Shown: positions 1-64,000 of the stretch, one piece after another
Layout of the letters: every line of letters begins with the position of its first letter
Position numbering within the stretch: the first letter of the stretch is position 1
DNA from: Candidatus Marsarchaeota archaeon
GTDB lineage: Archaea > Micrarchaeota > Micrarchaeia > Micrarchaeales > Micrarchaeaceae
Length of the DNA: 64,000 nucleotides
Assembly: GCA_023473665.1 (NCBI GenBank)
Contig: JAMCYM010000001.1
Coordinates: forward strand, 52,923 to 116,922
Direction of reading: 5' to 3'
Translations under genes and position numbers: made by a program
The notes under the pieces: model-generated
Seen by the model: the letters and a program-made list of their open reading frames with translations, nothing else
Database searches by the model: none
Told to the model about the DNA's origin: nothing

Positions 1-49
1 TGTATGTATATATTTCGTGATAAATCCATTGATCTTATGAGATGCTGAA

Positions 50-763
50 ATGACTGAAAAGATATACCAAACCGACTCATATGCTAAGGAAGCCGATGCA
101 GCGGTTACGGCTGTTAACGGAAACGAGGTAGAGCTCGACAAGACAATCTTTTATCCGACCGGCGGCGGCCAGCCATGCGATACTGGCACGCTGGCGGTCA
201 ACAGCAAGGCTATTGCAGTTACAGAAGTAAAAAAGGACGGCGACCGCATTGTGCATTTTGTAGATGACGCATCCAGTCTTTCGGAAGGGACTGCAGTACA
301 CTGCGCAATCGATTGGGGCAGGCGCTACATACACATGCGGCTTCACACCGCCCTCCATATAATAGACGGGGTAGTTGAAAAGAGGTACTCAGGCAAAATA
401 ACCGGCGGCCAGATATACGAGGATAGGGCGCGGATGGACTTCGATGTTCCCGGTCTTGACAAGACGAAGTCGCAAAGCATCATCGATGATGCACAGAGCA
501 TTGTAGAAGAAGACCATCCAGTCACTGTAAGGTTTATGACAAGAGCTGAGGCCTCAAAGATTCAAGGTTTGGCAAGGACAGCGCCTGGAGAAGAATTACT
601 CGAAAAGCTAGATCAGATCCGCATTATAGACATAGAGGGCTTCGATTTCCAGCTAGACGGCGGCACCCATGTGGCGCACACAAAAGAGGTCGGCAAGATT
701 AAAATCATAAAATACGAAAACAAAGGGGCCCACAACAAAAGAATAGAGATAGCACTTGAGTAA
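50..763 (+). CDS. alaX: Alanyl-tRNA editing protein, AlaX type (Thr/Ala-tRNA synthetase editing domain)
   Basis: 237 aa ORF; DKTIFYPTGGGQPCDTG near the N-terminus and an HMRLHTALH zinc-motif region typical of AlaX/AlaRS editing domains. Confidence 0.7.
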   Translation: MTEKIYQTDSYAKEADAAVTAVNGNEVELDKTIFYPTGGGQPCDTGTLAVNSKAIAVTEVKKDGDRIVHFVDDASSLSEGTAVHCAIDWGRRYIHMRLHTALHIIDGVVEKRYSGKITGGQIYEDRARMDFDVPGLDKTKSQSIIDDAQSIVEEDHPVTVRFMTRAEASKIQGLARTAPGEELLEKLDQIRIIDIEGFDFQLDGGTHVAHTKEVGKIKIIKYENKGAHNKRIEIALE

Positions 764-1168
764 TCAAAGGCTCTTGGTTTCAGCATCGATGGTCTTGTGC
801 TCATACGCGAATACTGCACCCTTCAGCGCCTTGAGCGCTATCGTTGCGCATTTCGCCCGTGCGGGGCCCGGATCTATGCCGAGTAGGCCTACAACAGTAT
901 TGAATCCCATCTTCTCGACTTCGGCCAGTGTCTTTCCCTTCACTAAATCCGTAAGCATGCTGGCGGCGCCGATGCTTATCGCACATCCCTTGCCGTCAAA
1001 CTTGACATCAGCGATCCTCTTGCCCTTTACACTTATGTATATAGTTATGTCGTCTCCGCATACTGGATTGTATTCGTGCAGTTCTGCATCTGCTCCATCA
1101 AGCTTGCCTTTGTTGTGCGGATGCTCATAATTGGATATGAGCTCTTCTGCGTACAAGTCCATAGGCAT
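764..1168 (-). CDS. sufU: Fe-S cluster scaffold/sulfur acceptor, SufU/NifU-like N-terminal domain
   Basis: 134 aa; NPVCGDD, GKGCAIS and PARAKCATIALKAL cysteine motifs; immediately downstream of sufS. Confidence 0.8.
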   Translation of the reverse strand: MPMDLYAEELISNYEHPHNKGKLDGADAELHEYNPVCGDDITIYISVKGKRIADVKFDGKGCAISIGAASMLTDLVKGKTLAEVEKMGFNTVVGLLGIDPGPARAKCATIALKALKGAVFAYEHKTIDAETKSL

Positions 1169-1177
1169 AAGTTCGCC

Positions 1178-2461
1178 TCAAGCAACTCTGAAAATCTTCT
1201 TGACCTTTGCTATTGCGTCAACGGCCTTGTCTACTTCAGCCTTTGTGTTGTAGATGTAAAAGCTCATTCTTGCCACGGCTGCTTCATTGAGTATATTGGC
1301 TACAAGTGGCATCGCGCAGTGATGACCTGCGCGTATCGCTATTCCTTCGCTGTCGAATATGCTTGCGACATCGTGCGGATGCACCTTATCTACCTCAAAC
1401 GATATCACGCCACCCCTGCTCTTGATCTGCGACCGGCCAAGCCCAAATACTGACACGTTCCTAACGCTTTCCAGCCTGCTGAGCGCATACTCCGTAAGCT
1501 CGATCTCGTGCCTCCTTACGTTTTCCATGCCAAGCCTATTTAGATAATCAAGTGCAGCAGACAGCCCTATGCCTCCCTCTATGTTCGAGGTACCTGCCTC
1601 AAACTTCCATGGCAGGTCGTTCGGCGTATAGTCTTGGAAACTGACAGTGCGTATCATGTCGCCCCCTCCAAACAATGGCGGCATATCCTCCAAGAGCTGC
1701 CTCTTAGCATACAGCGCCCCTATGCCCGTAGGCGCAAGCATTTTATGTCCGGAAAGCGCGAAGAAATCACAGTCAATGTTCTTTACGTCAACCGGCATAT
1801 GCGGTGCGGACTGGGCTCCATCCACGAGCACCTTTGCGCCGGCCTTGTGCGCCATGGCGGTTATTCTCTTCACGTCGTTTATAGTGCCAAGCACATTCGA
1901 AACGTGGGTTATGGCAACTAGTTTCGGGTGCTTTTCAAGCTGTTCCTTAAGGCTTTCCTCATCAAGCCTGCTGCGCTCCTCATCGAGCTTTATGTAGTCA
2001 AGAATAGCGCCGGTCTTCTTTGCCAGCATTATCCATGGGACTATGTTGCTGTGATGCTCCATCTCTGATATAAGTATGTGGTCTCCTCTCCCTATGTTGG
2101 AGGCTCCCCATGTAAGTGCCACAAGGTTCATGGCCTCTGTTGTATTCCTCACGTATACAAGCTCCTGGTATGAGTTTGCATTCAAGAATTTTGCTAGCTT
2201 CACCTTAGAGCCTGTGTATGCCTCGGTTGCGCGCTCCGAAATCTCGTATATCCCCCTGTGTATGTTCGCGTTGTAGCCTTCATAGTACTCCTTTATGGCG
2301 TTTATCACCTGCGCTGGCTTCTGCGAGGTGGCTGCGCTGTCCAGATAGACGAGAGGCTTGCCATGCATCCTAATGCCGAGTATCGGGAAGTCCTTACGTA
2401 TCTTTTCCACATCAAGCGCCGTCCTAGCTTTGCCATGATTCGATTCAATCATTTTGTTCAC
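1178..2461 (-). CDS. sufS: Cysteine desulfurase SufS (class V aminotransferase)
   Basis: 427 aa; the ALSGHKMLAPTGIGALY PLP-lysine region and RAGHHCAMP active-site Cys loop are typical of group II cysteine desulfurases. Confidence 0.9.
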   Translation of the reverse strand: MNKMIESNHGKARTALDVEKIRKDFPILGIRMHGKPLVYLDSAATSQKPAQVINAIKEYYEGYNANIHRGIYEISERATEAYTGSKVKLAKFLNANSYQELVYVRNTTEAMNLVALTWGASNIGRGDHILISEMEHHSNIVPWIMLAKKTGAILDYIKLDEERSRLDEESLKEQLEKHPKLVAITHVSNVLGTINDVKRITAMAHKAGAKVLVDGAQSAPHMPVDVKNIDCDFFALSGHKMLAPTGIGALYAKRQLLEDMPPLFGGGDMIRTVSFQDYTPNDLPWKFEAGTSNIEGGIGLSAALDYLNRLGMENVRRHEIELTEYALSRLESVRNVSVFGLGRSQIKSRGGVISFEVDKVHPHDVASIFDSEGIAIRAGHHCAMPLVANILNEAAVARMSFYIYNTKAEVDKAVDAIAKVKKIFRVA

Positions 2462-3209
2462 TTGCCGTCTGCCCGTTTGAGCGCATCTGCCCGTACCCGC
2501 TTGCCTCGAGTTCTCCGACCAGCTCCACGCCGCCTTCCTTGATTATCCGGCCATCGGATATTACATGCACGAACTGGGGCTTCATGTACTTCAGCACCCT
2601 GCTGTAGTGCGTTATTACAAGCAGGCCCATACTGTTTTTAGTGGCGAGCTCGTTAATGTTCTCCGCAACTACCTTGACGGCATCTATGTCGAGCCCGGAA
2701 TCAGGTTCGTCGAGAATCGCGATACCCGGCTTCAGTACAGCCATCTGCAATATCTCTGCCTTCTTCTTCTCGCCCCCAGAGAAGCCCTTGTTAAGCGACC
2801 TGCCTATCACGCCATTGTCGATTTTCAGTTTTTCGGAGTAAGCCTTGATGTTCTCCATAAATTCGCGCATATTTACTGTGCCGTCTGTCTTTGATTCAAG
2901 GGCCGACCTGAGAAAGTTGACGAAACCAACGCCATCTATCTCAACAGGATTCTGGAATTGGAGGAATAGCCCTAGCTTTGCACGCTTATCCGGGCTTAGT
3001 TTCAATATGCTATTCCCATCGATTAAGATGTCGCCTTTCGATATCTCAAGACCAGGGTAGCCCATTATGGCCTTGGCCAGTGTTGTCTTGCCCGAGCCGT
3101 TGGGCCCCATAAGCACATGGAACTCACCGCTATTCACTACTAAATTTATCCCGTTCAGTATGGTTTTACCGCCGACACCAACGTGCAGGTCTTTAATCTC
3201 CAGTTTCAT
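2445..3209 (-). CDS. sufC: Fe-S cluster assembly ATPase SufC
   Basis: 254 aa; Walker A GPNGSGKT, ABC signature FSGGEKKK, Walker B ILDEPDSGLD. Confidence 0.92.
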   Translation of the reverse strand: MKLEIKDLHVGVGGKTILNGINLVVNSGEFHVLMGPNGSGKTTLAKAIMGYPGLEISKGDILIDGNSILKLSPDKRAKLGLFLQFQNPVEIDGVGFVNFLRSALESKTDGTVNMREFMENIKAYSEKLKIDNGVIGRSLNKGFSGGEKKKAEILQMAVLKPGIAILDEPDSGLDIDAVKVVAENINELATKNSMGLLVITHYSRVLKYMKPQFVHVISDGRIIKEGGVELVGELEASGYGQMRSNGQTASEQND

Positions 3210-3240
3210 GGTATCACATCTTCATAGTTGCTTTTTACAG

Positions 3241-3552
3241 CTATCTAATCATCAGCGAACACGAGAGCGACATGCCCTTAGGGCACATGCTGCAAACTGC
3301 CTTTTGTGCCTCGTGTTCATTATGGCTTAGCATATGCCTTGCTATCTTGTCTATGCTACCATGATCGAAAACAATCCCATTGCCTTTCGGTTGCTTGCCA
3401 TTTACGTACTTGCTTATCTCCGCTTGTGTGACGCCTATGAGCCTGGCTATCTCGACCTGCTTCAGTTTGTACTTCAACGCCATGGTTCGCGCAAGGTTCC
3501 CCTTGAGCGCTGGCATAAACTCCCTCAACACAACATCGTAGTTTGCATCCAT
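3241..3552 (-). CDS. XRE-type HTH transcriptional regulator with a C-terminal Cys cluster, embedded in the suf operon
   Basis: HTH segment LKQVEIARLIGVTQAEISKYVNGK and a C-terminal CSMCPKGMSLSC. The ATG at 3552 lies 5 nt after the sufD stop; the ORF track allows an earlier start at 3579. Confidence 0.6.
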   Translation of the reverse strand: MDANYDVVLREFMPALKGNLARTMALKYKLKQVEIARLIGVTQAEISKYVNGKQPKGNGIVFDHGSIDKIARHMLSHNEHEAQKAVCSMCPKGMSLSCSLMIR

Positions 3553-3556
3553 CGTA

Positions 3557-4819
3557 TCACCTGAGCTTGTGTGCCCCATCGAATTGCGCTTGCTGGCCTT
3601 GTGTCTGGCTTGCCCATGCGTCCTTCAGGCTTATCTCCGGAACACCCCCACTTCTTTCCCGCAGCCTGCTAAGTGCTATTGCGGCTGCGATCGACCTTAT
3701 ACGCTGATCATTTATCTTACCAAGCGTCTCCAGCATGAAGCCTCCAACAACTATCTTCTTCGCCTCGTCGCGTTGCACCCCCCTGGCAGATATGTAAAAG
3801 ATATCGTCCTCGCTTATTGGCGACACAGAGCTAGAGTGTGTGGCCTTGACTTCGCCCTCGTCTATGGACATGTCGGGCATCATCTTTATCTGCGCACCGT
3901 TGTCGTATATAAGGCCCCGCTCCTTAAGGTACGAAAGCGACTTTTTCGAGCCATGTAGCACTTTTGCCATCCCCTTGGCAATCACAGACGACGTGTCCAT
4001 GGCAACGACCTTTGCCTCTGATGTGGCAACTGAGGCCTCGCCCCCATTCAAAAGACCCGTGTACATGTCAAGCTTTTGTGCGCCTACGCCAATTACAACG
4101 TCATTTGACTCAACACGAGAATTGCTGCCTATGGCTGCCAATTCGCTGTGCTGCTTGTGAATCGCACCTCCGGCATACAGGCTGTTCATCGCGATAGATG
4201 CTCTGTCTTGCGCAGTTGCATTAGCGATTGAAAAGCCTGCAGCGCCGCTTTCCTCTACGTGCAGCACGTTCATCTCAACCGCAGAGCGTTCGTCTCCCTG
4301 AATGTTCTGCAGCATGCTTGTCATCACCTCACCTTGCCCGGAAGCGAACACCTCGTTCATGGTGAGTTTTGAGTTGCTGCCGGCTTTGACCGAAAGCAGC
4401 AATGGCGCAACTGTTGTACCTGAAATAAAAAGCACACTGAGTGCCACCTCAGCGCCGGATGGCACGTCTAGAATGAATGCTTTCTTAGCAAAGGCTCCTG
4501 CAAATGCGCTGAACCTATTATTGTCGTGTATAAGCCCGTTCATATGCTCCAATGCGCCATTTGCATCTGCCCCCTTGAGGGATCCCGAATCGTCAAAAAC
4601 CAGCTCGTTGTTCAATATTACAGCATCAAACTTCGTTTTCAGTTTTGTGGCTATCTTCGAAGCGAGAGCGCTGTGATCTACCAATTGCTGTTCCTCCGAG
4701 AGCAGTTTCGCGTAGCGGTCCAAGTCAAACTCCACCCCATATTTTTTGTAGAGCTCATTCAGCTCATAGGGCTTTGACCTGTAATCGATCGATGCGCCTA
4801 TGGGCCTTTCTGGGGTCAT
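3557..4819 (-). CDS. sufD: Fe-S cluster assembly protein SufD
   Basis: 420 aa; C-terminal beta-helix region and an ARGVQRDEAKKIVVGGF tail like SufB/SufD; follows sufB. Confidence 0.85.
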   Translation of the reverse strand: MTPERPIGASIDYRSKPYELNELYKKYGVEFDLDRYAKLLSEEQQLVDHSALASKIATKLKTKFDAVILNNELVFDDSGSLKGADANGALEHMNGLIHDNNRFSAFAGAFAKKAFILDVPSGAEVALSVLFISGTTVAPLLLSVKAGSNSKLTMNEVFASGQGEVMTSMLQNIQGDERSAVEMNVLHVEESGAAGFSIANATAQDRASIAMNSLYAGGAIHKQHSELAAIGSNSRVESNDVVIGVGAQKLDMYTGLLNGGEASVATSEAKVVAMDTSSVIAKGMAKVLHGSKKSLSYLKERGLIYDNGAQIKMMPDMSIDEGEVKATHSSSVSPISEDDIFYISARGVQRDEAKKIVVGGFMLETLGKINDQRIRSIAAAIALSRLRERSGGVPEISLKDAWASQTQGQQAQFDGAHKLR

Positions 4820-4829
4820 AAGATCACTA

Positions 4830-6245
4830 TCAGCCTACTGCATTTGTGGTATCTAGCTTTATGAGGCGCTTTAGCTCAAGCGAGTACTCAAGCGGCAGTG
4901 CCTTCACGAGCGGGTCTATGAACCCCAAAACTATTGTGGCTATGGCGTCATCCTCCTTCATTCCCCTTGACATAAGGTAAAAAAGCTCGTCCTCACCAAG
5001 CCTGCCCACTGCCGCCTCGTGGCTGACGAAGGCGTCGTCAGCGTAAATCTCTTCATATGGGTAAGTATTGGTTCTCGCGCTGTCGTCCAGCAGCAATGCA
5101 TCGCACTTGACTGCAGCGCTGGAATTAGTCGCCCGCTTATCGACGTGCACAAGCCCCCTGTACGAAGCGACTCCGCTTCCCTTAGACACGCTCTTCGAGA
5201 TTATCTGCGAGGTCGTGTTCGGGGCCAGATGGTAAACCTTGCCGCCGGAATCCTGCACCTGGTTTTCTCCTGCAACCGCGATGGAAAGAATGTCGCCCTT
5301 GCTTCCGCTTCCCTTAAGAAATATGCTAGGATACTTCATGTTGGTTTTGCTCCCTATGTTGGCATCGAGCCATTCCATGTGCGCATTCTCGTACGCATAG
5401 GCTCGCTGCGTGACTAGATTATAGACATTCTTGGACCAGTTCTGCACAGTAACGTACCTGACGTGCGCATTCTTGTGTACGACTATCTCGACCACTGCGG
5501 AATGCAGCGAAGAGCTGATGTATATCGGAGCTGTGCATCCCTCTATGTAGGTAACGTCAGCGCCTTCATCTGCCACAATGAGCGTGCGCTCGAACTGGCC
5601 TGCCTTCTCTGCGTTTATCCTGAAGTAGGCCTGCAGCGGCATAACTACCTTAACGCCTTTCGGCACATAAATGAAGCTACCGCCGCTCCATACTGCTGTG
5701 TTGAGCGCTGCGTACTTGTTGTCAGTCGGAGGTATTATTGTCCCGAAGTATTTCTTGACGAGTTCCGGATATTTCTTGACCGCTGTATCTGTATCGGTGA
5801 ATATGACCCCCTGCTTCTCAAGCTCCTCCTTGACGTGGTGATACACGACCTCAGAATCGTACTGCGCCTCTGCACCAGCAAAGAACTTGCGTTCGGCTTC
5901 TGGAACGCCAAGCTTGTCGAACGTCTTCTTTATATCCTCGGGCACGTTCTCCCACGCATCGCTCTTGTTCGCCTTAGGCTTCAGGTAGTAGTATATGTCA
6001 TCGTAGTCTATCTTGCTGAGGTCGGCGCCCCACGTCGGCACAGGCTTGGATACAAATGTCCTGTAGCCCGCGAGCCTTTTCTCGAGCATCCAGTCCGGCT
6101 CTCCCTTGCTCTTCGATATGAACCTTACGGTGCCTTCGCTTAGACCCTTCTGTATCTCAGAATACTCTGTCTTGTCCCGGAAGCCGTAGAGCTTGAGGTA
6201 CTCATTTTCCTCTTGAACAACATTACTATCCTGCGTTGCGGTCAT
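4830..6245 (-). CDS. sufB: Fe-S cluster assembly protein SufB
   Basis: 471 aa; conserved C-terminal HEAAVGRLGEDELFYLMSRGM and FIDPLVKALPLEY motifs. Confidence 0.92.
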   Translation of the reverse strand: MTATQDSNVVQEENEYLKLYGFRDKTEYSEIQKGLSEGTVRFISKSKGEPDWMLEKRLAGYRTFVSKPVPTWGADLSKIDYDDIYYYLKPKANKSDAWENVPEDIKKTFDKLGVPEAERKFFAGAEAQYDSEVVYHHVKEELEKQGVIFTDTDTAVKKYPELVKKYFGTIIPPTDNKYAALNTAVWSGGSFIYVPKGVKVVMPLQAYFRINAEKAGQFERTLIVADEGADVTYIEGCTAPIYISSSLHSAVVEIVVHKNAHVRYVTVQNWSKNVYNLVTQRAYAYENAHMEWLDANIGSKTNMKYPSIFLKGSGSKGDILSIAVAGENQVQDSGGKVYHLAPNTTSQIISKSVSKGSGVASYRGLVHVDKRATNSSAAVKCDALLLDDSARTNTYPYEEIYADDAFVSHEAAVGRLGEDELFYLMSRGMKEDDAIATIVLGFIDPLVKALPLEYSLELKRLIKLDTTNAVG

Positions 6246-6468
6246 GTTATCTACTAATTTTATAACCCAGTAATATGGATGGCTTCTCCATAATATTTAA
6301 ACCTTTATATCACGGCGGAGTAAGCATGTCAAACTTAGGCAGCGTTCTCCTATAATGTCCGGTTGCATGAAAGGAACAGGACGAGAATGTCGGACCTGGT
6401 CGCTGCACCTTTAAATTGCTTGCCTGCGTAATATGCTTGCACACATGCTAATTGCGTAGAGTGGTTTA

Positions 6469-8094
6469 ATGGCAGGTACAAAATTCACCAACGAGTTTAC
6501 CTACAGGCACTTTCTCGAGTCGGGCAAGGAGCAGGAATTCGATGCACTTTTCGAGCAGGCGATGAAGGAAGCCAGGGCTAGCTTCGGTGCGAAGAACCCC
6601 ATGTACATAGGCGGAAAGGAAGTGCATGCCAGCGAGCTTCTTGAAGAGCGCTCCCCGATAGACCGCAAAATGCTGATAGGCTACTTCCAGAAGGGCACGA
6701 GGGAGCACAGCCGCCTTGCGGTTGCAGAGGCCAAGAAGGCTTTTGCCCAATGGAGCTCCACTAACTACAAGGAGCGCATCACCATCTTCAGGAAGGCAGC
6801 CGAGCTGTTTGTGAGGGACAAGTTCAAGCTGGCTGCAGTGCTGAGCTATGAGAACGGCAAATCAAGGTACGAATCTGTCGGTGAGGTAGATGAAGCTATA
6901 GACTTCCTGCGCTACTACGCTGATGAGCTGGAGCGCAACAAAGGCTACATACGCAAGACCGCAATCCAACAGAGTTCCGGCAAAGTGCAACTTGGCTTCC
7001 AAGGGGCGCCATCTGGCAACGAGCGCATAACAATAACAATGGAGCCATACGGTGTATTCGGCGTCATCGCGCCGTTCAACTTCCCGGTGTCGATATCGGT
7101 CGGGATGAGCGTCGGGGCAATGATAACCGGCAATACGGTAGTGTTTAAACCATCGTCAACAGACAACATGTCGATGCTGACAGGCCTTCATATCTACAGG
7201 CTCATGAAAGAAAGCGGGGTGCCCGATGGTGTCTTCAATTACGTGACCGGTCCAGGCTCAGAGGTAGGTGACGAGCTGGTCTCAAGCAATGACGTTGCCG
7301 GAATAGTGTTTACTGGCTCGAAGTCGACTGGGCTCAAGATGATAGCACGCACCTTCAGCGCCGGGAACCAAAAGGCGTTTATAGTCGAGATGGGCGGCAA
7401 AAACCCCGCCATAGTGTCAAAATATGCAGACATTGACAAGGCCGTTGACGGGACTGTGAGCGCAGCATTCGGCTTCGCCGGCCAGAAATGCAGTGCCCTC
7501 TCCAGAGTGTACGTGCACGAGTCGATAAAGGAGATTTTCATAAGCAAGCTCCTCGAGCGCACAAGGGCCATAAAAGTGGGCGATCCGCTTGCCAAGGAGA
7601 ACTACATGGGTCCTCTGATCAGCGAAAGCGCCTACAAGCGCTACGTAGAATCCGTAGAGAAGGCGAAGGCATCAGGCCGCATGCTCTATGGCGGGAACCG
7701 GGTAGCTACAAGCCTGGACGGCTTCTATGTCGAGCCCGTCATAGTTGAGCTAAGGCACGAGCACGAGCTGGTGCATACCGAGCTCTTTCTGCCGTTCCTG
7801 ACCATAGAAACATACAATGAGTTCAGGGACGCGCTCAGGATGGCAAATGACGTCGAATACGGCCTCACGGCAGGCCTCTACTCAAAGAACAGGCGTGAAA
7901 TAAAGGAGTTTGCTGAGGGCATCCAGGCAGGTACTGTCTACATAAACCGCGGCACCAGCGCAACAACGGGCGCCATAGTCGGCATGCACACGTTCGTTGG
8001 CTGGAAGGGCAGCGGCCTTACCGGCAAGGGAACGGGCAGCAGGCACTACCTATCACAGTTCATGAGAGAGAAAAGTGTCTCCCTTACCGAATGA
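6469..8094 (+). CDS. NAD(P)-dependent aldehyde dehydrogenase, probably 1-pyrroline-5-carboxylate dehydrogenase type
   Basis: 541 aa; catalytic VEMGGKN (Glu) and FGFAGQKCSA (Cys) motifs; long N-terminal extension as in RocA/P5CDH-like enzymes. Confidence 0.85.
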   Translation: MAGTKFTNEFTYRHFLESGKEQEFDALFEQAMKEARASFGAKNPMYIGGKEVHASELLEERSPIDRKMLIGYFQKGTREHSRLAVAEAKKAFAQWSSTNYKERITIFRKAAELFVRDKFKLAAVLSYENGKSRYESVGEVDEAIDFLRYYADELERNKGYIRKTAIQQSSGKVQLGFQGAPSGNERITITMEPYGVFGVIAPFNFPVSISVGMSVGAMITGNTVVFKPSSTDNMSMLTGLHIYRLMKESGVPDGVFNYVTGPGSEVGDELVSSNDVAGIVFTGSKSTGLKMIARTFSAGNQKAFIVEMGGKNPAIVSKYADIDKAVDGTVSAAFGFAGQKCSALSRVYVHESIKEIFISKLLERTRAIKVGDPLAKENYMGPLISESAYKRYVESVEKAKASGRMLYGGNRVATSLDGFYVEPVIVELRHEHELVHTELFLPFLTIETYNEFRDALRMANDVEYGLTAGLYSKNRREIKEFAEGIQAGTVYINRGTSATTGAIVGMHTFVGWKGSGLTGKGTGSRHYLSQFMREKSVSLTE

Positions 8095-8514
8095 GTGGTG
8101 TGCATGGGGCTGCTGAGCTTTATACAACGCCGGCAGAGGTACAGGACGGCAAGCATATCGATCGGCGGGGCAAGGCTACGCGCGCTTATAGCCGACACGA
8201 TGCTGAAGCGCATGATAGGGCTTATGTATATGGATGAGCTAGCGCCAAACAGCTGCATGCTTTTCACTTTTGACTCCGATGGCAAGCCGGGCATATGGAT
8301 GCGCAACATGCGCTTTCCGATAGACATACTCTGGCTTGATTCACAAAAACGCGTAATCGACATGTTTGAGAACGCAAGGCCATGCCGTGGTCTGACCTGC
8401 AAAACGATGTACCCATCTAGGCAAGCAAGGTACGTAGTTGAGACAAATTTAGGGTTTGTAAAGCGTAGAAAATTAAAGATCGGCGCGAAGGCCTCATTCA
8501 GAATTAGCAACTAG
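8095..8514 (+). CDS. DUF192 family protein
   Basis: 139 aa; the MRNMRFPIDILWLD motif is typical of DUF192 (COG1430). Confidence 0.6.
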   Translation: MVCMGLLSFIQRRQRYRTASISIGGARLRALIADTMLKRMIGLMYMDELAPNSCMLFTFDSDGKPGIWMRNMRFPIDILWLDSQKRVIDMFENARPCRGLTCKTMYPSRQARYVVETNLGFVKRRKLKIGAKASFRISN

Positions 8515-8539
8515 GCAAAATGCCAAAAAGAAAAGAATG

Positions 8540-8564
8540 GGGTGCTGCATTGGGCGCAGCACCC
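8540..8564. terminator. Perfect 9-bp hairpin between convergent genes
   Basis: GGGTGCTGC (8540-8548) / GCAGCACCC (8556-8564) with a 7-nt loop, between the DUF192 stop and the stop of the basic-protein gene. Confidence 0.3.
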
Positions 8565-8599
8565 AACTTACTGTGCGGTTAAGCAAAGGTCCGTAGGGA

Positions 8600-8896
8600 T
8601 TATCTCCTTCTTGCCTTGGCCCTTCTTGCCGGGCTCGCCCTCTTTGCGCTCCTCCTTGAGCTCCTCGAGCCTCTCATCCTTCCCCCACGGTTCATCTTTG
8701 TCCTTGCTACATAGCCGCTCTTGTCGATGAAGTATAGGTAGCCATTCTGCCTAGACACGCGCTCCTTTCCTATACGCGCCTTCCTTCCGCGCGCATTGGC
8801 TCTCATTGGTGTGCGCCAGACGTAACCGTCCTTGCCTAGGTAATAGAGATAGCCGTCTTCTCTACCTACCCTTTCTCTTCCAATCCTTTCTGCCAT
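8600..8896 (-). CDS. Small, very basic protein with an internal tandem duplication and an Arg-rich tail (hypothetical)
   Basis: Two roughly 35-aa repeats (RIGRERVGREDGYLYYLGKDGYVWRTPMR and RIGKERVSRQNGYLYFIDKSGYVARTKMNR) followed by an R/K/S/A-rich tail. Confidence 0.45.
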   Translation of the reverse strand: MAERIGRERVGREDGYLYYLGKDGYVWRTPMRANARGRKARIGKERVSRQNGYLYFIDKSGYVARTKMNRGGRMRGSRSSRRSAKRASPARRAKARRR

Positions 8897-9069
8897 CAGA
8901 TTCACCGATTACTAATACATGGATAAACTTAAATAACTATCGACGTAACTTCGAGGGAAAAACTGCCAAATGCGGTCTCGTTAGGCGTCTATGCATCTTT
9001 GGTGTGAATGTTATCTGCCGTGTGCAGCGCATACTTAATAATATCTTTTGCTAATACCTATCGATTCGC

Positions 9070-9852
9070 ATGATAACCATAAAAATATTCGACAAGGTAA
9101 ACCTGGCTGGATATACTCTTGTAGAAGGATTTCCTGGAATCGGCCTAGTCGGGCCCATGGCAATAAGCTACATGATAGACAAGCTGGGGATGCAGTACTG
9201 CGGCTACATAGAGAGCGACGACTTCCCACCATTGGTTTCGATACACGGCGGCAGACCTATGCCCCCTGTCCGCATGTACTACAGCCAGAAGCAGAAAATA
9301 GTCACGATTTTCGCCGAGTTCGCAATCCCTCTAAAGATGACTTATGAACTTACCACCGAACTCAACAAGCTGATAAAGGATGCAGGAATGGCAAAGGTAA
9401 TATCCATAGGCGGCATGCCTTCCGGAACATCGCTGCAGATAGGCGACGATGACGACAAAGACGAAGAAGCCAAACATCAAAAGGAGGATGTTTTCGCGAT
9501 AACCTCAAGCGCCAAGCTCGAGGGAGACGTCCGCAAGGCGGGCATGACACTGGTGAGCGAGGGTGTCGCCACAGGCGTAAGCGCCATGCTTCTGATTAAC
9601 GCCGCAAAGACAGACCTGCCTGACGTCACGATACTCGTGCCTGTCGACCAGAACATAGTAGATCCACGCTATGCCGAATTGGCCATACAAGCCATAGACA
9701 AAATCGCGGACCTTAATATAGACACAACAGAGCTCGAACGCGAGGCCAAGGAAGTAGAAGCAAAGATAAGGGACATGCTCAAGAAGAGCAAGGAAACGCA
9801 CGACAGCTACAAGCAGGTTGTGGACTCGAGCGGCCCATCGATGTACGCTTAA
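9070..9852 (+). CDS. PAC2-family proteasome assembly chaperone/activator (PbaA/PbaB-like)
   Basis: 260 aa; N-terminal LVEGFPGIGLVGPMA motif of the PAC2/ATP-grasp-like family; C-terminus ends in MYA (HbYX-like). Confidence 0.7.
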   Translation: MITIKIFDKVNLAGYTLVEGFPGIGLVGPMAISYMIDKLGMQYCGYIESDDFPPLVSIHGGRPMPPVRMYYSQKQKIVTIFAEFAIPLKMTYELTTELNKLIKDAGMAKVISIGGMPSGTSLQIGDDDDKDEEAKHQKEDVFAITSSAKLEGDVRKAGMTLVSEGVATGVSAMLLINAAKTDLPDVTILVPVDQNIVDPRYAELAIQAIDKIADLNIDTTELEREAKEVEAKIRDMLKKSKETHDSYKQVVDSSGPSMYA

Positions 9853-9858
9853 GCGAAT

Positions 9859-9965
9859 GCAGGGGTGGCGGAGTCTGGTTTGGCTCTTACTAGCCACGGA
9901 AAAACGCGCAGGACTTAAGATCCTGTGGCCTAGCGCCTTCGAGAGTTCGAATCTCTCCCCCTGCA
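9859..9965 (+). tRNA. tRNA-Leu(TAA) with a roughly 21-nt non-canonical intron in the D-loop
   Basis: Acceptor GCAGGGG/CCCCTGC; anticodon arm CAGGA-CTTAAGA-TCCTG; long variable arm; T arm GAGAG-TTCGAAT-CTCTC. The 107-nt length is explained by an extra hairpin, TGGCT-CTTACT-AGCCA, inside the D-loop. Confidence 0.8.
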
Positions 9966-9969
9966 CCTC

Positions 9970-10386
9970 ATGCTGATAAGGGGTAATGCAGTGGAAGTGA
10001 CTGATAACAAATTAATCAAACGGGCAAAACGAGTAGCCAAAGCGCATAAGGCGTCAACAGATGTTAAAACTGGCAGGGTAGGCTGCGCATTAATCACTAA
10101 TAAAAACCATGTGTATACTGGCGTGAGCATCGAGGCCTCTTGCGGAATAGGGTTCTGCGCCGAGCACAGTGCCATAGCCAGCATGGCGACCAATAGGGAA
10201 TACAGCATTAAGAGAATCGTGGCCGTTTCAAGCAATGGAACCATATTGCCGCCTTGCGGCAGGTGCAGAGAGTTGATGTATCAGATCAACAACAAAAACT
10301 TGGATACTGAAATAGTCATCGGAAAAGGTAAAGCTACAAAACTCAGAGATTTGCTTCCAGAGGTCTGGCAGAAAAGGTTCTACTGA
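9970..10386 (+). CDS. Cytidine/blasticidin-S deaminase family zinc deaminase
   Basis: 138 aa; CAEHSA and PCGRCRE zinc-binding motifs; starts 4 nt after the tRNA-Leu 3' end. Confidence 0.7.
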   Translation: MLIRGNAVEVTDNKLIKRAKRVAKAHKASTDVKTGRVGCALITNKNHVYTGVSIEASCGIGFCAEHSAIASMATNREYSIKRIVAVSSNGTILPPCGRCRELMYQINNKNLDTEIVIGKGKATKLRDLLPEVWQKRFY

Positions 10387-10414
10387 GAAGATTAGGCCCT
10401 CCAGAGCATGGAGA

Positions 10415-11155
10415 TTACGGTATTTCTTTCTCGTGCGCCTTTACAAACTTCCATGACTGGCGCAGAAAGTCTGCAAAATCTTTTCTGTTATCGTAGAAAT
10501 CCTTTAGGTAAGCGAGCAGTGGTCTGCCTTTTATGACACATCCTTGAAACTGTGGATGGGAACCGAAATTAAAGTCCACGACCTTACGTATCCTCTTATC
10601 ATTCAGGATGATTTGTGGCACCATCTCGCTCAACTTCCATACAAGATATGGGGGATCAAATTCCTTCTCATCAGCCTTGGGGAGCACCTCCTTCCATTTC
10701 TCGAAATACAGGAAATGTGAGAGTTCATGCACGCATGTTACTGCCATTCCTATAAATTTAAATTTGTAGAATATGTCGAATCTCCTAGATTTTATGTATC
10801 TAGGGCCTACTGGGTCCATTGAAATGTAGGCGTGTATTATTCTGTCTTTTTTTGGCCATTCCTTCTCAATCACTTCCGATAGCGCAAGCATAACCTCATT
10901 GTTCAGAGAAGGCCAGTTCCTGTTGAATCTCATTAATGCTCTCTCCATTGCGGGTTTTTGTTTTAAATAAACCCTGCTAAAAAAACCATACGTTATCCTT
11001 CTTCGCTCATGTGCCGTGTCTATGCCTTTTAATAGTGTTTCCAGCTCTGGATACCAATGGTTGAAGATGCTTACCCAGCGGCTCCGCAGAGAATATATGG
11101 TTGGGAGGTCCATTCTCAACGGTATTATTTTAGCCTTAACGACAGGCAACCCCAT
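10415..11155 (-). CDS. Hypothetical protein with an HExxH (gluzincin-like) motif
   Basis: About 246 aa; CVHELSHFLYF with a downstream LSEMVP Glu; visibly AT-richer than its neighbours. The ORF track gives a GTG start at 11164; ATG at 11155. Confidence 0.45.
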   Translation of the reverse strand: MGLPVVKAKIIPLRMDLPTIYSLRSRWVSIFNHWYPELETLLKGIDTAHERRRITYGFFSRVYLKQKPAMERALMRFNRNWPSLNNEVMLALSEVIEKEWPKKDRIIHAYISMDPVGPRYIKSRRFDIFYKFKFIGMAVTCVHELSHFLYFEKWKEVLPKADEKEFDPPYLVWKLSEMVPQIILNDKRIRKVVDFNFGSHPQFQGCVIKGRPLLAYLKDFYDNRKDFADFLRQSWKFVKAHEKEIP

Positions 11156-11254
11156 GCAATTCACATCTTTGTGTATTGCTACTTATACAGCCCTATTTAA
11201 AAGGTGTGGCAGTGCCGCAGAAAGTTTGAAATATTCTAGTTGCTAATACATACC

Positions 11255-11686
11255 ATGGCGAAAATAGTCCTTATCTCATGCTCAAAAAGCAAGCTGGACC
11301 ACAGGGCGAAAGCCATCGACATGTACACCGGCGCACTCTTCAGGCTGAGCCTCCAGTACGCCAAAACACTTAAGCTCGACAAGCTGTTCATACTGTCGGC
11401 CAAGCACCACCTGCTTGACCCGAACAGGGAGATAGAGCCTTACGATTTGTCCCTAAAATTGATGAGCAAAGCCGAAAAGGCGGAATGGGCCAATATCGTG
11501 ATAGGCCAATTGCGTGAACACGCTGATCTCGAAAACGACACATTCGTAATGCTTGCCGGAAGCGAGTATGCCAAGCCATTGGAAAGCCATGTGCACATAA
11601 AGGAATATCCGCTGGCTGGCCTTTCTCTTGGCAACAGGCTCAAAAGATTGAAGGCATTAGCAGCAGAGAGCGATAGGCATGGATAG
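11255..11686 (+). CDS. DUF6884-like protein (uncharacterised)
   Basis: 143 aa from the ATG; IVLISCSKSK N-terminus, FILSAKHHLL, EPYDLSL and AEWANIVIGQL resemble my recollection of the DUF6884 family. Its stop overlaps the next gene's start. Confidence 0.5.
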   Translation: MAKIVLISCSKSKLDHRAKAIDMYTGALFRLSLQYAKTLKLDKLFILSAKHHLLDPNREIEPYDLSLKLMSKAEKAEWANIVIGQLREHADLENDTFVMLAGSEYAKPLESHVHIKEYPLAGLSLGNRLKRLKALAAESDRHG

Positions 11687-12335
11687 TACAAACGAACGCT
11701 GTGCACTTTTGCACAAACTGTTTAACTCGCTGGAGAGGTTTACATGGCAGTTTGACGCGTCAAAGATACCACTCAATGGTATATACGTGTTCTTCGAGAA
11801 GGGTGAGAGAAGCCATGGCTTCGACCGCATAGTGCGGATAGGCACGCACAACGGCCAGAACCAGCTGCGCTCAAGGCTTGCACAACATCTAATAAACGAG
11901 AACAAGGACAGGAGCATATTCAGGAAGAACGTCGGCAGGGCAATAATAAGTAAATCTGGCGATATGAAGCTCCTCGAAATGTGGGAGAAGGATCGTACAA
12001 CAAGAAAGGGCAAGTCCGAGAGCAAGGGCTTTGATATGGACGCGATAACAAAGGTGGAGAATGAGGTATCGGAATACATGCGGAAAAATCTCAGTTTCGT
12101 TGTATTTGAGGTCGGTGCCAAAGAGGATAGGCTGGCTTTGGAATCAAAGCTCATATCTACAGTGTCGCTGTGCGATGCATGCAAACCATCGCCTGACTGG
12201 CTCGGCAACTTCTCTTCTAAGCAGAAAATACGCGAGAGCGGCCTCTGGCTTGTCAATGAACTGTACAAGAAGCCTATGTCTTACGTCGACATCGAAGAGC
12301 TCGGGGCGAGGCTTGGTCTTGCCCCTAAACCGTAG
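11679..12335 (+). CDS. GIY-YIG domain nuclease family protein
   Basis: 218 aa; NGIYVFF, RIVRIGTH, LRSRLAQH and ALESKLI match the GIY / YIG / Arg / Glu core elements; 8-nt overlap with the upstream ORF. Confidence 0.6.
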   Translation: MDSTNERCALLHKLFNSLERFTWQFDASKIPLNGIYVFFEKGERSHGFDRIVRIGTHNGQNQLRSRLAQHLINENKDRSIFRKNVGRAIISKSGDMKLLEMWEKDRTTRKGKSESKGFDMDAITKVENEVSEYMRKNLSFVVFEVGAKEDRLALESKLISTVSLCDACKPSPDWLGNFSSKQKIRESGLWLVNELYKKPMSYVDIEELGARLGLAPKP

Positions 12336-12409
12336 CCTTTACCATATAACACAAAATTTTAAATACCTGCGATAGAAAACTCTACTGTACATTCTGCATA
12401 TTAGCCACG

Positions 12410-13867
12410 GTGCGTGTTTTCATGGATAAAAACGAAAGCTATGATGTAATTGTAGCAGGAGCCGGCATGGCCGGATCGCTCGCGGCAGGCATAGCCGCCA
12501 AGAAGGGCCTCAGCGTGCTCCTCCTTGACCGAAACGACCGCGATACCGCCGGCAAGAAGAACAACTGGGGATGGACGTGCGGCGACGCTGTAGCGGGGTC
12601 GCACATCGACTACATAACTAAAAAGACCGGTATCACGTTCTCGAAGCCGGGCCTCGACCTGAAGGTCGACGGCGTATACGCATTCTCGCCGGACCTCGGC
12701 GCAAAGTACATGTTCGACGGTGTCGGCTACACGCTCGACAGGCCAGAGTTCGAGAGGATGCTCCTCGACTTTGCAATCAAGAGCGGCGCGCACTACGTGC
12801 ATCATTTTGAGGTCGAAGGGCCCGTGATGGAAGGCAGCAAGGTTGCTGGTATATTCGGCAAGGACGAGAAGAAGGAGCACAAGACCTTCAGCTCAAAGCT
12901 GGTTATAGATGCATTGGGCGTAGCCACAGTGCTGAGGCGCAGGCTCCCCGAAAACAAGTACATAGAGAAGAACATCGACATAGATGACATAGAGTCAACA
13001 GGAAGGTACATCTACGAGTTCGAACTCGACCACGAGGATTTGCGCTACTACGACCCAAAGAATGCGCTGATACACCTGAATCAGGAGATGGCGCCAGGCG
13101 GCTATGGTTGGGTGTTCCCAAAGAGCAATGGGAAGATAAACATAGGGTTGGGCGTACAGAAGCGCAGCCTCGAGATGAGGAACCAGAAGCTCGGAAGGAA
13201 GGATACTGTGCAATCCCTTATCGACGCTTACGTGAAGTGGAACGTCACGATCAGGAACACTAAGCTGTTCAACAAGGACAATAACGGCAGGGGCATATGG
13301 TCGGTCGCGGTCCGCAGGCAGATGGAGAGCCTGGTATACGATGGCTACATGGGAGCAGGCGACAGCATGGCAATGCCCAATCCGATAAGCGCTGGCGGCA
13401 TAGGCCCGGCGCTCATAGCAGGGGTGCTTGCCGGTGAGAACGCAGTCAGAGCGATAGCCGAGAACGACACGTCCGTCAGCGGGCTTTGGAAGTACAATCT
13501 GGACTACAACGAGGCATATGGCCATAAGACCGCCGGCATGGAGGTCTTCAGGATATACATGCAGTCGCTCAATAACGACACGCTCAACTATGGGATACGC
13601 ACATTCCTGACTGCGAAAGAAGCCTCTGACATAACGCTTGGCGTAATACCGGAGCTCAGCATGACATCGAAGCTCAAGCTGATACTGAAAGGCGCATCGA
13701 ACATAAGCGCATTCAGGAACCTGATTTATGTGGCAGGCAAGATGAAGGAGCTCAATTCCGTATACAATGAGTACCCGAAGAGCCCTGAGCAGTTCGATGC
13801 CTGGAAGCTACGCGTCGAGAAAATAATCAGCGAGGCCAAGGAACGCTTCAAGCCAAATCCGATATGA
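12410..13867 (+). CDS. Geranylgeranyl reductase family FAD-dependent oxidoreductase
   Basis: 485 aa; YDVIVAGAGMAGSLAA dinucleotide-binding motif, GDAVAG and GAGDS motifs; alternative ATG at 12422. Confidence 0.8.
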   Translation: MRVFMDKNESYDVIVAGAGMAGSLAAGIAAKKGLSVLLLDRNDRDTAGKKNNWGWTCGDAVAGSHIDYITKKTGITFSKPGLDLKVDGVYAFSPDLGAKYMFDGVGYTLDRPEFERMLLDFAIKSGAHYVHHFEVEGPVMEGSKVAGIFGKDEKKEHKTFSSKLVIDALGVATVLRRRLPENKYIEKNIDIDDIESTGRYIYEFELDHEDLRYYDPKNALIHLNQEMAPGGYGWVFPKSNGKINIGLGVQKRSLEMRNQKLGRKDTVQSLIDAYVKWNVTIRNTKLFNKDNNGRGIWSVAVRRQMESLVYDGYMGAGDSMAMPNPISAGGIGPALIAGVLAGENAVRAIAENDTSVSGLWKYNLDYNEAYGHKTAGMEVFRIYMQSLNNDTLNYGIRTFLTAKEASDITLGVIPELSMTSKLKLILKGASNISAFRNLIYVAGKMKELNSVYNEYPKSPEQFDAWKLRVEKIISEAKERFKPNPI

Positions 13868-13876
13868 CGTGATATT

Positions 13877-14050
13877 ATGGAAAATTATACAAAATTCGAG
13901 AAGGCTAGGGTGATAGGCGCCAGGGCGCTGCAGCTTGCCAATGGGGCGCCGCCATTGATAAAGGTTCCCGAGGACATAATCGAGCCTCTCGACCTAGCAG
14001 AGCTGGAATTCGAGAAGGGAGTAATACCAATAACAATAATCAGGGAATGA
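13877..14050 (+). CDS. rpoK: DNA-directed RNA polymerase subunit K (Rpo6)
   Basis: 57-aa ORF below the track cutoff, MENYTKFEKARVIGARALQLANGAPPLIKVPEDIIEPLDLAELEFEKGVIPITIIRE; carries the conserved RpoK/Rpb6 core. Confidence 0.8.
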   Translation: MENYTKFEKARVIGARALQLANGAPPLIKVPEDIIEPLDLAELEFEKGVIPITIIRE

Positions 14051-14828
14051 GGCTCTTAGCCTTGCGCAGCTCCTTCACCGTGCCCATATACTCGCCCCTC
14101 AGCGTGTACACATAAGCCCTGTCGTGCGAGAATATGCCGCTCCTCAGCAGCGGGTTAATGTTTTCACCCTTCGAGCCCAGCTCGTTCACAGGCATGCCGA
14201 GTATAAGGTCGTTGTACGCAGGCATGACTACGAGCCTCGATGGCTTGAACCGGCCGTATCTCTCTTTTGCTTTCGCTCGCGCAACTGGAGCTATGAGCCA
14301 GGCCTTCTCCCGGTAGAGTGCGCCGTTGCTGTCGCGCACTGTGACTGCTATGTGGTTGTGCGCTGTCACTATGTACCTGCATTCAACTGCCTTCTCGGAC
14401 GGCCATGTATGTCCGTGAATAAGCGCAACATCGCCCAGTACGAGCTCCCTGAGGGGCTCTATGCCCGCAATCTCCCCCAAGTGTGCATCGTGGTTGCCTG
14501 CCACCACTTCCACGTCTAGCGCACCGAGCGCGCCGAAGAATGCTGCAATCGCCCTCCTTTCGGAAACGGGTGGATACAGCACGCTCTCCTTCACGTCGCC
14601 TAGCAGCACAACGCCCTTCGCAGAGAACTCATTGGCGGTGCCGATTATGTGCTTCGCCATCTCAGCGCTGGTGCCATATACATGTATGCCCTTGTCTGCG
14701 AGCCTCGCCTCTGCACCTATGTGGAGATCGCCCACTACAAGGACGTTCCTACCGTTGTCGTTAACCACGAGTGCGGGTTCGTTGTAGACAAACCTGATCG
14801 ATTCAATGCTGCCCATAATGCCGCGCAT
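14040..14828 (-). CDS. Metallophosphoesterase (calcineurin-like, COG1407 type)
   Basis: VVGDLHIG, GDVKE, GNHD, HGH and AHNH motifs; possible start at M5 (14816). Confidence 0.7.
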   Translation of the reverse strand: MRGIMGSIESIRFVYNEPALVVNDNGRNVLVVGDLHIGAEARLADKGIHVYGTSAEMAKHIIGTANEFSAKGVVLLGDVKESVLYPPVSERRAIAAFFGALGALDVEVVAGNHDAHLGEIAGIEPLRELVLGDVALIHGHTWPSEKAVECRYIVTAHNHIAVTVRDSNGALYREKAWLIAPVARAKAKERYGRFKPSRLVVMPAYNDLILGMPVNELGSKGENINPLLRSGIFSHDRAYVYTLRGEYMGTVKELRKAKSLIP

Positions 14829-14886
14829 AAATCGCAGTGCTGCTTATTTATATTTTGTTTGCCAAAACACGTTGCTTGGTGCGGAT

Positions 14887-15978
14887 GTGGCATTTAACTT
14901 CTCGCCCACGATAGGCAGGGTTGCAGGCATAGGCGTGCAGCTGCACTGGTCGTTCATACTGCTGATGCTGTTCGCCCTCGTGCTTTCGTTCTACATATTC
15001 CTAGTGTTCCTGCTATTGTTCGTGTGCGTATTCCTGCATGAGCTTGCGCACTCGCTTACCGCGAAGCGCTACGGCATAGGCGTAAAGAAGATAGTGCTGT
15101 ACCCCCTCGGCGGTGGCTCCATAATAGACCTTGACAATGTGCCGCCTTCGCTCGAGTTCAGGATATCGATAGCCGGGCCAGTATCGAGCTTCTTATTGGC
15201 CTTCCTGTTCGGCATGGCTGTCGTGCTGCTGCCAGGCGGTACAGTTAAGGTGTTCGTGCAGCTGCTGTTCATCCTCAACCTGCTGCTCGCCGTATTCAAC
15301 ATATTGCCATGGTTCCCGATGGACGGCGGACGCGTGCTGAGGAGCTACCTGCAGCGCAGGCACAGCTTCCTCGACTCAACGCGCACTGCAGTGAAGGCGA
15401 GCAACGTGCTCATCGTGCTGTTCATAGTAGGCACGCTCGTGTATGTTGGGCTGGAGCCCGGCTATCCATTCTTCTACAAGGAGTTCATAGTGCTGTGGGA
15501 CGTCTTCATAGCAGTGTTCCTTTACGGCGGGGCCAAGGCCGAGCTTCAGGCCGCATACCTGAAGACCTACACGAGAGGGCTGACGGCCGTCTCGGCGATG
15601 ACTAAAAACTACATAATGACGAAGGGTTCAACGACCCTAGCGCGCCTGTATGGTATGGTTCTTGACAAGCATACCCACATAGTGCTGTTCAGGAATGCGG
15701 GCAAGTATTACGTGGTATCGCGGCTGCCCTACAACTCCCTCGGCAAGATGGCAGGGGGCATGGCCAATCAGAGCATATCTGGGTTCAGCGCCGAGCTACC
15801 CACGCTTGATGCTAAGGCGAGCCTCTACTCCGCGCTGGAGAGGATGCAGGAGGCCAACACCGGCGTGGCGGGCGTGCTCAGCCATGGCATGCTGGTAGGA
15901 ATACTGCAGAGGCAGCACGTCGAATCTGTCATAGCGCTCCATGTCTCCCGTGCAGAGGGAAGGACTAAAAATGCTTAG
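14887..15978 (+). CDS. Site-2 protease (M50 family) with C-terminal CBS domains
   Basis: HELAHSL zinc motif, PMDGGRVL, multiple TM helices and a CBS-like C-terminus. In-frame GTG at 14887 is preferred over the ORF-track ATG at 14806, which overlaps the divergent gene. Confidence 0.8.
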   Translation: MAFNFSPTIGRVAGIGVQLHWSFILLMLFALVLSFYIFLVFLLLFVCVFLHELAHSLTAKRYGIGVKKIVLYPLGGGSIIDLDNVPPSLEFRISIAGPVSSFLLAFLFGMAVVLLPGGTVKVFVQLLFILNLLLAVFNILPWFPMDGGRVLRSYLQRRHSFLDSTRTAVKASNVLIVLFIVGTLVYVGLEPGYPFFYKEFIVLWDVFIAVFLYGGAKAELQAAYLKTYTRGLTAVSAMTKNYIMTKGSTTLARLYGMVLDKHTHIVLFRNAGKYYVVSRLPYNSLGKMAGGMANQSISGFSAELPTLDAKASLYSALERMQEANTGVAGVLSHGMLVGILQRQHVESVIALHVSRAEGRTKNA

Positions 15979-16009
15979 ACGGCATATCTAAGCGGCGACT
16001 GGTGGATTT

Positions 16010-19000
16010 ATGCTCTATCTTGACAGGCTTACCCTGCATAACTTCAAGTCGTTTCGGCATGCGAACGTGAGCTTCAGTAATGGCTTCAACTGCATAGTGG
16101 GCCCTAACGGTTCTGGCAAATCCAACCTCTGCGACTCGCTGCTGTTTGCCCTTGGCGAGTCATCCCTAAGGCGCATGCGGGTCACTGCGACGGCCAACCT
16201 GATAAACGGCACGGTCAAGCCTGATCCCGAAACGCATCTCAAGCGCAGCTACGTGACGGTCATGTTCTCTGACGGCTCTGACAAGCACATAGAGGTTTCG
16301 AGGATAGTGCGCTCCAACAGCAAGATATCCTACAGGCTCGACGGCAAGAGGGTGCACAGGCAGGACATAATGGATGTGCTAGACGCCAACAACTGCAATA
16401 TAAACGAGACCAACACGATAACGCAAGGAGAGATAACCCGCATACTCAACTACAATGCCAAGGAGCGGCGCGGGCTTCTTGACGTGGCAGCAGGCATAAA
16501 GGAGTTCGACGACAAGAAGGAGAGCTCCCTTAAGGAGCTAGGGAAGGTCGAGGACAAGATATCCAACGCCAAGGTGATGCTCGGCGAGCGCGAGGGCTTC
16601 CTGAATGAGCTCAAGAAAGAGAAGGACGATGCCGAGCGATACATCGCGCTTACCGACTCTGTCAAGCGCATGAACTATTCGCTGCTCAAGAAGCGCGAGT
16701 TGCAGCTTGCAAAGGAATACGGCGAAGCCGCAGACAAGCTCTCAAGGTTCGGCGAGACGCGCACGGGGATAGAGCGCAGGATATCCAGCCTGGGCGAAGA
16801 GGCGAACAAGTTGGGTGCCGAGCGCTCCGACAAGTCGCAGAAGCTCAGCGAGCGCTCGTTGGAGACGAGCTCGGCCGGCAAGAAGCTAGAGGAGATAAAT
16901 GCGTCGGCAGCCACGGTTGCCGCCCAGTCGGACAGCCTGTCGAAGGAGCTCTCGGCAGGAAAAGAGCGCATAGAACTGCAGAAGTCCGAACGCAAGAGGA
17001 TAAAGTCGCAGATCGGCGCCAACGAGGCCGAACTGCAGGCAGTCAAGGCGCAGATCGACGAACGCTCCTCCACATTGAAGTCGCTAGGCGTAGGCCCCGA
17101 AGAGGCCGAGGAGGCGCTCGCCGCATATGAGGAGCATCAGAAGCGCGTTGATTCTGCGACAGAGGAAGAGGAGGCGCTGCAGCGCAGGCTGGCCAGTGCC
17201 AATGCGAGGTCGCAGCAATTGGAATCCGAATCGAAAGGCATAGGCTCGCAGATCGCCTCGCTTTCCGAAGAACTATCTGCCAGCGAAAAGAGGGCGCAGG
17301 ACGCCAAGGCATCGAGCGCTTCTGTGGCGAAGAGGATAAGCGACGCTAAGGAAAGCATATCCGCCATCATGGCAGAGGAAGAGAAGCTGCAGAAGGAGCG
17401 GGCGCGCTTGGACGAGCAAGTTATAAACGTGCGCGAGTCGCTCGCGTTGTACGGGGGTAGCCAGGACAGGGCCGCAGCAGCGCTCTCCAGTTCAATAAAG
17501 CAGGGATTCTACGGAAGGGCGTACGAGCTCTGCTCATTCGACGACAAATATTCTAATGCAGTCTCTGCTGCCGCCGGCAGCAGGCTAAACTACTTCATAG
17601 TCGACTCGATAGACGTTGCCAAGCGATGCATAGAGACGATAAAACAGAAAGGCCTCGGCCGTTCCACGTTCATACCCCTCAGGGAGCTCTCTGTTAAGCT
17701 GACAGAGCGCGCGTCCGGGCAGGAGCCCCTGATAAACTTTGTCAAGTTCGACAAGAAGTTCGCGCAGGCCTTTGAGTACGTATTCTCCAACACATTCCTT
17801 GTCCCGAGCGTCGATGCTGCACAGAAGATAGGCGTTGGCAAGCACAGGTTCGTCACGCTTGACGGAGAGCTGATAGAGCAGTCAGGCGCGATAACAGGCG
17901 GCCAGATAAAGGCGATGCAGTTCCCTGGCAAGCTCCAGGCGGAGCTGAAGAGCCTCGAGGAGGAGAGGGCCGGGCTCGCCAAGAGCCTGTTAGATATATC
18001 TGCGCGCGTGGATTCGGCAAAGAAGGCGCTCTCGGCGCTTGAGATAGAATCAATGAACTATGGCATCGAGCTGAAGCATGCCGGCGAGGCAAGCGAAACG
18101 GCACTCACAGCTCTGAAGGAACTGAACGCCAGGGGTTCATCTCTATCTTCGCAGATGCTGGCCGCGCAGAAGGAGCTCAACAGCCTTGAGAGCGCAATCC
18201 GCGACGCCGCAAAGAGGAAGTCGGCCGCGAGAGCGGCCCGCGACGCCCTGCATTCAGCACTGGCATCTTCGCAAAAGGGCACCGAGGCGCAGGACGGCGC
18301 TTCGAAGGCTATGTCAAGCGGGATAAGGAAGGAGATAGAACAGCTGATGATGCGCCAAGCGTCGCTTGCCAAGGAGAATGAGATGCTGGCGGCGCGCGAC
18401 TCAGAGCTTGAGGCGGAGCTCGTCAAGCTCTCTCGGGACGCAGACCAGGCGAAGGATTCCATCGCTTCGCTGAAGGAGCGGCAGAAGGGGCTCCTGGCTC
18501 AGAAGGGAGAGCTGGAGAAGAAGCTGAAGAGCCACGACGAGCTTTCCTCATCGCTCTACAAGGAGCTGTCTGAACTGGACAAGCGTATATCAGAGCTCGG
18601 ATTTGAGCGTGGCGAGCGCCAGGCAGAGCTCGACAAGCTGAATAGAGAGCTCATGCTCGCGGAATCGGCAAAGATGCAGCTCGAGACAAGGCTCGGCGAC
18701 ATAAAGGCGGAGCTCGCAACGTATCCCGCCTACGAGGAGATGCCCGACAGCCCAGAGTCGCTGGAGAAGAGACTCGTCATAGCAAAGAGCGACATAGAGC
18801 GCCTCGGCAATGTCAACCTCAAGGCGCCGGAGATGTACGAGGTGAGGAAGCGCGATGTGGACGAAGCAGAAGCGAAGCTGCAGGTCCTCGACAACGAGCG
18901 CAACTCTGTGCTCTCCATGATAAACGAGATAGAGTCCAAGAAGCTTGCAGTGTTCATGGAGACTTTCAGATCTGTGAACGAGAACTTCAGGCAGCTGTAC

Positions 19001-19423
19001 AGCTACATATTCGACGGCGAGGCGTCGCTTGTGCTAGAGAACCCTAAGGAGCCGTTCGAATCGGGGCTCAAGATAAGCATGCAGGATAAGTTCAAGAAAA
19101 CAACAGAGCAGCTTTCTGGGGGAGAGAAGTCGCTGCTAATACTCATACTGATATTTGCGATACAGATGCGCAACCCGATGTCATTCTACATATTCGACGA
19201 GATAGATGCTGCGCTGGACAAAGAGAACTCGAAGAAGCTCTCCATGCTGATAAAGCAGATGAGCTCTAGGTCGCAGTTCGTTGTCGTGAGCCACAACGAC
19301 TCGCTGATAAGCGCAGCCGAAACGGCGATGGGCGTGGCCCTGCAGAACGGCGAGTCGAAGGTCATAGGAATACAGCTCGTCGGGCCAGGCACTCCCGAGA
19401 GTGCGGAGAAGAAGAAAGCATAG
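16010..19423 (+). CDS. smc: Chromosome segregation protein SMC
   Basis: 1137 aa; N-terminal Walker A GPNGSGKSN, long coiled coils, hinge, C-terminal LSGGEKSL signature and FDEIDAALD Walker B. Confidence 0.9.
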   Translation: MLYLDRLTLHNFKSFRHANVSFSNGFNCIVGPNGSGKSNLCDSLLFALGESSLRRMRVTATANLINGTVKPDPETHLKRSYVTVMFSDGSDKHIEVSRIVRSNSKISYRLDGKRVHRQDIMDVLDANNCNINETNTITQGEITRILNYNAKERRGLLDVAAGIKEFDDKKESSLKELGKVEDKISNAKVMLGEREGFLNELKKEKDDAERYIALTDSVKRMNYSLLKKRELQLAKEYGEAADKLSRFGETRTGIERRISSLGEEANKLGAERSDKSQKLSERSLETSSAGKKLEEINASAATVAAQSDSLSKELSAGKERIELQKSERKRIKSQIGANEAELQAVKAQIDERSSTLKSLGVGPEEAEEALAAYEEHQKRVDSATEEEEALQRRLASANARSQQLESESKGIGSQIASLSEELSASEKRAQDAKASSASVAKRISDAKESISAIMAEEEKLQKERARLDEQVINVRESLALYGGSQDRAAAALSSSIKQGFYGRAYELCSFDDKYSNAVSAAAGSRLNYFIVDSIDVAKRCIETIKQKGLGRSTFIPLRELSVKLTERASGQEPLINFVKFDKKFAQAFEYVFSNTFLVPSVDAAQKIGVGKHRFVTLDGELIEQSGAITGGQIKAMQFPGKLQAELKSLEEERAGLAKSLLDISARVDSAKKALSALEIESMNYGIELKHAGEASETALTALKELNARGSSLSSQMLAAQKELNSLESAIRDAAKRKSAARAARDALHSALASSQKGTEAQDGASKAMSSGIRKEIEQLMMRQASLAKENEMLAARDSELEAELVKLSRDADQAKDSIASLKERQKGLLAQKGELEKKLKSHDELSSSLYKELSELDKRISELGFERGERQAELDKLNRELMLAESAKMQLETRLGDIKAELATYPAYEEMPDSPESLEKRLVIAKSDIERLGNVNLKAPEMYEVRKRDVDEAEAKLQVLDNERNSVLSMINEIESKKLAVFMETFRSVNENFRQLYSYIFDGEASLVLENPKEPFESGLKISMQDKFKKTTEQLSGGEKSLLILILIFAIQMRNPMSFYIFDEIDAALDKENSKKLSMLIKQMSSRSQFVVVSHNDSLISAAETAMGVALQNGESKVIGIQLVGPGTPESAEKKKA

Positions 19424-19436
19424 GCAGGTGTTTATT

Positions 19437-20450
19437 ATGCAGGGAAAGAGAGCCAACCACAATGCCAATGTGCAGCGCAGGCATGATATAATCACATGGC
19501 CACTATATGTGCTGCTCGTTCTGATGCTCGCTCTTTACATATTGTTCCAGCGCGTCGCCTACATCTCGCTCGTTGCAGGCATACTGGTCGTAGTGCTGAT
19601 AGTAGCGCTGCTCGTCATAGAGATAGCCAATGCATCGATGCAGAAGAAGGGAAGGGTGCGGAACATTGCCGAGATAGTGCTGGGCATAGCCATAGTGGTC
19701 GCGCTGTGGTTCGGGCTTCAGGCGGTGCTGGCCACGAGCCATCCGCTCGACGTGGTGCCGAGCTGCAGTATGCTGCCTTACCTGCAGAGGGGCGATATGA
19801 TCCTGCTCCAGGGGGTGCATAACATATCTCAGATAAAGGCGCCTGTCGTCGATGTAACCCAGGAGCAGGTTGCCGCGCTCGAGCAGAACCTCAACAGGGA
19901 GTCGCTGGAGTGCGTAGCATACCTCAGCACCCCTGCAGGCACGTACGTCTCGCAGTTCGTGCGGCAGGGTTACAGCGTTGGCCTGCTCTACAGCTCATCT
20001 TCAGGAAGCGAGATAGTGCCCGGCAGCTTCCAAGACGGGAATCTCGTGCGCTACACCTGCGGCACCACAAGCGTGCTATTCACGAACGGCACCATAATGC
20101 AGGAAGCGTATACAAAGTCGATAACGATCGGAAACACAACTATAACCGGAGACGCCAACAACACCGTGCTGGTATACGGAACCGTGCCTGGCGACCTGTT
20201 CTACAGCTATGGCGACGCCTACATAGTGCACAGGGTATACGCGGTGCTCCGCACAAGCAGCAACTACTACGTGCTTACGAAGGGCGACAACAATCCTGGC
20301 CTAGACTTGCAGTACGGCAATTACCCTGCTAATTCCTCGGAAGTGCAGGGCAAGGTCATCGCCTCAATTCCTTATCTCGGGTACCTCAAGCTCGCGATAA
20401 GCGGCAGCTTCACAGAGCCAACGGGCTGCAACTACACGACGCAGGGCTGA
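19437..20450 (+). CDS. Signal peptidase I (archaeal Sec11/S26B type) with a large insertion
   Basis: SCSMLPYLQRGD (Ser box), IVHRV (His box) and TKGDNN; N-terminal TM segments. The ATG at 19437 follows the smc stop. Confidence 0.7.
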   Translation: MQGKRANHNANVQRRHDIITWPLYVLLVLMLALYILFQRVAYISLVAGILVVVLIVALLVIEIANASMQKKGRVRNIAEIVLGIAIVVALWFGLQAVLATSHPLDVVPSCSMLPYLQRGDMILLQGVHNISQIKAPVVDVTQEQVAALEQNLNRESLECVAYLSTPAGTYVSQFVRQGYSVGLLYSSSSGSEIVPGSFQDGNLVRYTCGTTSVLFTNGTIMQEAYTKSITIGNTTITGDANNTVLVYGTVPGDLFYSYGDAYIVHRVYAVLRTSSNYYVLTKGDNNPGLDLQYGNYPANSSEVQGKVIASIPYLGYLKLAISGSFTEPTGCNYTTQG

Positions 20451-20583
20451 TGCCTGCTTTCATACGCCGACGAAACCAGCCAACGCAACAATTTATATAT
20501 GTGTTTCTACTAAAATACCTCTGCAATAAAGCCGACTTAGCGTCTGTTCTCTGGCCTAATGCTCGGATTTTACGGTGCCCTAA

Positions 20584-20904
20584 ATGGCAGACTTGGCAAG
20601 CGACATACGGCTCGCAGTCGACAGCGGAGTCACAGCCATGGGCGTCAACAAGGTCATAGACTCGATAAAGGACAATAGCGCCAAGCTCATAGTCCTGGCA
20701 GAGAAGAACAAGCCCCAGACAGCAAACGACATATCGCACCTGGCCAAAGTGGCAGGCATAAGCGTGATTGTATTTCCGGGCAACTCAATGGAACTCGGGG
20801 CGGTGTGCGGCAAACCCTACAGCGTCTCCGTGCTGTCCATATCAGAGCAGGGCAACTCGAAGATACTCGAGGAAAATTACGTTCAACATACAGCAAAGCA
20901 ATGA
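20584..20904 (+). CDS. rpl30e: Ribosomal protein L30e
   Basis: 106 aa; L30e/L7Ae fold with a typical KLIVLAEKN ... GNSMELGAVCGKPY pattern; heads the S12-S7-EF2 cluster. Confidence 0.85.
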   Translation: MADLASDIRLAVDSGVTAMGVNKVIDSIKDNSAKLIVLAEKNKPQTANDISHLAKVAGISVIVFPGNSMELGAVCGKPYSVSVLSISEQGNSKILEENYVQHTAKQ

Positions 20905-20914
20905 TGGTGATATT

Positions 20915-21343
20915 TTGCCTAACGGTGAATTCGCAGCAAGGAAGCTCCTGAGGGAGCGGAGGCACCAGCGCCTCCTGAAGAAGTGGCTAAAGCGGAGGAG
21001 GCTCAAGCTGAAGCAGAAGTACGATCCTATGGGCACAGTGCCAAGGGCGACCGGCCTTGTGCTGCAGAAGTTTGCTGTCGAGCAGAAGCAGCCGCACTCC
21101 GGGCAGATAAAGTGCGTGCGCGTGCAGCTCATCAAGAACGGGAAGGTCGTTGGGGCTTTCGTGCCTGGCGACGGCACCATAAACTACATAGACGAGCACG
21201 ACGAGGTCACGATAGAGGGCCTTGGAGGCTCTCAGAGAGGCCAGATGGGATGCATACCTGGCATGAAGTACAAGGTAGTCGAGATTAACGGCGCCAATGC
21301 GGTGCAGATAGTGAAGGGCAAGCAGGAGAAGCCGAAGAGATGA
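20915..21343 (+). CDS. rps12: Ribosomal protein S12 (uS12)
   Basis: Conserved uS12 sequence (GEFAARKL ... KQPHSGQIKCVRVQLIKNGK ... PGMKYKVV). The only start-like codon after the L30e stop that keeps the conserved N-terminus is TTG at 20915. Confidence 0.88.
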   Translation: MPNGEFAARKLLRERRHQRLLKKWLKRRRLKLKQKYDPMGTVPRATGLVLQKFAVEQKQPHSGQIKCVRVQLIKNGKVVGAFVPGDGTINYIDEHDEVTIEGLGGSQRGQMGCIPGMKYKVVEINGANAVQIVKGKQEKPKR

Positions 21344-22083
21344 CGATCATGGAGAAGGAAGCTCAGGAGGCAATCGCTGGTGCGCAACCAAGCAATGCAC
21401 TTACCGGCAGCGTTGCCGCGCCGAAAAAGCGCCGTCCGCAGGCCAAGACAGCGCCCCTGCCAGAGCACCGCGACGGCATGGACCTTTCGCTGCTTTTCGA
21501 AAAGTACAGCTACGACGTTGCCGTATCAGACCAGAGTATAAAAAGTTACGTAAGCCTGAGGCCTGCGGCCTATCCTGCGAGCTACAGGCGCACGAGCGAC
21601 AAGAAGTTCTCGAAGGCCAACATAAACATAATTGAGAGGCTGGAGAATGCACTGATGCGCGGAGGCACCGGCAAGAAGATAGGCGGGCACGTCATACGCA
21701 CAAAGGGCAGGCTTCAGGGCAAGAAGCTCAAGGTCATGCACATAATAGAGAAGGCGTTCGACGCAGTGCATGCGCAGACAGGCAGCAATCCCGTTCAGGT
21801 GTTCATCAATGCGCTCGAGAACAGCGCACCAATAGAAGACACCACCCGGATAAGGCAGGGCGGCACAATATCGAACATACCTGTAGACATAAGCGCGAGC
21901 CGCAGGCTCGACACGGCGCTCAGGAACATAGCCACTGCAGCAATAATCGGCGCTTTCTCCAACAAGCGCAGCATCTCTCAGGCATTGGCCAACGAGCTTA
22001 TCCTAGCATCGAAGAATGACGTTAACAGCTATGCGATCAAGCGCAAGAACGAGATAGAGCGCATGGCAAGGAGCGCAAAGTGA
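21340..22083 (+). CDS. rps7: Ribosomal protein S7 (uS7)
   Basis: 247 aa; conserved FEKYSYDVAVSD, IIERLENALMRGG and DISASRRLDTALRNI. ATGA overlap with the S12 stop; an alternative start at 21478 would remove a 46-aa low-complexity N-extension. Confidence 0.88.
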   Translation: MTIMEKEAQEAIAGAQPSNALTGSVAAPKKRRPQAKTAPLPEHRDGMDLSLLFEKYSYDVAVSDQSIKSYVSLRPAAYPASYRRTSDKKFSKANINIIERLENALMRGGTGKKIGGHVIRTKGRLQGKKLKVMHIIEKAFDAVHAQTGSNPVQVFINALENSAPIEDTTRIRQGGTISNIPVDISASRRLDTALRNIATAAIIGAFSNKRSISQALANELILASKNDVNSYAIKRKNEIERMARSAK

Positions 22084-22092
22084 GGTGCTCTC

Positions 22093-24285
22093 ATGGTAAG
22101 AAAGGAATACGTTGTAGAGGAAATCGCTAAGATAATGCACGCCATAGAGCGTATAAGGAACGTTGCGATAATAGCCCATGTCCACCACGGCAAGACCACC
22201 CTTACCGATTCATTGTTGGCGCGCGCGGGTCTCATATCCAAGACGGTTGCAGGAGAGGCCCTGTACACAAACTACGAGGCCATAGAGAAGGACAGGCGCA
22301 TGACCATCAAGTCCGCCAACATATCCCTCGGCTTTGACTACAAGGGCATGGACTACATAATCAACCTGATAGACACGCCAGGCCACGTCGACTTCGGTGG
22401 TCACGTCACCAGATCCATGCGCGCTGTTGACGGCGTAGTGCTTGTCGTCGATCCTGTCGAGGGTGTGATGCCCCAGACCGAGACGGTGCTGAGGCAGGCC
22501 CTCAAGGAGAAGGCGAAGCCCGTGCTGTTCATAAACAAGGTCGACAGGCTGCTCAACGAGCTCAGGCTCACGCAGGAGCAGACATTCGAGCGCCTGCTGA
22601 AGCTCATAGACGACATAAACAAAATGATAGACCGTTACGCCCCGGAGGAGTTCGTGAAGGACTGGAAGGTCAGCGTTGAGAACGGTAGCGTAGCGATGGG
22701 CTCGGCGTACAAGAAATGGGCCATATCAAAGCCGATAATGGACAAGTACAAGACCACGTTCAAGGACATATTTGCGCTCACTGCCGCGCAGGACGAGAAG
22801 AAGCTGCAGGAAGTCGCCCCGATAGACGAGGCTGTGCTCACAATGATAATAGACCACCTGCCAAGCCCGCAGGTGGCGCAGAAGTATCGCATACCCCAGA
22901 TATGGCATGGCGATCTCAACAGCCCTGACGGCCAGGCGATGCTCAACACCGATGCATCTGCCGGAACAAACGTCGTTGTGTTCAACATAGTTTATGATCC
23001 ACACAGCGGCGACGTGCCGGTAGGACGCATATTCTCAGGCGTGGCAAAGAAGGGCATAGAGCTGCACGTGTCAGGCAACCCTGGGACGCAAAGGCTCCAG
23101 CAGGTCGGCATATACATGGCGGCGGAGCGCGTTCCGGTGGAGCAGATACCCGCTGGCAACATAGTAGCGCTCATAGGCCTCAAGGACGTCAACATAGGCG
23201 ACACGATAAGCACCAACATCATAGAGCCGTTCGAGCAGATAACGCACTACTCTAAGCCCGTTGTGACGAAGGCGGTGGAAGCCAAAGACACGCGCGACAC
23301 CACGAAGCTCATAGAGGCGCTGCGCGAGCTCTCCAAGGAAGACCCAACGATAGTGACCGAGATAAATCAGGAAACCGGAGAGCATCTGGTCAGCGGCATG
23401 GGAGAGCTGCACCTCGAGATAATAGAGACGAAGCTCAGGGACGATTTCAAGATTCCGGTCATAACGAGCCCGCCGATCGTGATATACAGGGAAACGATAA
23501 ACTCCAAAGCAGGCCCGATAGAGGGCAAGACCCCGAACAGGCACTCCAGGTTCTATGTTACTGTCGAGCCGCTGTCAGAAGGCGTACAGAAGGCGATAGA
23601 CGAGGGCTCCATACGCGAGGGCAAGCCCAAAGGCCAAAACGCCATAGAGGCGATGGTCACAGCAGGGCTGGACAGGCAGATAGCCAAGAACGTTGAGGAG
23701 ATATCCAACAAGTGCATGCTCGCAGACACGACGCACGGCGTCCAGTATATGAACGAGGTCATGGAGCTCTTGATAGACGGCTTCGACGAGGCCGTCAAGG
23801 ACGGCCCGTTGGCAAGGGAGAAATGCTCAGGCGTGCTGGTCAGCGTGGTAGACGCAACCATACACGAGGATCCCGTGCACAGGGGGCCTGCGCAGATAAT
23901 ACCTGCTATAAGGAACGCGATATATGCAGGCATGCTCACGGCCGGCGTGACCCTCCTGGAGCCCAAACAGGACTTCACGATAAACATACCACAGGAGTAC
24001 ATTTCCAATGTTATAACGTTCATCCAGAGCAAGCGCGGCCAGGTTGCAAGCATAACGCAGGACCGCGAGCAGGTCTCGATAACTGCGAAGATGCCTGTTG
24101 CAGAGACGCTGAAGGGTTTCTCGAACGACCTCCGCGGCCTGACGCAAGGCAGGGCCATATGGTACACGGCATTCGCTGGCTACGAACGCCTGCCCACGGA
24201 CCTGCAGAACAAGATAGTCCGCGAGATACGCGAACGCAAGGGGCAGAGCCCTGAGCCGCCAACGCCAGCGCAGTTCATGGACTAA
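22093..24285 (+). CDS. fusA: Translation elongation factor aEF-2
   Basis: 730 aa; G1 AHVHHGKTT, DTPGHVDF and NKVD motifs; the diphthamide-loop His region is present. Confidence 0.95.
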   Translation: MVRKEYVVEEIAKIMHAIERIRNVAIIAHVHHGKTTLTDSLLARAGLISKTVAGEALYTNYEAIEKDRRMTIKSANISLGFDYKGMDYIINLIDTPGHVDFGGHVTRSMRAVDGVVLVVDPVEGVMPQTETVLRQALKEKAKPVLFINKVDRLLNELRLTQEQTFERLLKLIDDINKMIDRYAPEEFVKDWKVSVENGSVAMGSAYKKWAISKPIMDKYKTTFKDIFALTAAQDEKKLQEVAPIDEAVLTMIIDHLPSPQVAQKYRIPQIWHGDLNSPDGQAMLNTDASAGTNVVVFNIVYDPHSGDVPVGRIFSGVAKKGIELHVSGNPGTQRLQQVGIYMAAERVPVEQIPAGNIVALIGLKDVNIGDTISTNIIEPFEQITHYSKPVVTKAVEAKDTRDTTKLIEALRELSKEDPTIVTEINQETGEHLVSGMGELHLEIIETKLRDDFKIPVITSPPIVIYRETINSKAGPIEGKTPNRHSRFYVTVEPLSEGVQKAIDEGSIREGKPKGQNAIEAMVTAGLDRQIAKNVEEISNKCMLADTTHGVQYMNEVMELLIDGFDEAVKDGPLAREKCSGVLVSVVDATIHEDPVHRGPAQIIPAIRNAIYAGMLTAGVTLLEPKQDFTINIPQEYISNVITFIQSKRGQVASITQDREQVSITAKMPVAETLKGFSNDLRGLTQGRAIWYTAFAGYERLPTDLQNKIVREIRERKGQSPEPPTPAQFMD

Positions 24286-24303
24286 CGGTTTGCTCATAAC
24301 GTA

Positions 24304-24326
24304 GCTCATAAAGTCATTTTATGAGC
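24304..24326 (+). terminator. 9-bp hairpin downstream of aEF-2
   Basis: GCTCATAAA / TTTATGAGC stem with a 5-nt loop, 19 nt after the EF-2 stop, followed by a T-rich stretch. Confidence 0.3.
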
Positions 24327-24365
24327 AGAATTGATTTCTTGAACAAAGCTATGGACTAGCGAACG

Positions 24366-24373
24366 TTTAAATA
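24366..24373 (+). promoter_or_regulatory. TATA box of the L7Ae-S28e-L24e operon
   Basis: TTTAAATA about 78 nt upstream of the L7Ae ATG, implying a leader of roughly 50 nt that contains the K-turn-like hairpin. Confidence 0.5.
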
Positions 24374-24416
24374 GCTTAACTGGGAATTATCACAGGTTTC
24401 TCCTTACAGGGAATGA

Positions 24417-24447
24417 AAATACCGATGAGGCTAAAACCAAGGTGTTT
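24417..24447 (+). promoter_or_regulatory. K-turn / K-loop-like hairpin in the L7Ae 5' leader
   Basis: 7-bp C-stem AAAUACC / GGUGUUU, 3-nt bulge GAU, G24427:A24440 and A24428:A24439, 2-bp GG/CC stem and a 6-nt loop; ends 4 nt before the ATG at 24451. Confidence 0.4.
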
Positions 24448-24450
24448 CCG

Positions 24451-24975
24451 ATGGCAAAATCCTACGTGAAATTCGAAGTATCTAAAGAAGTCGCAGACAA
24501 GACGTACGAGGCCCTCCAGCTAGCCAAGCAAGGCGGCAAGATAAGGAAGGGTGTGAATGAAGCCACGAAGAGCGTGGAGCGCGGGCTCGCCAGCTTCGTT
24601 GTGCTGGCCGAGGACGTGGAGCCCGAGGAGGTAATAATGCACCTGCCTATGCTCTGCGAGCAGAAGAAGATACCCTTCTCGTACGTTCCAAGCAAGCTCG
24701 AGCTCGGCAAGGCGATAGGCCTGGGCGTGCAGTGCGCGGCAGTTGCCATAGAGAGCCAGGGTGGAGGCGCGTCCGCCATAAAGGACGTCATAGCGAGAGT
24801 CACAGGCACCTCGCAGAAGGCGCAATCTCAGGCGCCTCAGACGCCGGCAGCGCAGCCGAAGCCAAAGGAGGCCAAGCCCCATGCAAAGAAGCAGGAGCAG
24901 AAACCCGGTGAGCGTGCCGAGGCGCAGCAGCCTGCGCCAGCGCAGGCTGAGCCGTCGCAGCAGGCCAAGCAATAA
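24451..24975 (+). CDS. rpl7ae: Ribosomal protein L7Ae with a roughly 55-aa low-complexity C-terminal extension
   Basis: Conserved KIRKGVNEATKSVERG ... VLAEDVEPEEV ... IPFSYVPSK core; Q/A/P/K-rich tail. The ORF track also allows GTG at 24442. Confidence 0.9.
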   Translation: MAKSYVKFEVSKEVADKTYEALQLAKQGGKIRKGVNEATKSVERGLASFVVLAEDVEPEEVIMHLPMLCEQKKIPFSYVPSKLELGKAIGLGVQCAAVAIESQGGGASAIKDVIARVTGTSQKAQSQAPQTPAAQPKPKEAKPHAKKQEQKPGERAEAQQPAPAQAEPSQQAKQ

Positions 24976-24998
24976 TAGACATCAATTCGTGATGAATC

Positions 24999-25265
24999 AT
25001 GGCTGCAGAGTCACCTCAAAGTCCGGCTACGCCGCAGAAGCCAGCAGCGCAGCAACTGGCCGGCTTTCTGGCGGAGATAGTCGACGTGAACAAGAAGGTA
25101 AAGACCGGAATGTACGGCGAGGTGTACTCAGTTGCATGCAGGATCCTGGAGGGCGGCGATACAGGCCGCATAATAAGGCGCAATCTTATAGGTCCGGTCA
25201 AGAAGGGCGACGTAGTGAGGCTGCCAGACACCAGCAGGGAGGCCAGGGAAATAAAGGTAAAGTAG
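24999..25265 (+). CDS. rps28e: Ribosomal protein S28e
   Basis: 88 aa; conserved GMYGEV ... RILEGGDTGRIIRRNLIGPVKKGDVV ... REAREI core with a P/Q/A-rich N-extension. Confidence 0.85.
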   Translation: MAAESPQSPATPQKPAAQQLAGFLAEIVDVNKKVKTGMYGEVYSVACRILEGGDTGRIIRRNLIGPVKKGDVVRLPDTSREAREIKVK

Positions 25266-25272
25266 TGATTGC

Positions 25273-25488
25273 GTGAAGTGCTCTTATTGCGGAAGCGATC
25301 TGCCGAGAGACGGGGGCATGATGTACGTATTCCGCACAGGCAAGATAAACTACTACTGCTCAAGCAGATGCTACAAGTACGACATAATATTGCACAGGAA
25401 GCTGAAGAAGGAGGTAAAGGCAACGGCGCAAGTGAAGAGGGAGAAGCCCGCAGAAGCGAGCACGGCCGCCCCGAAGCCGAAAGCTTGA
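25273..25488 (+). CDS. rpl24e: Ribosomal protein L24e
   Basis: 71 aa; KCSYCGSDLPRDGGMMYV ... YYCSSRC zinc-ribbon pattern; GTG start. Confidence 0.85.
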   Translation: MKCSYCGSDLPRDGGMMYVFRTGKINYYCSSRCYKYDIILHRKLKKEVKATAQVKREKPAEASTAAPKPKA

Positions 25489-25492
25489 GCTT

Positions 25493-25913
25493 TCATCCAT
25501 TCATTTTCTTGTACCTTATGAATTCTTTCAACACCTTGCCATAGCTCTCGCCAATGTCCATCTTCAGCGCATCGGACGGCTTTACCCATCTGTAGGCGTC
25601 CAGCGCTTCATGCAGCCTCAATTTCCCCCCCGTCACCTTGCAATAAACGTCAAAATAAATGAAATGTGCTGGCCGGTGGAAGTCCTTTGAGTTTATCAGC
25701 TCGCCCACGTCACTATGGCAACTGGTTTGAGATCCATTTCTGTTCCTCCTTTCCCTCCCTTGCCATTGCATCCATTATGGTTTCGCCGGGCTCTATGTGC
25801 CCGCCCGGCATGACCCATTTGTTTTTCCACTTTGCGTCCCTAACAAGCAGTATCTCTCTATGTTCGTTCTCGATTATTGCGCTTCCCGTTGCTTCTACAC
25901 CATGAGGGAACAT
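25493..25913 (-). pseudogene. Nudix hydrolase gene interrupted by frame disruptions
   Basis: The Nudix box GGHIEPGETIMDAMAREGKEE is in one frame (ORF 25713-25961) and the C-terminal half is in another (ORF 25493-25771). The third frame bridges them (EMDLKPVAIVTW), implying two 1-nt indels near 25741 and 25705. Confidence 0.55.
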
Positions 25914-25929
25914 GGACGGGTCGAAAGGA

Positions 25930-27006
25930 TCACGCTTCCCGGTTCTTCTCGAAGACCTCATCTAGATCAAGCTCCTTCAGCTCGGTTACCTTCCTCTGTA
26001 TGCCTGCTTCTGTGTATTCGGGGAACTCCACGCCGCTCACTACTATCATGACACGCAGCACGTCCTTCTGCATGTCTGGATCTATGCGCGCACCCCACTT
26101 GAGCATCGCATCAGGACTTATGCGCCCGGCCACGTCCTGGAATACGGATTCTGCCTCTCTGAGCGTTAGGCTCTCGCCTCCTATTATGTTGATGAGCGCC
26201 TTCTTCGCATTGCCGAAATCGGCATCGAGCATCGGGCTCTTTATTGCGTTGTCGAGCGCTATCAGCGCGCGCTTGCCATCGTTCGCTGTTGCAGCGCCCT
26301 CTCCGGTGCCTATTACTGCATAGCCCGAATCGCGCAGCACAGCGCGCAGGTCAGCGAAGTCTATGTTGACCATGCCCGGCTTCGTCACCATCTCAACTAT
26401 GCCCTTCGTAGCGCTCGCCAATACCTCGTCAGATACCCTGAATGCCATGTTGAGCGGCAAGTCAGGCGCTACCGAAAGCAGCTTATCGTTGTGTATTATT
26501 ATCACAGTATCAGCAACCTTCCTCAGCTTGCCGAGGCCCTCGAGTGCGTTCTTCATGCGCGTCTTGCCTTCGCTGGAGAACGGCAGCGTCACTATTGCCA
26601 CTGTCAGCGCGCCGGCCTCCTTTGCCTCGTGCGCTATCGTTGAAACGGATCCGGTTCCGGTTCCACCGCCTAGCCCACACGTCACGAAAACAAGGTTCGC
26701 ATCGCCCAGCATGTGCCTTATCTCCTCCTTGCTCTCCAAGGCTGCTTCTTCGCCGACCTTGATGTCGCTGCCTGCCCCAAGGCCCTTCGTGACCTTTTTG
26801 CCGAGAAGCAGCTTGCGCTCAGCGCTCGTCTTTATGAGGTGCGGCGCATCTGTGTTCATTGCAATCAATGTTGCTCCGTCAAGGCCTAGCGAGGCCAGCC
26901 TCGTGACCGTGTTGCTTCCGCTCCCTCCGGTTCCAACCACATATATCTTCGGTTTCGCGCTCTCTATGAATCTAAGGATGTCCTCATCGTCAACGCTAGC
27001 TGCCAT
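25930..27006 (-). CDS. ftsZ: Cell division GTPase FtsZ
   Basis: GTGGSGSN, NTDAPHL and GLGGGTGTGS tubulin signature. The ATG at 27006 is preferred, with a TATA about 45 nt upstream; the ORF track extends to 27111. Confidence 0.92.
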   Translation of the reverse strand: MAASVDDEDILRFIESAKPKIYVVGTGGSGSNTVTRLASLGLDGATLIAMNTDAPHLIKTSAERKLLLGKKVTKGLGAGSDIKVGEEAALESKEEIRHMLGDANLVFVTCGLGGGTGTGSVSTIAHEAKEAGALTVAIVTLPFSSEGKTRMKNALEGLGKLRKVADTVIIIHNDKLLSVAPDLPLNMAFRVSDEVLASATKGIVEMVTKPGMVNIDFADLRAVLRDSGYAVIGTGEGAATANDGKRALIALDNAIKSPMLDADFGNAKKALINIIGGESLTLREAESVFQDVAGRISPDAMLKWGARIDPDMQKDVLRVMIVVSGVEFPEYTEAGIQRKVTELKELDLDEVFEKNREA

Positions 27007-27047
27007 AAGATTACCTGCCTGTTCGCCTGTTTTTCTTTTCAAGTAAA

Positions 27048-27056
27048 AATATAAAA
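27048..27056. promoter_or_regulatory. Shared A/T-rich TATA element between divergent ftsZ and dys
   Basis: AATATAAAA lies about 45 nt from the ftsZ ATG (27006, minus) and about 50 nt from the dys ATG (27105, plus). Confidence 0.4.
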
Positions 27057-27104
27057 GGTTAGACTCTCTATGAGCAATCGCGTGTTTTCCATCAAGGTGC
27101 TGGA

Positions 27105-28070
27105 ATGGCAAAATCTAACGGTGATTTAGGGAAGAAGGCCCTCCTGGCGGAGGGCGTGAAGGACATACGGCTCAAGAAGGGCATGCGGGTGTCGGAGCTC
27201 ATCGCTGCAATGGAGAAAATGGGAGGCTTCTCTGGCCAGCACATGATCGACGGCATACACATACTTGATGCGATGCTGAAAGATAAAGACTCGTACAACT
27301 TCCTTTCGTTCCCGGCCGACATAGTCTCAACAGGCCTCAGGGGCGTGCTTGCCGGCATGGTGAAACATTTCGACGCCATAATCACGACTTGCGGCACACT
27401 CGATCATGACATAGCCAGGGCGTTCGGGGGTAAGTACAGCGTAGGAACATTCAATGTCGACGACACGAAGCTGCACTCAATGGGGATATACAGGCTTGGA
27501 AATGTATTCATAGAGAACAAGGAATACGGCAAGATGCTAGAGGACTCGTTCAGGAAGGTAATGGACGACATATATGCGTCAAAGGACTATAAGGGCGAGT
27601 ACAGCCCCAGCGAGCTGATAAACGAGTTCGGGAAGCGCATCACGGATGAGCACTCTATACTGCGCCAGGCCTACCTGCACAATGTCAAGATCTTCAATCC
27701 TGGCATAGTGGATGGCGCTTTCGGCACCCAGCTCGCGATTTTTGCGCAGGACCACGACTTCAAGCTGAATGTGATAAAGGACGAGCTGGAGCTGAGCAAC
27801 ATATCGTTCGACAACAAGGTTACTGGCGCGCTGATGATGGGAGGCGGCATAAGCAAGCACCATGTCATATGGTGGAACCAGTTCAAGGGCGGCCTCGACT
27901 ATGCTGTCTACATAACCACTGCAACACAGTACGACGGCTCGCTATCGGGAGCCAGGCTGACAGAGGCCGTGTCGTGGGGCAAGATAAAGGAGAAGGCCAA
28001 GTATACCACGATAGACGGCGACGCCACTATAATACTGCCATTCATGGCTGCCGCACTTGACATCGTCTGA
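27105..28070 (+). CDS. dys: Deoxyhypusine synthase
   Basis: 321 aa; characteristic DHS sequence (ITTCGTLDHD, MMGGGISKHH, WGKI). Confidence 0.9.
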   Translation: MAKSNGDLGKKALLAEGVKDIRLKKGMRVSELIAAMEKMGGFSGQHMIDGIHILDAMLKDKDSYNFLSFPADIVSTGLRGVLAGMVKHFDAIITTCGTLDHDIARAFGGKYSVGTFNVDDTKLHSMGIYRLGNVFIENKEYGKMLEDSFRKVMDDIYASKDYKGEYSPSELINEFGKRITDEHSILRQAYLHNVKIFNPGIVDGAFGTQLAIFAQDHDFKLNVIKDELELSNISFDNKVTGALMMGGGISKHHVIWWNQFKGGLDYAVYITTATQYDGSLSGARLTEAVSWGKIKEKAKYTTIDGDATIILPFMAAALDIV

Positions 28071-28174
28071 AGTGATGCAATGGCTGACGACACGAGATAA
28101 CCATCCTCAATGTAGAACGGAGCCAGGTCCTCAGCAGGCTGAAGGAGCTGGGTGCCAGGCATGTCGGCAACCAC

Positions 28175-28648
28175 GTGTTCCGGCGCATGGAATTCGCCTT
28201 GGACGGCAGGCTGGGCTCCGCCCATTCATGGGTGCGGGTAAGGACCGACGGAAATGAAACAACGCTCACGTTCAAGCAGATGCGCAAGAATGGCGGCTTC
28301 GAGCCGATGATAGAACACGAGGTCAAGACAGCAGACTTCGCCGAGACTGTTAAGATAATGGGCAGGCTTGCTAAACGGGAATGCATATACTTTGAGAACA
28401 GCCGCGAGGCATACGAGCTTGACGGCGCGTACATCACCTTAGACAAGTGGCCGAAGATCCCTCTTTACGTGGAGATTGAGGCACCCTCAAATGCGCAGCT
28501 GAAGCGCATCTACAAAAAGCTCGGTATAAAAGGGGAGTTCGTCGGCAATGTCGCAATCCATGGTGTCTATAAGCGCTACGGCCTGGATTTCCTGGACGTA
28601 ATGCGGGGCAATTCAACCAAGCTGGAAAGGCTGCTGAAAGACGACTGA
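28175..28648 (+). CDS. CYTH domain protein (CyaB / thiamine-triphosphatase-like); N-terminus uncertain
   Basis: CYTH-like beta-strand pattern (WVRVRTDGNETTLTFKQ, YFENSREAYELDGAYITLD, YVEIE). The same frame stays open and CYTH-like back to 28088 with no canonical start codon. Confidence 0.65.
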   Translation: MFRRMEFALDGRLGSAHSWVRVRTDGNETTLTFKQMRKNGGFEPMIEHEVKTADFAETVKIMGRLAKRECIYFENSREAYELDGAYITLDKWPKIPLYVEIEAPSNAQLKRIYKKLGIKGEFVGNVAIHGVYKRYGLDFLDVMRGNSTKLERLLKDD

Positions 28649-28673
28649 TACTTCACAGGTTGTGCTGAGCTGC

Positions 28674-29360
28674 TCATTCCACGGTGGTTCCCCTGTGCTG
28701 CCTGCCGCGCAGCGCCGCCTCGAAGTCCTTAATGTCTGGCCCGACGAACAGCACCTTCACCTTCGATCTTGCGGCGAGCAGCGATGCAACGACATCGAAA
28801 ACAAAGTCGCTCTTTACCTCACGCCTGTCGAACTTCTCGGCCAAGCGCACCATTTCGTCGTGGCTGAGCCTCTTTAGCGCAATGGCCCCGCGCTCCTTCG
28901 GGTTCCTATCATACACGTAGGCCGTCATGCCAATGTTGATAAGCGTCTTGGCGCCAGCTGCCTCAGCCCCGAGCATTGCGTCTGCATCGGTCGTCACGCC
29001 CTCCACGAAACCCCCGAAGACCGTTATCCTGTGGCGTGCATGCAGGGCCTTGAATTCGTCGAGCGTTGCCGGTACCAGCGGCGCAACATCCATCCCTTGC
29101 TCGAGCATGACGTTCTTCAGCGCGGTTGCGTTCGTCCTCGTCATCGCTATGCCTATTTCGTCAAGCAGCAATTTGTTTTTTATTTCTCCGCTGACAGCAT
29201 TGATTGCTGTTCTTGCCGCGTGGCCGCCGCCTACGGCTATTGCGAATTTTGTGCCGCGCTCTCTCTTTATGATTTCGCAGAAGCGCTTCACGTAGCTTAT
29301 GTTGAAACCGCCCTCTGGATGTATTATGCTCCCTCCGAGCGAAATCGCTATTATCCTCAT
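28674..29360 (-). CDS. pyrH: Amino-acid kinase family protein, probably archaeal UMP kinase
   Basis: 228 aa; MRIIAISLGGS N-terminus and AIAVGGGHAAR match archaeal PyrH-type kinases. Confidence 0.65.
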   Translation of the reverse strand: MRIIAISLGGSIIHPEGGFNISYVKRFCEIIKRERGTKFAIAVGGGHAARTAINAVSGEIKNKLLLDEIGIAMTRTNATALKNVMLEQGMDVAPLVPATLDEFKALHARHRITVFGGFVEGVTTDADAMLGAEAAGAKTLINIGMTAYVYDRNPKERGAIALKRLSHDEMVRLAEKFDRREVKSDFVFDVVASLLAARSKVKVLFVGPDIKDFEAALRGRQHRGTTVE

Positions 29361-29398
29361 CGATAAGGCAATGCAACTCAGGTTATTAGCGTTTTGCG

Positions 29399-30655
29399 TT
29401 AGCCTGCAAGCTCTATGCTGTCACCCACCTTTGGTGCGTAGGCATCGAAGCCTTCGCCCTTCAGCTCCTCCGCGAATGCCTCGGTGTTTGCAGGATCGCC
29501 ATGCACGCATATGACAGTGTTAGGTGCGCATTCCCTGACGTACTTGTAGAGGTCGGACTTGCCTGCATGCGCAGAGAAGTCGTACACGCTTACTGGTATG
29601 CCTATCTTGCGCCTCTCCCCGTCTACGTCTATCCTGCCGGTGTTGACCAGGTTCCTGCCGTTCGTGCCATCGACCTGATAGCCTGTGATGAAGATGCGCG
29701 AGTTTCTGTTGAGCTTGGTTATGTATTCAAGTGCAGGTCCGCCGTTGAGCATGCCAGCTGGCGTGAGTATTACGGCGGGGCCGTCGAGTATGCCCTTCCT
29801 GTCGCCTGGGCCGTCTATGAATGTGGAGCTATTGACAGCTTCGCCGAGCAGCTTCGCGTTGTTTATGTAGGTGCTGTGCGCCATGACTATGCGCGTGGCC
29901 TCGCGGGCCATTCCATCCACGTACGTACGTTCAGCAAGGCCGCCCTGCTGCAGGATCGCCAGCAATTCCTGCGCCCTGCCGACCGCGAAGCTTGGCACAA
30001 GTGCGGTACCTCTATTGTCGAGCGTTTCCTTAATACCCTCGATAAAGCCTTTAATGAGCTTCTGCCTGTCTGGATGCTCCCTTGTGGCATATGTAGACTC
30101 TATGATGAGCGTGTCGCCTTTCACGATCTTGGCTCCTGTGTGCAGCAGCTGCGGTTGCAGTTTGAAGTCGCCAGTGTATACTATGCGCCTGTTGTCCCTG
30201 CCCTTCATGCGCTCCACAAGCGTCACCGCGCTGCCACTTATGTGTCCCGCATCGCTGAGCGTTATGTCGTAGTTCCCGAAGCTCGCGCGGCTGCCGTAGT
30301 CAATCGCGACATACCTGCTGTTGAATGTGCCGAGCTGCTTCTTGTGGTAGTTCAGCCTGGTGTGGTTCCTGTGCGAGAGCTTAAGCGAATCCTCGAGCAG
30401 AAGCCCAGCGAGCCTCAGCGTCGGCCGCGTGCCGAACGTTGGTATGGAAGCCTCGTTGTATAGTGCCGGCATGCACCCGCTGTGGTCGAGATGGGCATGC
30501 GATACTACCGCAAGATCGACCTTGGGGCTGCCTATTGGGAACTCAGTTTCATGGTCTATCTTCAGTCCGTAGTCGAGCATTATATTGCGCTCGTCCTCTA
30601 TCAGTATGGCGGAGCGCCCAACCTCATGTGCGCCTCCAAAAAATCGTATTTTCAT
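29399..30655 (-). CDS. MBL-fold beta-CASP ribonuclease (aCPSF2 / RNase J-like)
   Basis: SHAHLDHSG motif 2, beta-CASP region, C-terminal HGD; about 418 aa from MKIRFFGG. Confidence 0.8.
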   Translation of the reverse strand: MKIRFFGGAHEVGRSAILIEDERNIMLDYGLKIDHETEFPIGSPKVDLAVVSHAHLDHSGCMPALYNEASIPTFGTRPTLRLAGLLLEDSLKLSHRNHTRLNYHKKQLGTFNSRYVAIDYGSRASFGNYDITLSDAGHISGSAVTLVERMKGRDNRRIVYTGDFKLQPQLLHTGAKIVKGDTLIIESTYATREHPDRQKLIKGFIEGIKETLDNRGTALVPSFAVGRAQELLAILQQGGLAERTYVDGMAREATRIVMAHSTYINNAKLLGEAVNSSTFIDGPGDRKGILDGPAVILTPAGMLNGGPALEYITKLNRNSRIFITGYQVDGTNGRNLVNTGRIDVDGERRKIGIPVSVYDFSAHAGKSDLYKYVRECAPNTVICVHGDPANTEAFAEELKGEGFDAYAPKVGDSIELAG

Positions 30656-30781
30656 CATAATCAATCGGATTCTTGGCCTTGCGGCTCTGTCGCTTGCATC
30701 TCACACTCGTTTTTCCACTTACCTATAAAAACATTGGTATTCAATAATCTATGCCGCACTGCTGACCGGCGAGCAGATTCA

Positions 30782-31558
30782 ATGCCAGATGAAATAACGT
30801 TCCTCGATTTATTGGCCCTTGAGAAGATAACCGGCAATACTGTAGTTGAGAAGTTCGGAAGCCTGATAAATTCATCGTTCTTCGATGCCCAGAACATACT
30901 TGGCACGCTCAAGGTGAAGGGCCTGATAGATTTCACAACGATGGTGCCAGGCCAAAATGCCATAACTGTCACAGATGCCGGCAAGCAGCTCATTGCAGAT
31001 GCTGCAAGCAAGGCCCAGACCCAGTTCGACCAGCTCGACCTATCGATGCTTACGCAACTGTCAGGCGGGAAGCGCACGCTTGTCGACCTTGCGGGTGTGA
31101 CCAACATAAGGCCCAGAGACCTGGCAATGCACCTCAATAAGCTCGTAGAACAGCAGTACATCACAGCCGACATACGCAACGGCTCGGTCAACATGATGCT
31201 TACTGAGAAGGGTTTCATCCAGGTGAAGACTGGCATGCCAGTACAGGCGCCTGCAACGCCTATGGCCGCCATGCCGCAGCAGGGTGCCCCGTCACCATCG
31301 CCAGCACAAGCGCAGCAGGTGCAACCCATGGCAGCCCCGGTGCAGCCTATGGCGACGCAATCAGCCCAGGCGCAGGATTTAAGCATGCAGCAGATGCAGG
31401 CCCAGGAAACCCAGCCTCAACCTGGAAACGGAATTGCAGAGTTGCAGAAAGAAATCAAGGCCTCGAAGCTGAAGAGGAGCAAGAAGCTCACGATCTTAGT
31501 TGCTGTAATAGTGATAATCGTAATCTTCGTAGTGCTTGTGCAGCGCGGCATAATATAG
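30782..31558 (+). CDS. Tail-anchored membrane protein with two winged-helix-like repeats and a P/Q/A/M-rich linker (hypothetical)
   Basis: 258 aa from the ATG at 30782 (the upstream part of ORF 30482 is antisense to the RNase gene). Two roughly 70-aa wH-like repeats, a low-complexity linker and a C-terminal TM (ILVAVIVIIVIFVVLV). Confidence 0.45.
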   Translation: MPDEITFLDLLALEKITGNTVVEKFGSLINSSFFDAQNILGTLKVKGLIDFTTMVPGQNAITVTDAGKQLIADAASKAQTQFDQLDLSMLTQLSGGKRTLVDLAGVTNIRPRDLAMHLNKLVEQQYITADIRNGSVNMMLTEKGFIQVKTGMPVQAPATPMAAMPQQGAPSPSPAQAQQVQPMAAPVQPMATQSAQAQDLSMQQMQAQETQPQPGNGIAELQKEIKASKLKRSKKLTILVAVIVIIVIFVVLVQRGII

Positions 31559-31571
31559 CCTTAGTGGTCTG

Positions 31572-32195
31572 ATGGGCAAGCTTCTGGAATACATGAATGC
31601 ATACGCGATGCTGCATCGGCACAGTATAAGGGCTCTTGACGCAAAGTACGTAGGCAGCCCCGACGATGCAGTTGGGTTTGCTTCTAGCAAGCCCATAGTC
31701 CTGAAGGTCATCTCCGACAAGGCGCTGCACAAGAGCAAGAACGGCCTCGTGAAGCTCGACCTTTCCACAGAGCGCGACGTACGCTCAGCATATGCCGAGC
31801 TTGAGAAGAAGGCGCGCAGCCTCAAGCCGTACAAGATCCTGGCGCAGAAAATGGTAACTGGCGGCCTAGAAATAATAGTTGGCGGGAATACCGATCTTCA
31901 GTTCGGCAAGATGATCCTCCTTGGCCTCGGGGGCATATACGTTGAGACGTTCAAGGACTTCGCGCTCCGCGTCTGCCCAATAACGCGCTATGACGCAGAC
32001 TCAATGATAGACCAGTTGCGTTCGCGTGCCATAGTTGCGCCAGATCCAAAAACAAAGAAGATGATTTCCGACCTTCTACTCAATGTGTCAGGCTTGCTCA
32101 TCAAGGAAAAGGCAATAAGCGAGCTTGACCTAAACCCCATAATACTGCACGGTGGTACGTACGACGCGGTTGATTTGAGGGTAATAGAAGAATGA
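31572..32195 (+). CDS. acdB: Acetyl-CoA synthetase (ADP-forming) beta subunit (ATP-grasp)
   Basis: 207 aa; ATP-grasp_5-like sequence (VLKVISDKALHKSKNGLVKLDL, LDLNPI). ATGA overlap with the alpha subunit. Confidence 0.75.
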   Translation: MGKLLEYMNAYAMLHRHSIRALDAKYVGSPDDAVGFASSKPIVLKVISDKALHKSKNGLVKLDLSTERDVRSAYAELEKKARSLKPYKILAQKMVTGGLEIIVGGNTDLQFGKMILLGLGGIYVETFKDFALRVCPITRYDADSMIDQLRSRAIVAPDPKTKKMISDLLLNVSGLLIKEKAISELDLNPIILHGGTYDAVDLRVIEE

Positions 32196-33643
32196 AGCGT
32201 GTGCTTATGGCAACGAAATATGCTGACCTGAATCCGATGCTCCAACCGAAGAGTGTTGCGATAATAGGCGCATCTGCAAATCCCGAGAAGGTTGGGCATG
32301 TCATAATGCAGAACTACATAAACGTCGGCTATTCAGGCAAGCTCTATCCTGTCAACATAAAGGCTGAGGGCCCTATACTGGGATTCAAGTCGTACAGAAG
32401 CGTGCTTGACATTAAGGAGAAGATAGACCTGGCGGTGATTGCAGTGCCTGCGCCCGCGGTTCCAAGCGTACTCGAGGAGTGCGGCAAGGCCAAGACCAGG
32501 ACCGCAGTTGTAGTAAGCGGCGGCTTCGCAGAGATAGGCGAGACGGCCCTCCAGGAGCAACTGGCTAAGGTTGCACATAAGTACTCCATGCCTGTGCTGG
32601 GCCCCAACTGTCTCGGGGTCATGGACTTGAAGTCAAGGATCGACACTCTCTTCCTCCCTACTTTCAAGATTGACAAGCCCCAGATAGGCGGCGTCAGCTT
32701 CGTCTCGCAGAGCGGCGCGGTCGGCAGCGTAGTGCTCGACCTGATCTCGCACGAGGGCTTCGGGCTCGCTAAGTTCATCAGCTACGGCAACGCAGCCGTG
32801 GTCGACGAGGCCGATATACTCAACTACCTTGCGAATGACGACGACACGAAGGTGATAATATTCTATCTCGAGGGCGTGAAGCGCGGCAAGGAGTTCATAG
32901 AGGTCGCGAGGAAGGCCACGCCAAAGAAACCCGTTGTAATAATAAAGGGTGGCACGACTGAAGAGGGCTCAAAGGCCGTCCACTCCCATACAGCGTCACT
33001 TGCCGGAAGTGTCGAGGCCTACAGGGCCGTTTTCAAGCAATTTGGGTTCGTCGAAGCCGAGAATCTGGAAGACCTGCTGTACTTCGCAAAAATATTTGAT
33101 ACACAGCCGCTTACGACAAAGAACAGGATTGCTATTATAACAAATGGCGGCGGCATAGGTGTACTTGCTACTGACGCACTGTATAACAACTCGCTGAAGA
33201 TGGCGGAGATAAGCAAGGAGTCGGAGCGCATCTTACGCAAGGCCATGCCCCCTATAGTCAACGTGCGCCTGCCTCTCGATCTTGCGGGAGACGCGGACGA
33301 CAAGAGGTTCGGGATAGCAATAGAGACGCTTGCAGAAGACCCTAATGTGGATGCCATAATGGCGCTTGTGCTGTTCCAAACTCCAGGAGCGGACTCAAGG
33401 GTTGTTGCCGAGCTGATCAAGTACGGCACTACGGGCAAGAAGCCCCTTGTTGTGGTAAGCCCTGGCGGTAGCTACACCGAAGCGCACAAGATAATGATGG
33501 AAAGTGCAGGAGTTCCGGTCTATGATTCGCCAAGCTCCGCGGCGAGGTCGCTTGCAGCACTCATAAACTATTCTGTTTATCGTGAGAACGCGGCGCATTC
33601 GAATGGCAATAAAAATAACGGGCAGGACAAGGAAGCTGATTGA
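32192..33643 (+). CDS. acdA: Acetyl-CoA synthetase (ADP-forming) alpha subunit (CoA-binding / succinyl-CoA-synthetase-like)
   Basis: 483 aa; PKSVAIIGAS CoA-binding N-terminus, GPNCLG, SQSGA, and the catalytic His region HTASLAG. Confidence 0.85.
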   Translation: MKRVLMATKYADLNPMLQPKSVAIIGASANPEKVGHVIMQNYINVGYSGKLYPVNIKAEGPILGFKSYRSVLDIKEKIDLAVIAVPAPAVPSVLEECGKAKTRTAVVVSGGFAEIGETALQEQLAKVAHKYSMPVLGPNCLGVMDLKSRIDTLFLPTFKIDKPQIGGVSFVSQSGAVGSVVLDLISHEGFGLAKFISYGNAAVVDEADILNYLANDDDTKVIIFYLEGVKRGKEFIEVARKATPKKPVVIIKGGTTEEGSKAVHSHTASLAGSVEAYRAVFKQFGFVEAENLEDLLYFAKIFDTQPLTTKNRIAIITNGGGIGVLATDALYNNSLKMAEISKESERILRKAMPPIVNVRLPLDLAGDADDKRFGIAIETLAEDPNVDAIMALVLFQTPGADSRVVAELIKYGTTGKKPLVVVSPGGSYTEAHKIMMESAGVPVYDSPSSAARSLAALINYSVYRENAAHSNGNKNNGQDKEAD

Positions 33644-34952
33644 GCGTGATAGGAAGATATTCCTGTCAACTACACGGGAGTCGTATCCTTTCGTTGCCGA
33701 CCACGGCGATGGGGACCTGATATACGACATGGAGGGCAACAGGTTCATCGACTTCTCGTCCTTCATATCCGTCTATAACTTCGGAGTCAATGCCAACGCC
33801 GAGGTGCGGAGGGCTATAGTCGACCAGGTCGGCAAGCTCATGCACCCTGCGTTTACAGACTATCACGCAGAGCTGCCGGTGAAGTTCGGCGAGGAGCTCG
33901 TCAAGATGTTTCCTAGGGACTTCGGGCGCATGTTCCTAAGCAATTCCGGCACGGAGGCCAACGAGGCTGCGATAAAGTTCGCGCAGCTGTTCACGAAGCG
34001 GAGCTACATAATGGCTTTCTACAGCGCCTTCCACGGTCGCACCAAGGGCTCACTGGCGCTTACGGCATCCAAGGCAGTTCAGAGGACAGGCTTCGGCCCG
34101 TTCTCGAACACGATACACGTGCCGTTCGCATATTGCTACAGGTGCCCGTTCAAGCAGACCTACCCAGACTGCGGGTTCGCGTGCGTCGATTACATACGCA
34201 ACTACCCACTCAAGGACGAGGTAAGCGGCAAGGAAGTGGCTGCGTTCTTCGTGGAGCCGATACAGGGTGAAGGCGGCTACATAGTGCCCCCTAAGGACTA
34301 CTTCAAGGAAATTAGAAAAATTACCTATGACAACGGCATGCTCCTAGTCGCAGACGAAGTGCAGAGCGGATACATGCGCACCGGCAAGTTCCTTGCCCTT
34401 GACCACTTCGGCGTAACAGCCGACATATACACTATGGCGAAGTCAATAGCAGGAGGGCTGCCGATGGGTGTTACCATGGTGAGGAAGAGCCTCGGCGACA
34501 TACCTCCTGGAGCGCACGCCAACACATTCGGCGGCAATCTGGTATCTGTTGCGGCGGCATACGCGCTGCTGAAGCACGTCAAGCGCAACAGGCGCAAGCT
34601 CGAGGCCATGGCGAAGAGCAAAGGCCATCGCATAATGAAGAGGCTGGAGCAGATGAGGGACCGCTATGAGCTTGTCGGCGATGCGCGAGGCATTGGCATG
34701 ATGCTGGCCATCGAGCTGGTGCGAAGCAAGAAAGGCAAGGAGCCCGCAGTGAAGGAGCGCGAAAAGGTGCTTGAAGACGCATTTAGCAACGGCCTGATAA
34801 TGCTGCCTGCAGGCGAGTCAACAATACGCATAATACCGCCGCTTACCATGTCGGTGCAGCACATCGACAAGGGCCTTGATGTGCTTGAGGATGCGATAAA
34901 GTCGGTGAATTCAGCGATGCTTGGCAAGCCAGGCAGGAAATCAGGCAACTGA
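33603..34952 (+). CDS. Class III pyridoxal-phosphate aminotransferase (GabT / ArgD-like)
   Basis: SNSGTEANE, DEVQSGYMRTGK and TMAKSIAGGLP (PLP Lys) motifs. The start is ambiguous (33582 or 33603) and overlaps the acdA end. Confidence 0.85.
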   Translation: MAIKITGRTRKLIERDRKIFLSTTRESYPFVADHGDGDLIYDMEGNRFIDFSSFISVYNFGVNANAEVRRAIVDQVGKLMHPAFTDYHAELPVKFGEELVKMFPRDFGRMFLSNSGTEANEAAIKFAQLFTKRSYIMAFYSAFHGRTKGSLALTASKAVQRTGFGPFSNTIHVPFAYCYRCPFKQTYPDCGFACVDYIRNYPLKDEVSGKEVAAFFVEPIQGEGGYIVPPKDYFKEIRKITYDNGMLLVADEVQSGYMRTGKFLALDHFGVTADIYTMAKSIAGGLPMGVTMVRKSLGDIPPGAHANTFGGNLVSVAAAYALLKHVKRNRRKLEAMAKSKGHRIMKRLEQMRDRYELVGDARGIGMMLAIELVRSKKGKEPAVKEREKVLEDAFSNGLIMLPAGESTIRIIPPLTMSVQHIDKGLDVLEDAIKSVNSAMLGKPGRKSGN

Positions 34953-35018
34953 AGGCTGCAGAAGATTGTCAATGATGGTAAAGGCTTTTGCATCTTCATG
35001 CCTGAAATGTGTGCATCA

Positions 35019-35801
35019 TTAACCACGCACATATAAGTTGGGGTTCATTGTTGCTCTCTCCCTGGCATCTGCATCTGTATCCTTGCTCAATTCCCTCAGC
35101 GTCTCCGCATCAGTATTCGGATTCCCCGCAATTTCCCACCTGACATATCGATCCTCATCCTTGCTCAATCCCTTTAACGTCTCAGCATCAGTATTCGAAT
35201 TCTTCGCAACTCCTCCTCTGACATCTTCATCTGTATCCTTGCTCAATTCCCTCAGCGTCTCCGCATCAGTATTCGGATTCCCCGCAATTTCCCACCTGAC
35301 ATATCGATCCTCATCCTTGCTCAATCCCTTTAACGTCTCAGCATCAGTATTCGGATTCCCCGCAATTTCCCACCTGACATATCGATCCTCGTCCTTGCTC
35401 AATCCCTTTAACGTCTCAGCATCAGTATTCGGATTTTCCGCAACCCAGTCTCTGACATCTGCATCAGCATCCTTGCTCAATTCCCTCAGCGTCTCCGCAT
35501 CAGTATTCGGATTCTTCGCAACCCATTCTCTGACCTCTTCATCAGCATCCTTGCTCAATTCCCTCAGCGTCTCCGCATCAGTATTCGGATTTTCCGCAAT
35601 TTCCCACCTGACATATCGATCCTCGTCCTTGCTCAATTCCCTCAGCGTCTCCGCATCAGTATTCGGATTCCCCGCAACTCCCCATCTGACCTCTTCATCT
35701 GTATCCTTGCTTAATCCCTTTAACGTCCCAGCATCAGTATTCGAATTCTTCGCAACTTCCAGCCTGCTGTTTGTGTCCTTACTCTTTACATTAGACCCCA
35801 T
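35019..35801 (-). CDS. Alpha-helical repeat protein (LRV / HEAT-like 26-aa repeats)
   Basis: 260 aa made almost entirely of 9 copies of NPNTDAETL[RK][EG]LSKD.D..VR..[IV]A. Confidence 0.7.
   Translation of the reverse strand: MGSNVKSKDTNSRLEVAKNSNTDAGTLKGLSKDTDEEVRWGVAGNPNTDAETLRELSKDEDRYVRWEIAENPNTDAETLRELSKDADEEVREWVAKNPNTDAETLRELSKDADADVRDWVAENPNTDAETLKGLSKDEDRYVRWEIAGNPNTDAETLKGLSKDEDRYVRWEIAGNPNTDAETLRELSKDTDEDVRGGVAKNSNTDAETLKGLSKDEDRYVRWEIAGNPNTDAETLRELSKDTDADARERATMNPNLYVRG
35060..35770. repeat. Tandem 78-bp coding repeat, about 9 near-identical copies in two alternating subtypes
   Basis: CCTTGCTCAA recurs at 35081, 35159, 35237 and onward (period 78 bp). The copies differ at only a few positions. 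Confidence 0.85.
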
Positions 35802-36050
35802 AATATCATCTTACGATAAGAATTCTTAGGAAATATATAAAACCCCACCAAAAGCTTTAAAAATAGAAGAACGTTGAAAGACAGAGTAACGAAAGGGCAT
35901 ATTTTTTTGAAAGGGGCATTATACTCTATTTCTGCTATGCCGCCAGTCGAACAGTCAGTAACCAAACAATATAACAGCAGCAAAATGGCAAAGCCAGCGG
36001 CTTGGGGGTGCGGTAAAGAAGGCCGATGCGGAAACGCGATCCCGTAAATG

Positions 36051-36185
36051 CTACCAAATACTACCCTTCTCGCCGCACGTAAGCTCAGCGCCGCAGTTCT
36101 GGCATCTGAGATGGCAGGCCTGTATGGTCTGCATGGGGCTGCCGCAGGTAAGGCACAATATCTCCTGAGGCTGCTCCACCTGCAC
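36051..36185 (-). CDS. Possible 44-aa zinc-ribbon protein (GTG start, leaderless)
   Basis: VQVEQPQEILCLTCGSPMQTIQACHLRCQNCGAELTCGEKGSIW; CxxC...CxxC pattern; the TATA at 36212-36221 lies about 28-35 nt upstream on the minus strand. Confidence 0.3.
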   Translation of the reverse strand: MQVEQPQEILCLTCGSPMQTIQACHLRCQNCGAELTCGEKGSIW

Positions 36186-36211
36186 ACCCGCTAATGCTGT
36201 TACATGGCAAC

Positions 36212-36221
36212 CTATATAAAT
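36212..36221. promoter_or_regulatory. TATA box upstream of the 23S rRNA, possibly bidirectional
   Basis: CTATATAAAT about 200 nt upstream of the 23S 5' end; it also sits at promoter distance from the minus-strand zinc-ribbon ORF. Confidence 0.4.
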
Positions 36222-36415
36222 CTTTCACGCCCTAAATATTGCTGGTGTCGGTATGGCAGCCTGAGCACTCAGTGGCTCCTGTATTTGAAAGCTAGTTTTG
36301 CTTGCTTTGTGAAGATACACCTGCTATCTAGAGCGCTCTATCTGTGCTGCTGTGCTATTGCACTTGTGTGATCGTGCGTTTGCGCGATTGAATCGAGGAG
36401 AAGAGAAGCTTGCAA

Positions 36416-39250
36416 AATTTTTAAGCCACCTAGAGGATGGCTTGGCTATAGCAGCGATGAAGGCCGTGGCAAGCTGCGATAAGCCCGGGGTAGCCGCAAG
36501 TCAGGCTTTGAACCCGGGATTGCCGAATTGCGCACAGCGATGTGCGAGCACACGCGGGGAACTGAAATATCTTAGTACCCGCAGGAAAAGAAAGCGAAAG
36601 CGATGCGGTAAGTAATGCGAATGAAAGCCGCACAGGGCGAACTGAATCCCGCTTTGCAAAAGGCGCGGAGATGTGGGGCAGCGCCGATCCAGGACATGAG
36701 CCGAGCGCGCTGGAAAGCGCGGCCATAGAGAGTGACAGCCTCGTAGGCTAAGTGCGATGGACCTGCTGCCGGAGAGTAATTCCGCTCGAGTATGCGGAGT
36801 GAAGACGGGGGCATTAAACCCCAACCCTAAATATTGGCTATAGACCGATAGCGAACAAGTAGCGTGAGCGAAAGCTGAAAAGAACCCACACGCGTGGGAG
36901 TGAAAAGATCTGAAACTAGGTGGTGACACGAAGGTATGGCGAGGAAGGAATGATGTGCGCCGAAGCGCGAGCTTGAGAAGGCTTAGCGAGGCGCAAGAAC
37001 CATTGTCATGCCATTCTTCTTGAAGCAAGAGCCAGGGAGTGTATGGATGTGGCGAGCCGTAAGGCGTAGCGAAAGCGAGAGCGCGCAGCATGCGAGGCGC
37101 GAGGTATGAAAATGCCCAAGTCACACTCATACGACCCGAAGCCACTGCGAACTACGCGCGCCCAAGGCGAAGCTAGGCTAACGCCTGGTGGAGGCCTGCA
37201 ACCTGTCATGGCATGCCCTGTTGGGTGAGGCGCGGGTAGCGGCGATATACCACTCGAGCGTGGCAATAGCGGGTCCCCTCTGAAGTATCTTTAGGATAGC
37301 TCCGGGCGAGCTTGCGCACGCGGTAGAGCGACCGATTGATGGGTATGGGTCCGGAAGGACTCGCCTGTCCGTCAAACTCCGAATGCATGCGCTGCGTAGA
37401 CCCCGGGAGTCGGCGGTGTTGGGTAAGCTAGCACCGCGAGACTGCAAAGATAGTGACCAAGGTTAAGGTCCCCAAATCCTAGTTAAGTGCAAAGAAAGCG
37501 AGAAGCGCCACAGACAGCTGGGAGGTAGGCTCAGAAGCAGCCATCCTTCAAAAAACGCGTAATAGCGTACCAGTTGAGGCGTTCCTTTCTGAAAATATAC
37601 GGGGCTAAACTAGGTACCGAGACCCTGGAGTGCGAAAGCACTGGTAAGAGGGCGTACGGCGCGGCTGGAAGCATGCGCGAGAGCACATGTGGACCGCGCC
37701 GCAGTGAACATCCTGGTGTTAGTAATAGCATATATGGGTGAGAATCCCATACACCGTAAGCACACGGGTTTCTTCGCAACGCTTGTCAGCGGAGAGTTAG
37801 GCGATCCTAAGCGGCGGGCCAATCACCTCGCCGCAAAAGGGAAGCTGGTTAATATTCCAGCCCCTAACGTGTAGGTGTGGCAACACAAGGCAGATTTCTG
37901 ACGCCTGGGGATAGGTCCGCAAGAAAGTGCAAAGGGCTGTGGAGTCTCGTTATGAGGAGAAGCAGCTAAATGAACTGTTGGACTGATTTCTTGGGCCCGT
38001 GAAAAGGGAATCTGCAACGATCACGTTAGTCCGTACCTAGAACCAGTACAGGTGCTGCTGGCTTAAAAGGCCAAGGTGTGTCGGAATAACCATGGTTAGG
38101 GAATTCGGCAAAATAGTGGCGTAAGTTTTCGACAAGCCATGTCTGCGCCTAGTAAGCGCAGATGTCACTGACAAGGGAACAACGACTGTTTATCAAAAAC
38201 ACAACTCACCGCAAAGCCGAAAGGCTAAGTACAGTGGGTGACGCCTGCTCACCGCCAGTACGTGAACACCCTTTTCAAGGGGGATAAGCGCTGGCAAAGA
38301 GCGGGAGTAACTCTGACTCTCTTGAGGTAGCGTAATACCTCGTCACTTAATAGGTGACTTGCATGAAGGGCGTAACGATTGTTCCACTGTCCCAACCATG
38401 GATCCGGTGAACTCACTTCGTGGTGAATATGCCACGATCCTCCAGTGGGAAATGAAGACTCTATGAAGCTTGACTACAGCCTGCTGTTGTTGTCCGGTTT
38501 GCCATACATAGCGTAAGTGGGAGCGTCGATGCGCGCGCTGCGGCGCGCGCGGAGCGACAATGTAACACCACTTTTGGCTTTCCGTACAGCTTACCCGAGA
38601 GGGGACAGCTACAGGTGGGTAGTTAGACTGGACGGTTACTTTCGATAGGGAAACGAAAGCGACCAAAGCTCTGCTTAGGCGAGTTGGAAACTCGCCGCTA
38701 AGCAAAAAGGCAAATGCAGGGCTGACTGTGCACTGAAAAGCGTGGTGCGCAGACTGGAAACAGGGGCTTAACGAACGTTGGTAGCTCTTTTAATGGGGCT
38801 CCAAGCTGTCAGACAAGTTACTCTAGAGGTAACCGATTCGTCGCCGGCGAGAGTTCACATCGACCTGGCGCATTGATACATCGTTATGGGCTTGGGTTAT
38901 CCTGGTGGTGCACAAGCTGCCAAGGGTTGGGCTGTACGCCCATTAAAAACTCACATGAGCTGCGTTCAGTACGTCGCGAGACAGTACGGTAGTATCTACT
39001 GGAGGTGTAAGTGCCAGAGGATAAGACCCCCTTAATACGAGAGGAACGGGGGATCGGCGCCACTGGTGTACCTGTTGTGAATGCATTGCAGGGTAGCTAC
39101 GCGCCAAATGGATAAGTCCTGAAAGCATCTAAGGACGAAGCCAGACCCGAAACGAGGCACTAGGGCGGCCGCAATCGACGGCTTTGATAGGAGGGGTGCG
39201 CAAGCAGGGAGCTCACGCGACCTGCGAACATTCCCTTACTAACGCCTTAC
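36416..39250 (+). rRNA. 23S ribosomal RNA (unlinked from the 16S, strongly divergent)
   Basis: 5' domain GGGGAACTGAAATATCTTAGTACCCGCAGGAAAAGAAA, sarcin-ricin-like GTACGAGAGGAAC-type region, 3' GAAAGCATCTAAG. Flanked by complementary processing-stem arms at 36397-36415 and 39251-39268. Confidence 0.9.
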
Positions 39251-39270
39251 TTGCAAGCTCTCTTCTCCAA

Positions 39271-39283
39271 TTTTTTTGTTTGC
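39271..39283 (+). terminator. T-run terminator after the 23S rRNA
   Basis: TTTTTTTGTTTGC directly after the 3' processing-stem arm. Confidence 0.4.
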
Positions 39284-39350
39284 TTAATGCCCTAGCGGAG
39301 CCGCTCTACCTCGTACATCCAACGCGCAGCATGATTTGAGGCTGCACGCC

Positions 39351-39872
39351 TCACTTCTTATTGTCGTCGCTCCGCTTCTCCAGGAAACGCTTGCCTATCT
39401 CGGCCCTGTTCACAAGGCTCGTGTTCATCGCCTCTATCTCCTCTGGCTTGAGCACGCGCTCCAGTATGAACCTCGAATACGTGGCCGATAACTGCGACAT
39501 GTCCATGAGCATGTTCTGCAGCTCGCCCATCTTGAAGCTCAGGTCCTTTGTCGGCTTTAGTATCTCTATGCCCGCAGGTGCATAGTTGAATGCGATGTTT
39601 ATTATCGACATAAAGTTCTCAAACAGAACCGTGATTACGGCGCTGGTGGTATAGACGTCCTTCTGCTGCAGCGGCTCCTCTATGGCGCCATAGCAATAGA
39701 CCACCCCCTTCTCCTTCATCAGGTGGTTGTTGATAAGGTCAGTCATCAAAGGCTGCAGCTGTTCCTTGTCCTTGTGCTGCATGTCGAAGTAGAACTTTAC
39801 CAGCACGCCCCCTCTTGCGATCTTCTCTTCTGTTACTTTGTCTACCTCTGATTTTGCCATGGCATTGCCCAC
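39351..39872 (-). CDS. Hypothetical protein, coupled to thioredoxin
   Basis: 173-aa ORF with no motif I recognise; its start lies 1 nt after the trx stop. Confidence 0.45.
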   Translation of the reverse strand: MGNAMAKSEVDKVTEEKIARGGVLVKFYFDMQHKDKEQLQPLMTDLINNHLMKEKGVVYCYGAIEEPLQQKDVYTTSAVITVLFENFMSIINIAFNYAPAGIEILKPTKDLSFKMGELQNMLMDMSQLSATYSRFILERVLKPEEIEAMNTSLVNRAEIGKRFLEKRSDDNKK

Positions 39873-39873
39873 A

Positions 39874-40194
39874 TTACTTGTTGCTCTCTATCCATCTCTT
39901 AAGCATTTCCTTAGGCACTGCGCCTACGCTCTGCGCCTTCACCTTGCCCTTCTCGAACAGCAGCGTTGTCGGTATGCTCATTATGCCGTACTTGTTGGCC
40001 AGTTCCGGGTTTTCGTCGGCATCTATCTTCACAAACTTTATCTTGCCATCGTAGTCTTTCGACACCTCCTCTATGACGGGCGAATATATCCTGCACGGCC
40101 CGCACCACACTGCCCACACGTCGGCTATGACTGGCATGTCCGACTTAAGCACTTCCCCTTCGAAAGTCTTCTCAGTGACGTCTATAACACTCAT
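39874..40194 (-). CDS. trxA: Thioredoxin
   Basis: 106 aa; WAVWCGPCR active site and typical thioredoxin fold length. Confidence 0.9.
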   Translation of the reverse strand: MSVIDVTEKTFEGEVLKSDMPVIADVWAVWCGPCRIYSPVIEEVSKDYDGKIKFVKIDADENPELANKYGIMSIPTTLLFEKGKVKAQSVGAVPKEMLKRWIESNK

Positions 40195-40304
40195 TTCTGC
40201 TCACCTAAAATTTGCATATTGTTAGCGCATCAGGAATATTTAAACCTTGTGTGAGCGGGTTTTTATCGCGGACCATAGCCCTCGGACTGATGTGACAGGC
40301 AAAG

Positions 40305-40332
40305 ATATTTATGTCTAATGACACATAAATAT
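40305..40332. promoter_or_regulatory. Perfect 10-bp inverted repeat (candidate operator) upstream of the RHH gene
   Basis: ATATTTATGT (40305-40314) / ACATAAATAT (40323-40332), 8-nt spacer; 21 nt upstream of the ATG at 40353 and overlapping the A/T-rich promoter region. Confidence 0.45.
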
Positions 40333-40352
40333 GTGTAATATGTGGTAATTGC

Positions 40353-40715
40353 ATGACAAAGAATATGACTTTGACAGTACCGGACGACGTCTGGCGGGCG
40401 ATGAAGGAGCACCCAGAGATCAATTGGAGCACAGTGGCGCGGAAAGCATTCATTTCATTCGTTAAGGTCCTGTCGAAAGCGGAGGACACCGAGAGCAGGC
40501 TGGCAAAGGAGTACGGCCCCGGCATGGTGAGCCGGGTAAACTTTGGGATAAGCGAAAACTACAACGAAAACAAGTATCCGGGCGAGGCCGGTATGATTGG
40601 GGCGGGATTCAATGCCGGCATCAACTTCAATATGAGCATAACCCCAACAATCAATAGGTCCCAAGAGAAGAAGACAACCCTGGAAAACACCCTCAAAGAC
40701 GCACTGAAAGACTAA
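40353..40715 (+). CDS. Ribbon-helix-helix-like protein with an N/G-rich C-terminal region (hypothetical)
   Basis: 120 aa; N-terminal MTLTVPDDVWRAMKEHPEINWSTVARKAF resembles CopG/RHH antitoxin-like domains. Confidence 0.45.
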   Translation: MTKNMTLTVPDDVWRAMKEHPEINWSTVARKAFISFVKVLSKAEDTESRLAKEYGPGMVSRVNFGISENYNENKYPGEAGMIGAGFNAGINFNMSITPTINRSQEKKTTLENTLKDALKD

Positions 40716-40814
40716 GCCGGATTAAGGGCGGCCAAGGTCATAGCTGGCGGCCTGCAGCTCTTTGACCGGACGCATTGAATAACGTCGCTTCCGCTAATTG
40801 TGCGCCTGCATCAG

Positions 40815-40822
40815 ATTTAAAT
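40815..40822 (+). promoter_or_regulatory. TATA box driving the C/D sRNA and the histone-fold operon
   Basis: ATTTAAAT 24 nt upstream of the C box at 40846. Confidence 0.5.
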
Positions 40823-40842
40823 GCGTTTAACCACACAATAAG

Positions 40843-40905
40843 CCAGTGATGAAAAGAGAGTCAGCTGAGCTAAGGCTGTGATGTGGATCTTGAGTGCTGA
40901 AATGG
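40843..40905 (+). ncRNA. Box C/D sRNA (dual guide)
   Basis: C GTGATGA 40846-52; 12-nt guide; D' CTGA 40865-68; 9-nt spacer; C' GTGATGT 40878-84; 12-nt guide; D CTGA 40897-900. The D' guide has 11 contiguous Watson-Crick pairs with the in-window 23S (38313-38323). Confidence 0.75.
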
Positions 40906-40914
40906 AGTGAGCGC

Positions 40915-41121
40915 ATGGCGATATCGAAGGGCGACGTCAAGAAATTCGTGAAGGAGCGCTTCAACGTCATGATGGAGGATGCTGCAGCGGAGAAGATGGC
41001 AGAGATGCTAGAGAGCAAGGCCGCAGAGATAGCCAAGTATGCCGTTGAACATGCTAAGAAAGGCAGCAAGGCCGTCTGCGCAGAGGATATAGACGCCTAC
41101 AAGCTTGAGCACGGGAATTGA
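40915..41121 (+). CDS. Histone-fold protein (divergent archaeal histone-like)
   Basis: 68 aa from the ATG; aligns by eye helix-for-helix with HMfB (NVMMEDAAAEKMAEMLESKAAEIAKYAVEHAKKGSKAVCAEDIDAY vs AERVSDDARITLAKILEEMGRDIASEAIKLARHAGRKTIKAEDIELAV). The RKT DNA-contact motif is replaced by SKA. Confidence 0.55.
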   Translation: MAISKGDVKKFVKERFNVMMEDAAAEKMAEMLESKAAEIAKYAVEHAKKGSKAVCAEDIDAYKLEHGN

Positions 41122-41664
41122 ATGCAGGCAGCCATCTCAGAAAGCCCACGCCACTCGATACGCCTGGACTATGGGGAGCATGCACGGACCACCATGCTCT
41201 GGGAGCCCATAAACAAAGACTATGCTTTAGAGACTACGTTCGATGCACAGGGCGCAATATTAAATCAAAAGTTGGTAAGGCTGAACGGGCATACAATACG
41301 CGACATGGTATCGGATTTCATAGAGAGCTCCGGCATAGAGTCCAGGGAGAGCGTATACGAGGAGGTGCGCCTGGGCGCCAGATGCCCAAAGTGCGGCTCG
41401 CCCGAGCTCAGGCGTTCCGCGCAATCCGCGTCAAGCCCCGACAACGTGCCTGTCATGCCCATGTATGTCTGCCAAGCCTGCGGCGCAAAGAGCTATTACC
41501 TGACAGATTCCTACCTGAAGGAGCTCGTCAGGCACAACAAGGCTCTATTCGAACCAAAAGAGCTTGAGGAGCTCGATGGAAATGAGGAAAGGTTTATAAA
41601 AGAGATTAGAGAGTATATATCGCGCATGTTTGCGTCGAAGAAAATTCTAAGCATAAAGCTATGA
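41122..41664 (+). CDS. Zinc-ribbon protein (hypothetical), coupled to the histone-fold gene
   Basis: 180 aa; CPKCGS ... CQACGA ribbon; the ATG directly follows the upstream stop codon. Confidence 0.45.
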   Translation: MQAAISESPRHSIRLDYGEHARTTMLWEPINKDYALETTFDAQGAILNQKLVRLNGHTIRDMVSDFIESSGIESRESVYEEVRLGARCPKCGSPELRRSAQSASSPDNVPVMPMYVCQACGAKSYYLTDSYLKELVRHNKALFEPKELEELDGNEERFIKEIREYISRMFASKKILSIKL

Positions 41665-41682
41665 TGCGCAATTGATGATACA

Positions 41683-41928
41683 ATGGCTACTCTTTTGTCA
41701 GACCTGTATGGGAAGCAGATAATCACTACGACCGGCAACAAGCTCGGTCTCGTGGAAGACGTAATACTCGACTTCGAGTCCGGTACTGTGTCAAACCTGC
41801 TTCTGACTAAGATCGATAATCTTGTCAAGTCCCAGAACACAGCAACGGAACTAAGGAAGAACAGCGTCTCCTACGACCGCGTCAAGAACGTCTCCGAGAC
41901 CATAATAGTTGGTACACAGAAGCTGTAA
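41683..41928 (+). CDS. Small PRC-barrel domain protein
   Basis: 81 aa; LYGKQIITTTGNKLGLVEDVILDFESGTVSNLLL matches the PRC-barrel pattern. Confidence 0.65.
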   Translation: MATLLSDLYGKQIITTTGNKLGLVEDVILDFESGTVSNLLLTKIDNLVKSQNTATELRKNSVSYDRVKNVSETIIVGTQKL

Positions 41929-41953
41929 CAATCCCGGTTCTGCTTCTGCAGCA

Positions 41954-42085
41954 TCAGTCAGTAGAGATCTCTCTCGGCACGTTGGGCCTCTTCTTAACTA
42001 GTATGCGCCCACCGCAGTAGGTGCACCTCGTGAAGCCCTCGAGTTCCTTTATCTCCTTCCCGCAACTTGCGCATATGTAAACCAT
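41954..42085 (-). CDS. rpoP: DNA-directed RNA polymerase subunit P (Rpo12)
   Basis: 43 aa from M22, MVYICASCGKEIKELEGFTRCTYCGGRILVKKRP; CxxC...CxxC zinc ribbon; conserved position near L37Ae. Confidence 0.75.
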   Translation of the reverse strand: MVYICASCGKEIKELEGFTRCTYCGGRILVKKRPNVPREISTD

Positions 42086-42126
42086 TAAAGCACCTATTGC
42101 CAATTTAGCGTTCGAAATATAAATGC

Positions 42127-42486
42127 CTATCTGTTCTTCTTCAGCCATTTCACGAACTCGTTGTGCAGTGCGGACTTGCTCGTGTCTATCACGCGTATCT
42201 TGAGCGTCGAGGCGTTGTAGTGCTCGTCATTCAGGTCAAGGACCGATGAATAGTCCTTCATCTCGCAGAAGTGCACCTCCATCCAGTGTATTGTGCCGTC
42301 CATGTAGTCGTCAATTACCCTCTTGGACATCGGAACCGAAGAGAAGCTGAAGAGTATTCCGTTGCACCAGTAAAGCGGCATTGTGCCGGCAGGCGTGACA
42401 CGCTCCCTGAGCAGGTCGTCTGCCTGCACCTTCACGGCCTCATGCACCACCAGCTCCTGTATCGGTGCGTATGTTATCTTAACCAT
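42127..42486 (-). CDS. Hypothetical protein between L37Ae and RpoP
   Basis: 119 aa from M61 of ORF 42127-42666; the upstream part of that ORF overlaps L37Ae out of frame. No motif I recognise. Confidence 0.45.
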   Translation of the reverse strand: MVKITYAPIQELVVHEAVKVQADDLLRERVTPAGTMPLYWCNGILFSFSSVPMSKRVIDDYMDGTIHWMEVHFCEMKDYSSVLDLNDEHYNASTLKIRVIDTSKSALHNEFVKWLKKNR

Positions 42487-42506
42487 ATAATCACAGTTTA
42501 AGCACT

Positions 42507-42749
42507 TCAGCGCTGCGCGTTCAGATTCTCTATCTGGCGCCTCGCCATCTCGCCGGCCGGAGTAGTCATAGTGTATGCACCGCCAGCGTATACCTTGCCG
42601 CAGTGGGTGCACTTCCATATGCTCGTGCCTATGCGCCTGACAGTCATGCGCCCGCACGCCTCGCACTTGTAGTGCGCAGCCTTCTGCCTTCTCACAGCGT
42701 CGGCCCTCTTCCTTATCCTCGCGCCGTATCTAACGCTTGCGTTGACCAT
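42507..42749 (-). CDS. rpl37ae: Ribosomal protein L37Ae (eL43)
   Basis: 80 aa; GARIRKR ... YKCEACGR ... WKCTHCGKVYAGGAY zinc ribbon. Confidence 0.9.
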   Translation of the reverse strand: MVNASVRYGARIRKRADAVRRQKAAHYKCEACGRMTVRRIGTSIWKCTHCGKVYAGGAYTMTTPAGEMARRQIENLNAQR

Positions 42750-42753
42750 GCAA

Positions 42754-43539
42754 TCACCTAACGCTCTCCTCTATGAGCTTCCTTAGCTCTGCGTGCTTCT
42801 TGAACGATTCATTTATAAGGCCTTTTATCTCGTCGGCGCTGAAGGCGCCGCTGAGCCCCTTCTGCATAGCGCGTATTACAGAGCCATCGGTCTCTATGGT
42901 GAGCCTGGCGTCGGCTGCGTCCTCCTCTGTTCCCGTCATGTCGAGCACCAGCTTGCCGTCTATCTTGCCGAACGTGGTAGAAGTGACAATTGTGTTTATC
43001 TTGGCTGGCTTATCGCGCTTAGAGTAATCCGCCGCGCCATCGCTATAGCTTGGCATCTTCGTGATGGAGAGCGCAGCCATCGCTGCGATCTCGCATGCGT
43101 CGAACAGGTTGCCGTCGTAGTTGAGGATATACAGGTCAATGTAGGCGCTCCATGCCTTGCCTTCCTCTATGAACATGCTCTCAAGGTCTAGGCAGTTGCC
43201 CGCGCGTATGCCCCTATCAACTACCCGTGCGAGCTCTATCGCGTCAGGGCTCGGCGGCCCTGTCTCGTAATCCGCATTGGCGAGCGGCAGCAGCTCTGCC
43301 GACATCACCAGGTTGCCCTGGTTAGGGGTATCGGGCTTCGGCTCCTCAATCACCACCTTCACGCCCGCAAGCACGCGGGTGTTGCCGAGGTCGACCTGCG
43401 CAGACCCCTCCGCATGGTCTATAATGCCAGTCTTTATCGATATCTTCCTGAAATCGAGCATGCCTCTGGAATCCTCCCTCTGACCCTTGGCAAGCAGCTC
43501 CTTTATGTATCCCTTCCTCACTATGTCCAGCGCGCTCAT
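42754..43539 (-). CDS. rrp42: Exosome complex subunit Rrp42 (RNase PH-like, inactive)
   Basis: 261 aa; RNase PH fold; follows rrp41 with a 4-nt overlap. Confidence 0.85.
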   Translation of the reverse strand: MSALDIVRKGYIKELLAKGQREDSRGMLDFRKISIKTGIIDHAEGSAQVDLGNTRVLAGVKVVIEEPKPDTPNQGNLVMSAELLPLANADYETGPPSPDAIELARVVDRGIRAGNCLDLESMFIEEGKAWSAYIDLYILNYDGNLFDACEIAAMAALSITKMPSYSDGAADYSKRDKPAKINTIVTSTTFGKIDGKLVLDMTGTEEDAADARLTIETDGSVIRAMQKGLSGAFSADEIKGLINESFKKHAELRKLIEESVR

Positions 43540-44297
43540 TGGCTCACCCCAGTATCGTAGACACGCTTCAGCGCATCGCGCTGCAGCGCGCTTATCGTCT
43601 TGCCCGCGTCTATCGCCATCTTGACGGCCTCGTCGAACTGCTCAGCTGTTAGACCTCCGTCCATCTGGAGCAGCAGCAGCTCGTTGTTCCTCGGCGATAT
43701 GGCCATTGGCATGTCAGCGTCAGAATAGTTGTCCTCGATCATGTTGAAGTCAAGCGTGACATGGTCGCCGATGCGCCCCGCGCTGACTGCGTAGACAAGA
43801 TCCTTCATCTTTATGCCCGCGTTGGCGAACGCTACCGATGCGGCGGTGAGCCCCGCAGCGCGGGTTCCGCCGTCGCCCTGCAGTATCTCTATGAATATGT
43901 CGATCTCGCTGCCGGGGAAATCGCTGGTTATCACCACGTTCTCGAAGACCTCCTTTATCACCTTGGAGATCTCGGTCGCGCGCCTGTTCGGGCCGGTCCT
44001 GTTGTGCTCCCCAAGCGACGAGAATGGCGCCATCTGGTACCTGCACTTGATTATCGCTTTGCTCGGATCTGCAAGATGCTTCGGCCTTGCCTCCCTCGGT
44101 CCGAATACGGCCGCGATTATCTTGTTGTTGCCCCATTCAAGGTACGCCGAGCCATCGGCGTTCTTGAGTATGCCTGCCTCTATCCTTATCGGCCTGAGCT
44201 CTCCGAAATCCCTGCCGTCGAGCCTCTTGCCGTTCACTATCAGTTCCGGTTTGTTTAAAGACGATGCCATAGACTCACTTGCTTTGTGCGTTTTCAT
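43536..44297 (-). CDS. rrp41: Exosome complex exonuclease Rrp41 (RNase PH)
   Basis: 253 aa; GKRLDGRDFGELRPI and ILQGDGGTRAAGLTAASVA motifs. Confidence 0.9.
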   Translation of the reverse strand: MKTHKASESMASSLNKPELIVNGKRLDGRDFGELRPIRIEAGILKNADGSAYLEWGNNKIIAAVFGPREARPKHLADPSKAIIKCRYQMAPFSSLGEHNRTGPNRRATEISKVIKEVFENVVITSDFPGSEIDIFIEILQGDGGTRAAGLTAASVAFANAGIKMKDLVYAVSAGRIGDHVTLDFNMIEDNYSDADMPMAISPRNNELLLLQMDGGLTAEQFDEAVKMAIDAGKTISALQRDALKRVYDTGVSQ

Positions 44298-44898
44298 TCA
44301 TTCTTTCGAGCATGCTTTTTATCCTTTCGGTAAGGCCGGTCGTGTGCGCCTCGCGCTCTACGGTCAGCACCGCTGCTGTAGCCGCCGCGACATTGCTCCC
44401 GCGCATCCATACAATCCCGTTTCTGCCGACTATTATATTGCATCCGGTAAGCTCTATTATCTGCGTGATCATAGTGTTGGCCTTGCCTATCAGCCTTGGC
44501 ACCCTAACTGCCTTTATCCGCATGAGCAGTCCAGCCCGCAAGAGCTTGGGCCTCTCGAGAATGGCGAGCCTCTTGTGCTCTACGTCGCGTATCTCAGCTT
44601 CTATCACGTCGCCCACCACATACCTTGCGTTGTCGTACTTGTCCTGTATTAGCAATCCGTCGATTGCCTCATCGAGCGTGATGCCATAAACGCCGTTCCT
44701 GCCTACCCTCTCCACAATGCCTACGACTACGTCGCGGGGCCTTGGCTTCCATCTGCCCTCCAGTTGTATGATGTCATTGTGCGTGCTGTCGTACAGCCCG
44801 ACCACCTCAGAGCGCGTCTTGTAGCCGTCGAAGTAAGTGTTTTCGACTGAAAGCTGCCTGTCCGATATGGCTGTACCCGGTAGCACTATCTCCCGCAT
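44275..44898 (-). CDS. rrp4: Exosome complex RNA-binding subunit Rrp4 (S1 + KH)
   Basis: 207 aa; S1-like PRPRDVVVGIVERV... and a KH region (PRLIGKANTMITQI); precedes rrp41. Confidence 0.8.
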   Translation of the reverse strand: MREIVLPGTAISDRQLSVENTYFDGYKTRSEVVGLYDSTHNDIIQLEGRWKPRPRDVVVGIVERVGRNGVYGITLDEAIDGLLIQDKYDNARYVVGDVIEAEIRDVEHKRLAILERPKLLRAGLLMRIKAVRVPRLIGKANTMITQIIELTGCNIIVGRNGIVWMRGSNVAAATAAVLTVEREAHTTGLTERIKSMLERMNENAQSK

Positions 44899-44907
44899 TA
44901 ATATCGC

Positions 44908-45591
44908 TCAAACTATTTTTATTGCGACCCTTCCCTGCGTCGCGTTGTTCATCTTCTGGTAGAAGTCGTTCTGCAGCCCAGCCGGGAACTCCACCGTCGC
45001 CTGCAGCGATCCGTCGCCCAGCCATTGCTCCGACTTCAGCCCGAACTGCTTGAGTATGCCGTAGCACCTGTTCGAGGCGTCAGCCGGTATTGTTACCTCC
45101 ATCTTCACCACTGCGAACTTTATCGGAACCAGCATGTTTATCTTCTTGACTACCTCATCTATCTGCTCGGTCGCATTCTTGAACGGGTCTATCGATACCC
45201 TCGCTTCTTTCATCGCATTCTCGATCCTGAGCGCGGGCATCGGTGCATTGGTCCTGGGGTCTATCGCGTTCCTTGCTATGGTCTCTACTATCTGCTTGCG
45301 CTTCTCCTCCGCAAACCTGTTCCTCTGCTCGGTAGTTATGGGCACATCGCCCTTCTTGAGTATGTGGTCGACAACGGCCGCAAGGTCGGTTGTGCCGAAC
45401 GCCTTCTTTATCTTGTCCTCGCTCTGGCGTTCGCCCTTCCTTGCGTCCTTGAAGATCTCCTCGGCCTCAAGCACGCTCATCGGATCCTTGCGCTTTCCAG
45501 TTATGTACTCGTACGCGAGGTCAGAATTGACCAGGATCTCGAAATCGTCCTTGTTCGCAGAGAACTTCGCGATTACGGTTTTAGATGGCAT
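44908..45591 (-). CDS. Ribosome maturation protein SBDS/SDO1
   Basis: 227 aa; an N-terminal FYSH-domain pattern (KFSANKDDFEILVNSD ... EIFKDARKG). Confidence 0.85.
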   Translation of the reverse strand: MPSKTVIAKFSANKDDFEILVNSDLAYEYITGKRKDPMSVLEAEEIFKDARKGERQSEDKIKKAFGTTDLAAVVDHILKKGDVPITTEQRNRFAEEKRKQIVETIARNAIDPRTNAPMPALRIENAMKEARVSIDPFKNATEQIDEVVKKINMLVPIKFAVVKMEVTIPADASNRCYGILKQFGLKSEQWLGDGSLQATVEFPAGLQNDFYQKMNNATQGRVAIKIV

Positions 45592-45628
45592 TCAATCACA
45601 CCGCGCCGGTGCGCTGGCGTGCATCGCC

Positions 45629-46324
45629 TCAGAGATAGCCTGTTATTTCCTTCTGAGAGAAGCTGGAATAGCCTTTCTCCTTGGTTAACACTGAAATGTC
45701 GACGTTGTCTGACGTTAGCTTCTTCTCGTTGATCTTCTTTATGATGCCGACGCCCAGGTTTATTGCATCGTTCACTTCCATGTCATCCTTGAACTCCTTG
45801 GCGAGCGTATCTTCAGCTATGCGCTTCCCGGAGCCTATCGCATCGGCCTTGTAGCCAGAGAACGACGCGCCGGGCTCCACCTCGTAGAGGCGCTTTTCTG
45901 TGTCTATGCCGCCTATGAGCAGCGATATGGCGTACGGCCTCAGGCCTCCATATTGCGTGGCCATCTGCATCTCCTCAGATATCTCCCTTGCCACTGCCTC
46001 AACAGATTCCGTTTCGTCATAGACCATCCTGTGCATCTGGGTCTTGTTCCTCATCAGGTTGACGACGTGCAGCCCATCGGACACCAGTCCGCTGTACGTT
46101 GCGCCTATGAACGAGTCTACCTTGAATATCTTCTGCACGGTGCTTGGTATTATGAGAGGTTCGGTTATGTTCTTGTGCGCCACGAACACTATGCCGGTGT
46201 CGGCCACTATGCCTATCGATGTGGCGCCCCTGCGCACAGCCTCCTTTGCGTATTCTACCTGGAAGAGCCTGCCTTCTGGGCTGAACATCACGCCCCTGTC
46301 ATAAGCCTGTATGTTAGGATACAT
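45629..46324 (-). CDS. psmA: Proteasome subunit alpha
   Basis: 231 aa; YDRGVMFSPEGRLFQVEYAKEAV signature. Confidence 0.92.
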   Translation of the reverse strand: MYPNIQAYDRGVMFSPEGRLFQVEYAKEAVRRGATSIGIVADTGIVFVAHKNITEPLIIPSTVQKIFKVDSFIGATYSGLVSDGLHVVNLMRNKTQMHRMVYDETESVEAVAREISEEMQMATQYGGLRPYAISLLIGGIDTEKRLYEVEPGASFSGYKADAIGSGKRIAEDTLAKEFKDDMEVNDAINLGVGIIKKINEKKLTSDNVDISVLTKEKGYSSFSQKEITGYL

Positions 46325-46464
46325 TTTTCCACCAGTTGAACGTCAGATGGCTGCCAGCGCGCCCGCTTCCGGGCAGTGCACACTTATGCAAGGCGCAAAC
46401 ACCTGCAGCAAAAGCACGACCTTCTATTGCGGTATTTATTTGAATAGAACATTTTTAATGCTTG

Positions 46465-46818
46465 TTATTGCCGGGCGGCCGTGCCCGGTGCGCTCTCGCG
46501 CCCGAGGGTCTTGGCGTAGTCCCGCAGCGCCCTGAGCGTGCCCGAGCTCTTCAGCGTGTAGAACGCCATCTCGCTGCCGGCCACGCTCTTCACCATGGCG
46601 AGCGCCGCTACCATGCTTGGCGTTCCCTCAAGGCTCGCCCTCAATATGAACATGTCGCTGCCGACGAATCCTATGACGTGCGGGTTTATGCGGTGGTAGC
46701 CAAGCTGGCCCGCGCAGTCCATCAGGCTTATGTAGAGCCTCTTCTTGAACTCGTCCTGATCGCCGCGCACAGGAGTGCTTGTCTCAACCAGCACGTAGCG
46801 CCTCTTCTCACGCATCAT
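46465..46818 (-). CDS. rnp2: RNase P protein component 2 (Pop5/Rpp14)
   Basis: REKRRYVLVE N-terminus and overall Pop5-like pattern; superoperon position. Confidence 0.7.
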   Translation of the reverse strand: MMREKRRYVLVETSTPVRGDQDEFKKRLYISLMDCAGQLGYHRINPHVIGFVGSDMFILRASLEGTPSMVAALAMVKSVAGSEMAFYTLKSSGTLRALRDYAKTLGRESAPGTAARQ

Positions 46819-47341
46819 CGTCGCCACCAAGTTCACAGTTGACAGCGCTCAGCGCACTGCGCGCCTGCTTCTCGCTGGCGCCTATGAGCTTCGCCAGCTC
46901 CACGAGCTGCATGTATGAGCACATCTGCAATTTCGATGCCGCAAGGCTCACGAAGCCTACGCGCACTCCAGCCTTGGTGGCGTCTTTGAGCATGTTGCCC
47001 ATGAAGTACATGGCCCTTGTGCGCTTGAGCCCGAAGAGCTCGGTTATGGAGCTCATTGGAAACAATAGTATGGTGCCTCGCTCGCGCATCGTGGCGAGGA
47101 GCTTCCCGTCCGCATCGTTGCGCTCCACGACCAGCGCCTTGGCGCCTCCCTTTATCATGTTGGCGAGCCAGCCCATGTCCCTGCCGACAGCCATGAACTT
47201 CCCTTTATGCTGCCCCGATTCGCCGCCCTGGATCGCCATGCCAATGTCATTGCCTTCCTTGAAGACGCGTTTGAAGCCGAGCCTGGCGTCGAATCCGCGA
47301 TCGTAGTCGCACGTCGCCCTGACGAGGTCGTAGTAGTCCAT
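46808..47341 (-). CDS. rnp3: RNase P protein component 3 (Rpp30-like), short
   Basis: 177 aa; YYDL ... GF start and its position between cdc6 and pop5 fit Rpp30. Sequence similarity is weak by eye. Confidence 0.5.
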   Translation of the reverse strand: MDYYDLVRATCDYDRGFDARLGFKRVFKEGNDIGMAIQGGESGQHKGKFMAVGRDMGWLANMIKGGAKALVVERNDADGKLLATMRERGTILLFPMSSITELFGLKRTRAMYFMGNMLKDATKAGVRVGFVSLAASKLQMCSYMQLVELAKLIGASEKQARSALSAVNCELGGDDDA

Positions 47342-47343
47342 GC

Positions 47344-48615
47344 TTACACCTCGGCATTGCCGTTGCCGTCAGCCGGCTGGTCAGATTTGTGCTGCTCACC
47401 CGTACCGAATATGTCCTTCTCGAGCACGCTTCTAGTCTTCTTGCTAGGATAAAGCAGCTTTATGAGCTTGGTGTGGCCGCGTATGCCCTTGCCGGAGTCG
47501 AACGACACTATGAGCCCCTGCATTTCCAACTCTGCTATGTAGTTCCTGTACCAGCGTTCGCTTTTGGGCCCCCTGTGCAGCCCTTCTGCTATCGACTTGT
47601 AGCGGTTGTATACCTCGCCGCTGAACAGGTACGTGTCTACGCCGTCAGTAAGCTTTTTGTAGGAGCCGCCGCTCTCCGCAAGCATCACTATGGAGTAAAG
47701 AACGAGCTTCTGGTGCTCGGGCAGCGACACTATGAGGTCATAAACCACATCGTTCTCTGCGACCTTGACGGCGTGCTCCGCGTTCTCCATGCTCACCTTT
47801 TCGCCGGAGTTCTCTTCTGCCAGCTCCCCTGCCTTGGACAGCACCTTGAGCGAGAACCTAGCGTCGCCTCCCTCCTTGGCAGCCGCCGCTGCGATGTAGT
47901 GCAATATGTCGTCGCTCACCACATTTGGCTTGAAGCCGTCCTTCGCGCGCTCCTTTATTATCGCGTAGATCTCGTTCGAGTAGTAGGGCGAGAACACGAG
48001 CTCCGATTCGTACAGCGTCGACAGGCTCCTCGGGTCAAGGTCCTCCTTGAACGATACCTTGTTTGACACGCCTATTATGGTGACGCCGCCCGCGCGTATG
48101 TCGCTGTTTATCCTTGTCAGCGTGTAAACGAGGTCGTCGAGGTCCTTGACAACGTCTATCTCATCGAGCGCCACTACGAGTATCTTGCTGTCTTCCTCTA
48201 TCCAGTTGGCCAGCTTCTCGTACAGGTCGACGGTTCCGTAGCCGCGCTTGGCGTACGTAGGCATATGGTCGCTTATTATCTTGTTGAGCACCCTGAAGCG
48301 GGTGTTGTATACCCTGCAGTTCACGTAAGAGATGCGCGCGTGCGTGTTAGGTATACCTTCTATCTCGTTTATCACGTACTTAGTGCACGTGGTCTTACCC
48401 GTACCTGTGCGGCCGTAGACGAACAGGTTGCGCCCGCGCTCCCCATTGAGCGACGGCGCCAGCGCCCTCTCTATAGAATTGATCTCCTTCTCTCTGAAAA
48501 CGAGCTTGCGTGGGGTGAAGTGCGGCGATAGCACCTCCCTGTTAGCGAATATTTTTGACTCGACAAGGAGATCGTTGAGCGTCTGCATGAAACCCACCGC
48601 ATTTAATTTGCCCAC
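47344..48615 (-). CDS. cdc6: Orc1/Cdc6 replication initiator
   Basis: 423 aa; Walker A GRTGTGKTT, Walker B LDEID and a C-terminal winged helix. Confidence 0.92.
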   Translation of the reverse strand: MGKLNAVGFMQTLNDLLVESKIFANREVLSPHFTPRKLVFREKEINSIERALAPSLNGERGRNLFVYGRTGTGKTTCTKYVINEIEGIPNTHARISYVNCRVYNTRFRVLNKIISDHMPTYAKRGYGTVDLYEKLANWIEEDSKILVVALDEIDVVKDLDDLVYTLTRINSDIRAGGVTIIGVSNKVSFKEDLDPRSLSTLYESELVFSPYYSNEIYAIIKERAKDGFKPNVVSDDILHYIAAAAAKEGGDARFSLKVLSKAGELAEENSGEKVSMENAEHAVKVAENDVVYDLIVSLPEHQKLVLYSIVMLAESGGSYKKLTDGVDTYLFSGEVYNRYKSIAEGLHRGPKSERWYRNYIAELEMQGLIVSFDSGKGIRGHTKLIKLLYPSKKTRSVLEKDIFGTGEQHKSDQPADGNGNAEV

Positions 48616-48653
48616 GCAGGTTTATAAGTGATGCGCAGGGGCGCGCTGCGCAC

Positions 48654-48959
48654 TCATATAAGCTTGCGGTCCCTGAGCCTTCCGACGTCCATGATGCTGT
48701 ACTTCCACACTATATCGCCGCGCTCGTTGCTCTGCACTACCCATGGCATCACTATCACGACGTCGTTCTCCCTTATCCAGAAGCGCCTCCTCAGCCTTCC
48801 TGGTATGGAGCAGACGCGCTCGTTGCCGTCGCTGCACTGTACAACGAACTTCGACGCGCCAGATATCTTGACGACCTTGCCTAGCACCTGGCCATTTCCC
48901 GGCAGCCTGAGCTCATGCGCCGGCTCTTCGACCCTCGGCCTTCTCCTGTAGAACGACAT
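48654..48959 (-). CDS. eif1a: Translation initiation factor aIF-1A
   Basis: 101 aa; S1-like GKVVKISGASKFVVQCSDGNERVCSIPGRLRRRFWI. Confidence 0.85.
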   Translation of the reverse strand: MSFYRRRPRVEEPAHELRLPGNGQVLGKVVKISGASKFVVQCSDGNERVCSIPGRLRRRFWIRENDVVIVMPWVVQSNERGDIVWKYSIMDVGRLRDRKLI

Positions 48960-48976
48960 TTCAACACCATATCAAT

Positions 48977-49402
48977 TCAATAGTTCTTGACTCCATAGCG
49001 CGCGCCGCACGCCTCGCACACGAGATAGAACATGCCGCGGCTCGCTCCCTCGAGGTGCGTGTCCGGCTTGTGGCACTCCCTGCATATGACGTAAACCTCG
49101 AAGTAGCGCTTCATTCTGGCGTTGAGGTCATCGGTGCTGAACCTGCCGTTCAGCACGAGCCTCTGCTCCTCCATGTTGACCGGCACGCTGAGCTCCTTGC
49201 TCAGGTACCTGCTTATGTCGCCCACGTTCCTGCGGGCCTTGTCCGCTATAGCGGATATGTTCCTTATTATCGTCTTCGCGCCCTGCACTATCGAGTCGAC
49301 GGTAGGTATCACGAAGTCAGAATGCTCGGCGGCCAGGCTCGGCAGTTTCGAAAATGCCCTGTCTAAAAGTGCATTGTACTCTTCGTCGCCCAACCAGAAC
49401 AC
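48977..49402 (-). CDS. eif2b: Translation initiation factor aIF-2 beta subunit
   Basis: 141 aa; YVICRECHKPDT ... LVCEACGA zinc ribbon and conserved core. Confidence 0.85.
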   Translation of the reverse strand: MFWLGDEEYNALLDRAFSKLPSLAAEHSDFVIPTVDSIVQGAKTIIRNISAIADKARRNVGDISRYLSKELSVPVNMEEQRLVLNGRFSTDDLNARMKRYFEVYVICRECHKPDTHLEGASRGMFYLVCEACGARYGVKNY

Positions 49403-49450
49403 CGACGTGCGCAGTGAAAGCGCAGCGTTAGTAGTAATGGCAACGAACCT

Positions 49451-49458
49451 ATTTAAAG
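49451..49458. promoter_or_regulatory. TATA box upstream of the SRP RNA; may also serve divergent aIF-2beta
   Basis: ATTTAAAG 22 nt upstream of the predicted SRP RNA 5' end and about 50 nt from the aIF-2beta ATG on the other strand. Confidence 0.45.
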
Positions 49459-49479
49459 CGTTCCTGCGTTATACTACCC

Positions 49480-49745
49480 GTGGCAGATAGGCTGGGAAGT
49501 TAAGGGTTTCCCATTCGCAAATCCCTTTCAGGCGGGCCAATGCCGGCAGCGTGCCGGAATGCCATTTGAGGCCTGCACCAAGGCGTTGAGGTCTTGCCCT
49601 GGATGATGGCCCAATATGTGAACCAGGCCAGGCCGGAAGGAGCAACCTTAAGCATATTCAGGCCATGCTTCTAGGATACAGGACTGAGTCGAGATGCAAC
49701 CAACCTCATTTGGCATTCATGTGCAACGCCGGCCTCTGCCACACG
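49480..49745 (+). ncRNA. Signal recognition particle RNA (7S RNA)
   Basis: Helix-8 signature GTGAACCAGGCCAGGCCGGAAGGAGCAACC. The 5' GTGGCAGA..GGC pairs with the 3' GCCTCTGCCAC. Ends are approximate. Confidence 0.7.
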
Positions 49746-49791
49746 ATAGCGCTAAAAGCGCAGCGCCACAAAGTAGCGAAATGATTACACT

Positions 49792-49875
49792 GCCGGGGTC
49801 GCCTAGAGGTAGGGCGGCAGCCTGCTAAGCTGTTTGGCTGAAAGGCCTCCGTGGGTCCGATTCCCACCCCCGGCG
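49792..49875 (+). tRNA. tRNA-Ser(GCT)
   Basis: Acceptor GCCGGGG/CCCCGGC, anticodon arm GCAGC-CTGCTAA-GCTGT, long variable arm GGCT-GAAA-GGCC, T arm GTGGG/CCCAC. Confidence 0.85.
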
Positions 49876-49894
49876 TTCTTATGTGCGTGGTTGA

Positions 49895-50680
49895 GTGCTC
49901 TTCGTCGGAATAGATCTTGCGTGGTCGCCAAGGAACAATACGGGCATAGCGCTCATAAAGGGCGACGAGAATGGCGGCAGACTCGCCAGCGCAGGCATAG
50001 GGGTGTCTGATGATTCTCTTGTCGACTATGTGCGCAAGGGCGTCGGCAAGGCAAGCGCGCTTGTGGCCGTCGATGCGCCGCTCATAGTGCGCAACAATTC
50101 CGGCAGGAGGCCAGCCGACACGCTCGTCAGCGAGCTGTTCAGGAAATATGATGCCGGCGCATATCCGGCGAACCGCGCGCGCCTGGGCGCATGGTCAAAT
50201 GGCAAGGTACGCGGCGAGGAGCTTGTCGCAGGCCTCGAACGCATCGGCTTCTCCCACAATCCATATATCAAGCGCTTCGAGCGCACGAGGAAGGTGTTCG
50301 AAGTGTATCCACATCCGGCCATGGTGGTTATATTCGGCTTGGACCACATACTCAGATACAAATCCAAGCCGAACAGGGCTTCTGGGTTCCGCGTCAAGGA
50401 ATTTGCCAAGTATGAAGCGCTGCTCAAGGGCCTCTCAAAGGCGGATCCGCGGCTCGAAGTGGGCGACGGGCTGCTGCTGGGGAGGAAGCTCGGCGGCCTT
50501 AGTCATGTTGCGATGAAGCGCCACGAGGACACGCTTGATGCAGTGTTCTGCGCTTATACTGCCTATTACTATTGGGCGCATCCTGAAAAATGTGCAGTAC
50601 TGGGCGACATGAAAAACGGCTACATAGTAACGCCTGTCAAGGAGTCAATGCGCGGCATGCAGAAAGAGCTATTCCTGTAA
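49895..50680 (+). CDS. DUF429 family protein (predicted RNase H-like fold)
   Basis: 261 aa; N-terminal FVGIDLAWSPRNNTGIA and VAVDAPL are typical of DUF429; GTG start. Confidence 0.6.
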   Translation: MLFVGIDLAWSPRNNTGIALIKGDENGGRLASAGIGVSDDSLVDYVRKGVGKASALVAVDAPLIVRNNSGRRPADTLVSELFRKYDAGAYPANRARLGAWSNGKVRGEELVAGLERIGFSHNPYIKRFERTRKVFEVYPHPAMVVIFGLDHILRYKSKPNRASGFRVKEFAKYEALLKGLSKADPRLEVGDGLLLGRKLGGLSHVAMKRHEDTLDAVFCAYTAYYYWAHPEKCAVLGDMKNGYIVTPVKESMRGMQKELFL

Positions 50681-50706
50681 TTCAGGTAAATAGATGCAGC
50701 GACCTG

Positions 50707-50716
50707 TTTAAAAATA
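50707..50716 (+). promoter_or_regulatory. TATA box of the Cys-rich peptide gene (leaderless arrangement)
   Basis: TTTAAAAATA 21-30 nt upstream of the ATG at 50737. Confidence 0.45.
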
Positions 50717-50736
50717 TCGCAGGTGTCATTCTTGCG

Positions 50737-50904
50737 ATGTTCATGGAACTAAAAGAGGAACAGGCTGAAGCCGACAAGCGCGTATGCCCTGAATGCGGGC
50801 GCGAGATGGTTGTAGTCGACGGCCAGCAATCATGCGGCTGCGGTTCTGCAGAATCTGCAGGATGCGGCTGCGGTGGTGCCTGCGGTTGCGGCGGCCACTG
50901 CTGA
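50737..50904 (+). CDS. 55-aa Cys/Gly-rich peptide (hypothetical; metal-binding candidate)
   Basis: MFMELKEEQAEADKRVCPECGREMVVVDGQQSCGCGSAESAGCGCGGACGCGGHC; 11 Cys, 9 of them in the last 24 residues; has its own TATA. Confidence 0.45.
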   Translation: MFMELKEEQAEADKRVCPECGREMVVVDGQQSCGCGSAESAGCGCGGACGCGGHC

Positions 50905-50907
50905 ACC

Positions 50908-51723
50908 TTACGCTTTTACGGCTGCATCCGCCAGAGCGTCCTTGCAGCTGCATGAGCGCTTCTCCGGCAGGGTCCTGACTATCTCTGTAATCAGCGCCTT
51001 CATCTTGCCCATGCTGGCATTCATCCTTGCGCCCACGTCATTGAAACTTACGGGCCCTATGTCCCTGTTCTCTTCTACTCCGGAATCGTAATCAGTTATT
51101 ACCGATATGCCTAGGAAGCACATGCCCCGCTCCCTCGCCAGCGCTATTTCTGGATACTGCGTCATGTTAACTATGTCGCCGCCTATGCTTCTGAAGAATT
51201 TCGATTCCGCCTTCGTAGAGAAGCGCGGGCCGCTGATGACTATGACCGTGCCTGCATTGTGGTACTTCACGTTGGTGGCATCGCCTGCGGTTATGGCGAA
51301 CTGCCGCATCTCGTCGCAGTAAGGTTTCGCTGTGCTCACGTGCGTCACCGGTTCAGAGCCGCCGTCGAAGAAAGTTTCGTCTCGGCCATGGCTGAGATTG
51401 ATGAACTGGTCGGGGAAGACGAAGTCGCCGGGCATAAAGCTCGCGCGCAGCGAACCCACCGCAGATTCTGATATTATGCGCTCAACACCCAGCTGGCTCA
51501 TGGCCTCGATGTTGGCCCTGTATGGCACCTTGTGCGGCGGAATGGTATGCTTGCTGCCGTGCCTCGGCAGGAACGCCACCTTCCTCCCCGCAAGCTCGCC
51601 TATGGCTATGCTGTCGCTGGGCTTGCCAAACCTTGTTTCCAGTTCCAGCTCTTCGCCGTTGTCGAGCAGCGAGTACAAGCCGGAACCTCCTATGATGCCT
51701 ATCTCGGCTTTCTGCTCCGCCAT
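50908..51723 (-). CDS. mtnP: S-methyl-5'-thioadenosine phosphorylase
   Basis: 271 aa; IGIIGGSGLY N-terminus, FLPRHG, and PNP/MTAP family motifs. Confidence 0.88.
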   Translation of the reverse strand: MAEQKAEIGIIGGSGLYSLLDNGEELELETRFGKPSDSIAIGELAGRKVAFLPRHGSKHTIPPHKVPYRANIEAMSQLGVERIISESAVGSLRASFMPGDFVFPDQFINLSHGRDETFFDGGSEPVTHVSTAKPYCDEMRQFAITAGDATNVKYHNAGTVIVISGPRFSTKAESKFFRSIGGDIVNMTQYPEIALARERGMCFLGISVITDYDSGVEENRDIGPVSFNDVGARMNASMGKMKALITEIVRTLPEKRSCSCKDALADAAVKA

Positions 51724-51732
51724 CTGAATTCC

Positions 51733-52998
51733 TCAGTACCAGCCGCGCGCCTTCATCGCGCTCGCCACCCTGCCTATTGCTATTATGTAGGCTGCGGTCC
51801 TGGGTGTTATCCTGCTGCCTTTTGCCTCATATTCCTTCCTGACAGCCATCGTGTCTGCGAACGACTTGGTTATTATCTTGTCAAGCTTCTGGTACACCTC
51901 GTCTGCGCCCCAGTAATAGCCGCCTATGTTCTGGACCCATTCGAAGTACGAGCCTATCACGCCTCCTGAATTGACCAGGAAATCAGGCAGGTCGAGCACT
52001 CCCTTCTCGTGGAGTATGCTGTCGGCCTCTGGCGTAACCGGACCGTTGGCCAGCTCAAGCACGAGCTTGGCCTTTATCTTGTCGGCGTTGCTCCCGGTTA
52101 CCTGGTTCTCTATCGCGGCCGGTATGAGGATGTCGACGTCGCTCTCAAGGAGCTGCTCGTTTGTCATCTTTGTGCCGCCCTCATAGCCCTGCACGCTGCC
52201 GCTCTCCTTCTTCGCCTTCTCGAGCTTCGCCAGGTCAAGGCCGTTTGCATCATAAATCGCGCCCCTCGAATCGCTTATCGCGACTACGTTGGAGCCAAAG
52301 AGCTTCTTGGACAAGGTGTACGCGAACATGCCTGCGTTGCCGAATCCCTGCACGGCTATTTTTGCCTTTTTCAGGTCTATGCCAAGGTTCTTCGCGGCCT
52401 CGCGCATGACGTACATGCCGCCCATGGCCGTAGAATCGTTCCTGCCTTCAGATCCCCAAACCTCAAGCGGCTTGCCCGTTATTGTGCCGAAGGCGTCATA
52501 CCTGACAATATTGCTGTACTCATCCATCATCCAGGCCATAATCTGCGGCGTCGTATACACGTCTGGCGCCGGTATGTCGACCTGCGGGCCTATGAACTTG
52601 CCGATCGCGCGAATGTAGCCGCGCGAGAGCGCTTCGAGTTCGCGCATGCTCATGCCCTTCGTGTCGCATATTACGCCGCCTTTCGCGCCGCCGTATGGTA
52701 TGTTGGCCAGGCTCGTCTTCCAAGTCATCCATGCAGCGAGCGCCTTGACGGTATCGAGGCTCTCCTGCGGGTGGAATCTTATACCGCCCTTCACTGGCCC
52801 GCGGGCGTCGTTGTACTGCACCCTGAATCCAGTGAACACCTTTGTCTCTCCGCTGTCCATCCTAACTGGTATGTTGACAACAAGTGTGCGCATCGGTTCC
52901 CTGAGTATTGCATGGGCCTGCTCGTCAAGGTCCATAACTTTAGCGGCCTCATCAAGCTGCTGCTGCGCTATCTTGAAAGGATTCAATTCCTCAGCCAT
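51733..52998 (-). CDS. gdhA: Glutamate dehydrogenase
   Basis: 421 aa; [11 protein letters not shown] and PYGGAKGG motifs; GFGNAG dinucleotide-binding site. Confidence 0.92.
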
Positions 52999-53084
52999 AG
53001 AATCACAGCAGATTATGCATGATTAAGGCTAAATATATTGCTCGGATTTTATCCACCTAAAAGCAAAAGTCGCATCAGCTTGCG

Positions 53085-55841
53085 CTAGCGCTGGCCGTAT
53101 TTCGCGTAGAAGGCCAGATAGCTGCTCATCACCGAGTCCGGCGCCGAGGGCTTCATCTTGTGTATTATGGATAGCATGTCGTCCATGCGTACGCTCTCGT
53201 CTGCGCCGCTGTCCATGGCCCTCTCCATCACAAGCGTCTTGGCCTCCCTGCATGTGCTGGCTATGTCTGCGCCTGTGAAGCCCTTGGTCTCGCTGCCAAG
53301 CCTTGCATATGGGAAGTCCTTTTCAACCGGCACCTTGCTAAGATAGGCTTTGAAGAGTGCTGCCCTATGTGCAGCATCTGGCGGCCTGACGAATATCAGC
53401 TTGTCGAACCTGCCCGGCCTGAGTATCGCAGGATCGAGCGCGTCAGGCTTGTTAGTCGCACCCACAACCACCACATCTACGTTCTTGCGTATCCCGTCCA
53501 TCTCCTGCAGGAACTCCCCGGTCACCTGTGCGGCGTACTCGCTCGCCCCTCCTCTGTCAGCCACCAGGTCGTCTATCTCGTCTATGAATATTATCGAGGG
53601 CTTGTTCTCCTGCGCCCTGTAGAATATGTCCTTTATCGTGGCTCCCGCTCTCTCCATGCCGCCCTGCTGCAGCGTCGCTCCGTTTATCTCGAGCATCGTT
53701 ATTCCGCGAAGCTCGTGGGTTATCGCCTTCATCAGCATAGTCTTGCCGGTGCCCGGCGGCCCGAAGAGGAGTATGCCGTTTATATTCTTTATGTCGTACT
53801 TCGCTATCAGGTCGGGATGCATCAACGGCAATTGCACTGCCTCAACAACCGCCTTCTTCGCATCCTCGAGGCCTATCACGTCGTCGAACGATATGCCTGT
53901 ATCGGAATCAGTGCCCGTTGACGTTACGCCGCGCGACCTGTCGAAATCGAGTTTGAATTTGTTGTACTCGTCGACCTGTGCCAGCGATGTCGAAGCCTTC
54001 GTCTTCCGTATTGCGTCCTCAAGGTCATCCATGCCTATCTCTATTATGCGATGCTCGGCTGCAGCCCTCTGGGCGACTTCCTGCGCGACATTCTGGCACA
54101 CGCCGCGTATGTCTGCGCCGGAATATCTCTCAGTAGCCTTGGCGAGCTTGCTTATGTTGACATCCTTCGCGATCGGCAGCTTCGACAGGTAGATGTCGAA
54201 TATGGCCTTTCTGCCCTTCTCGTCGGGCAGGTGCATGTATATGACCCTGTCGAACCTGCCCGGCCTGAGCACAGCCGAGTCCAGCGCGTTGGGTATGTTG
54301 GTGGCGCCAACTATCAGCACCCGGTCCAGCTTCTCAAAGCCGTCCATCTCCTGCAGGAACTGCGAGAGCAGGTGCCTGTGCACGTCATCGGTTTCGGCCA
54401 GCCTGCTCGAGCACACCGTGTCTATCTCGTCTATGAACAGCACGCAGGGCGTGTTCTTCTTCGCGGTGTCGAATATGCCAGCCAGAATCTTTTCGCTTTC
54501 GCCCGGATACGCAGATATCAGGTTTGCGGACTTGACGTAGTAGAAGTTCGCGTGTATCTCGTTGGCGAGCGCGCGCATCATCATTGTCTTGCCTGTGCCC
54601 GGCGGCCCGAAGAAGACTATGCCTTTTACCGGATTCACATTGTAGGCGCGCGATACGCCTCTCTGCTCTATCGGCCCTATCGCGGCCTCTTTGAGCTCCT
54701 TCTTAACCCTGTCGTAGTTGCCCACATCGTCGAATGTCTCAGTCACGTTGCCCTGCTCGAGGTCCTCGAACGCCTCGCCGAACTTCATCCTGACATCCTG
54801 CTTCTTGACGTCGAGGGCCTTGACTATATGGATGTTGTAGAGCTCCATGAACGCTACTGCAATTGGCGCGAGCACGAAGCTCGCGAACGGTATCACATAC
54901 ATGATGGCCTGGCCAGAATACAGCGCCAGGCCGAGGGCCGTTATCGGATATGCGAGCCCTATGAACGAGGCCTTGGTGCCCTTGTACTTCGACCTGCTTG
55001 TCACAGCCACAAGGTCTATCCCGAATGCCATTGCAACTGCAATTGCAAGCTGGAGCAAGTAGAGCATGCTGTTCGCTAGCGAGCTTATCAGGCCGAGGAA
55101 CGTGTAGTCTATGCCGTCTATCACAGCGCTGCTCTTGAACAGCGCGTATGCGCTGCCGCTTGAAGAGGCGAGATTCTGCAAGGTGAGGCGCGGCAACTGA
55201 GGCGTGATGTATGCGAGCGACGGGTTGCCTAGCAAAGCAGAGTGCGCTGCGGCCGCATTGTAGATTACAAATGCATAGTTCTGCACTCCCAGCACCCCCG
55301 AGAGCGCAGCTATCCCGATGAACGCTATCACATAGACGATCGCCGCACGCCTGAAACCGACGACCAGCGGCGTAACGATAAGAAACGGTATGAAGAAGGT
55401 GTAGCCTGCGGGCGAGAAGGCGAGCGCCACGAGTATGTATGCGAACATCATTGTGCGGTAGTGCATGTAACCGTATACTAGCGCGACGGAGATGATGAAC
55501 ATGAATACGAGCGCCAGTGCTGGAACCGTATACATGAGCATCGGGAAGGTTATGGCCATCAGCGCGATTACTCCGATGAACGGTTTGTACAGCGCGATCG
55601 CAAACAGCGCCACTGCCAGCGCGGCCACAAGAGCATATGGATAATAGCCGAATGCATAAGTCGCGGCAAGAAATGCCGCGAGCGCCAGCGCAGCATCTAT
55701 GAAATTAGAGTTAGTCGCGATCCTGAGCAGCTTGTCCTTGAGGGTATAGAAGCCTATGGGCAGAAGCTTGTGCCTCTCCTTGACAAGTCTCCTTACCCTC
55801 TCGCTCTTGACCGTAGACCGTTTAAGGTCCAACGCAGACAT
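53085..55841 (-). CDS. Membrane-embedded tandem AAA+ ATPase (Cdc48/VCP-like D1-D2 with a polytopic N-terminal domain)
   Basis: 918 aa; residues about 40-345 are strongly hydrophobic with many predicted TM helices. These are followed by two AAA modules, each with GPPGTGKT and FIDEID. No Cdc48 N-domain and no protease domain. Confidence 0.85.
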   Translation of the reverse strand: MSALDLKRSTVKSERVRRLVKERHKLLPIGFYTLKDKLLRIATNSNFIDAALALAAFLAATYAFGYYPYALVAALAVALFAIALYKPFIGVIALMAITFPMLMYTVPALALVFMFIISVALVYGYMHYRTMMFAYILVALAFSPAGYTFFIPFLIVTPLVVGFRRAAIVYVIAFIGIAALSGVLGVQNYAFVIYNAAAAHSALLGNPSLAYITPQLPRLTLQNLASSSGSAYALFKSSAVIDGIDYTFLGLISSLANSMLYLLQLAIAVAMAFGIDLVAVTSRSKYKGTKASFIGLAYPITALGLALYSGQAIMYVIPFASFVLAPIAVAFMELYNIHIVKALDVKKQDVRMKFGEAFEDLEQGNVTETFDDVGNYDRVKKELKEAAIGPIEQRGVSRAYNVNPVKGIVFFGPPGTGKTMMMRALANEIHANFYYVKSANLISAYPGESEKILAGIFDTAKKNTPCVLFIDEIDTVCSSRLAETDDVHRHLLSQFLQEMDGFEKLDRVLIVGATNIPNALDSAVLRPGRFDRVIYMHLPDEKGRKAIFDIYLSKLPIAKDVNISKLAKATERYSGADIRGVCQNVAQEVAQRAAAEHRIIEIGMDDLEDAIRKTKASTSLAQVDEYNKFKLDFDRSRGVTSTGTDSDTGISFDDVIGLEDAKKAVVEAVQLPLMHPDLIAKYDIKNINGILLFGPPGTGKTMLMKAITHELRGITMLEINGATLQQGGMERAGATIKDIFYRAQENKPSIIFIDEIDDLVADRGGASEYAAQVTGEFLQEMDGIRKNVDVVVVGATNKPDALDPAILRPGRFDKLIFVRPPDAAHRAALFKAYLSKVPVEKDFPYARLGSETKGFTGADIASTCREAKTLVMERAMDSGADESVRMDDMLSIIHKMKPSAPDSVMSSYLAFYAKYGQR

Positions 55842-55938
55842 CGCGCACCCTCTCCCTAGCCAATAAATCTGTTGCGGCTTACATATCTCTTTAAGTTAAT
55901 ATTTAAATGTGCCGAGGGTTCCCCAGCGCACTAAAAGC

Positions 55939-55946
55939 ATATTAAG
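55939..55946 (+). promoter_or_regulatory. TATA box of tRNA-Tyr
   Basis: ATATTAAG 24 nt upstream of the tRNA 5' end. Confidence 0.4.
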
Positions 55947-55969
55947 GTTGTCGTGCAATTTTTATCCGG

Positions 55970-56070
55970 CCCGTTGTAGCTCAATGGCAGAGCGACCGGC
56001 TGTAGTTTGTTAGCTTCTTGCAAAACAAGAAGATACCGGTAGGTTGGGCGTTCAACTCGCCCCAACGGGA
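55970..56070 (+). tRNA. tRNA-Tyr(GTA) with a 29-nt canonical (37/38) intron
   Basis: Acceptor CCCGTTG/CAACGGG (archaeal C1-G72), D arm GCTC/GAGC, anticodon stem ACCGG/CCGGT, anticodon GTA at 56002-56004, intron 56006-56034 with a CTTCTTG/CAAGAAG hairpin, T arm GGGCG/CGCCC. Confidence 0.85.
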
Positions 56071-56096
56071 CTGTTCCAAAGCAAAGTGGTTGTTAG

Positions 56097-56603
56097 ATGG
56101 CAACGATTCAGAAAGGTGCGCAGAGCGCCCAATCAACGGCGCACGGATCCTCGACGGGATCAACGCAGGCATCGCCATATACCGCAAACAGGCCGAAGGC
56201 TGCATTCATACTGATGCTGATCGGCGGCATAATGATACTGCTGTACGCTGTGCTGATACTTCTTGGCGGCCTGGCGGCGGTATCCCTAGCAGGCAAGGTG
56301 ACCGGCAACACACTTGTAATAGGAAACACCACTCTCACGCTCAACCAGACTGAGATAACTGCACTGAAGAATGCGCCAAGCACGCTATATCCGACTGGCG
56401 GAATAGGCATTGTCGCAGGGCTTGTGGTAATAGTAATGGCGTTCATGATGTGGAAAACAGGAGACATAAAGCGCATGCACAACCTTTCCATCATAGCGCT
56501 AATTGCGTCTATTGCCAGCTTCTTCGGCGGCGCAGGCTTCCTGTACTTAGGCATGGGATTGGCAATAATCGGGAGCGTGCTAGGCATGCTGTACAAGGGC
56601 TGA
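56097..56603 (+). CDS. Hypothetical membrane protein (about 4 TM)
   Basis: 168 aa; S/T/Q-rich N-terminus followed by hydrophobic helices. Confidence 0.5.
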   Translation: MATIQKGAQSAQSTAHGSSTGSTQASPYTANRPKAAFILMLIGGIMILLYAVLILLGGLAAVSLAGKVTGNTLVIGNTTLTLNQTEITALKNAPSTLYPTGGIGIVAGLVVIVMAFMMWKTGDIKRMHNLSIIALIASIASFFGGAGFLYLGMGLAIIGSVLGMLYKG

Positions 56604-56652
56604 ACAGAAGTAGGGCCGTGACGGCGCCCTCCTTTGTGCACGAACGGAACGC

Positions 56653-56660
56653 TTATAAAA
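56653..56660 (+). promoter_or_regulatory. TATA box of tRNA-Asp
   Basis: TTATAAAA 27 nt upstream of the tRNA 5' end. Confidence 0.45.
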
Positions 56661-56686
56661 GACTGCGGCATTAATCAATACGCGCT

Positions 56687-56758
56687 GCCTTGGTGGTGTA
56701 GTGGTCAGCATACGACCCTGTCACGGTTGCGACCCGGGTTCGAATCCCGGCCAAGGCG
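56687..56758 (+). tRNA. tRNA-Asp(GTC)
   Basis: Acceptor GCCTTGG/CCAAGGC, anticodon arm CGACC-CTGTCAC-GGTTG, T arm CCGGG-TTCGAAT-CCCGG. Confidence 0.9.
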
Positions 56759-56770
56759 TCTTCTGAATCG

Positions 56771-57853
56771 TTAGTATCTGCTTAAGCGTTCTGCGAAATG
56801 GTCGAACAGTCCCTGATAAATGCCGAGCATGTGCTTGAAGTGCCTTCTACCTTCCTCGCTGCCCCAGTAGGGTTGGCTGCCCATGTCGCCGATTATTGTG
56901 CCAATCATTCTTTCCAGCATGAGGAAGTCGATCTTCCGCCCGAAGTTCTTGTCTCTTTTGACTACCGGGATGGTCCTGTAGACCTTGAGCCATTTTTCAA
57001 CATAAGCTGTTACTTCCTTAAGCGTGCAGCTGTTGCTGTGTATCTGGAGCAGGTTCCACCATACGTTCTTCGCAAGATCGTTCCATTCAAGGGCATAGCG
57101 CCACAGTATGTTCGACAGGATCCTGTAAGTGCCATCCCGCATCCTTAGCACATGCTGCGCCATAAGCTCGCCGTGCATGAACTCCAGCTTCATCCTGGGA
57201 ATGTACTCGGCCGCCAGCGGATAGAACCTTACGAGACACCGTGCGTAGTCGTCGAACTCCAGCCTGCCCCTCTCTTCCGCATTGGACCTCCACCTCTCAA
57301 CGGACTTCATGACCGCCTCGAGGGCCGTCGAGCTCCGCGACGGCGTGCTGATATGGATCCTGCCGGGATCGGCGCTCACCCAGGGCCTTGTTATGGCTCT
57401 CGTCTTGTACTCTTGGTAGAATCTTGCAAATTCCTTCATCTGCCTCTCTGTGGCGAACGGTGTGCCATATATGGGCCGCCCCTCTATCAGTTCGCTTATC
57501 GTGAATCCGTAGCCCCTCTTGGCGCTCCATTCCTCGTTCCTGTATATTTTCGGTGCGTGAATGATCTTGCTCCTGTTTTGCCTTTCAAAGTTCCTTGCCA
57601 TCAGGGCTTCAGATACCTCGACCTTGAGGCCCTGCAGCTTGAGCACTGCGGGTTTGCCCTCGTACGTGCCGCTGTAATGTACGCTCCCCAGGAGCGGTTT
57701 ACCCTTCGCATAAATCTGTTCTCCTCTGAAAATCTCCTTTTCGGGCACGAAGCCCGTTTTTCTGATTACCTCGTCTAGCACTCTCTTCTCGCCGCCAATC
57801 AGTGCGTTTGGTGCGCTCTTTTCTGCGAAGCTGACGGCCGTGCACTTCTCCAT
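56771..57853 (-). CDS. Protein-kinase-like / aminoglycoside-phosphotransferase-fold protein with a divergent catalytic loop
   Basis: 360 aa; PAVLKL (beta3 Lys), ELIEG hinge, FMHGELMAQHVL in place of HGDxxxxN. Confidence 0.45.
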   Translation of the reverse strand: MEKCTAVSFAEKSAPNALIGGEKRVLDEVIRKTGFVPEKEIFRGEQIYAKGKPLLGSVHYSGTYEGKPAVLKLQGLKVEVSEALMARNFERQNRSKIIHAPKIYRNEEWSAKRGYGFTISELIEGRPIYGTPFATERQMKEFARFYQEYKTRAITRPWVSADPGRIHISTPSRSSTALEAVMKSVERWRSNAEERGRLEFDDYARCLVRFYPLAAEYIPRMKLEFMHGELMAQHVLRMRDGTYRILSNILWRYALEWNDLAKNVWWNLLQIHSNSCTLKEVTAYVEKWLKVYRTIPVVKRDKNFGRKIDFLMLERMIGTIIGDMGSQPYWGSEEGRRHFKHMLGIYQGLFDHFAERLSRY

Positions 57854-57864
57854 GTACTCACTAT

Positions 57865-59103
57865 CTAAACTATCCTTATCCTCTTGCCGTAATAATCAAG
57901 GAACATCTTCTCTATAGCCCTTTTCGTCTCGTCGAGCCCTGCCGCCGTCTCCTTTTCCTGCGCCCTTGCAGATTCGATTGTTTCCGCGGCCCTCCTTCGC
58001 GACTCCCTGCCTTCCCTGAGTCTCGCGAGCGCGTTTCTTGAGAGTCTTATGCTGCCCTCAAGCTCGAGCCTTTTTACGTCAAGGTCTCTGAGCGCAGATA
58101 TCATGCCGTAGATGTCTGAGCCCATCAGCTCGTCCAGCGCCTCCATCAGCCTGTTTTTGTTGTCGGTCTCTATCACGCCAGAATCCAGCGCAGCCCTCAA
58201 TCCCGAGAGCATGTGCCTGAACTTTTTGTATTCGGATTCGTCTGCCATCCTGGCGACCGGCTCTGCCATGAAATCCGTGAGCCGCTCCTTGCTGCCCGAT
58301 GCGTGGTCGAACTTCCTGGCGGTGCGCTCCAACGGTGCGAGCAGCCGGTTTATCTCCGCATGGGTCGCCGAGCTTTCTGCATTGAGCATTTCAAGGTCTC
58401 TCTCACTCTGTGAAAGCTCCCTGCTCAATCTTTCCTCCTCTGCGCCCTCGAGCGTGCCTCCAGATGCTGCCATCGAGAGCGATTCTATCGTGTCGCTGCT
58501 CATTTTCAGTTCGTCGGTCATAGCGCGCAAGGTGTCGAGCCGCTCTTTTACCGAATTATACTCTGCGAGCTCCCTGCCCATGCGGCCGAGCGTGCCCCTA
58601 AGAAGCTCCTTCTGCTTCTCTATCGAGGCGAAGGCCTTCTTCAGATCGCTCGTGTAATCGGCATACGAATAAAGCGCCTGCTTGAACTTGCTGTTCGCCA
58701 TGAGCGTCTCCTCGATGAAGCGCTCCGTCTTCAGCAGCACAGCATTGTACCTCTCGTATAAGTTGGGCCCGCTGCCAATGTCGGCGCTCCAGCCGTTCAG
58801 TATGCGCTTAAGCGCTGTAGAATAAGCCTTCTTCTGCTCCTTCAGCGCAGACGCGTTGTTTACGTATGGGTTCTCTATATCCGGTTCGGCCTCAAGATCG
58901 GAGAAAGCATCGCAAGCCCTAGAGTACGTTTCCTTGGCGCTGCCAAGTTCGCGCAGGCACGCGCCTGCCCTCGAGTCCAGGCTGCCAAGCTTCATGTCGA
59001 AGGCCGAGTCCAGCAGGTCGTAAAGCTCATCCTGCCCTACATTAGCCGCATTGCCGCCTTCACGCCTGAAAAGCATTTGTACCGGGTACGATTGCTCAGC
59101 CAA
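57865..59103 (-). CDS. Hypothetical coiled-coil protein
   Basis: 412 aa; long heptad-like E/L/R/K-rich segments; sits upstream of, and probably in an operon with, the kinase-like gene. Confidence 0.45.
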   Translation of the reverse strand: MAEQSYPVQMLFRREGGNAANVGQDELYDLLDSAFDMKLGSLDSRAGACLRELGSAKETYSRACDAFSDLEAEPDIENPYVNNASALKEQKKAYSTALKRILNGWSADIGSGPNLYERYNAVLLKTERFIEETLMANSKFKQALYSYADYTSDLKKAFASIEKQKELLRGTLGRMGRELAEYNSVKERLDTLRAMTDELKMSSDTIESLSMAASGGTLEGAEEERLSRELSQSERDLEMLNAESSATHAEINRLLAPLERTARKFDHASGSKERLTDFMAEPVARMADESEYKKFRHMLSGLRAALDSGVIETDNKNRLMEALDELMGSDIYGMISALRDLDVKRLELEGSIRLSRNALARLREGRESRRRAAETIESARAQEKETAAGLDETKRAIEKMFLDYYGKRIRIV

Positions 59104-59233
59104 AGTTAATATGCTGTACGATGGCCGGCCTGCAAAACCTTATAAATGTTGATGGCGCAAACCTAGTGCAAAGGATAAGTAACGTAATTGCTGATTTTCC
59201 CGCAATTACTGCAGCTTGCAGGAGGGATACATC

Positions 59234-59866
59234 ATGGAAAAGGAAGCTCTGGAGAAGCTCGAAGCCTTTATTAACGAGAACAAAGGCAAGCGCAAGTTCA
59301 CGCAGAGCGTAGAGCTTGCGATAAACTTCAAGGGCATAGACTTCAATAAGCAGGACAACAGGCTCAACCTGCAGGTCATGCTGCCCGAGGGCCGCGGCAA
59401 GGAGAGCCAGGCTATGGTGTTTGCAGACAACAAGACAATAGCGGAGAAGGCCGCCGGCCTTGGCGCAAAAGTTGTTACGAGCGGCGAGCTGGGCGCTATA
59501 GCCAGCAACAAGGGCCGCATGGCCGAGCTGCTCAACTACGAGCTCGTTGCCGAGCCTGCGCTCATGGCCCAGATAGCGAAGGTGCTCGGGCAGTTCCTTG
59601 GGCCGAAGAACAAGATGCCAAGGCCGCTCGTTGGGGTCGATGTCGCGAACGTGATAAACACGATCAGCAAGTCCGTCTACATACGCAGCAAGGGCAAGTA
59701 TCTGCCAACAGTGCACTGCGTTGTCGGCACGGAGAAGATGACCGCGCAGCAGCTCGCAGCGAACATAGACGAGGTCGTCGGCTCGATAGCAAAGAAGGTG
59801 GGCAGGCAGAACATACGTTCGGTGTACGTGAAGCTGACGATGAGCGCGCCAATGAAGCTGCAGTAA
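59234..59866 (+). CDS. rpl1: Ribosomal protein L1 (uL1)
   Basis: 210 aa from the ATG at 59234, with a GGAGGG SD 8 nt upstream; conserved KRKFTQSVELAINFKGID and GPKNKMPRP. Confidence 0.9.
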   Translation: MEKEALEKLEAFINENKGKRKFTQSVELAINFKGIDFNKQDNRLNLQVMLPEGRGKESQAMVFADNKTIAEKAAGLGAKVVTSGELGAIASNKGRMAELLNYELVAEPALMAQIAKVLGQFLGPKNKMPRPLVGVDVANVINTISKSVYIRSKGKYLPTVHCVVGTEKMTAQQLAANIDEVVGSIAKKVGRQNIRSVYVKLTMSAPMKLQ

Positions 59867-59879
59867 ATAGATGATATAG

Positions 59880-60719
59880 ATGCTTAGCAAGGACCAGAAG
59901 AGGAAATTCGTCGAGGACGGCATAACGGCCGTCAAGGCGAGCAAGGTCATAGGCGTTGTGCCCCTGGCAGGCATACCCGACAGGCTCTTCCAGAAGTCGA
60001 GGAACGGCATGCGCAGCTCGGTCAGGTTCATAACGGGCAGGAAATCGCTGCTGTCGAAGATTCTTGAGGGTGACGCGAAGACGAAGGAGCTCGCCAGTGA
60101 GCTCACTGGCACATCTGCAATAATGCTCAGCAACGGCAATCCGTTCGAGATATACTCCTGGTTTAAGGGCGGCAGCATAAAGCTGGCGGCGAAGCCGAAG
60201 CAGGCGGCGCCAGAAGACATCCACATAGAGGAGGGCGAGACCAGCCTGCAGCCTGGCCAGGCCGTGACCGACCTGAAGAGCGCAGGCATAGACGTCAAGA
60301 TCGACAAGGGCAAGGTAGTGATATCGAAGAGCAAGGTGCTCGTGAAGAAAGGCGAGCTGATAAGCCTGCAGGTGGCGAAGGCATTGCACACGCTTGACAT
60401 AATGCCGTTCCACGCGATGCTTACTCCGTCAGTCATGCTCTCTGACGGAATCGCATTCAGGCCGGAGGTGCTCGACATAAATCCAGAGCACACGTCTGCC
60501 GAGATAGCGCAGGCGTTCGGAACCGCGCTCTCGCTGAGTCTTGCGGCCGGCATAGTGAACGCTTATACAGTCGGCAGCCTGCTCACGAAGGCATACCGCA
60601 GCGCCATCATGCTGGGCATAGAGGCGAAAGCATATGACAGCGGCATAGTAGAGATGCTGCTTGGTGATGCAGCGATGCACGCGGCAGCGCTGAACGGCGC
60701 AGCAGGCGTAAATCAATAA
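59880..60719 (+). CDS. rpl10: Ribosomal protein uL10 (P0), short form without the acidic C-terminal tail
   Basis: 279 aa; conserved N-terminal uL10 domain; ends ...AALNGAAGVNQ without a P1-like tail. Confidence 0.85.
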   Translation: MLSKDQKRKFVEDGITAVKASKVIGVVPLAGIPDRLFQKSRNGMRSSVRFITGRKSLLSKILEGDAKTKELASELTGTSAIMLSNGNPFEIYSWFKGGSIKLAAKPKQAAPEDIHIEEGETSLQPGQAVTDLKSAGIDVKIDKGKVVISKSKVLVKKGELISLQVAKALHTLDIMPFHAMLTPSVMLSDGIAFRPEVLDINPEHTSAEIAQAFGTALSLSLAAGIVNAYTVGSLLTKAYRSAIMLGIEAKAYDSGIVEMLLGDAAMHAAALNGAAGVNQ

Positions 60720-60766
60720 ATATGTTGGGAAAGAAGATATTGGAATTGCGATAAAAAGGTGAAAAC

Positions 60767-61078
60767 ATGGAATACGTATACGCTGCACTGCTCCTGGACG
60801 CGGCTGGCAAGTCTGTTACCGAGAAGGACCTTATGGAAGTGGTCAAGGCTGCGGGCTTTTCGCCAGACGAGGCGCGCGCAAAGGCAATGGTGGAGTCGCT
60901 CAAGGGCGTCGACATAAAGGACGTGATAAAAAGGGCCCAGAGCGCTCCCGTGCAATCCGCTCCAACGGCTGCCGCAGCAGCACCGGCCGCCGCGCATGAG
61001 GCTAAGAAGAAGGAGCCTGCCGAGGAGAAGAAAAGCGATGAGGAAGCAGCAGGAGGCCTCGCCAGCCTGTTCGGCTGA
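60767..61078 (+). CDS. rpl12: Ribosomal stalk protein P1 (aL12)
   Basis: 103 aa; MEYVYAALLL N-terminus, Ala/Pro hinge, acidic tail ending GGLASLFG. Confidence 0.88.
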   Translation: MEYVYAALLLDAAGKSVTEKDLMEVVKAAGFSPDEARAKAMVESLKGVDIKDVIKRAQSAPVQSAPTAAAAAPAAAHEAKKKEPAEEKKSDEEAAGGLASLFG

Positions 61079-61079
61079 G

Positions 61080-61817
61080 CTAGGGCTTTATCAGGTGCGA
61101 GCTGTCCTTAAGCCATTTTCGCGCATCCCTATAATTAGGCGCAGCTCTCGCCACCTCGTCCCAGAACCGCTTAGAGTGGTTGCGCACCCTTGTGTGCGCG
61201 AGTTCGTGCGCGATCACGTAATCAAGCACGCTTTCCGGCGCGTAGAGCAGCTTCAGGTTTATGCTTATCCTGTTATTGGGTGAGCATGAGCCCCATATTA
61301 CCGAGTTGTCGCGCACCACAACCCCGCTCAGGACTGAGCCAAAATGCGCGGCATTGATCCTGACTATGCGCTCCTCGACATAAGGCTTGGCAGCCCTGGC
61401 CACTACCTTCGAAGCCAGCCTCGAAACTATGCGCGCATCATAGCCGTCTGGGGCATAGACGAGCACCGAATCGCCCGAAAGTCTGGCCGCATAGCGCTTC
61501 CTTCCATTTATCAGCCTTATGCTGAGCCGTCTGCCCCCCACCTCAGTCACCTGGCCGTCGCCGAATCCCAATGTTTTGTCAGCGAGGAACCTGCCGGGGT
61601 TTTTTTCTATCGCGCGCCTCATCCTCTTGTACAGATTGTCGGCTGCGGCGCTGGCCGCGCGCTTCCCCATCCAGCGCGGCAGCCTTATCACGATAACGCC
61701 GTCCCTGACGCTCGCATGCGCATTTTTGAGCCGCGCCTTCTCGACTCTGACCCCAATGGCCATGCTACCTGCCATCACTGCATCGAACTCCAACTTAACC
61801 ATCCAATCAGAAACCAA
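61080..61817 (-). CDS. DUF45 / M48-like metal-dependent hydrolase (YgjP family)
   Basis: 245 aa; YVIAHELAHTRVRNHSKRFW HExxH motif typical of DUF45. Confidence 0.75.
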   Translation of the reverse strand: MVSDWMVKLEFDAVMAGSMAIGVRVEKARLKNAHASVRDGVIVIRLPRWMGKRAASAAADNLYKRMRRAIEKNPGRFLADKTLGFGDGQVTEVGGRRLSIRLINGRKRYAARLSGDSVLVYAPDGYDARIVSRLASKVVARAAKPYVEERIVRINAAHFGSVLSGVVVRDNSVIWGSCSPNNRISINLKLLYAPESVLDYVIAHELAHTRVRNHSKRFWDEVARAAPNYRDARKWLKDSSHLIKP

Positions 61818-61893
61818 TAAATTACTTTAGGAGAGAATCTTAATGCTTATTATCGATCTATTACTGCTCAGCAAATTTTGAAAGTGATCATAG

Positions 61894-62538
61894 ATGGGAG
61901 CTGAAGAGAAGGAACTAGTAATGCCAGGCGACAGGCTCTCCACAGAGGAGGAGTTCCTGCCTGCGTCGAACACGTACGTTGAATCTGGCAGCATCTACTC
62001 GCTCGTACCGGGCGAGCGCGTTGCAGGCGAAGGCAAGATAGGGGTCAAGAGCATAGGCAGGGAAATAACGAAGTTCAGGAAATCGATGCTCGTGCTTGGC
62101 ACTGTGATAGGCGACCTGAAGAGCGTGCTGTTCGTCAAGATCGACGACCTTGCGCTAGGCAACAAGGACTACATAGCGATAAAGGACGGCAAGGTAGTGC
62201 TTGCCGGCCATGGCGGCCCGCGCCCCGGTTTCCATGACAGGCGCGGCCCGCCAGGAAGGGAGCATGAACGCGAGGCCCGCCCCGCTGCATTGGGCGACAT
62301 ATTGCTCTCAAGGATACTGTTCGACGAGGGTGACTCATTCGTGCTTGACCTGCGCAGCCCGGAGTTAGGAGTGGTCTTTGCGCTGTGCGAAGAGTGCAAT
62401 TCGCCCCTCGAGGCGAGGCAGGACGGTACGCTTTACTGCCCGGCGTGCAAGCACGTCGAGCACAAGAAGGTCAGCAGCCTGTACGGCATGTCATCTGAAA
62501 TAAAGAAGGCATTGGCCGGAAATGCGGGGCTCGCTTAG
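61894..62538 (+). CDS. csl4: Exosome complex RNA-binding subunit Csl4
   Basis: 214 aa; N-terminal VMPGDRL, S1-like core, C-terminal zinc ribbon CEECNS ... CPACKH; contains a Gly/Pro/Arg-rich insertion. Confidence 0.75.
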   Translation: MGAEEKELVMPGDRLSTEEEFLPASNTYVESGSIYSLVPGERVAGEGKIGVKSIGREITKFRKSMLVLGTVIGDLKSVLFVKIDDLALGNKDYIAIKDGKVVLAGHGGPRPGFHDRRGPPGREHEREARPAALGDILLSRILFDEGDSFVLDLRSPELGVVFALCEECNSPLEARQDGTLYCPACKHVEHKKVSSLYGMSSEIKKALAGNAGLA

Positions 62539-62543
62539 ATTCG

Positions 62544-62822
62544 GTGGTTACCATGGAGATCAATACTATCAAGGAAGAGGGCAAGGAGCTGGTCATAGAG
62601 TTCGTTACCAAGGACATGACAATACTAGATTTGGTAGCAGGCGAGCTGCTGCAGAATGACGACGTGGAGTTCGCAGGCGTGGAGAAGGACCACCCTGAGA
62701 TAGGCAATCCGCGGCTTGTCATACGCACCTCCAAGAAAAAGCCGAAAGAGGCTCTGGAGAAGGCGCTTGAGAATATTGACGAGACATTTTCTGACATGAA
62801 GAAATCTTTCTCGAAGAAGTAG
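62544..62822 (+). CDS. rpoL: DNA-directed RNA polymerase subunit L (Rpo11)
   Basis: 92 aa; EGKELVIEFVTKDMTILDLVAGELL ... HPEIGNPRLVIRT pattern of RpoL/Rpb11. Confidence 0.8.
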   Translation: MVTMEINTIKEEGKELVIEFVTKDMTILDLVAGELLQNDDVEFAGVEKDHPEIGNPRLVIRTSKKKPKEALEKALENIDETFSDMKKSFSKK

Positions 62823-62827
62823 TTTCC

Positions 62828-63388
62828 GTGAAGTCCGGCGTACGCATGCTCGCTCTCGCGAGCGGGCCGATATACGGGCGCAGAAGGAAGCGCACTCTTG
62901 TTGTAGGCGTAGTCGGAAGGGCCGGCGTAGTCGAGGGCGTGCTCTCCGGCCGCGTGACCATAGATGGCGACGATTCGGCCAGCGTCGTGATACGCATGTT
63001 CAGGAAGTCGCGCTTCAAGGAGCAGATAAGGGCCATCGTGGTGAACGGCATAGCAATGGCCGGCCTGAACGTAATCGACGTGAAGGCAGTAGAGGACAAG
63101 GCGCACGTGCCGCTGATGGTGCTCACACGAATACGGCCTAATGTCAGTGATTTCATGAAGGCGCTTGACAATTACGGGAGCACCGGCAACCCCGTGCATG
63201 AAAGGAAGTCCCTCGTGGAACGCATGAACAAGGAACGAGGCTTCACGAAAATATCTGGGTTCTACGTGCAGTCAGGCATGAAGGCCGCTGAGCTTAAAGG
63301 CATAGTGCCCGCGGCGTTCGAATTGCTACGGCTCGCCCATCTCATAGCAAGGGGCATCAGCACCGGCATATCAAAAGGAAGAGTGTAA
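62828..63388 (+). CDS. UPF0215 / DUF99 family protein (endonuclease V-like fold)
   Basis: 186 aa; LVVGVVGRAGVVEGVLSGRVTIDGDD and IVVNGIAMAGLNVID are typical of DUF99; GTG start. Confidence 0.7.
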   Translation: MKSGVRMLALASGPIYGRRRKRTLVVGVVGRAGVVEGVLSGRVTIDGDDSASVVIRMFRKSRFKEQIRAIVVNGIAMAGLNVIDVKAVEDKAHVPLMVLTRIRPNVSDFMKALDNYGSTGNPVHERKSLVERMNKERGFTKISGFYVQSGMKAAELKGIVPAAFELLRLAHLIARGISTGISKGRV

Positions 63389-63399
63389 GAAGGCCCGCA

Positions 63400-63437
63400 G
63401 CCGGCTGGCTTCCGGCAACATTTCCAATAATTTTTTT
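63400..63437 (+). terminator. Hairpin plus T7 run after the Csl4-RpoL-DUF99 operon
   Basis: GCCGG / CCGGC stem (63400-63416) followed by TTTTTTT at 63431-63437. Confidence 0.4.
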
Positions 63438-63454
63438 CGCCGTGGCGCAGCAAG

Positions 63455-63462
63455 CTATAAAT
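63455..63462 (+). promoter_or_regulatory. TATA box of the 16S rRNA gene
   Basis: CTATAAAT about 165 nt upstream of the 16S 5' end. Confidence 0.45.
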
Positions 63463-63624
63463 ACTTTCTTATGAGCAAATACTATCGCTCATTGCTGTTT
63501 TTGCTGAGCGAGCATCGAGCATCTAGCATGCCCGATGCCCAATGAAAATTCCTGCTTGGAATTGGATGCAGTCTTGAGGAGTGCAATAAGGTACCGACAA
63601 TTGCGATGCGGCTTTCAGCAATCG

Positions 63625-64000
63625 ACTCCAGTCGATGCTGCTGGAGGACACTGCTATCAGATTTCGACAGCCATGCAAGTCTGCTCTATGGCTTCATAGG
63701 GCGGCGTACGGCTCAGTAACGCGTAGTCAATCTAACGCACGGAGGAGCACACCCCCGGGAAACTGGGGTTAATTCTCCATAAGCAAGGGCATCTGGAAGG
63801 AGCCCTTGCCAAAAGGGGCGCAAAATGCAGCGCTTCCGCCATGCGATGAGACTGCGTCGGATCAGGCAGATGGCGGGGTAACGGCCCACCATACCGATAA
63901 CCCGTAGGGGATATGGGAGTATGAGCCCCGAGAAGGGCACTGAGACAAGGGCCCTAGCGCTACGGCGTGCAGCAGGCGCGCAAACTCCACAATGCGCGTA
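63625..64000 (+). rRNA. 16S ribosomal RNA, 5' part (runs off the window)
   Basis: ACTCCAGTCGATGCTGCTGGAGG...GCCATGCAAGTC...GGCTCAGTAACGCGT...CTACGGCGTGCAGCAGGCGCG align by eye with the archaeal 16S 5' domain. Confidence 0.88.

Follow-up and report, generated by a model that had tools for sequence, protein, structure and literature searches.

The closest described counterpart of the locus analyzed here is PDC-M57, a two-gene cassette (CAS_00183, FAM_03160>>FAM_00294) cataloged by "guilt-by-embedding" as one of 145 PDC systems, all of which are described as untested defense candidates (Payne et al. 2024 preprint, 10.1101/2024.01.29.577857). Its definition rests on cassettes in RefSeq that are found within BREX, DISARM, or type I RM systems. 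Its first protein belongs to DUF6884, a family to which the Pfam description assigns a fold like that of YaaA, the motifs CxxxK and LSAxxG, and, in an AF3 model, base flipping (PMC11701544), and for which the Pfam curators propose a role in repair. The Bacillus subtilis protein YfjM, described only as a member of this family, which occurs stand-alone or joined to other domains (PMC11701544), showed enrichment on DNA probes with abasic sites or RNA bases (PMC10220248). The modification arm of the Dpd restriction system is DpdC, which turns preQ0 into ADG within DNA in a reaction that proceeds without DpdA/B or ATP (PMC10164549). The second protein of the cassette invites comparison with the GIY-YIG nucleases, among them the N-terminal domains of UvrC and Cho, I-TevI, Seg, and Eco29kI-type enzymes. 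We found no paper on the function of DUF6884 or GIY_YIG_3 in the literature.

Our analysis covered a stretch of 64,000 nucleotides (the window) from a Marsarchaeota archaeon, in which tRNA-Leu is followed by four open reading frames (ORFs). The first-pass annotation had read the same four genes, all of which are present, and knew of no named system with this composition. Two of the genes nevertheless form a pair that is almost certainly, judging from its profile matches, a member of PADLOC candidate PDC-M57. Both proteins match the PDC-M57 HMMs over their full length, and the genes have the same A then B order, strand, and overlap. Whereas the cassettes that define PDC-M57 are embedded, the window pair is solitary: it comes from an archaeal MAG and lies between a tRNA gene and one for lipid biosynthesis. 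What is new is another member of PDC-M57; the family itself is already cataloged as an uncharacterized candidate.

An insertion next to tRNA-Leu and its two modules

The left border of the island is tRNA-Leu(UAA) at 9859..9965 on the + strand. In the unmodified sequence, neither ARAGORN nor Rfam at its gathering threshold called this segment as a tRNA; ARAGORN calls tRNA-Leu(taa) only once 19 to 31 nt of the D-loop are taken out. The gene carries a noncanonical D-loop intron of about 20 nt, roughly at 9879-9903 with approximate splice sites, which is why standard finders miss it, and with the intron removed the tRNA-Leu proposed for this position is recovered. The exons of tRNA-Leu in a relative (L104) are 100% identical to those in the window, and the difference between the two genes is confined to the loop of the intron hairpin.

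The right border, at 12336..12409 on the + strand, consists of the promoter and 5' region of a geranylgeranyl reductase gene and aligns with the reductase-upstream region of an island-free relative (L087). In this relative and in L089, tRNA-Leu lies approximately 190 to 250 nt upstream of the reductase gene, with zero genes between them. The pair is carried by a relative with 90% reductase identity, and the same site is empty in relatives at 84% and 59%. Because relatives have tRNA-Leu directly adjoining the reductase gene, the segment at approximately 9966-12340 is almost certainly an accessory insertion between the two, a possibility that the first-pass annotation had proposed to check by comparison with relatives. 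Like integrase-mediated tRNA-gene islands, the insertion lies on the 3' side of the tRNA and is missing from relatives; unlike them, it has no integrase ORF, and its far border lacks a direct (att) repeat matching the 3' end of the tRNA. A search for such repeats gave just 12- to 22-nt imperfect ones that leave the tRNA 3' end unmatched, and the 12-nt match at 12399 falls within reductase-upstream sequence common to the island-free relative.

The GC content of the island (9966-12340) is 0.461, compared to 0.537 in the window as a whole; a value this low is reached by just 0.5% of windows of equal size, and the lowest-GC 2.4 kb in the window is the four-gene stretch after tRNA-Leu. The AT-rich patch that had been judged by eye is therefore real for the island as a whole, but it is uneven. 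The HExxH ORF (GC 0.423, z = -3.6) and the cytidine deaminase ORF (0.458, z = -2.5) are the lowest and second lowest among 63 window ORFs, whereas GC is only mildly reduced in the DUF6884/GIY-YIG pair (z = -1.4 and -1.6), with GC3 in the normal range. The island comprises two independent modules: the deaminase with an orphan HExxH protein, and the DUF6884 and GIY_YIG_3 pair.

The cytidine deaminase (9970..10386, + strand) was assigned correctly from the start (PF00383, E = 6e-12); NCBIfam models for cytidine deaminase reach E = 8e-20, slightly short of their cutoff. Its homologs are 131 to 132 aa long and the NCBI call for the window protein (P0350) is 131 aa, lengths that fit a start at GTG 9991 rather than ATG 9970, so the protein probably begins at GTG 9991 and has 131 aa. 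The closest homologs beyond Marsarchaeota, at 60 to 71% identity, are in DPANN archaea and Patescibacteria. The deaminase gene also adjoins the HExxH gene in L104 and L105; it lies within the island and outside the two-gene system.

The 246-aa HExxH protein (10415..11155, - strand) has 79 homologs, mainly in DPANN archaea. The HExxH...E motif noticed in it withstands alignment, with H143, E144, H147, and E177 invariant in 28 members. The protein has no peptidase match in Pfam, NCBIfam, or PHROG, and its homologs lack any Pfam family. A Foldseek search of its AF2 model (pLDDT 95.9) against the PDB returned nothing below E = 0.9; zincins (IrrE/PprI, M1 aminopeptidases, and jannalysin) are among the insignificant matches, at E = 3.7 to 7.6.

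Given the adjacency of the genes, the HExxH, DUF6884, and GIY-YIG proteins, with or without the deaminase, might constitute one system driven by a shared divergent promoter. The HExxH and DUF6884 genes diverge over a spacer with a palindromic TTTAAA, and the HExxH/DUF6884/GIY-YIG arrangement is unchanged in a second assembly (L103), which is of the same organism at 99.9% nucleotide identity. Against this reading, which we consider very improbable, no HExxH homolog occurs within 8 kb of the pair at any of 83 pair loci, although the HExxH protein had been put forward as a partner. Nor do PDC-M57 genes appear in any of the HExxH contexts examined, where the DPANN homologs have housekeeping surroundings. 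The two modules also differ in GC, and a related Marsarchaeota contig has tRNA-Leu followed by the deaminase, HExxH, and then a TnpB-like ORF in place of DUF6884.

The spacer itself (11156..11254, no strand assigned) was read directly and measures 99 nt. It contains TATTTAAAA at 11194-11202, which on the minus strand reads TTTTAAATA, 39 to 47 nt upstream of the HExxH ATG, and TTGAAATAT at approximately 11226-11236, 20 to 28 nt upstream of the DUF6884 ATG. Only this proximal element and a block from 11219 on are conserved between the window and a relative (L001). DUF6884 has its own conserved TATA-like element, closer to its start and apart from TATTTAAAA, which also speaks against a single system; both elements are putative promoters, as suggested by archaeal TATA-box geometry. 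The first-pass annotation had described a shared promoter region of roughly 90 nt with a TATA element. The spacer and the element exist, but the replacement of DUF6884 by a TnpB-like ORF in the relative indicates that the sharing is a local accident. The HExxH protein has no connection with the two-gene system: it is one of a small orphan family of its own, drawn largely from DPANN archaea, and is of note solely as an unclassified putative metalloenzyme of that group.

The DUF6884 and GIY_YIG_3 proteins

PDC-M57A, a 143-aa DUF6884 protein and putative DNA-base reader, is encoded at 11255..11686 on the + strand. The first-pass annotation had named this family, and the match to PF21818 confirms it: 141 bits against a gathering cutoff of 30, E = 3.4e-41, over profile positions 1-134 of 135. 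The PADLOC model PDC-M57A (PDLC04712) aligns residues 1-135 of 143 with profile positions 1-135 of 138 at E = 1e-51. Small and basic (pI 9.1), the protein gives weak matches to YaaA (PF03883, E = 1.8e-4) and to DpdC (PADLOC, E = 3e-4) that cover its motif-bearing N-terminal half. It probably shares the fold of YaaA and DpdC, both of which are longer than it is; the window subfamily is set apart by being coupled or fused to a nuclease.

The CxxxK motif is present as C9-S-K-S-K13, and among 72 aligned partners the Cys is found in 68 and the Lys in 69, the remainder being gaps. The LSAxxG motif is altered in the window, which has L47-S-A-K-H-H52; the Gly is present in 66 of the 72 partners. Replacement of this Gly by His is confined to three Marsarchaeota genomes (those of the window, L001, and L011) and always comes together with S26G, a change to a near-invariant Ser. 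Because the window protein departs from its family at both H52 and S26G, activity in this genome could differ.

PDC-M57B, a 218-aa putative nuclease effector, is encoded at 11679..12335 on the + strand. The PADLOC model PDC-M57B (PDLC04713) matches residues 6-209 at profile positions 3-206 of 211 (E = 5.6e-88), and homologs carry the precomputed label PF26468, "GIY_YIG_3." The protein had no above-threshold match in our copy of Pfam, which did not include the PF26468 model; PF01541 scored 12.4 bits (cutoff 22.6, E = 0.21). Subthreshold matches in 30 members were to DUF123 (22/30), GIY-YIG (15/30), and GIY_YIG_2 (12/30). These 30 aligned members, which are metagenome and genome matches with mostly unlabeled taxonomy, have 49 invariant columns and a mean column identity of 61%. 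Y36, G55, R66, H70, and E155 are invariant, and Y36, R66, H70, and E155 are likely counterparts of the GIY-YIG catalytic Tyr, Arg, and His/Tyr and the metal-binding Glu. The C-terminal 60 aa, which had been called unassigned, prove to be part of a family-wide conserved domain in which W174, G176, K183, and G188-N193 are invariant.

The AF2 model of this protein (pLDDT 93.4) has strands at 34-45 and 48-55, a helix at 63-71, a strand at 138-144, and a helix at 148-163. In secondary-structure order, this is the beta-beta-alpha ... beta-alpha arrangement of the GIY-YIG core with a helical insert between its two parts, and together with the invariant Tyr, Arg, His, and Glu it fits that core. Like GIY-YIG nucleases, PDC-M57B has a GIY...(R)IG beta-hairpin, a helix with Arg and His, and a later strand and helix bearing an invariant Glu. 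It differs from them in the helical insert of approximately 60 residues that splits the core, in the conserved C-terminal extension of approximately 60 residues, and in having Arg for the second Tyr (YIG).

The likeness did not extend to a significant sequence, profile, or structure match to any solved or phage member. Foldseek of the model gave a best E of 1.9 against the PDB and 0.46 against BFVD, where several GIY-YIG-annotated proteins appeared at E = 1.7 to 5.8. A profile search against PDB sequences returned no GIY-YIG protein, and hhalign against the T4 Seg/I-Tev domains gave a probability of 0.2%; the sole stretch that it aligned places E155 on the Seg/I-Tev catalytic Glu. The original call of a GIY-YIG protein stands as regards the homolog label and the motif residues, but not as regards membership demonstrable against characterized nucleases.

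Conservation, spread, and putative role of the pair

The two genes overlap by 8 nt (ATGGATAG), as had been read from the sequence, and their coupling is conserved. Across 81 informative archaeal and bacterial loci, DUF6884 is directly upstream on the same strand in 63 and fused in 11, giving 74 of 81; overlaps are dominated by -4 (19 loci) and -8 (18 loci). The co-occurrence that the first-pass annotation had proposed to test for the three genes holds for DUF6884 with GIY-YIG and fails for the HExxH protein. No third gene recurs beside the pair, as any other neighbor family is present at no more than 7 of the 81 loci. Cluster representatives are often DUF6884-GIY_YIG_3(-DUF7662) fusions, some of which add a PIF1 helicase, a Top1 zinc ribbon, or TPR repeats. 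Pairing or fusion is also retained in 10 of 11 IMG/VR relatives at 30 to 43% identity (nine of them at 40 to 43%), and the two proteins co-evolve, their pairwise identities being correlated (r = 0.72, Mantel p = 0.001). The pair is a conserved, translationally coupled, often fused two-gene module.

At least 388 of the 185,579 species-representative genomes have the family, the peptide patterns making this a minimum count. The best 80 of these genomes, 53 to 63% identical to the query, are 50 archaeal and 30 bacterial ones from 15 or more bacterial phyla, and identity between archaea and bacteria (0.61) equals that within bacteria. Matches in plasmids are few (7 of 72,556) and all weak, and GenBank phages yielded none, a scarcity that counts against the explanation favored below. 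The pair is a self-contained unit, two genes or one fused gene, that moves between archaea and bacteria in one piece.

We propose that DUF6884 would bind DNA and flip an unusual base, whether modified, damaged, or foreign, into its conserved Cys/Lys-lined pocket, and would then position or license the GIY-YIG-type nuclease to cut nearby, with translational coupling keeping the ratio of the two proteins fixed. We favor a reader because DpdC, of the same predicted fold group, converts a base in DNA and because YfjM was pulled down on abasic and ribonucleotide lesions. The proposed logic, a base-flipping reader coupled or fused to a nuclease, resembles that of modification-dependent type IV restriction enzymes (such as SRA-HNH and the MspJI family), but the folds of both parts are unrelated to theirs, and modification dependence of the pair is purely hypothetical. 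The likeliest role would be restriction of invading DNA bearing such bases, which would make the pair a nuclease that depends on modifications or lesions. We give the whole explanation (insertion, PDC-M57 identity, reader-nuclease mechanism, and defense role) a probability of roughly 0.55. Taken separately, the reader-plus-nuclease mechanism seems somewhat probable from the comparisons above, and for the putative defense role the odds are about even.

The same mechanism could serve an accessory DNA-repair module, in which DUF6884 recognizes a damaged base, an abasic site, or a ribonucleotide in the cell's own DNA and the GIY-YIG protein incises next to it, as UvrC or Cho does, starting excision repair. 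The YfjM enrichment and the curators' proposal point this way. YaaA is linked to oxidative stress. The 274 nearest-neighbor ORFs at 80 loci are, in raw counts, mainly housekeeping genes, and the pair has no recurrent mobile-element neighbors. The sequences are very highly conserved across domains; for PDC-M57B such conservation is unusual for a defense nuclease and would also fit a repair enzyme. Repair is harder to reconcile with the sporadic spread and interdomain transfer of the family, with presence and absence varying among close relatives at one locus, with the embedding of PDC-M57 in BREX, DISARM, or type I RM systems, and with fusions to TPR, LRR, and PIF1 helicase domains, which are typical of immune sensors. 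Defense genes among the 274 neighbors are few: two HsdS and two HsdM proteins (type I RM), three AriA/GajA/PtuA-like ATPases, and single matches to REase_II, DpdJ, AbiEii, BrxH, and SngC. We regard repair as possible yet doubtful, and restriction of invading DNA as only slightly likelier.

Frequent fusion bears on another alternative, a selfish RM-like or toxin-antitoxin cassette, in which DUF6884 would alter or shield host DNA or neutralize the nuclease, and loss would be punished. The putative protector gene comes first and is translationally coupled, and the pair is found in lone insertions that carry no integrase. Type II restriction enzymes of the GIY-YIG class are established, and the distant relative DpdC is a modification arm. 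However, covalent fusion at 11 of 83 pair loci and in many cluster representatives fits cooperating domains better than an antagonistic pair. In addition, approximately 9% of loci have the nuclease gene but no DUF6884, which should be lethal for a toxin, and a protein of 143 aa that lacks any domain for binding a cofactor is unlikely to modify DNA de novo. We consider such a cassette improbable.

Under the preferred reading of a base reader licensing a nuclease, DUF6884 would gain a function, and the pair would represent either a novel principle of restriction or a novel route of incision repair, with possible use as a tool for detecting specific DNA bases. The pair is among the better-defined "dark" two-gene modules: it is compact and strongly conserved, passes between archaea and bacteria, and has repeatedly undergone fusion. 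Within Marsarchaeota, the locus adds a clear case of one chromosomal site at which the module is present in some genomes and absent from others, together with evidence that the module is strictly two-gene and usually alone, outside defense islands. More speculatively, the pair may exemplify a new class of base-reading nuclease of archaea and bacteria, in which a Cys-Lys pocket of the DpdC/YaaA fold reads a noncanonical base and licenses a divergent GIY-YIG domain; modification-dependent restriction, or lesion incision, would then arise from two folds not previously so used. Candidate bases for such a class are 7-deazaguanines, other hypermodified phage antirestriction bases, or a lesion such as an abasic site.

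Identity and unity of the PDC-M57 pair

The locus adds a new archaeal member to PDC-M57, a catalogued, experimentally untouched candidate family. The 143-aa protein encoded at 11255-11686 is a clear member of DUF6884 (E = 3.4e-41), as the first-pass annotation had proposed, and has weak links to YaaA and DpdC. The 218-aa protein encoded at 11679-12335 had no significant match in the copy of Pfam that we searched; its homologues are labelled PF26468, GIY_YIG_3. Both proteins matched PADLOC models over their full length (PDC-M57A, 1e-51; PDC-M57B, 5.6e-88), and PDC-M57 is cassette CAS_00183 in the supplement of the Payne et al. preprint (10.1101/2024.01.29.577857). The pair therefore already has a name, although not a function, and the earlier statement that no named system has this composition is contradicted.

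The 8-nt overlap between the two genes (ATGGATAG) is present, and the proposed two-gene core recurs widely. Using one genome per GTDB species, we detected a relative in 388 genomes, which is a lower bound, and analyzed the best 80 of these together with three separately fetched loci (83 loci in total). The best 80 of the 388 genomes comprised 50 archaeal and 30 bacterial genomes from at least 15 bacterial phyla, all at 53 to 63% identity. DUF6884 is encoded directly upstream on the same strand in 63 of the 83 loci and within a single fused ORF in another 11; at seven loci it is absent, not even present as a pseudogene, despite room for it, and at two the contig ends too early. Among the 83 loci, an overlap of 4 nt occurred at 19 and one of 8 nt at 18, the two commonest values. 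Pairing or fusion was also kept in 10 of 11 remoter relatives on IMG/VR contigs (30 to 43% identity, with 9 of the 11 at 40 to 43%). When 1.84 billion cluster representatives were searched with a profile, 1821 clusters were found, many of them DUF6884-GIY_YIG_3 fusions, often with a C-terminal DUF7662, and some fusions also bear a PIF1 helicase, a Top1 zinc ribbon, or TPR repeats. DUF7662 is an uncharacterised domain of approximately 70 aa, for which we found no literature; it ends many fused proteins (for example, P0219, P0225, P0230, and P0217) and is not part of the pair in the window.

Across 69 loci, the pairwise identities of DUF6884 and GIY_YIG_3 are correlated (r = 0.72, Mantel p = 0.001). 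Archaeal and bacterial members are at least as similar to each other (identity 0.61) as bacterial members are among themselves, which indicates that the pair has moved between domains repeatedly as a whole unit. All-against-all clustering of neighbours revealed no third conserved gene, with no neighbour family in more than 7 of 81 loci. Judged by these comparisons of sequence, the pair is a unit. Carriage on plasmids or phages was essentially nil in PLSDB and GenBank phages. DUF6884 alone (11255-11683) matched two PHROGs of unknown function, phrog_5935 (E = 1e-23) and phrog_5436 (E = 3e-13), and its nuclease partner matched none; phages therefore seem to carry the DUF6884 reader alone.

The first-pass annotation had placed both genes in one candidate system with the divergent gene at 10415-11155, which encodes an HExxH protein. 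An HMM built from 79 homologues of that protein had no match to any ORF in the 83 PDC-M57 loci or the 11 viral loci. The two-gene core and the island stand; the part assigned to the HExxH gene, like the absence of a name, does not. In DPANN archaea, HExxH homologues lie amid unrelated housekeeping genes: beside a Ski2-like helicase gene, between truB and the gene for ribosomal protein L31e, and inside a cysteine desulfurase/NifU cluster. One homologue adjoins AbiEii. The palindromic TATA of the supposed shared promoter region can be read between the HExxH and DUF6884 genes (TATTTAAAA, 11194-11202), but it falls outside the block conserved with L001, a Marsarchaeota contig that keeps the pair; L001 shares a separate element, TTGAAATAT, located 20 to 28 nt upstream of where DUF6884 starts. 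Given archaeal promoter geometry, the palindrome would suit the HExxH gene better.

The Pfam label GIY_YIG_3 is probably correct for the 218-aa protein. In its AlphaFold2 model (pLDDT 93.4), a strand with the GIY element (residues 34-45) and a strand with RIG (48-55) are followed by a helix with the invariant residues R66 and H70, a helical insert of approximately 60 residues, a further strand, and a helix with invariant E155; this predicted order of elements is that of the GIY-YIG core. Thirty members gave recurrent sub-threshold matches to three GIY-YIG-type Pfam families. Nothing significant linked the protein to GIY-YIG nucleases in Foldseek searches of PDB and BFVD, a profile search of PDB sequences, or hhalign against T4 Seg/I-Tev domains, the target being our own alignment of T4 SegA, SegB, SegF, I-TevII, and I-TevI. 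The sole hhalign segment, itself non-significant, places E155 on the catalytic Glu, and the weak BFVD matches include several phage proteins annotated as GIY-YIG.

Possible roles of the pair

Pfam curators describe DUF6884 as YaaA-like, with CxxxK and LSAxxG motifs and a basic cleft, and an AlphaFold3 model has a base flipped into the motif pocket (PMC11701544). YfjM, a DUF6884 member of B. subtilis, was enriched on abasic and ribonucleotide probes (PMC10220248), and for DpdC, a distant relative, conversion of preQ0 in DNA to ADG was reported with DpdA/B and ATP omitted from the reaction (PMC10164549). As the most economical model, we infer that a base-flipping reader, DUF6884, would direct or license the fused or coupled nuclease.

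We put the probability that the pair has a role in defence at about 0.5. In favour of defence, the pair is distributed sporadically, with horizontal transfer and local polymorphism, the candidate originated within RM and BREX systems, and there are fusions to helicase, TPR, and LRR modules. That the pair is itself an RM-like or addiction cassette is improbable. A repair module is a tentative alternative, to which the very high degree of conservation, neighbourhoods made up mostly of housekeeping genes (by counts per family), and the YfjM pull-down point.

In the DUF6884 proteins of the window (11255-11686), L001 (369-809), and a third contig, L011 (189-611), Gly52 of the LSAxxG motif is replaced by His and the near-invariant Ser26 by Gly; only these three, all from Marsarchaeota genomes, have these changes. 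The protein of this lineage may differ in specificity or activity, and one substitution could compensate for the other in the putative base pocket. At one PDC-M57 locus, within the neighbour set L048-L086, a neighbour matches DpdJ (E = 3e-125), which belongs to the restriction arm of the 7-deazaguanine Dpd system. This neighbour is suggestive because DUF6884 weakly resembles DpdC.

The island and its insertion beside tRNA-Leu

The window is archaeal. Rfam identifies an archaeal LSU rRNA gene (36405-39261) and, at 63625-64000, the beginning of an SSU rRNA gene. These two rRNA genes lie approximately 24 kb apart and are thus unlinked. For the SRP RNA (49483-49739), the best-scoring model is that of the bacterial large SRP, not an archaeal model. 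Proteins of the region have identical or near-identical entries in Candidatus Marsarchaeota MAGs, and a second assembly (L103) is 99.87% identical across 13.3 kb.

The tRNA-Leu reported beside the island (9859-9965) is indeed there. The unmodified sequence yielded no tRNA with ARAGORN or with Rfam at the gathering threshold, and ARAGORN miscalled it as tRNA-His when introns were allowed; once approximately 20 nt of the D-loop were deleted, ARAGORN called tRNA-Leu(UAA), a result that holds for a wide range of deletions. On a related contig, both exons are 100% identical to those of the window and the loop of the intervening GGC...GCC hairpin differs, which is the pattern expected of an intron; we infer a non-canonical D-loop intron of approximately 20 nt. 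A second intron-length tRNA (101 nt, 55970-56070) matched Rfam and was not called by ARAGORN. Nearby, 8603-8905 (minus strand) encodes a basic 101-aa protein without a Pfam match, in which G(Y/F)LY(Y/F)..K.GYV.RT.M occurs twice as an internal duplication; it is kept beside PAC2 in a relative (L088, 65% identity).

All four ORFs described for the island are present, and its AT-richness, judged by eye at first, is borne out by calculation. GC content is 0.461 over 9966-12340 versus 0.537 in the window, the lowest for a stretch of this size and a level reached by just 0.5% of windows. The decrease is not uniform. Of 63 ORFs, the HExxH gene (0.423, z = -3.6) has the lowest GC and the deaminase gene at 9970-10386 (0.458, z = -2.5) the second lowest; for the genes of DUF6884 and GIY-YIG the deviation is only mild (z = -1.4 and -1.6), and their GC3 is normal. 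Because GC differs between them, the deaminase/HExxH module and the PDC-M57 pair probably arrived separately.

Comparison with metagenomic relatives of the adjacent geranylgeranyl reductase gene shows that the island is an insertion, as had been suspected. In L087 (reductase 84% identical), the 3' half of tRNA-Leu is followed by 186 nt and then the reductase gene; in L089 (59%), the order is PAC2, tRNA-Leu, and reductase gene with nothing intervening. Ribosomal protein genes adjoin the reductase gene in L091 (80%), and L001 (90%) keeps the PDC-M57 pair. The window and L087 can be aligned over the final ~75 nt before the reductase gene begins, which puts the right border near 12340. The island contains no integrase ORF, and a repeat search for att-like sequences yielded short imperfect matches alone. 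One 12-nt pair, TACTAGCCACGG/TATTAGCCACGG, was rejected as an att site, since its right copy falls in sequence upstream of the reductase gene that is also present in the island-free relative.

On a related Marsarchaeota contig (L104/L105), tRNA-Leu is followed by the deaminase gene (75% identical), the HExxH gene (71%), and a TnpB/IS605 OrfB-like ORF. This last ORF (L104 2-397), which adjoins the HExxH gene, has a CxxC...CxxC zinc finger and a RuvC-like C terminus. In L001, whose GIY_YIG_3 gene is 78% identical to that of the window, another ORF precedes DUF6884. Nucleotide homology with L104 ends at 11098, and homology with L001 begins at 11219. The contigs of several relatives end at or near the locus, L104 inside tRNA-Leu and L001, L087, and L088 shortly before the reductase gene or the pair; this clustering suggests a repeat-rich or strain-variable hotspot.

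The deaminase and the HExxH protein

We identified the 138-aa ORF as an ordinary cytidine deaminase (PF00383; NCBIfam). Its homologues are 131 to 132 aa long, which favours GTG at 9991 as the likely start. Outside Marsarchaeota, its closest relatives are from DPANN archaea and Patescibacteria (60 to 71% identity). The 246-aa HExxH protein belongs to no family in Pfam, NCBIfam, PADLOC, or PHROGs and has just 79 homologues, most of them in MAGs of Nanoarchaeota and other DPANN archaea. Considering the taxonomy of these homologues and GC together, the module plausibly came from a DPANN-like donor and arrived more recently.

In the alignment of the HExxH family, H143, E144, H147, and E177 are invariant. 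The structure model is confident (pLDDT 95.9) and had no significant Foldseek match in PDB, zinc peptidases appearing solely among matches with E > 3; a putative metallopeptidase is a reasonable guess. In one DPANN lineage, the homologue lies within a cluster of cysteine desulfurase, acetyltransferase, DUF1858, and NifU genes with overlapping start and stop codons (L108 2464-3219; a 158-kb JGI contig), a setting more suggestive of a role connected with metals or Fe-S than of defence.

Follow-up and report, generated by a model that had tools for sequence, protein, structure and literature searches.

A probable box C/D guide RNA in the leader of a micrarchaeal histone-fold operon, with predicted targets in tRNA-Leu and 23S rRNA

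The 60 bases ahead of a histone-fold gene in a Micrarchaeota (DPANN) genome very probably encode a small guide RNA for sugar methylation, directed at the wobble base of a leucine tRNA and at one base of 23S rRNA. The window we analyzed is a 64,000-nt stretch of a 779-kb assembly (3 contigs, 53% G+C, 96% estimated completeness). We hold with considerable confidence that window positions 40842-40903 (+) specify an archaeal box C/D guide RNA (sRNA) in the leader of a histone-fold operon, whose D guide is directed at C34 of tRNA-Leu(CAA) and whose D' guide is directed at C1920 of 23S rRNA (E. coli numbering). This reading draws on the box architecture, the guide complementarities, the presence of both targets and of the genes for the protein machinery, conservation, promoter geometry, and linkage to the histone gene. 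The transcription start, processing, ribonucleoprotein (RNP) assembly, and both methylations are predicted. The sRNA, so far unannotated, adds one well-supported but ordinary member to a class known for long, and it leaves existing knowledge of how C/D sRNAs work unaltered. Our literature search returned no link between Micrarchaeota or DPANN and C/D sRNAs.

Features of the locus and of its predicted partners, in window coordinates unless stated (TATA box, boxes, and spacer read from the sequence):
40815-40822, +: TATA box ATTTAAAT, at -31 to -24 relative to the first base of box C
40842-40903, +: box C/D sRNA of about 55-62 nt with approximate, predicted ends (sequence model R1, described below, matches 40844-40903; Rfam C/D matches below gathering threshold span 40842-40902)
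40846-40852, +: box C, GTGATGA
40853-40864, +: D' guide AAAGAGAGTCAG, 12 nt, N+5 nucleotide G40860, 11 pairs with 23S rRNA
40865-40868, +: box D', CTGA
40869-40877, +: D'-C' spacer GCTAAGGCT, 9 nt, with a two-pair GC...GC mini-stem
40878-40884, +: box C', GTGATGT
40885-40896, +: D guide GGATCTTGAGTG, 12 nt, N+5 nucleotide G40892, 11 pairs with tRNA-Leu(CAA)
40897-40900, +: box D, CTGA
40904-40907, +: GGAG, a Shine-Dalgarno-like motif between box D and the histone-fold ATG
40915-41121, +: open reading frame of a 68-aa archaeal histone-fold protein behind the sRNA (ATG at 40915-40917)
38313-38323, +: 23S target of the D' guide, CTGACTCTCTT; predicted 2'-O-methylation at C38317, equivalent to E. 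coli C1920 in the 3' strand of helix 69
36405-39261: archaeal 23S rRNA (Rfam)
9859-9965, +: tRNA-Leu(UAA) gene with a D-loop insertion, a possible secondary target (U34 at 9916)
24499-24762, + (G000 C2:77421-77684): L7Ae-family gene (PF01248, 92.6 bits), candidate k-turn-binding core protein of the sRNP
20593-20868: second PF01248 match (57.6 bits), which may instead be L7Ae proper

Architecture and conservation of the C/D element

An initial annotation of this DNA had described a canonical C/D architecture, and re-reading the sequence bore this out. The element contains an RUGAUGA-type box C, a CUGA box D, internal D' and C' boxes, and two guides of exactly 12 nt. The placement of all four boxes, both guides, the TATA box, and the ATG was exact to the base. 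The gap between sRNA and ATG, given as about 10 nt, needs correction: box D and the ATG are 14 nt apart. No terminal stem beyond 3 pairs was evident from sequence and fold. Between D' and C', the GC...GC mini-stem would serve as stem II of an internal k-turn. This GC-N4/5-GC spacer is kept in many Micrarchaeota orthologues, and the longer spacers of Thermoplasmata keep 3-bp stems.

To be recognized as a guide, a sequence should form at least 9 contiguous Watson-Crick pairs with rRNA or tRNA that cover the nucleotide opposite guide position 5 (PMC4644070). Both guides form 11 such pairs. We measured chance against the rRNAs and tRNAs of the 96%-complete assembly, a target set that excludes any tRNA absent from it. 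The genome holds 14 half-units of the form RTGATGN-N9-13-CTGA, and the only 11-nt rRNA or tRNA matches covering N+5 belong to the two within this element; the guides of the other twelve, and all reversed-guide controls, gave a longest match of 9. Runs of at least 11 covering N+5 arose for approximately 0.6% of random genomic 12-mers, a figure slightly inflated by the tRNA genes in the 12-mer pool, and the analytic value was 0.4%. The initial statement that a chance 11-mer match is unlikely can accordingly be given an empirical value of about 0.004-0.006 per guide. A relaxed genome-wide census with degenerate boxes and 9-mers was uninformative (203 matches, 182 in the control).

Conservation was assessed at increasing distance. 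When the locus was compared by BLAST with 40 relatives, about 20 matched over the half from box D' to box D at 78-96% identity. On inspection, each of these carried the full C/D architecture with an identical D guide core, while the D' guide differed almost everywhere. The D guide core GATCTTGAGT is kept across archaeal phyla. A pattern composed of box C', the D guide, and box D found more than 116 loci among approximately 186,000 species genomes, in Micrarchaeota, Thermoplasmata, Methanomassiliicoccales, DHVE2, Thermococcus, Bathyarchaeota, Hecatellales, and Heimdallarchaeota. Two bacterial matches to this pattern lacked the other boxes and were rejected as chance. An RTGATGA box C and a CTGA box D', neither of which was in the query, were present at the expected spacing in 112 distinct loci. 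Across 73 aligned orthologues, TGATGA of box C was invariant, although it lay outside the search pattern, and CTGA of box D' was at least 90% conserved.

We built a sequence model (R1) from 73 loci, leaving out this genome and its sister species (G002). R1 matched the window locus with 44.7 bits (E=6e-13), its single match in the window and in the genome. Of the genomes sampled within the order, it matched 144 of 150, and 80 of 83 among those of high quality; training sequences had come from some of the sampled genomes. The initial annotation had proposed checking boxes and guides in relatives: the boxes and the D guide are conserved (144 of 150 genomes by R1), and the D' guide is not conserved beyond the sister species.

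Might this be an ordinary 5' untranslated region in which box motifs and complementarities coincide by chance? CTGA and TGATGA are short and frequent, as the 14 half-units illustrate. However, the strict C/guide/D'/spacer/C'/guide/D pattern matched the 779-kb genome at this locus only, with a mean of 0.05 matches in 20 shuffled genomes, and the joint chance of both 11-nt matches is about 1e-5. Moreover, 144 of 150 genomes of the order carry the element, and it recurs in other phyla. Its conservation effectively refutes a chance origin, the probability of which we consider negligible.

The sRNA belongs to the box C/D class and to no curated Rfam family. Among Rfam C/D families, none reached its gathering threshold; the best were sR3 (RF01133; 23.7 bits against 41) and sR2 (19.9 against 42). 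The Thermococcus orthologue likewise falls under every Rfam C/D threshold, such that Rfam 15 captures neither version.

The genome encodes the corresponding protein machinery: fibrillarin (PF01269, 256.5 bits), Nop5 (PF01798, 151.8 bits), and two L7Ae-family proteins (PF01248, 92.6 and 57.6 bits), both of the latter within the window. L7Ae would bind both k-turns, the terminal one formed by C/D and the internal one formed by C'/D', after which Nop5 and fibrillarin would complete the particle. Even symbiont genomes of about 0.8 Mb thus appear to retain an RNA-guided methylation machinery, with the wobble cytidine of tRNA-Leu(CAA) as a predicted target.

The D guide and leucine tRNAs

Positions 2-12 of the D guide form 11 contiguous Watson-Crick pairs with nucleotides 31-41 of tRNA-Leu(CAA), placing guide position 5 (G40892) opposite C34, the N+5 nucleotide. 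Position 1 faces the tRNA in a G-G mismatch, as it does in Thermococcus. The initial annotation had described a perfect complement. Its anticodon-arm target and the placement of C34 at N+5 stand, and the duplex comprises 11 pairs (positions 2-12) and not 12. Once paired to nucleotides 31-41, the D guide would position the wobble C34 for 2'-O-methylation by fibrillarin.

A search of the whole genome for tRNA-Leu(CAA) had been suggested, and searching for the complement of the D guide located the gene, with GACTCAAGATCC on contig C1 (G000 C1:267269-267367, minus strand). It encodes a class II tRNA with an insertion (intron) of about 13 nt in the T loop, owing to which ARAGORN did not report it. 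With the insertion removed, the sequence folds into acceptor, anticodon (CUCAAGA loop), and T arms. The present analysis therefore adds both an unannotated RNA gene and a missed tRNA-Leu(CAA) gene to Micrarchaeota genomes.

The second leucine tRNA considered, tRNA-Leu(UAA), lies within the window. As initially described, it pairs with the D guide through 10 Watson-Crick pairs and one G:U, the latter at U34. Because of its D-loop insertion, this gene was miscalled by ARAGORN and scored under the Rfam gathering threshold. The ARAGORN calls (tRNA-His, or a 586-nt "Leu(aag)") were rejected as miscalls caused by the non-canonical insertion. Both tRNA-Leu genes were delimited by hand and checked by folding after removal of the insertion. 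We found no dedicated guide for tRNA-Leu(UAA) in this genome. Its U34 is a possible secondary target of the D guide, judging from the pairing, with the G:U pair at the would-be methylation site.

In bacteria and eukaryotes, the wobble cytidine of tRNA-Leu(CAA) is served by protein enzymes (TrmL, Trm7). [quoted passage not shown] The guide for C34 of tRNA-Leu(CAA) goes back to Gaspin et al. 2000 and Omer et al. 2000, as summarized in PMC7994747, and it is listed for P. furiosus in PMC7668247. The Pyrococcus/Thermococcus Leu(CAA) guide shares both class and target nucleotide with the window sRNA. In sRNAs from Thermococcus metagenome-assembled genomes (MAGs; L028, L052, L058, and others), GAUCUUGAGU, the D guide core, and the box D behind it match the sequence found here letter for letter, and guide position 1 is unpaired in both.

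Three differences separate the two systems. The D' guide is CCUCGGCAGRG in Thermococcus, compared with the helix 69 guide here. The sRNA lies in the 5' leader of a histone gene here and throughout Micrarchaeota, unlike its Pyrococcus/Thermococcus counterpart. Lastly, the tRNA-Leu(CAA) targeted here carries a T-loop intron, unlike that of the Pyrococcus/Thermococcus system. From sequence comparison, the window sRNA appears to be an orthologue of the Pyrococcus/Thermococcus Leu(CAA) guide sRNA in which the second guide has acquired a new target. Predicted methylation of C34 (Cm34) in tRNA-Leu(CAA) would then represent the ancestral, pan-archaeal role of this sRNA family.

The D' guide and helix 69 of 23S rRNA

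Positions 1-11 of the D' guide form contiguous Watson-Crick pairs with 23S rRNA at 38313-38323, with position 5 (G40860) opposite C38317. This 11-pair match to CTGACTCTCTT is present just as the initial annotation had it. The same annotation had equated C38317 by hand with approximately E. coli C1920, and a MAFFT alignment against E. coli rrlH, free of gaps over 1903-1937, returned C1920. This residue is the partner of G1910 in the G1910-C1920 pair of the helix 69 stem, adjoining the loop. Acting on nascent 23S rRNA, the D' guide would pair with nucleotides 1916-1926 (E. coli numbering) and lead to methylation of C1920.

The same nucleotide is also the site of TlyA, as had been proposed; this bacterial enzyme 2'-O-methylates 23S C1920 as well as 16S C1409 (PMC9168844). 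TlyA thus shares both nucleotide and modification with the prediction for the D' guide. However, TlyA is a stand-alone protein that acts by recognizing a 50S subunit already folded and flipping the base, whereas an RNA guide needs helix 69 unfolded in order to pair with it. Given this difference between a protein-only enzyme and an RNA guide on an unfolded helix, we regard the two as convergent and not homologous.

Archaea also target this region. Helices 68, 69, and 71 are archaeal methylation hotspots (Dennis et al. 2015; PMC4644070), and 23S C2186 in alignment numbering is the predicted target of M. maripaludis sR104 and S. acidocaldarius sR20 (PMC4644070, Additional file 1). We equate C2186 with C1920 since A1912 corresponds to A2178 in that alignment and C2186 lies 8 nt after A2178, and also from the guide sequence; the equivalence is our own and is not stated there for that site. 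Accepting it, sR104 and sR20 would share their rRNA nucleotide with the D' guide. Ahead of its first CTGA, sR104 carries the guide AAAGAGGGTTAT, which shares the register of the D' guide. Written as RNA, it is AAAGAGGGUUAU before the first CUGA, as here, and is identical at 9 of 12 positions to AAAGAGAGUCAG. Unlike the window sRNA, sR104 and sR20 are separate sRNAs in which the other guide is not directed to tRNA-Leu.

Within Micrarchaeota, the distribution of the helix 69 guide is uneven. As the D' guide of the tRNA-Leu sRNA, it occurs only in this species and its sister G002, where it is identical. This identity between genomes that are themselves 88% identical offers weak evidence of constraint. 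Two congeners (G001 and G003) carry TTTTTGCGATC in the D' slot, and no helix 69 guide was seen in their incomplete assemblies. Two other Micrarchaeota of the same archaeal order carry a helix 69 guide (AAGAGAGUCAG / AAGAGGGUUAG) adjoining CUGA (G042 C21:~24000-24070 and G063 C38:~2200-2260). In those genomes a different sRNA has it as its D guide, whereas here it occupies the D' slot of the tRNA-Leu sRNA. The D' guide of that other sRNA pairs approximately 20 nt downstream in 23S rRNA, making it a typical double guide. In a Micrarchaeia MAG (L096), a guide to this downstream site, in helix 71, is found in the D' slot of the tRNA-Leu sRNA.

This genome yielded no separate helix 69/71 sRNA, and comparison with the G042 and G063 loci showed no conserved neighborhood. 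Across the order, a helix 69 guide adjoining CTGA occurred in 3 of 86 genomes at least 90% complete, similar to a reversed-pattern control. As the D' guide is confined to two species and helix 69 guides are rare, C1920 methylation is not a conserved trait of the group. The same distribution suggests that the D' slot is labile and that its present guide was recently acquired. By sequence comparison, the acquisition would have taken place within the genus, with the guide aimed at a site repeatedly targeted by archaea. The sRNA would then provide a clean example of guide turnover, in which one slot is frozen across phyla and the other is re-targeted within a genus to a TlyA-type helix 69 cytidine.

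The lability of the slot also bears on whether the D' guide is functional. The sRNA could be real and guide Cm34 of tRNA-Leu(CAA), with the helix 69 complementarity fortuitous or non-functional and the D' guide an orphan, as in most tRNA-targeting archaeal sRNAs. Such sRNAs usually have one targetless guide according to Lui et al. (PMC7994747; PMC6009581). In this family, D' guides differ in nearly every lineage and mostly show background complementarity to the rRNA and tRNA of this genome (18 D' guides from relatives, longest match 9). With helix 69 guides rare in the order, and about 100 different D' guides in the family, approximately 0.4 chance 11-mers are expected somewhere. Nevertheless, the match observed has the N+5 position in register with a nucleotide that other sRNAs target independently in G042 and G063, and that is the predicted target of M. 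maripaludis sR104 and S. acidocaldarius sR20. A random 11-mer in 8.7 kb would be far less specific, and the guide is of the optimal 12-nt length. We therefore judge an orphan D' guide quite improbable and favor helix 69 as its target.

The histone-gene leader

The gene behind the sRNA had been annotated as encoding a histone fold. This assignment is drawn from homologues, and the window protein itself scores below the PF00808 cut-off (18.3 bits against 21.4). Among its orthologues, 33 of 36 match PF00808 (best E=5e-11), and the histone-family profile matches HMfA, HMfB, and HPhA in the PDB with E about 1e-9. In at least 48 loci, the sRNA is followed by a homologue of this histone whose start lies 6-44 nt past box D, with protein identities down to approximately 30%.

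Aligning 44 non-identical orthologous loci on box C revealed two A/T blocks upstream, one at -29 to -23 (A/T fraction 0.84-1.00) and a second at -11 to -8. These fit a TATA box and a proximal element initiating at the 5' edge of the sRNA, and with this geometry, transcription would begin about 0-3 nt before box C. The window sequence from the sRNA to the ATG contains no A/T-rich stretch or T-run. With no promoter-like block or T-run there, the simplest reading is that the histone operon and the sRNA share one transcript, in which the sRNA is the leader. The placement of the sRNA in the operon's 5' leader by the initial annotation agrees well with this geometry, notably the TATA block at -29 to -23 in the 44 loci. 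Transcription driven by the TATA box at 40815-40822 would thus yield an RNA with the sRNA as its first 60 nt or so and the histone-fold operon behind it. The sRNA would then either be trimmed from the leader or be left as a protected fragment. Archaeal sRNA genes that share transcripts or promoters with mRNAs, or overlap them, are documented and are common in compact genomes (PMC6009581).

This arrangement raises an alternative that partly overlaps our preferred explanation. The element may act mainly in cis as the leader of the histone-fold mRNA, with L7Ae and the RNP on the k-turns controlling translation or stability and guiding being secondary. The k-turns would lie 3 nt ahead of the Shine-Dalgarno-like GGAG. 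In 48 loci the histone gene has stayed joined to the sRNA at a distance of 6-44 nt, with one conserved TATA box ahead of both; there is no room for a second promoter-like A/T block between sRNA and ATG. L7Ae on k-turns of 5' untranslated regions has been proposed as a translation regulator in Sulfolobus, as outlined in PMC5539422. The genome's second conserved C/D sRNA (C3:6871-6925) also ends 10 nt before an ATG; its guides have no rRNA or tRNA match in this genome even with G:U pairs allowed. Against a primarily cis-acting role, Thermoplasmata, Thermococcus, and Bathyarchaeota have the same sRNA unaccompanied by the histone gene, and strict conservation resides in the tRNA-Leu guide and not in the junction. 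The frequency with which sRNA genes and mRNAs share promoters or overlap in compact archaeal genomes (PMC6009581) also weakens the case. Overall, we assign this alternative a low probability and prefer a trans-acting guide RNA that shares its transcript with the histone operon.

A broader scenario, which we consider unlikely if slightly less so, would join the two peculiarities of the locus. The tRNA-Leu guide would be an obligatory leader of histone mRNA in Micrarchaeota, where RNP assembly or excision near the ribosome-binding site would gate histone synthesis. The D' slot would in turn act as a landing pad that captures guides of co-resident sRNAs (helix 69 here, helix 71 in L096), with the donor sRNA lost in streamlined genomes.

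The orthologous sRNA-histone arrangement is also present in the complete genome of "Ca. Micrarchaeum sp. A_DKE" (L073), which has been cultivated in co-culture.

Predicted helix 69 guides and the D' position in tRNA-Leu sRNAs

Two other Micrarchaeota genomes, G042 and G063, encode sRNAs whose guides relate to the same region of 23S rRNA as the predicted helix 69 target of the window's tRNA-Leu sRNA.

G042 C21:~24000-24070, minus strand: double-guide C/D sRNA (locus L146)
G063 C38:~2200-2260, plus strand: double-guide C/D sRNA (locus L143)

Judged from sequence, C1920 in helix 69 is the predicted target of the D guide in both RNAs. The D' guide (GACAAGGTATTT in L146, CACGAGGTATTT in L143) would pair with 23S rRNA ~20 nt downstream. 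The D'-C' spacer is just 2-3 nt long in each.

Within the tRNA-Leu sRNA family, the D' guide was found to be conserved in a lineage-restricted manner. Thermoplasmata (L024, L035, L043, L044, L049, and others) share ACGAACCCTTT/G at this position, and Thermococcus (L028, L052, L058, and others) share CCTCGGCAGRG. Conservation within each lineage suggests putative second targets that are lineage-specific. In a Candidatus Micrarchaeia MAG (L096:1218-1292, minus strand), the D' slot is occupied by CCTCGAGGTATTG, which is similar to the D' guides of the G042 and G063 double-guide sRNAs, with their predicted target in 23S just downstream of helix 69. L096 would be a second candidate tRNA-Leu sRNA with a guide to 23S domain IV at its D' position.

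A second C/D sRNA in the same genome

The genome holding the window (G000) contains another C/D sRNA, recognized by its sequence layout.

G000 C3:6871-6925, minus strand, outside the window: second complete C/D sRNA (locus L150/L151)

Its elements follow the order GTGATGA, GTGAGGTAATCG, CTGA, GCTTTTAGC(T), ATGACGA, TAAGTAGGCGGG, CTGA. A TATA element (tatttata) precedes it at -29 to -22, and an ATG lies 10 nt downstream. Of 41 relatives, 29, spanning three families, retain both guides (78-93% identity). Comparison with all rRNA and tRNA of the assembly revealed no match of at least 9 nt for either guide. The D' guide is similar to the sequence complementary to the 16S 3' end, yet it mismatches at N+5.

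Insertions in tRNA genes and a probable one in 16S rRNA

The 16S rRNA gene is split over contigs, leaving the end of C2 and resuming at the start of C3.

Window 63625-64000 (onward to G000 C2:117384) plus C3:4-1155: 16S rRNA
Window 55970-56070: tRNA-Tyr(GTA) with a 29-nt intron

The part on C3 comprises 1152 nt versus 639 model positions, which implies a ~500-nt insertion in the 3' half, either an intron or an expansion. Non-canonical insertions also occur in the D loop of tRNA-Leu(UAA) (~21-23 nt; window 9859-9965) and the T loop of tRNA-Leu(CAA) (~13 nt; G000 C1:267269-267367, minus strand). These are presumably introns; neither ARAGORN nor Rfam at gathering score succeeded on the two genes. 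For tRNA-Tyr(GTA), Rfam reported an intron-containing tRNA, and ARAGORN with intron search provided its identity.
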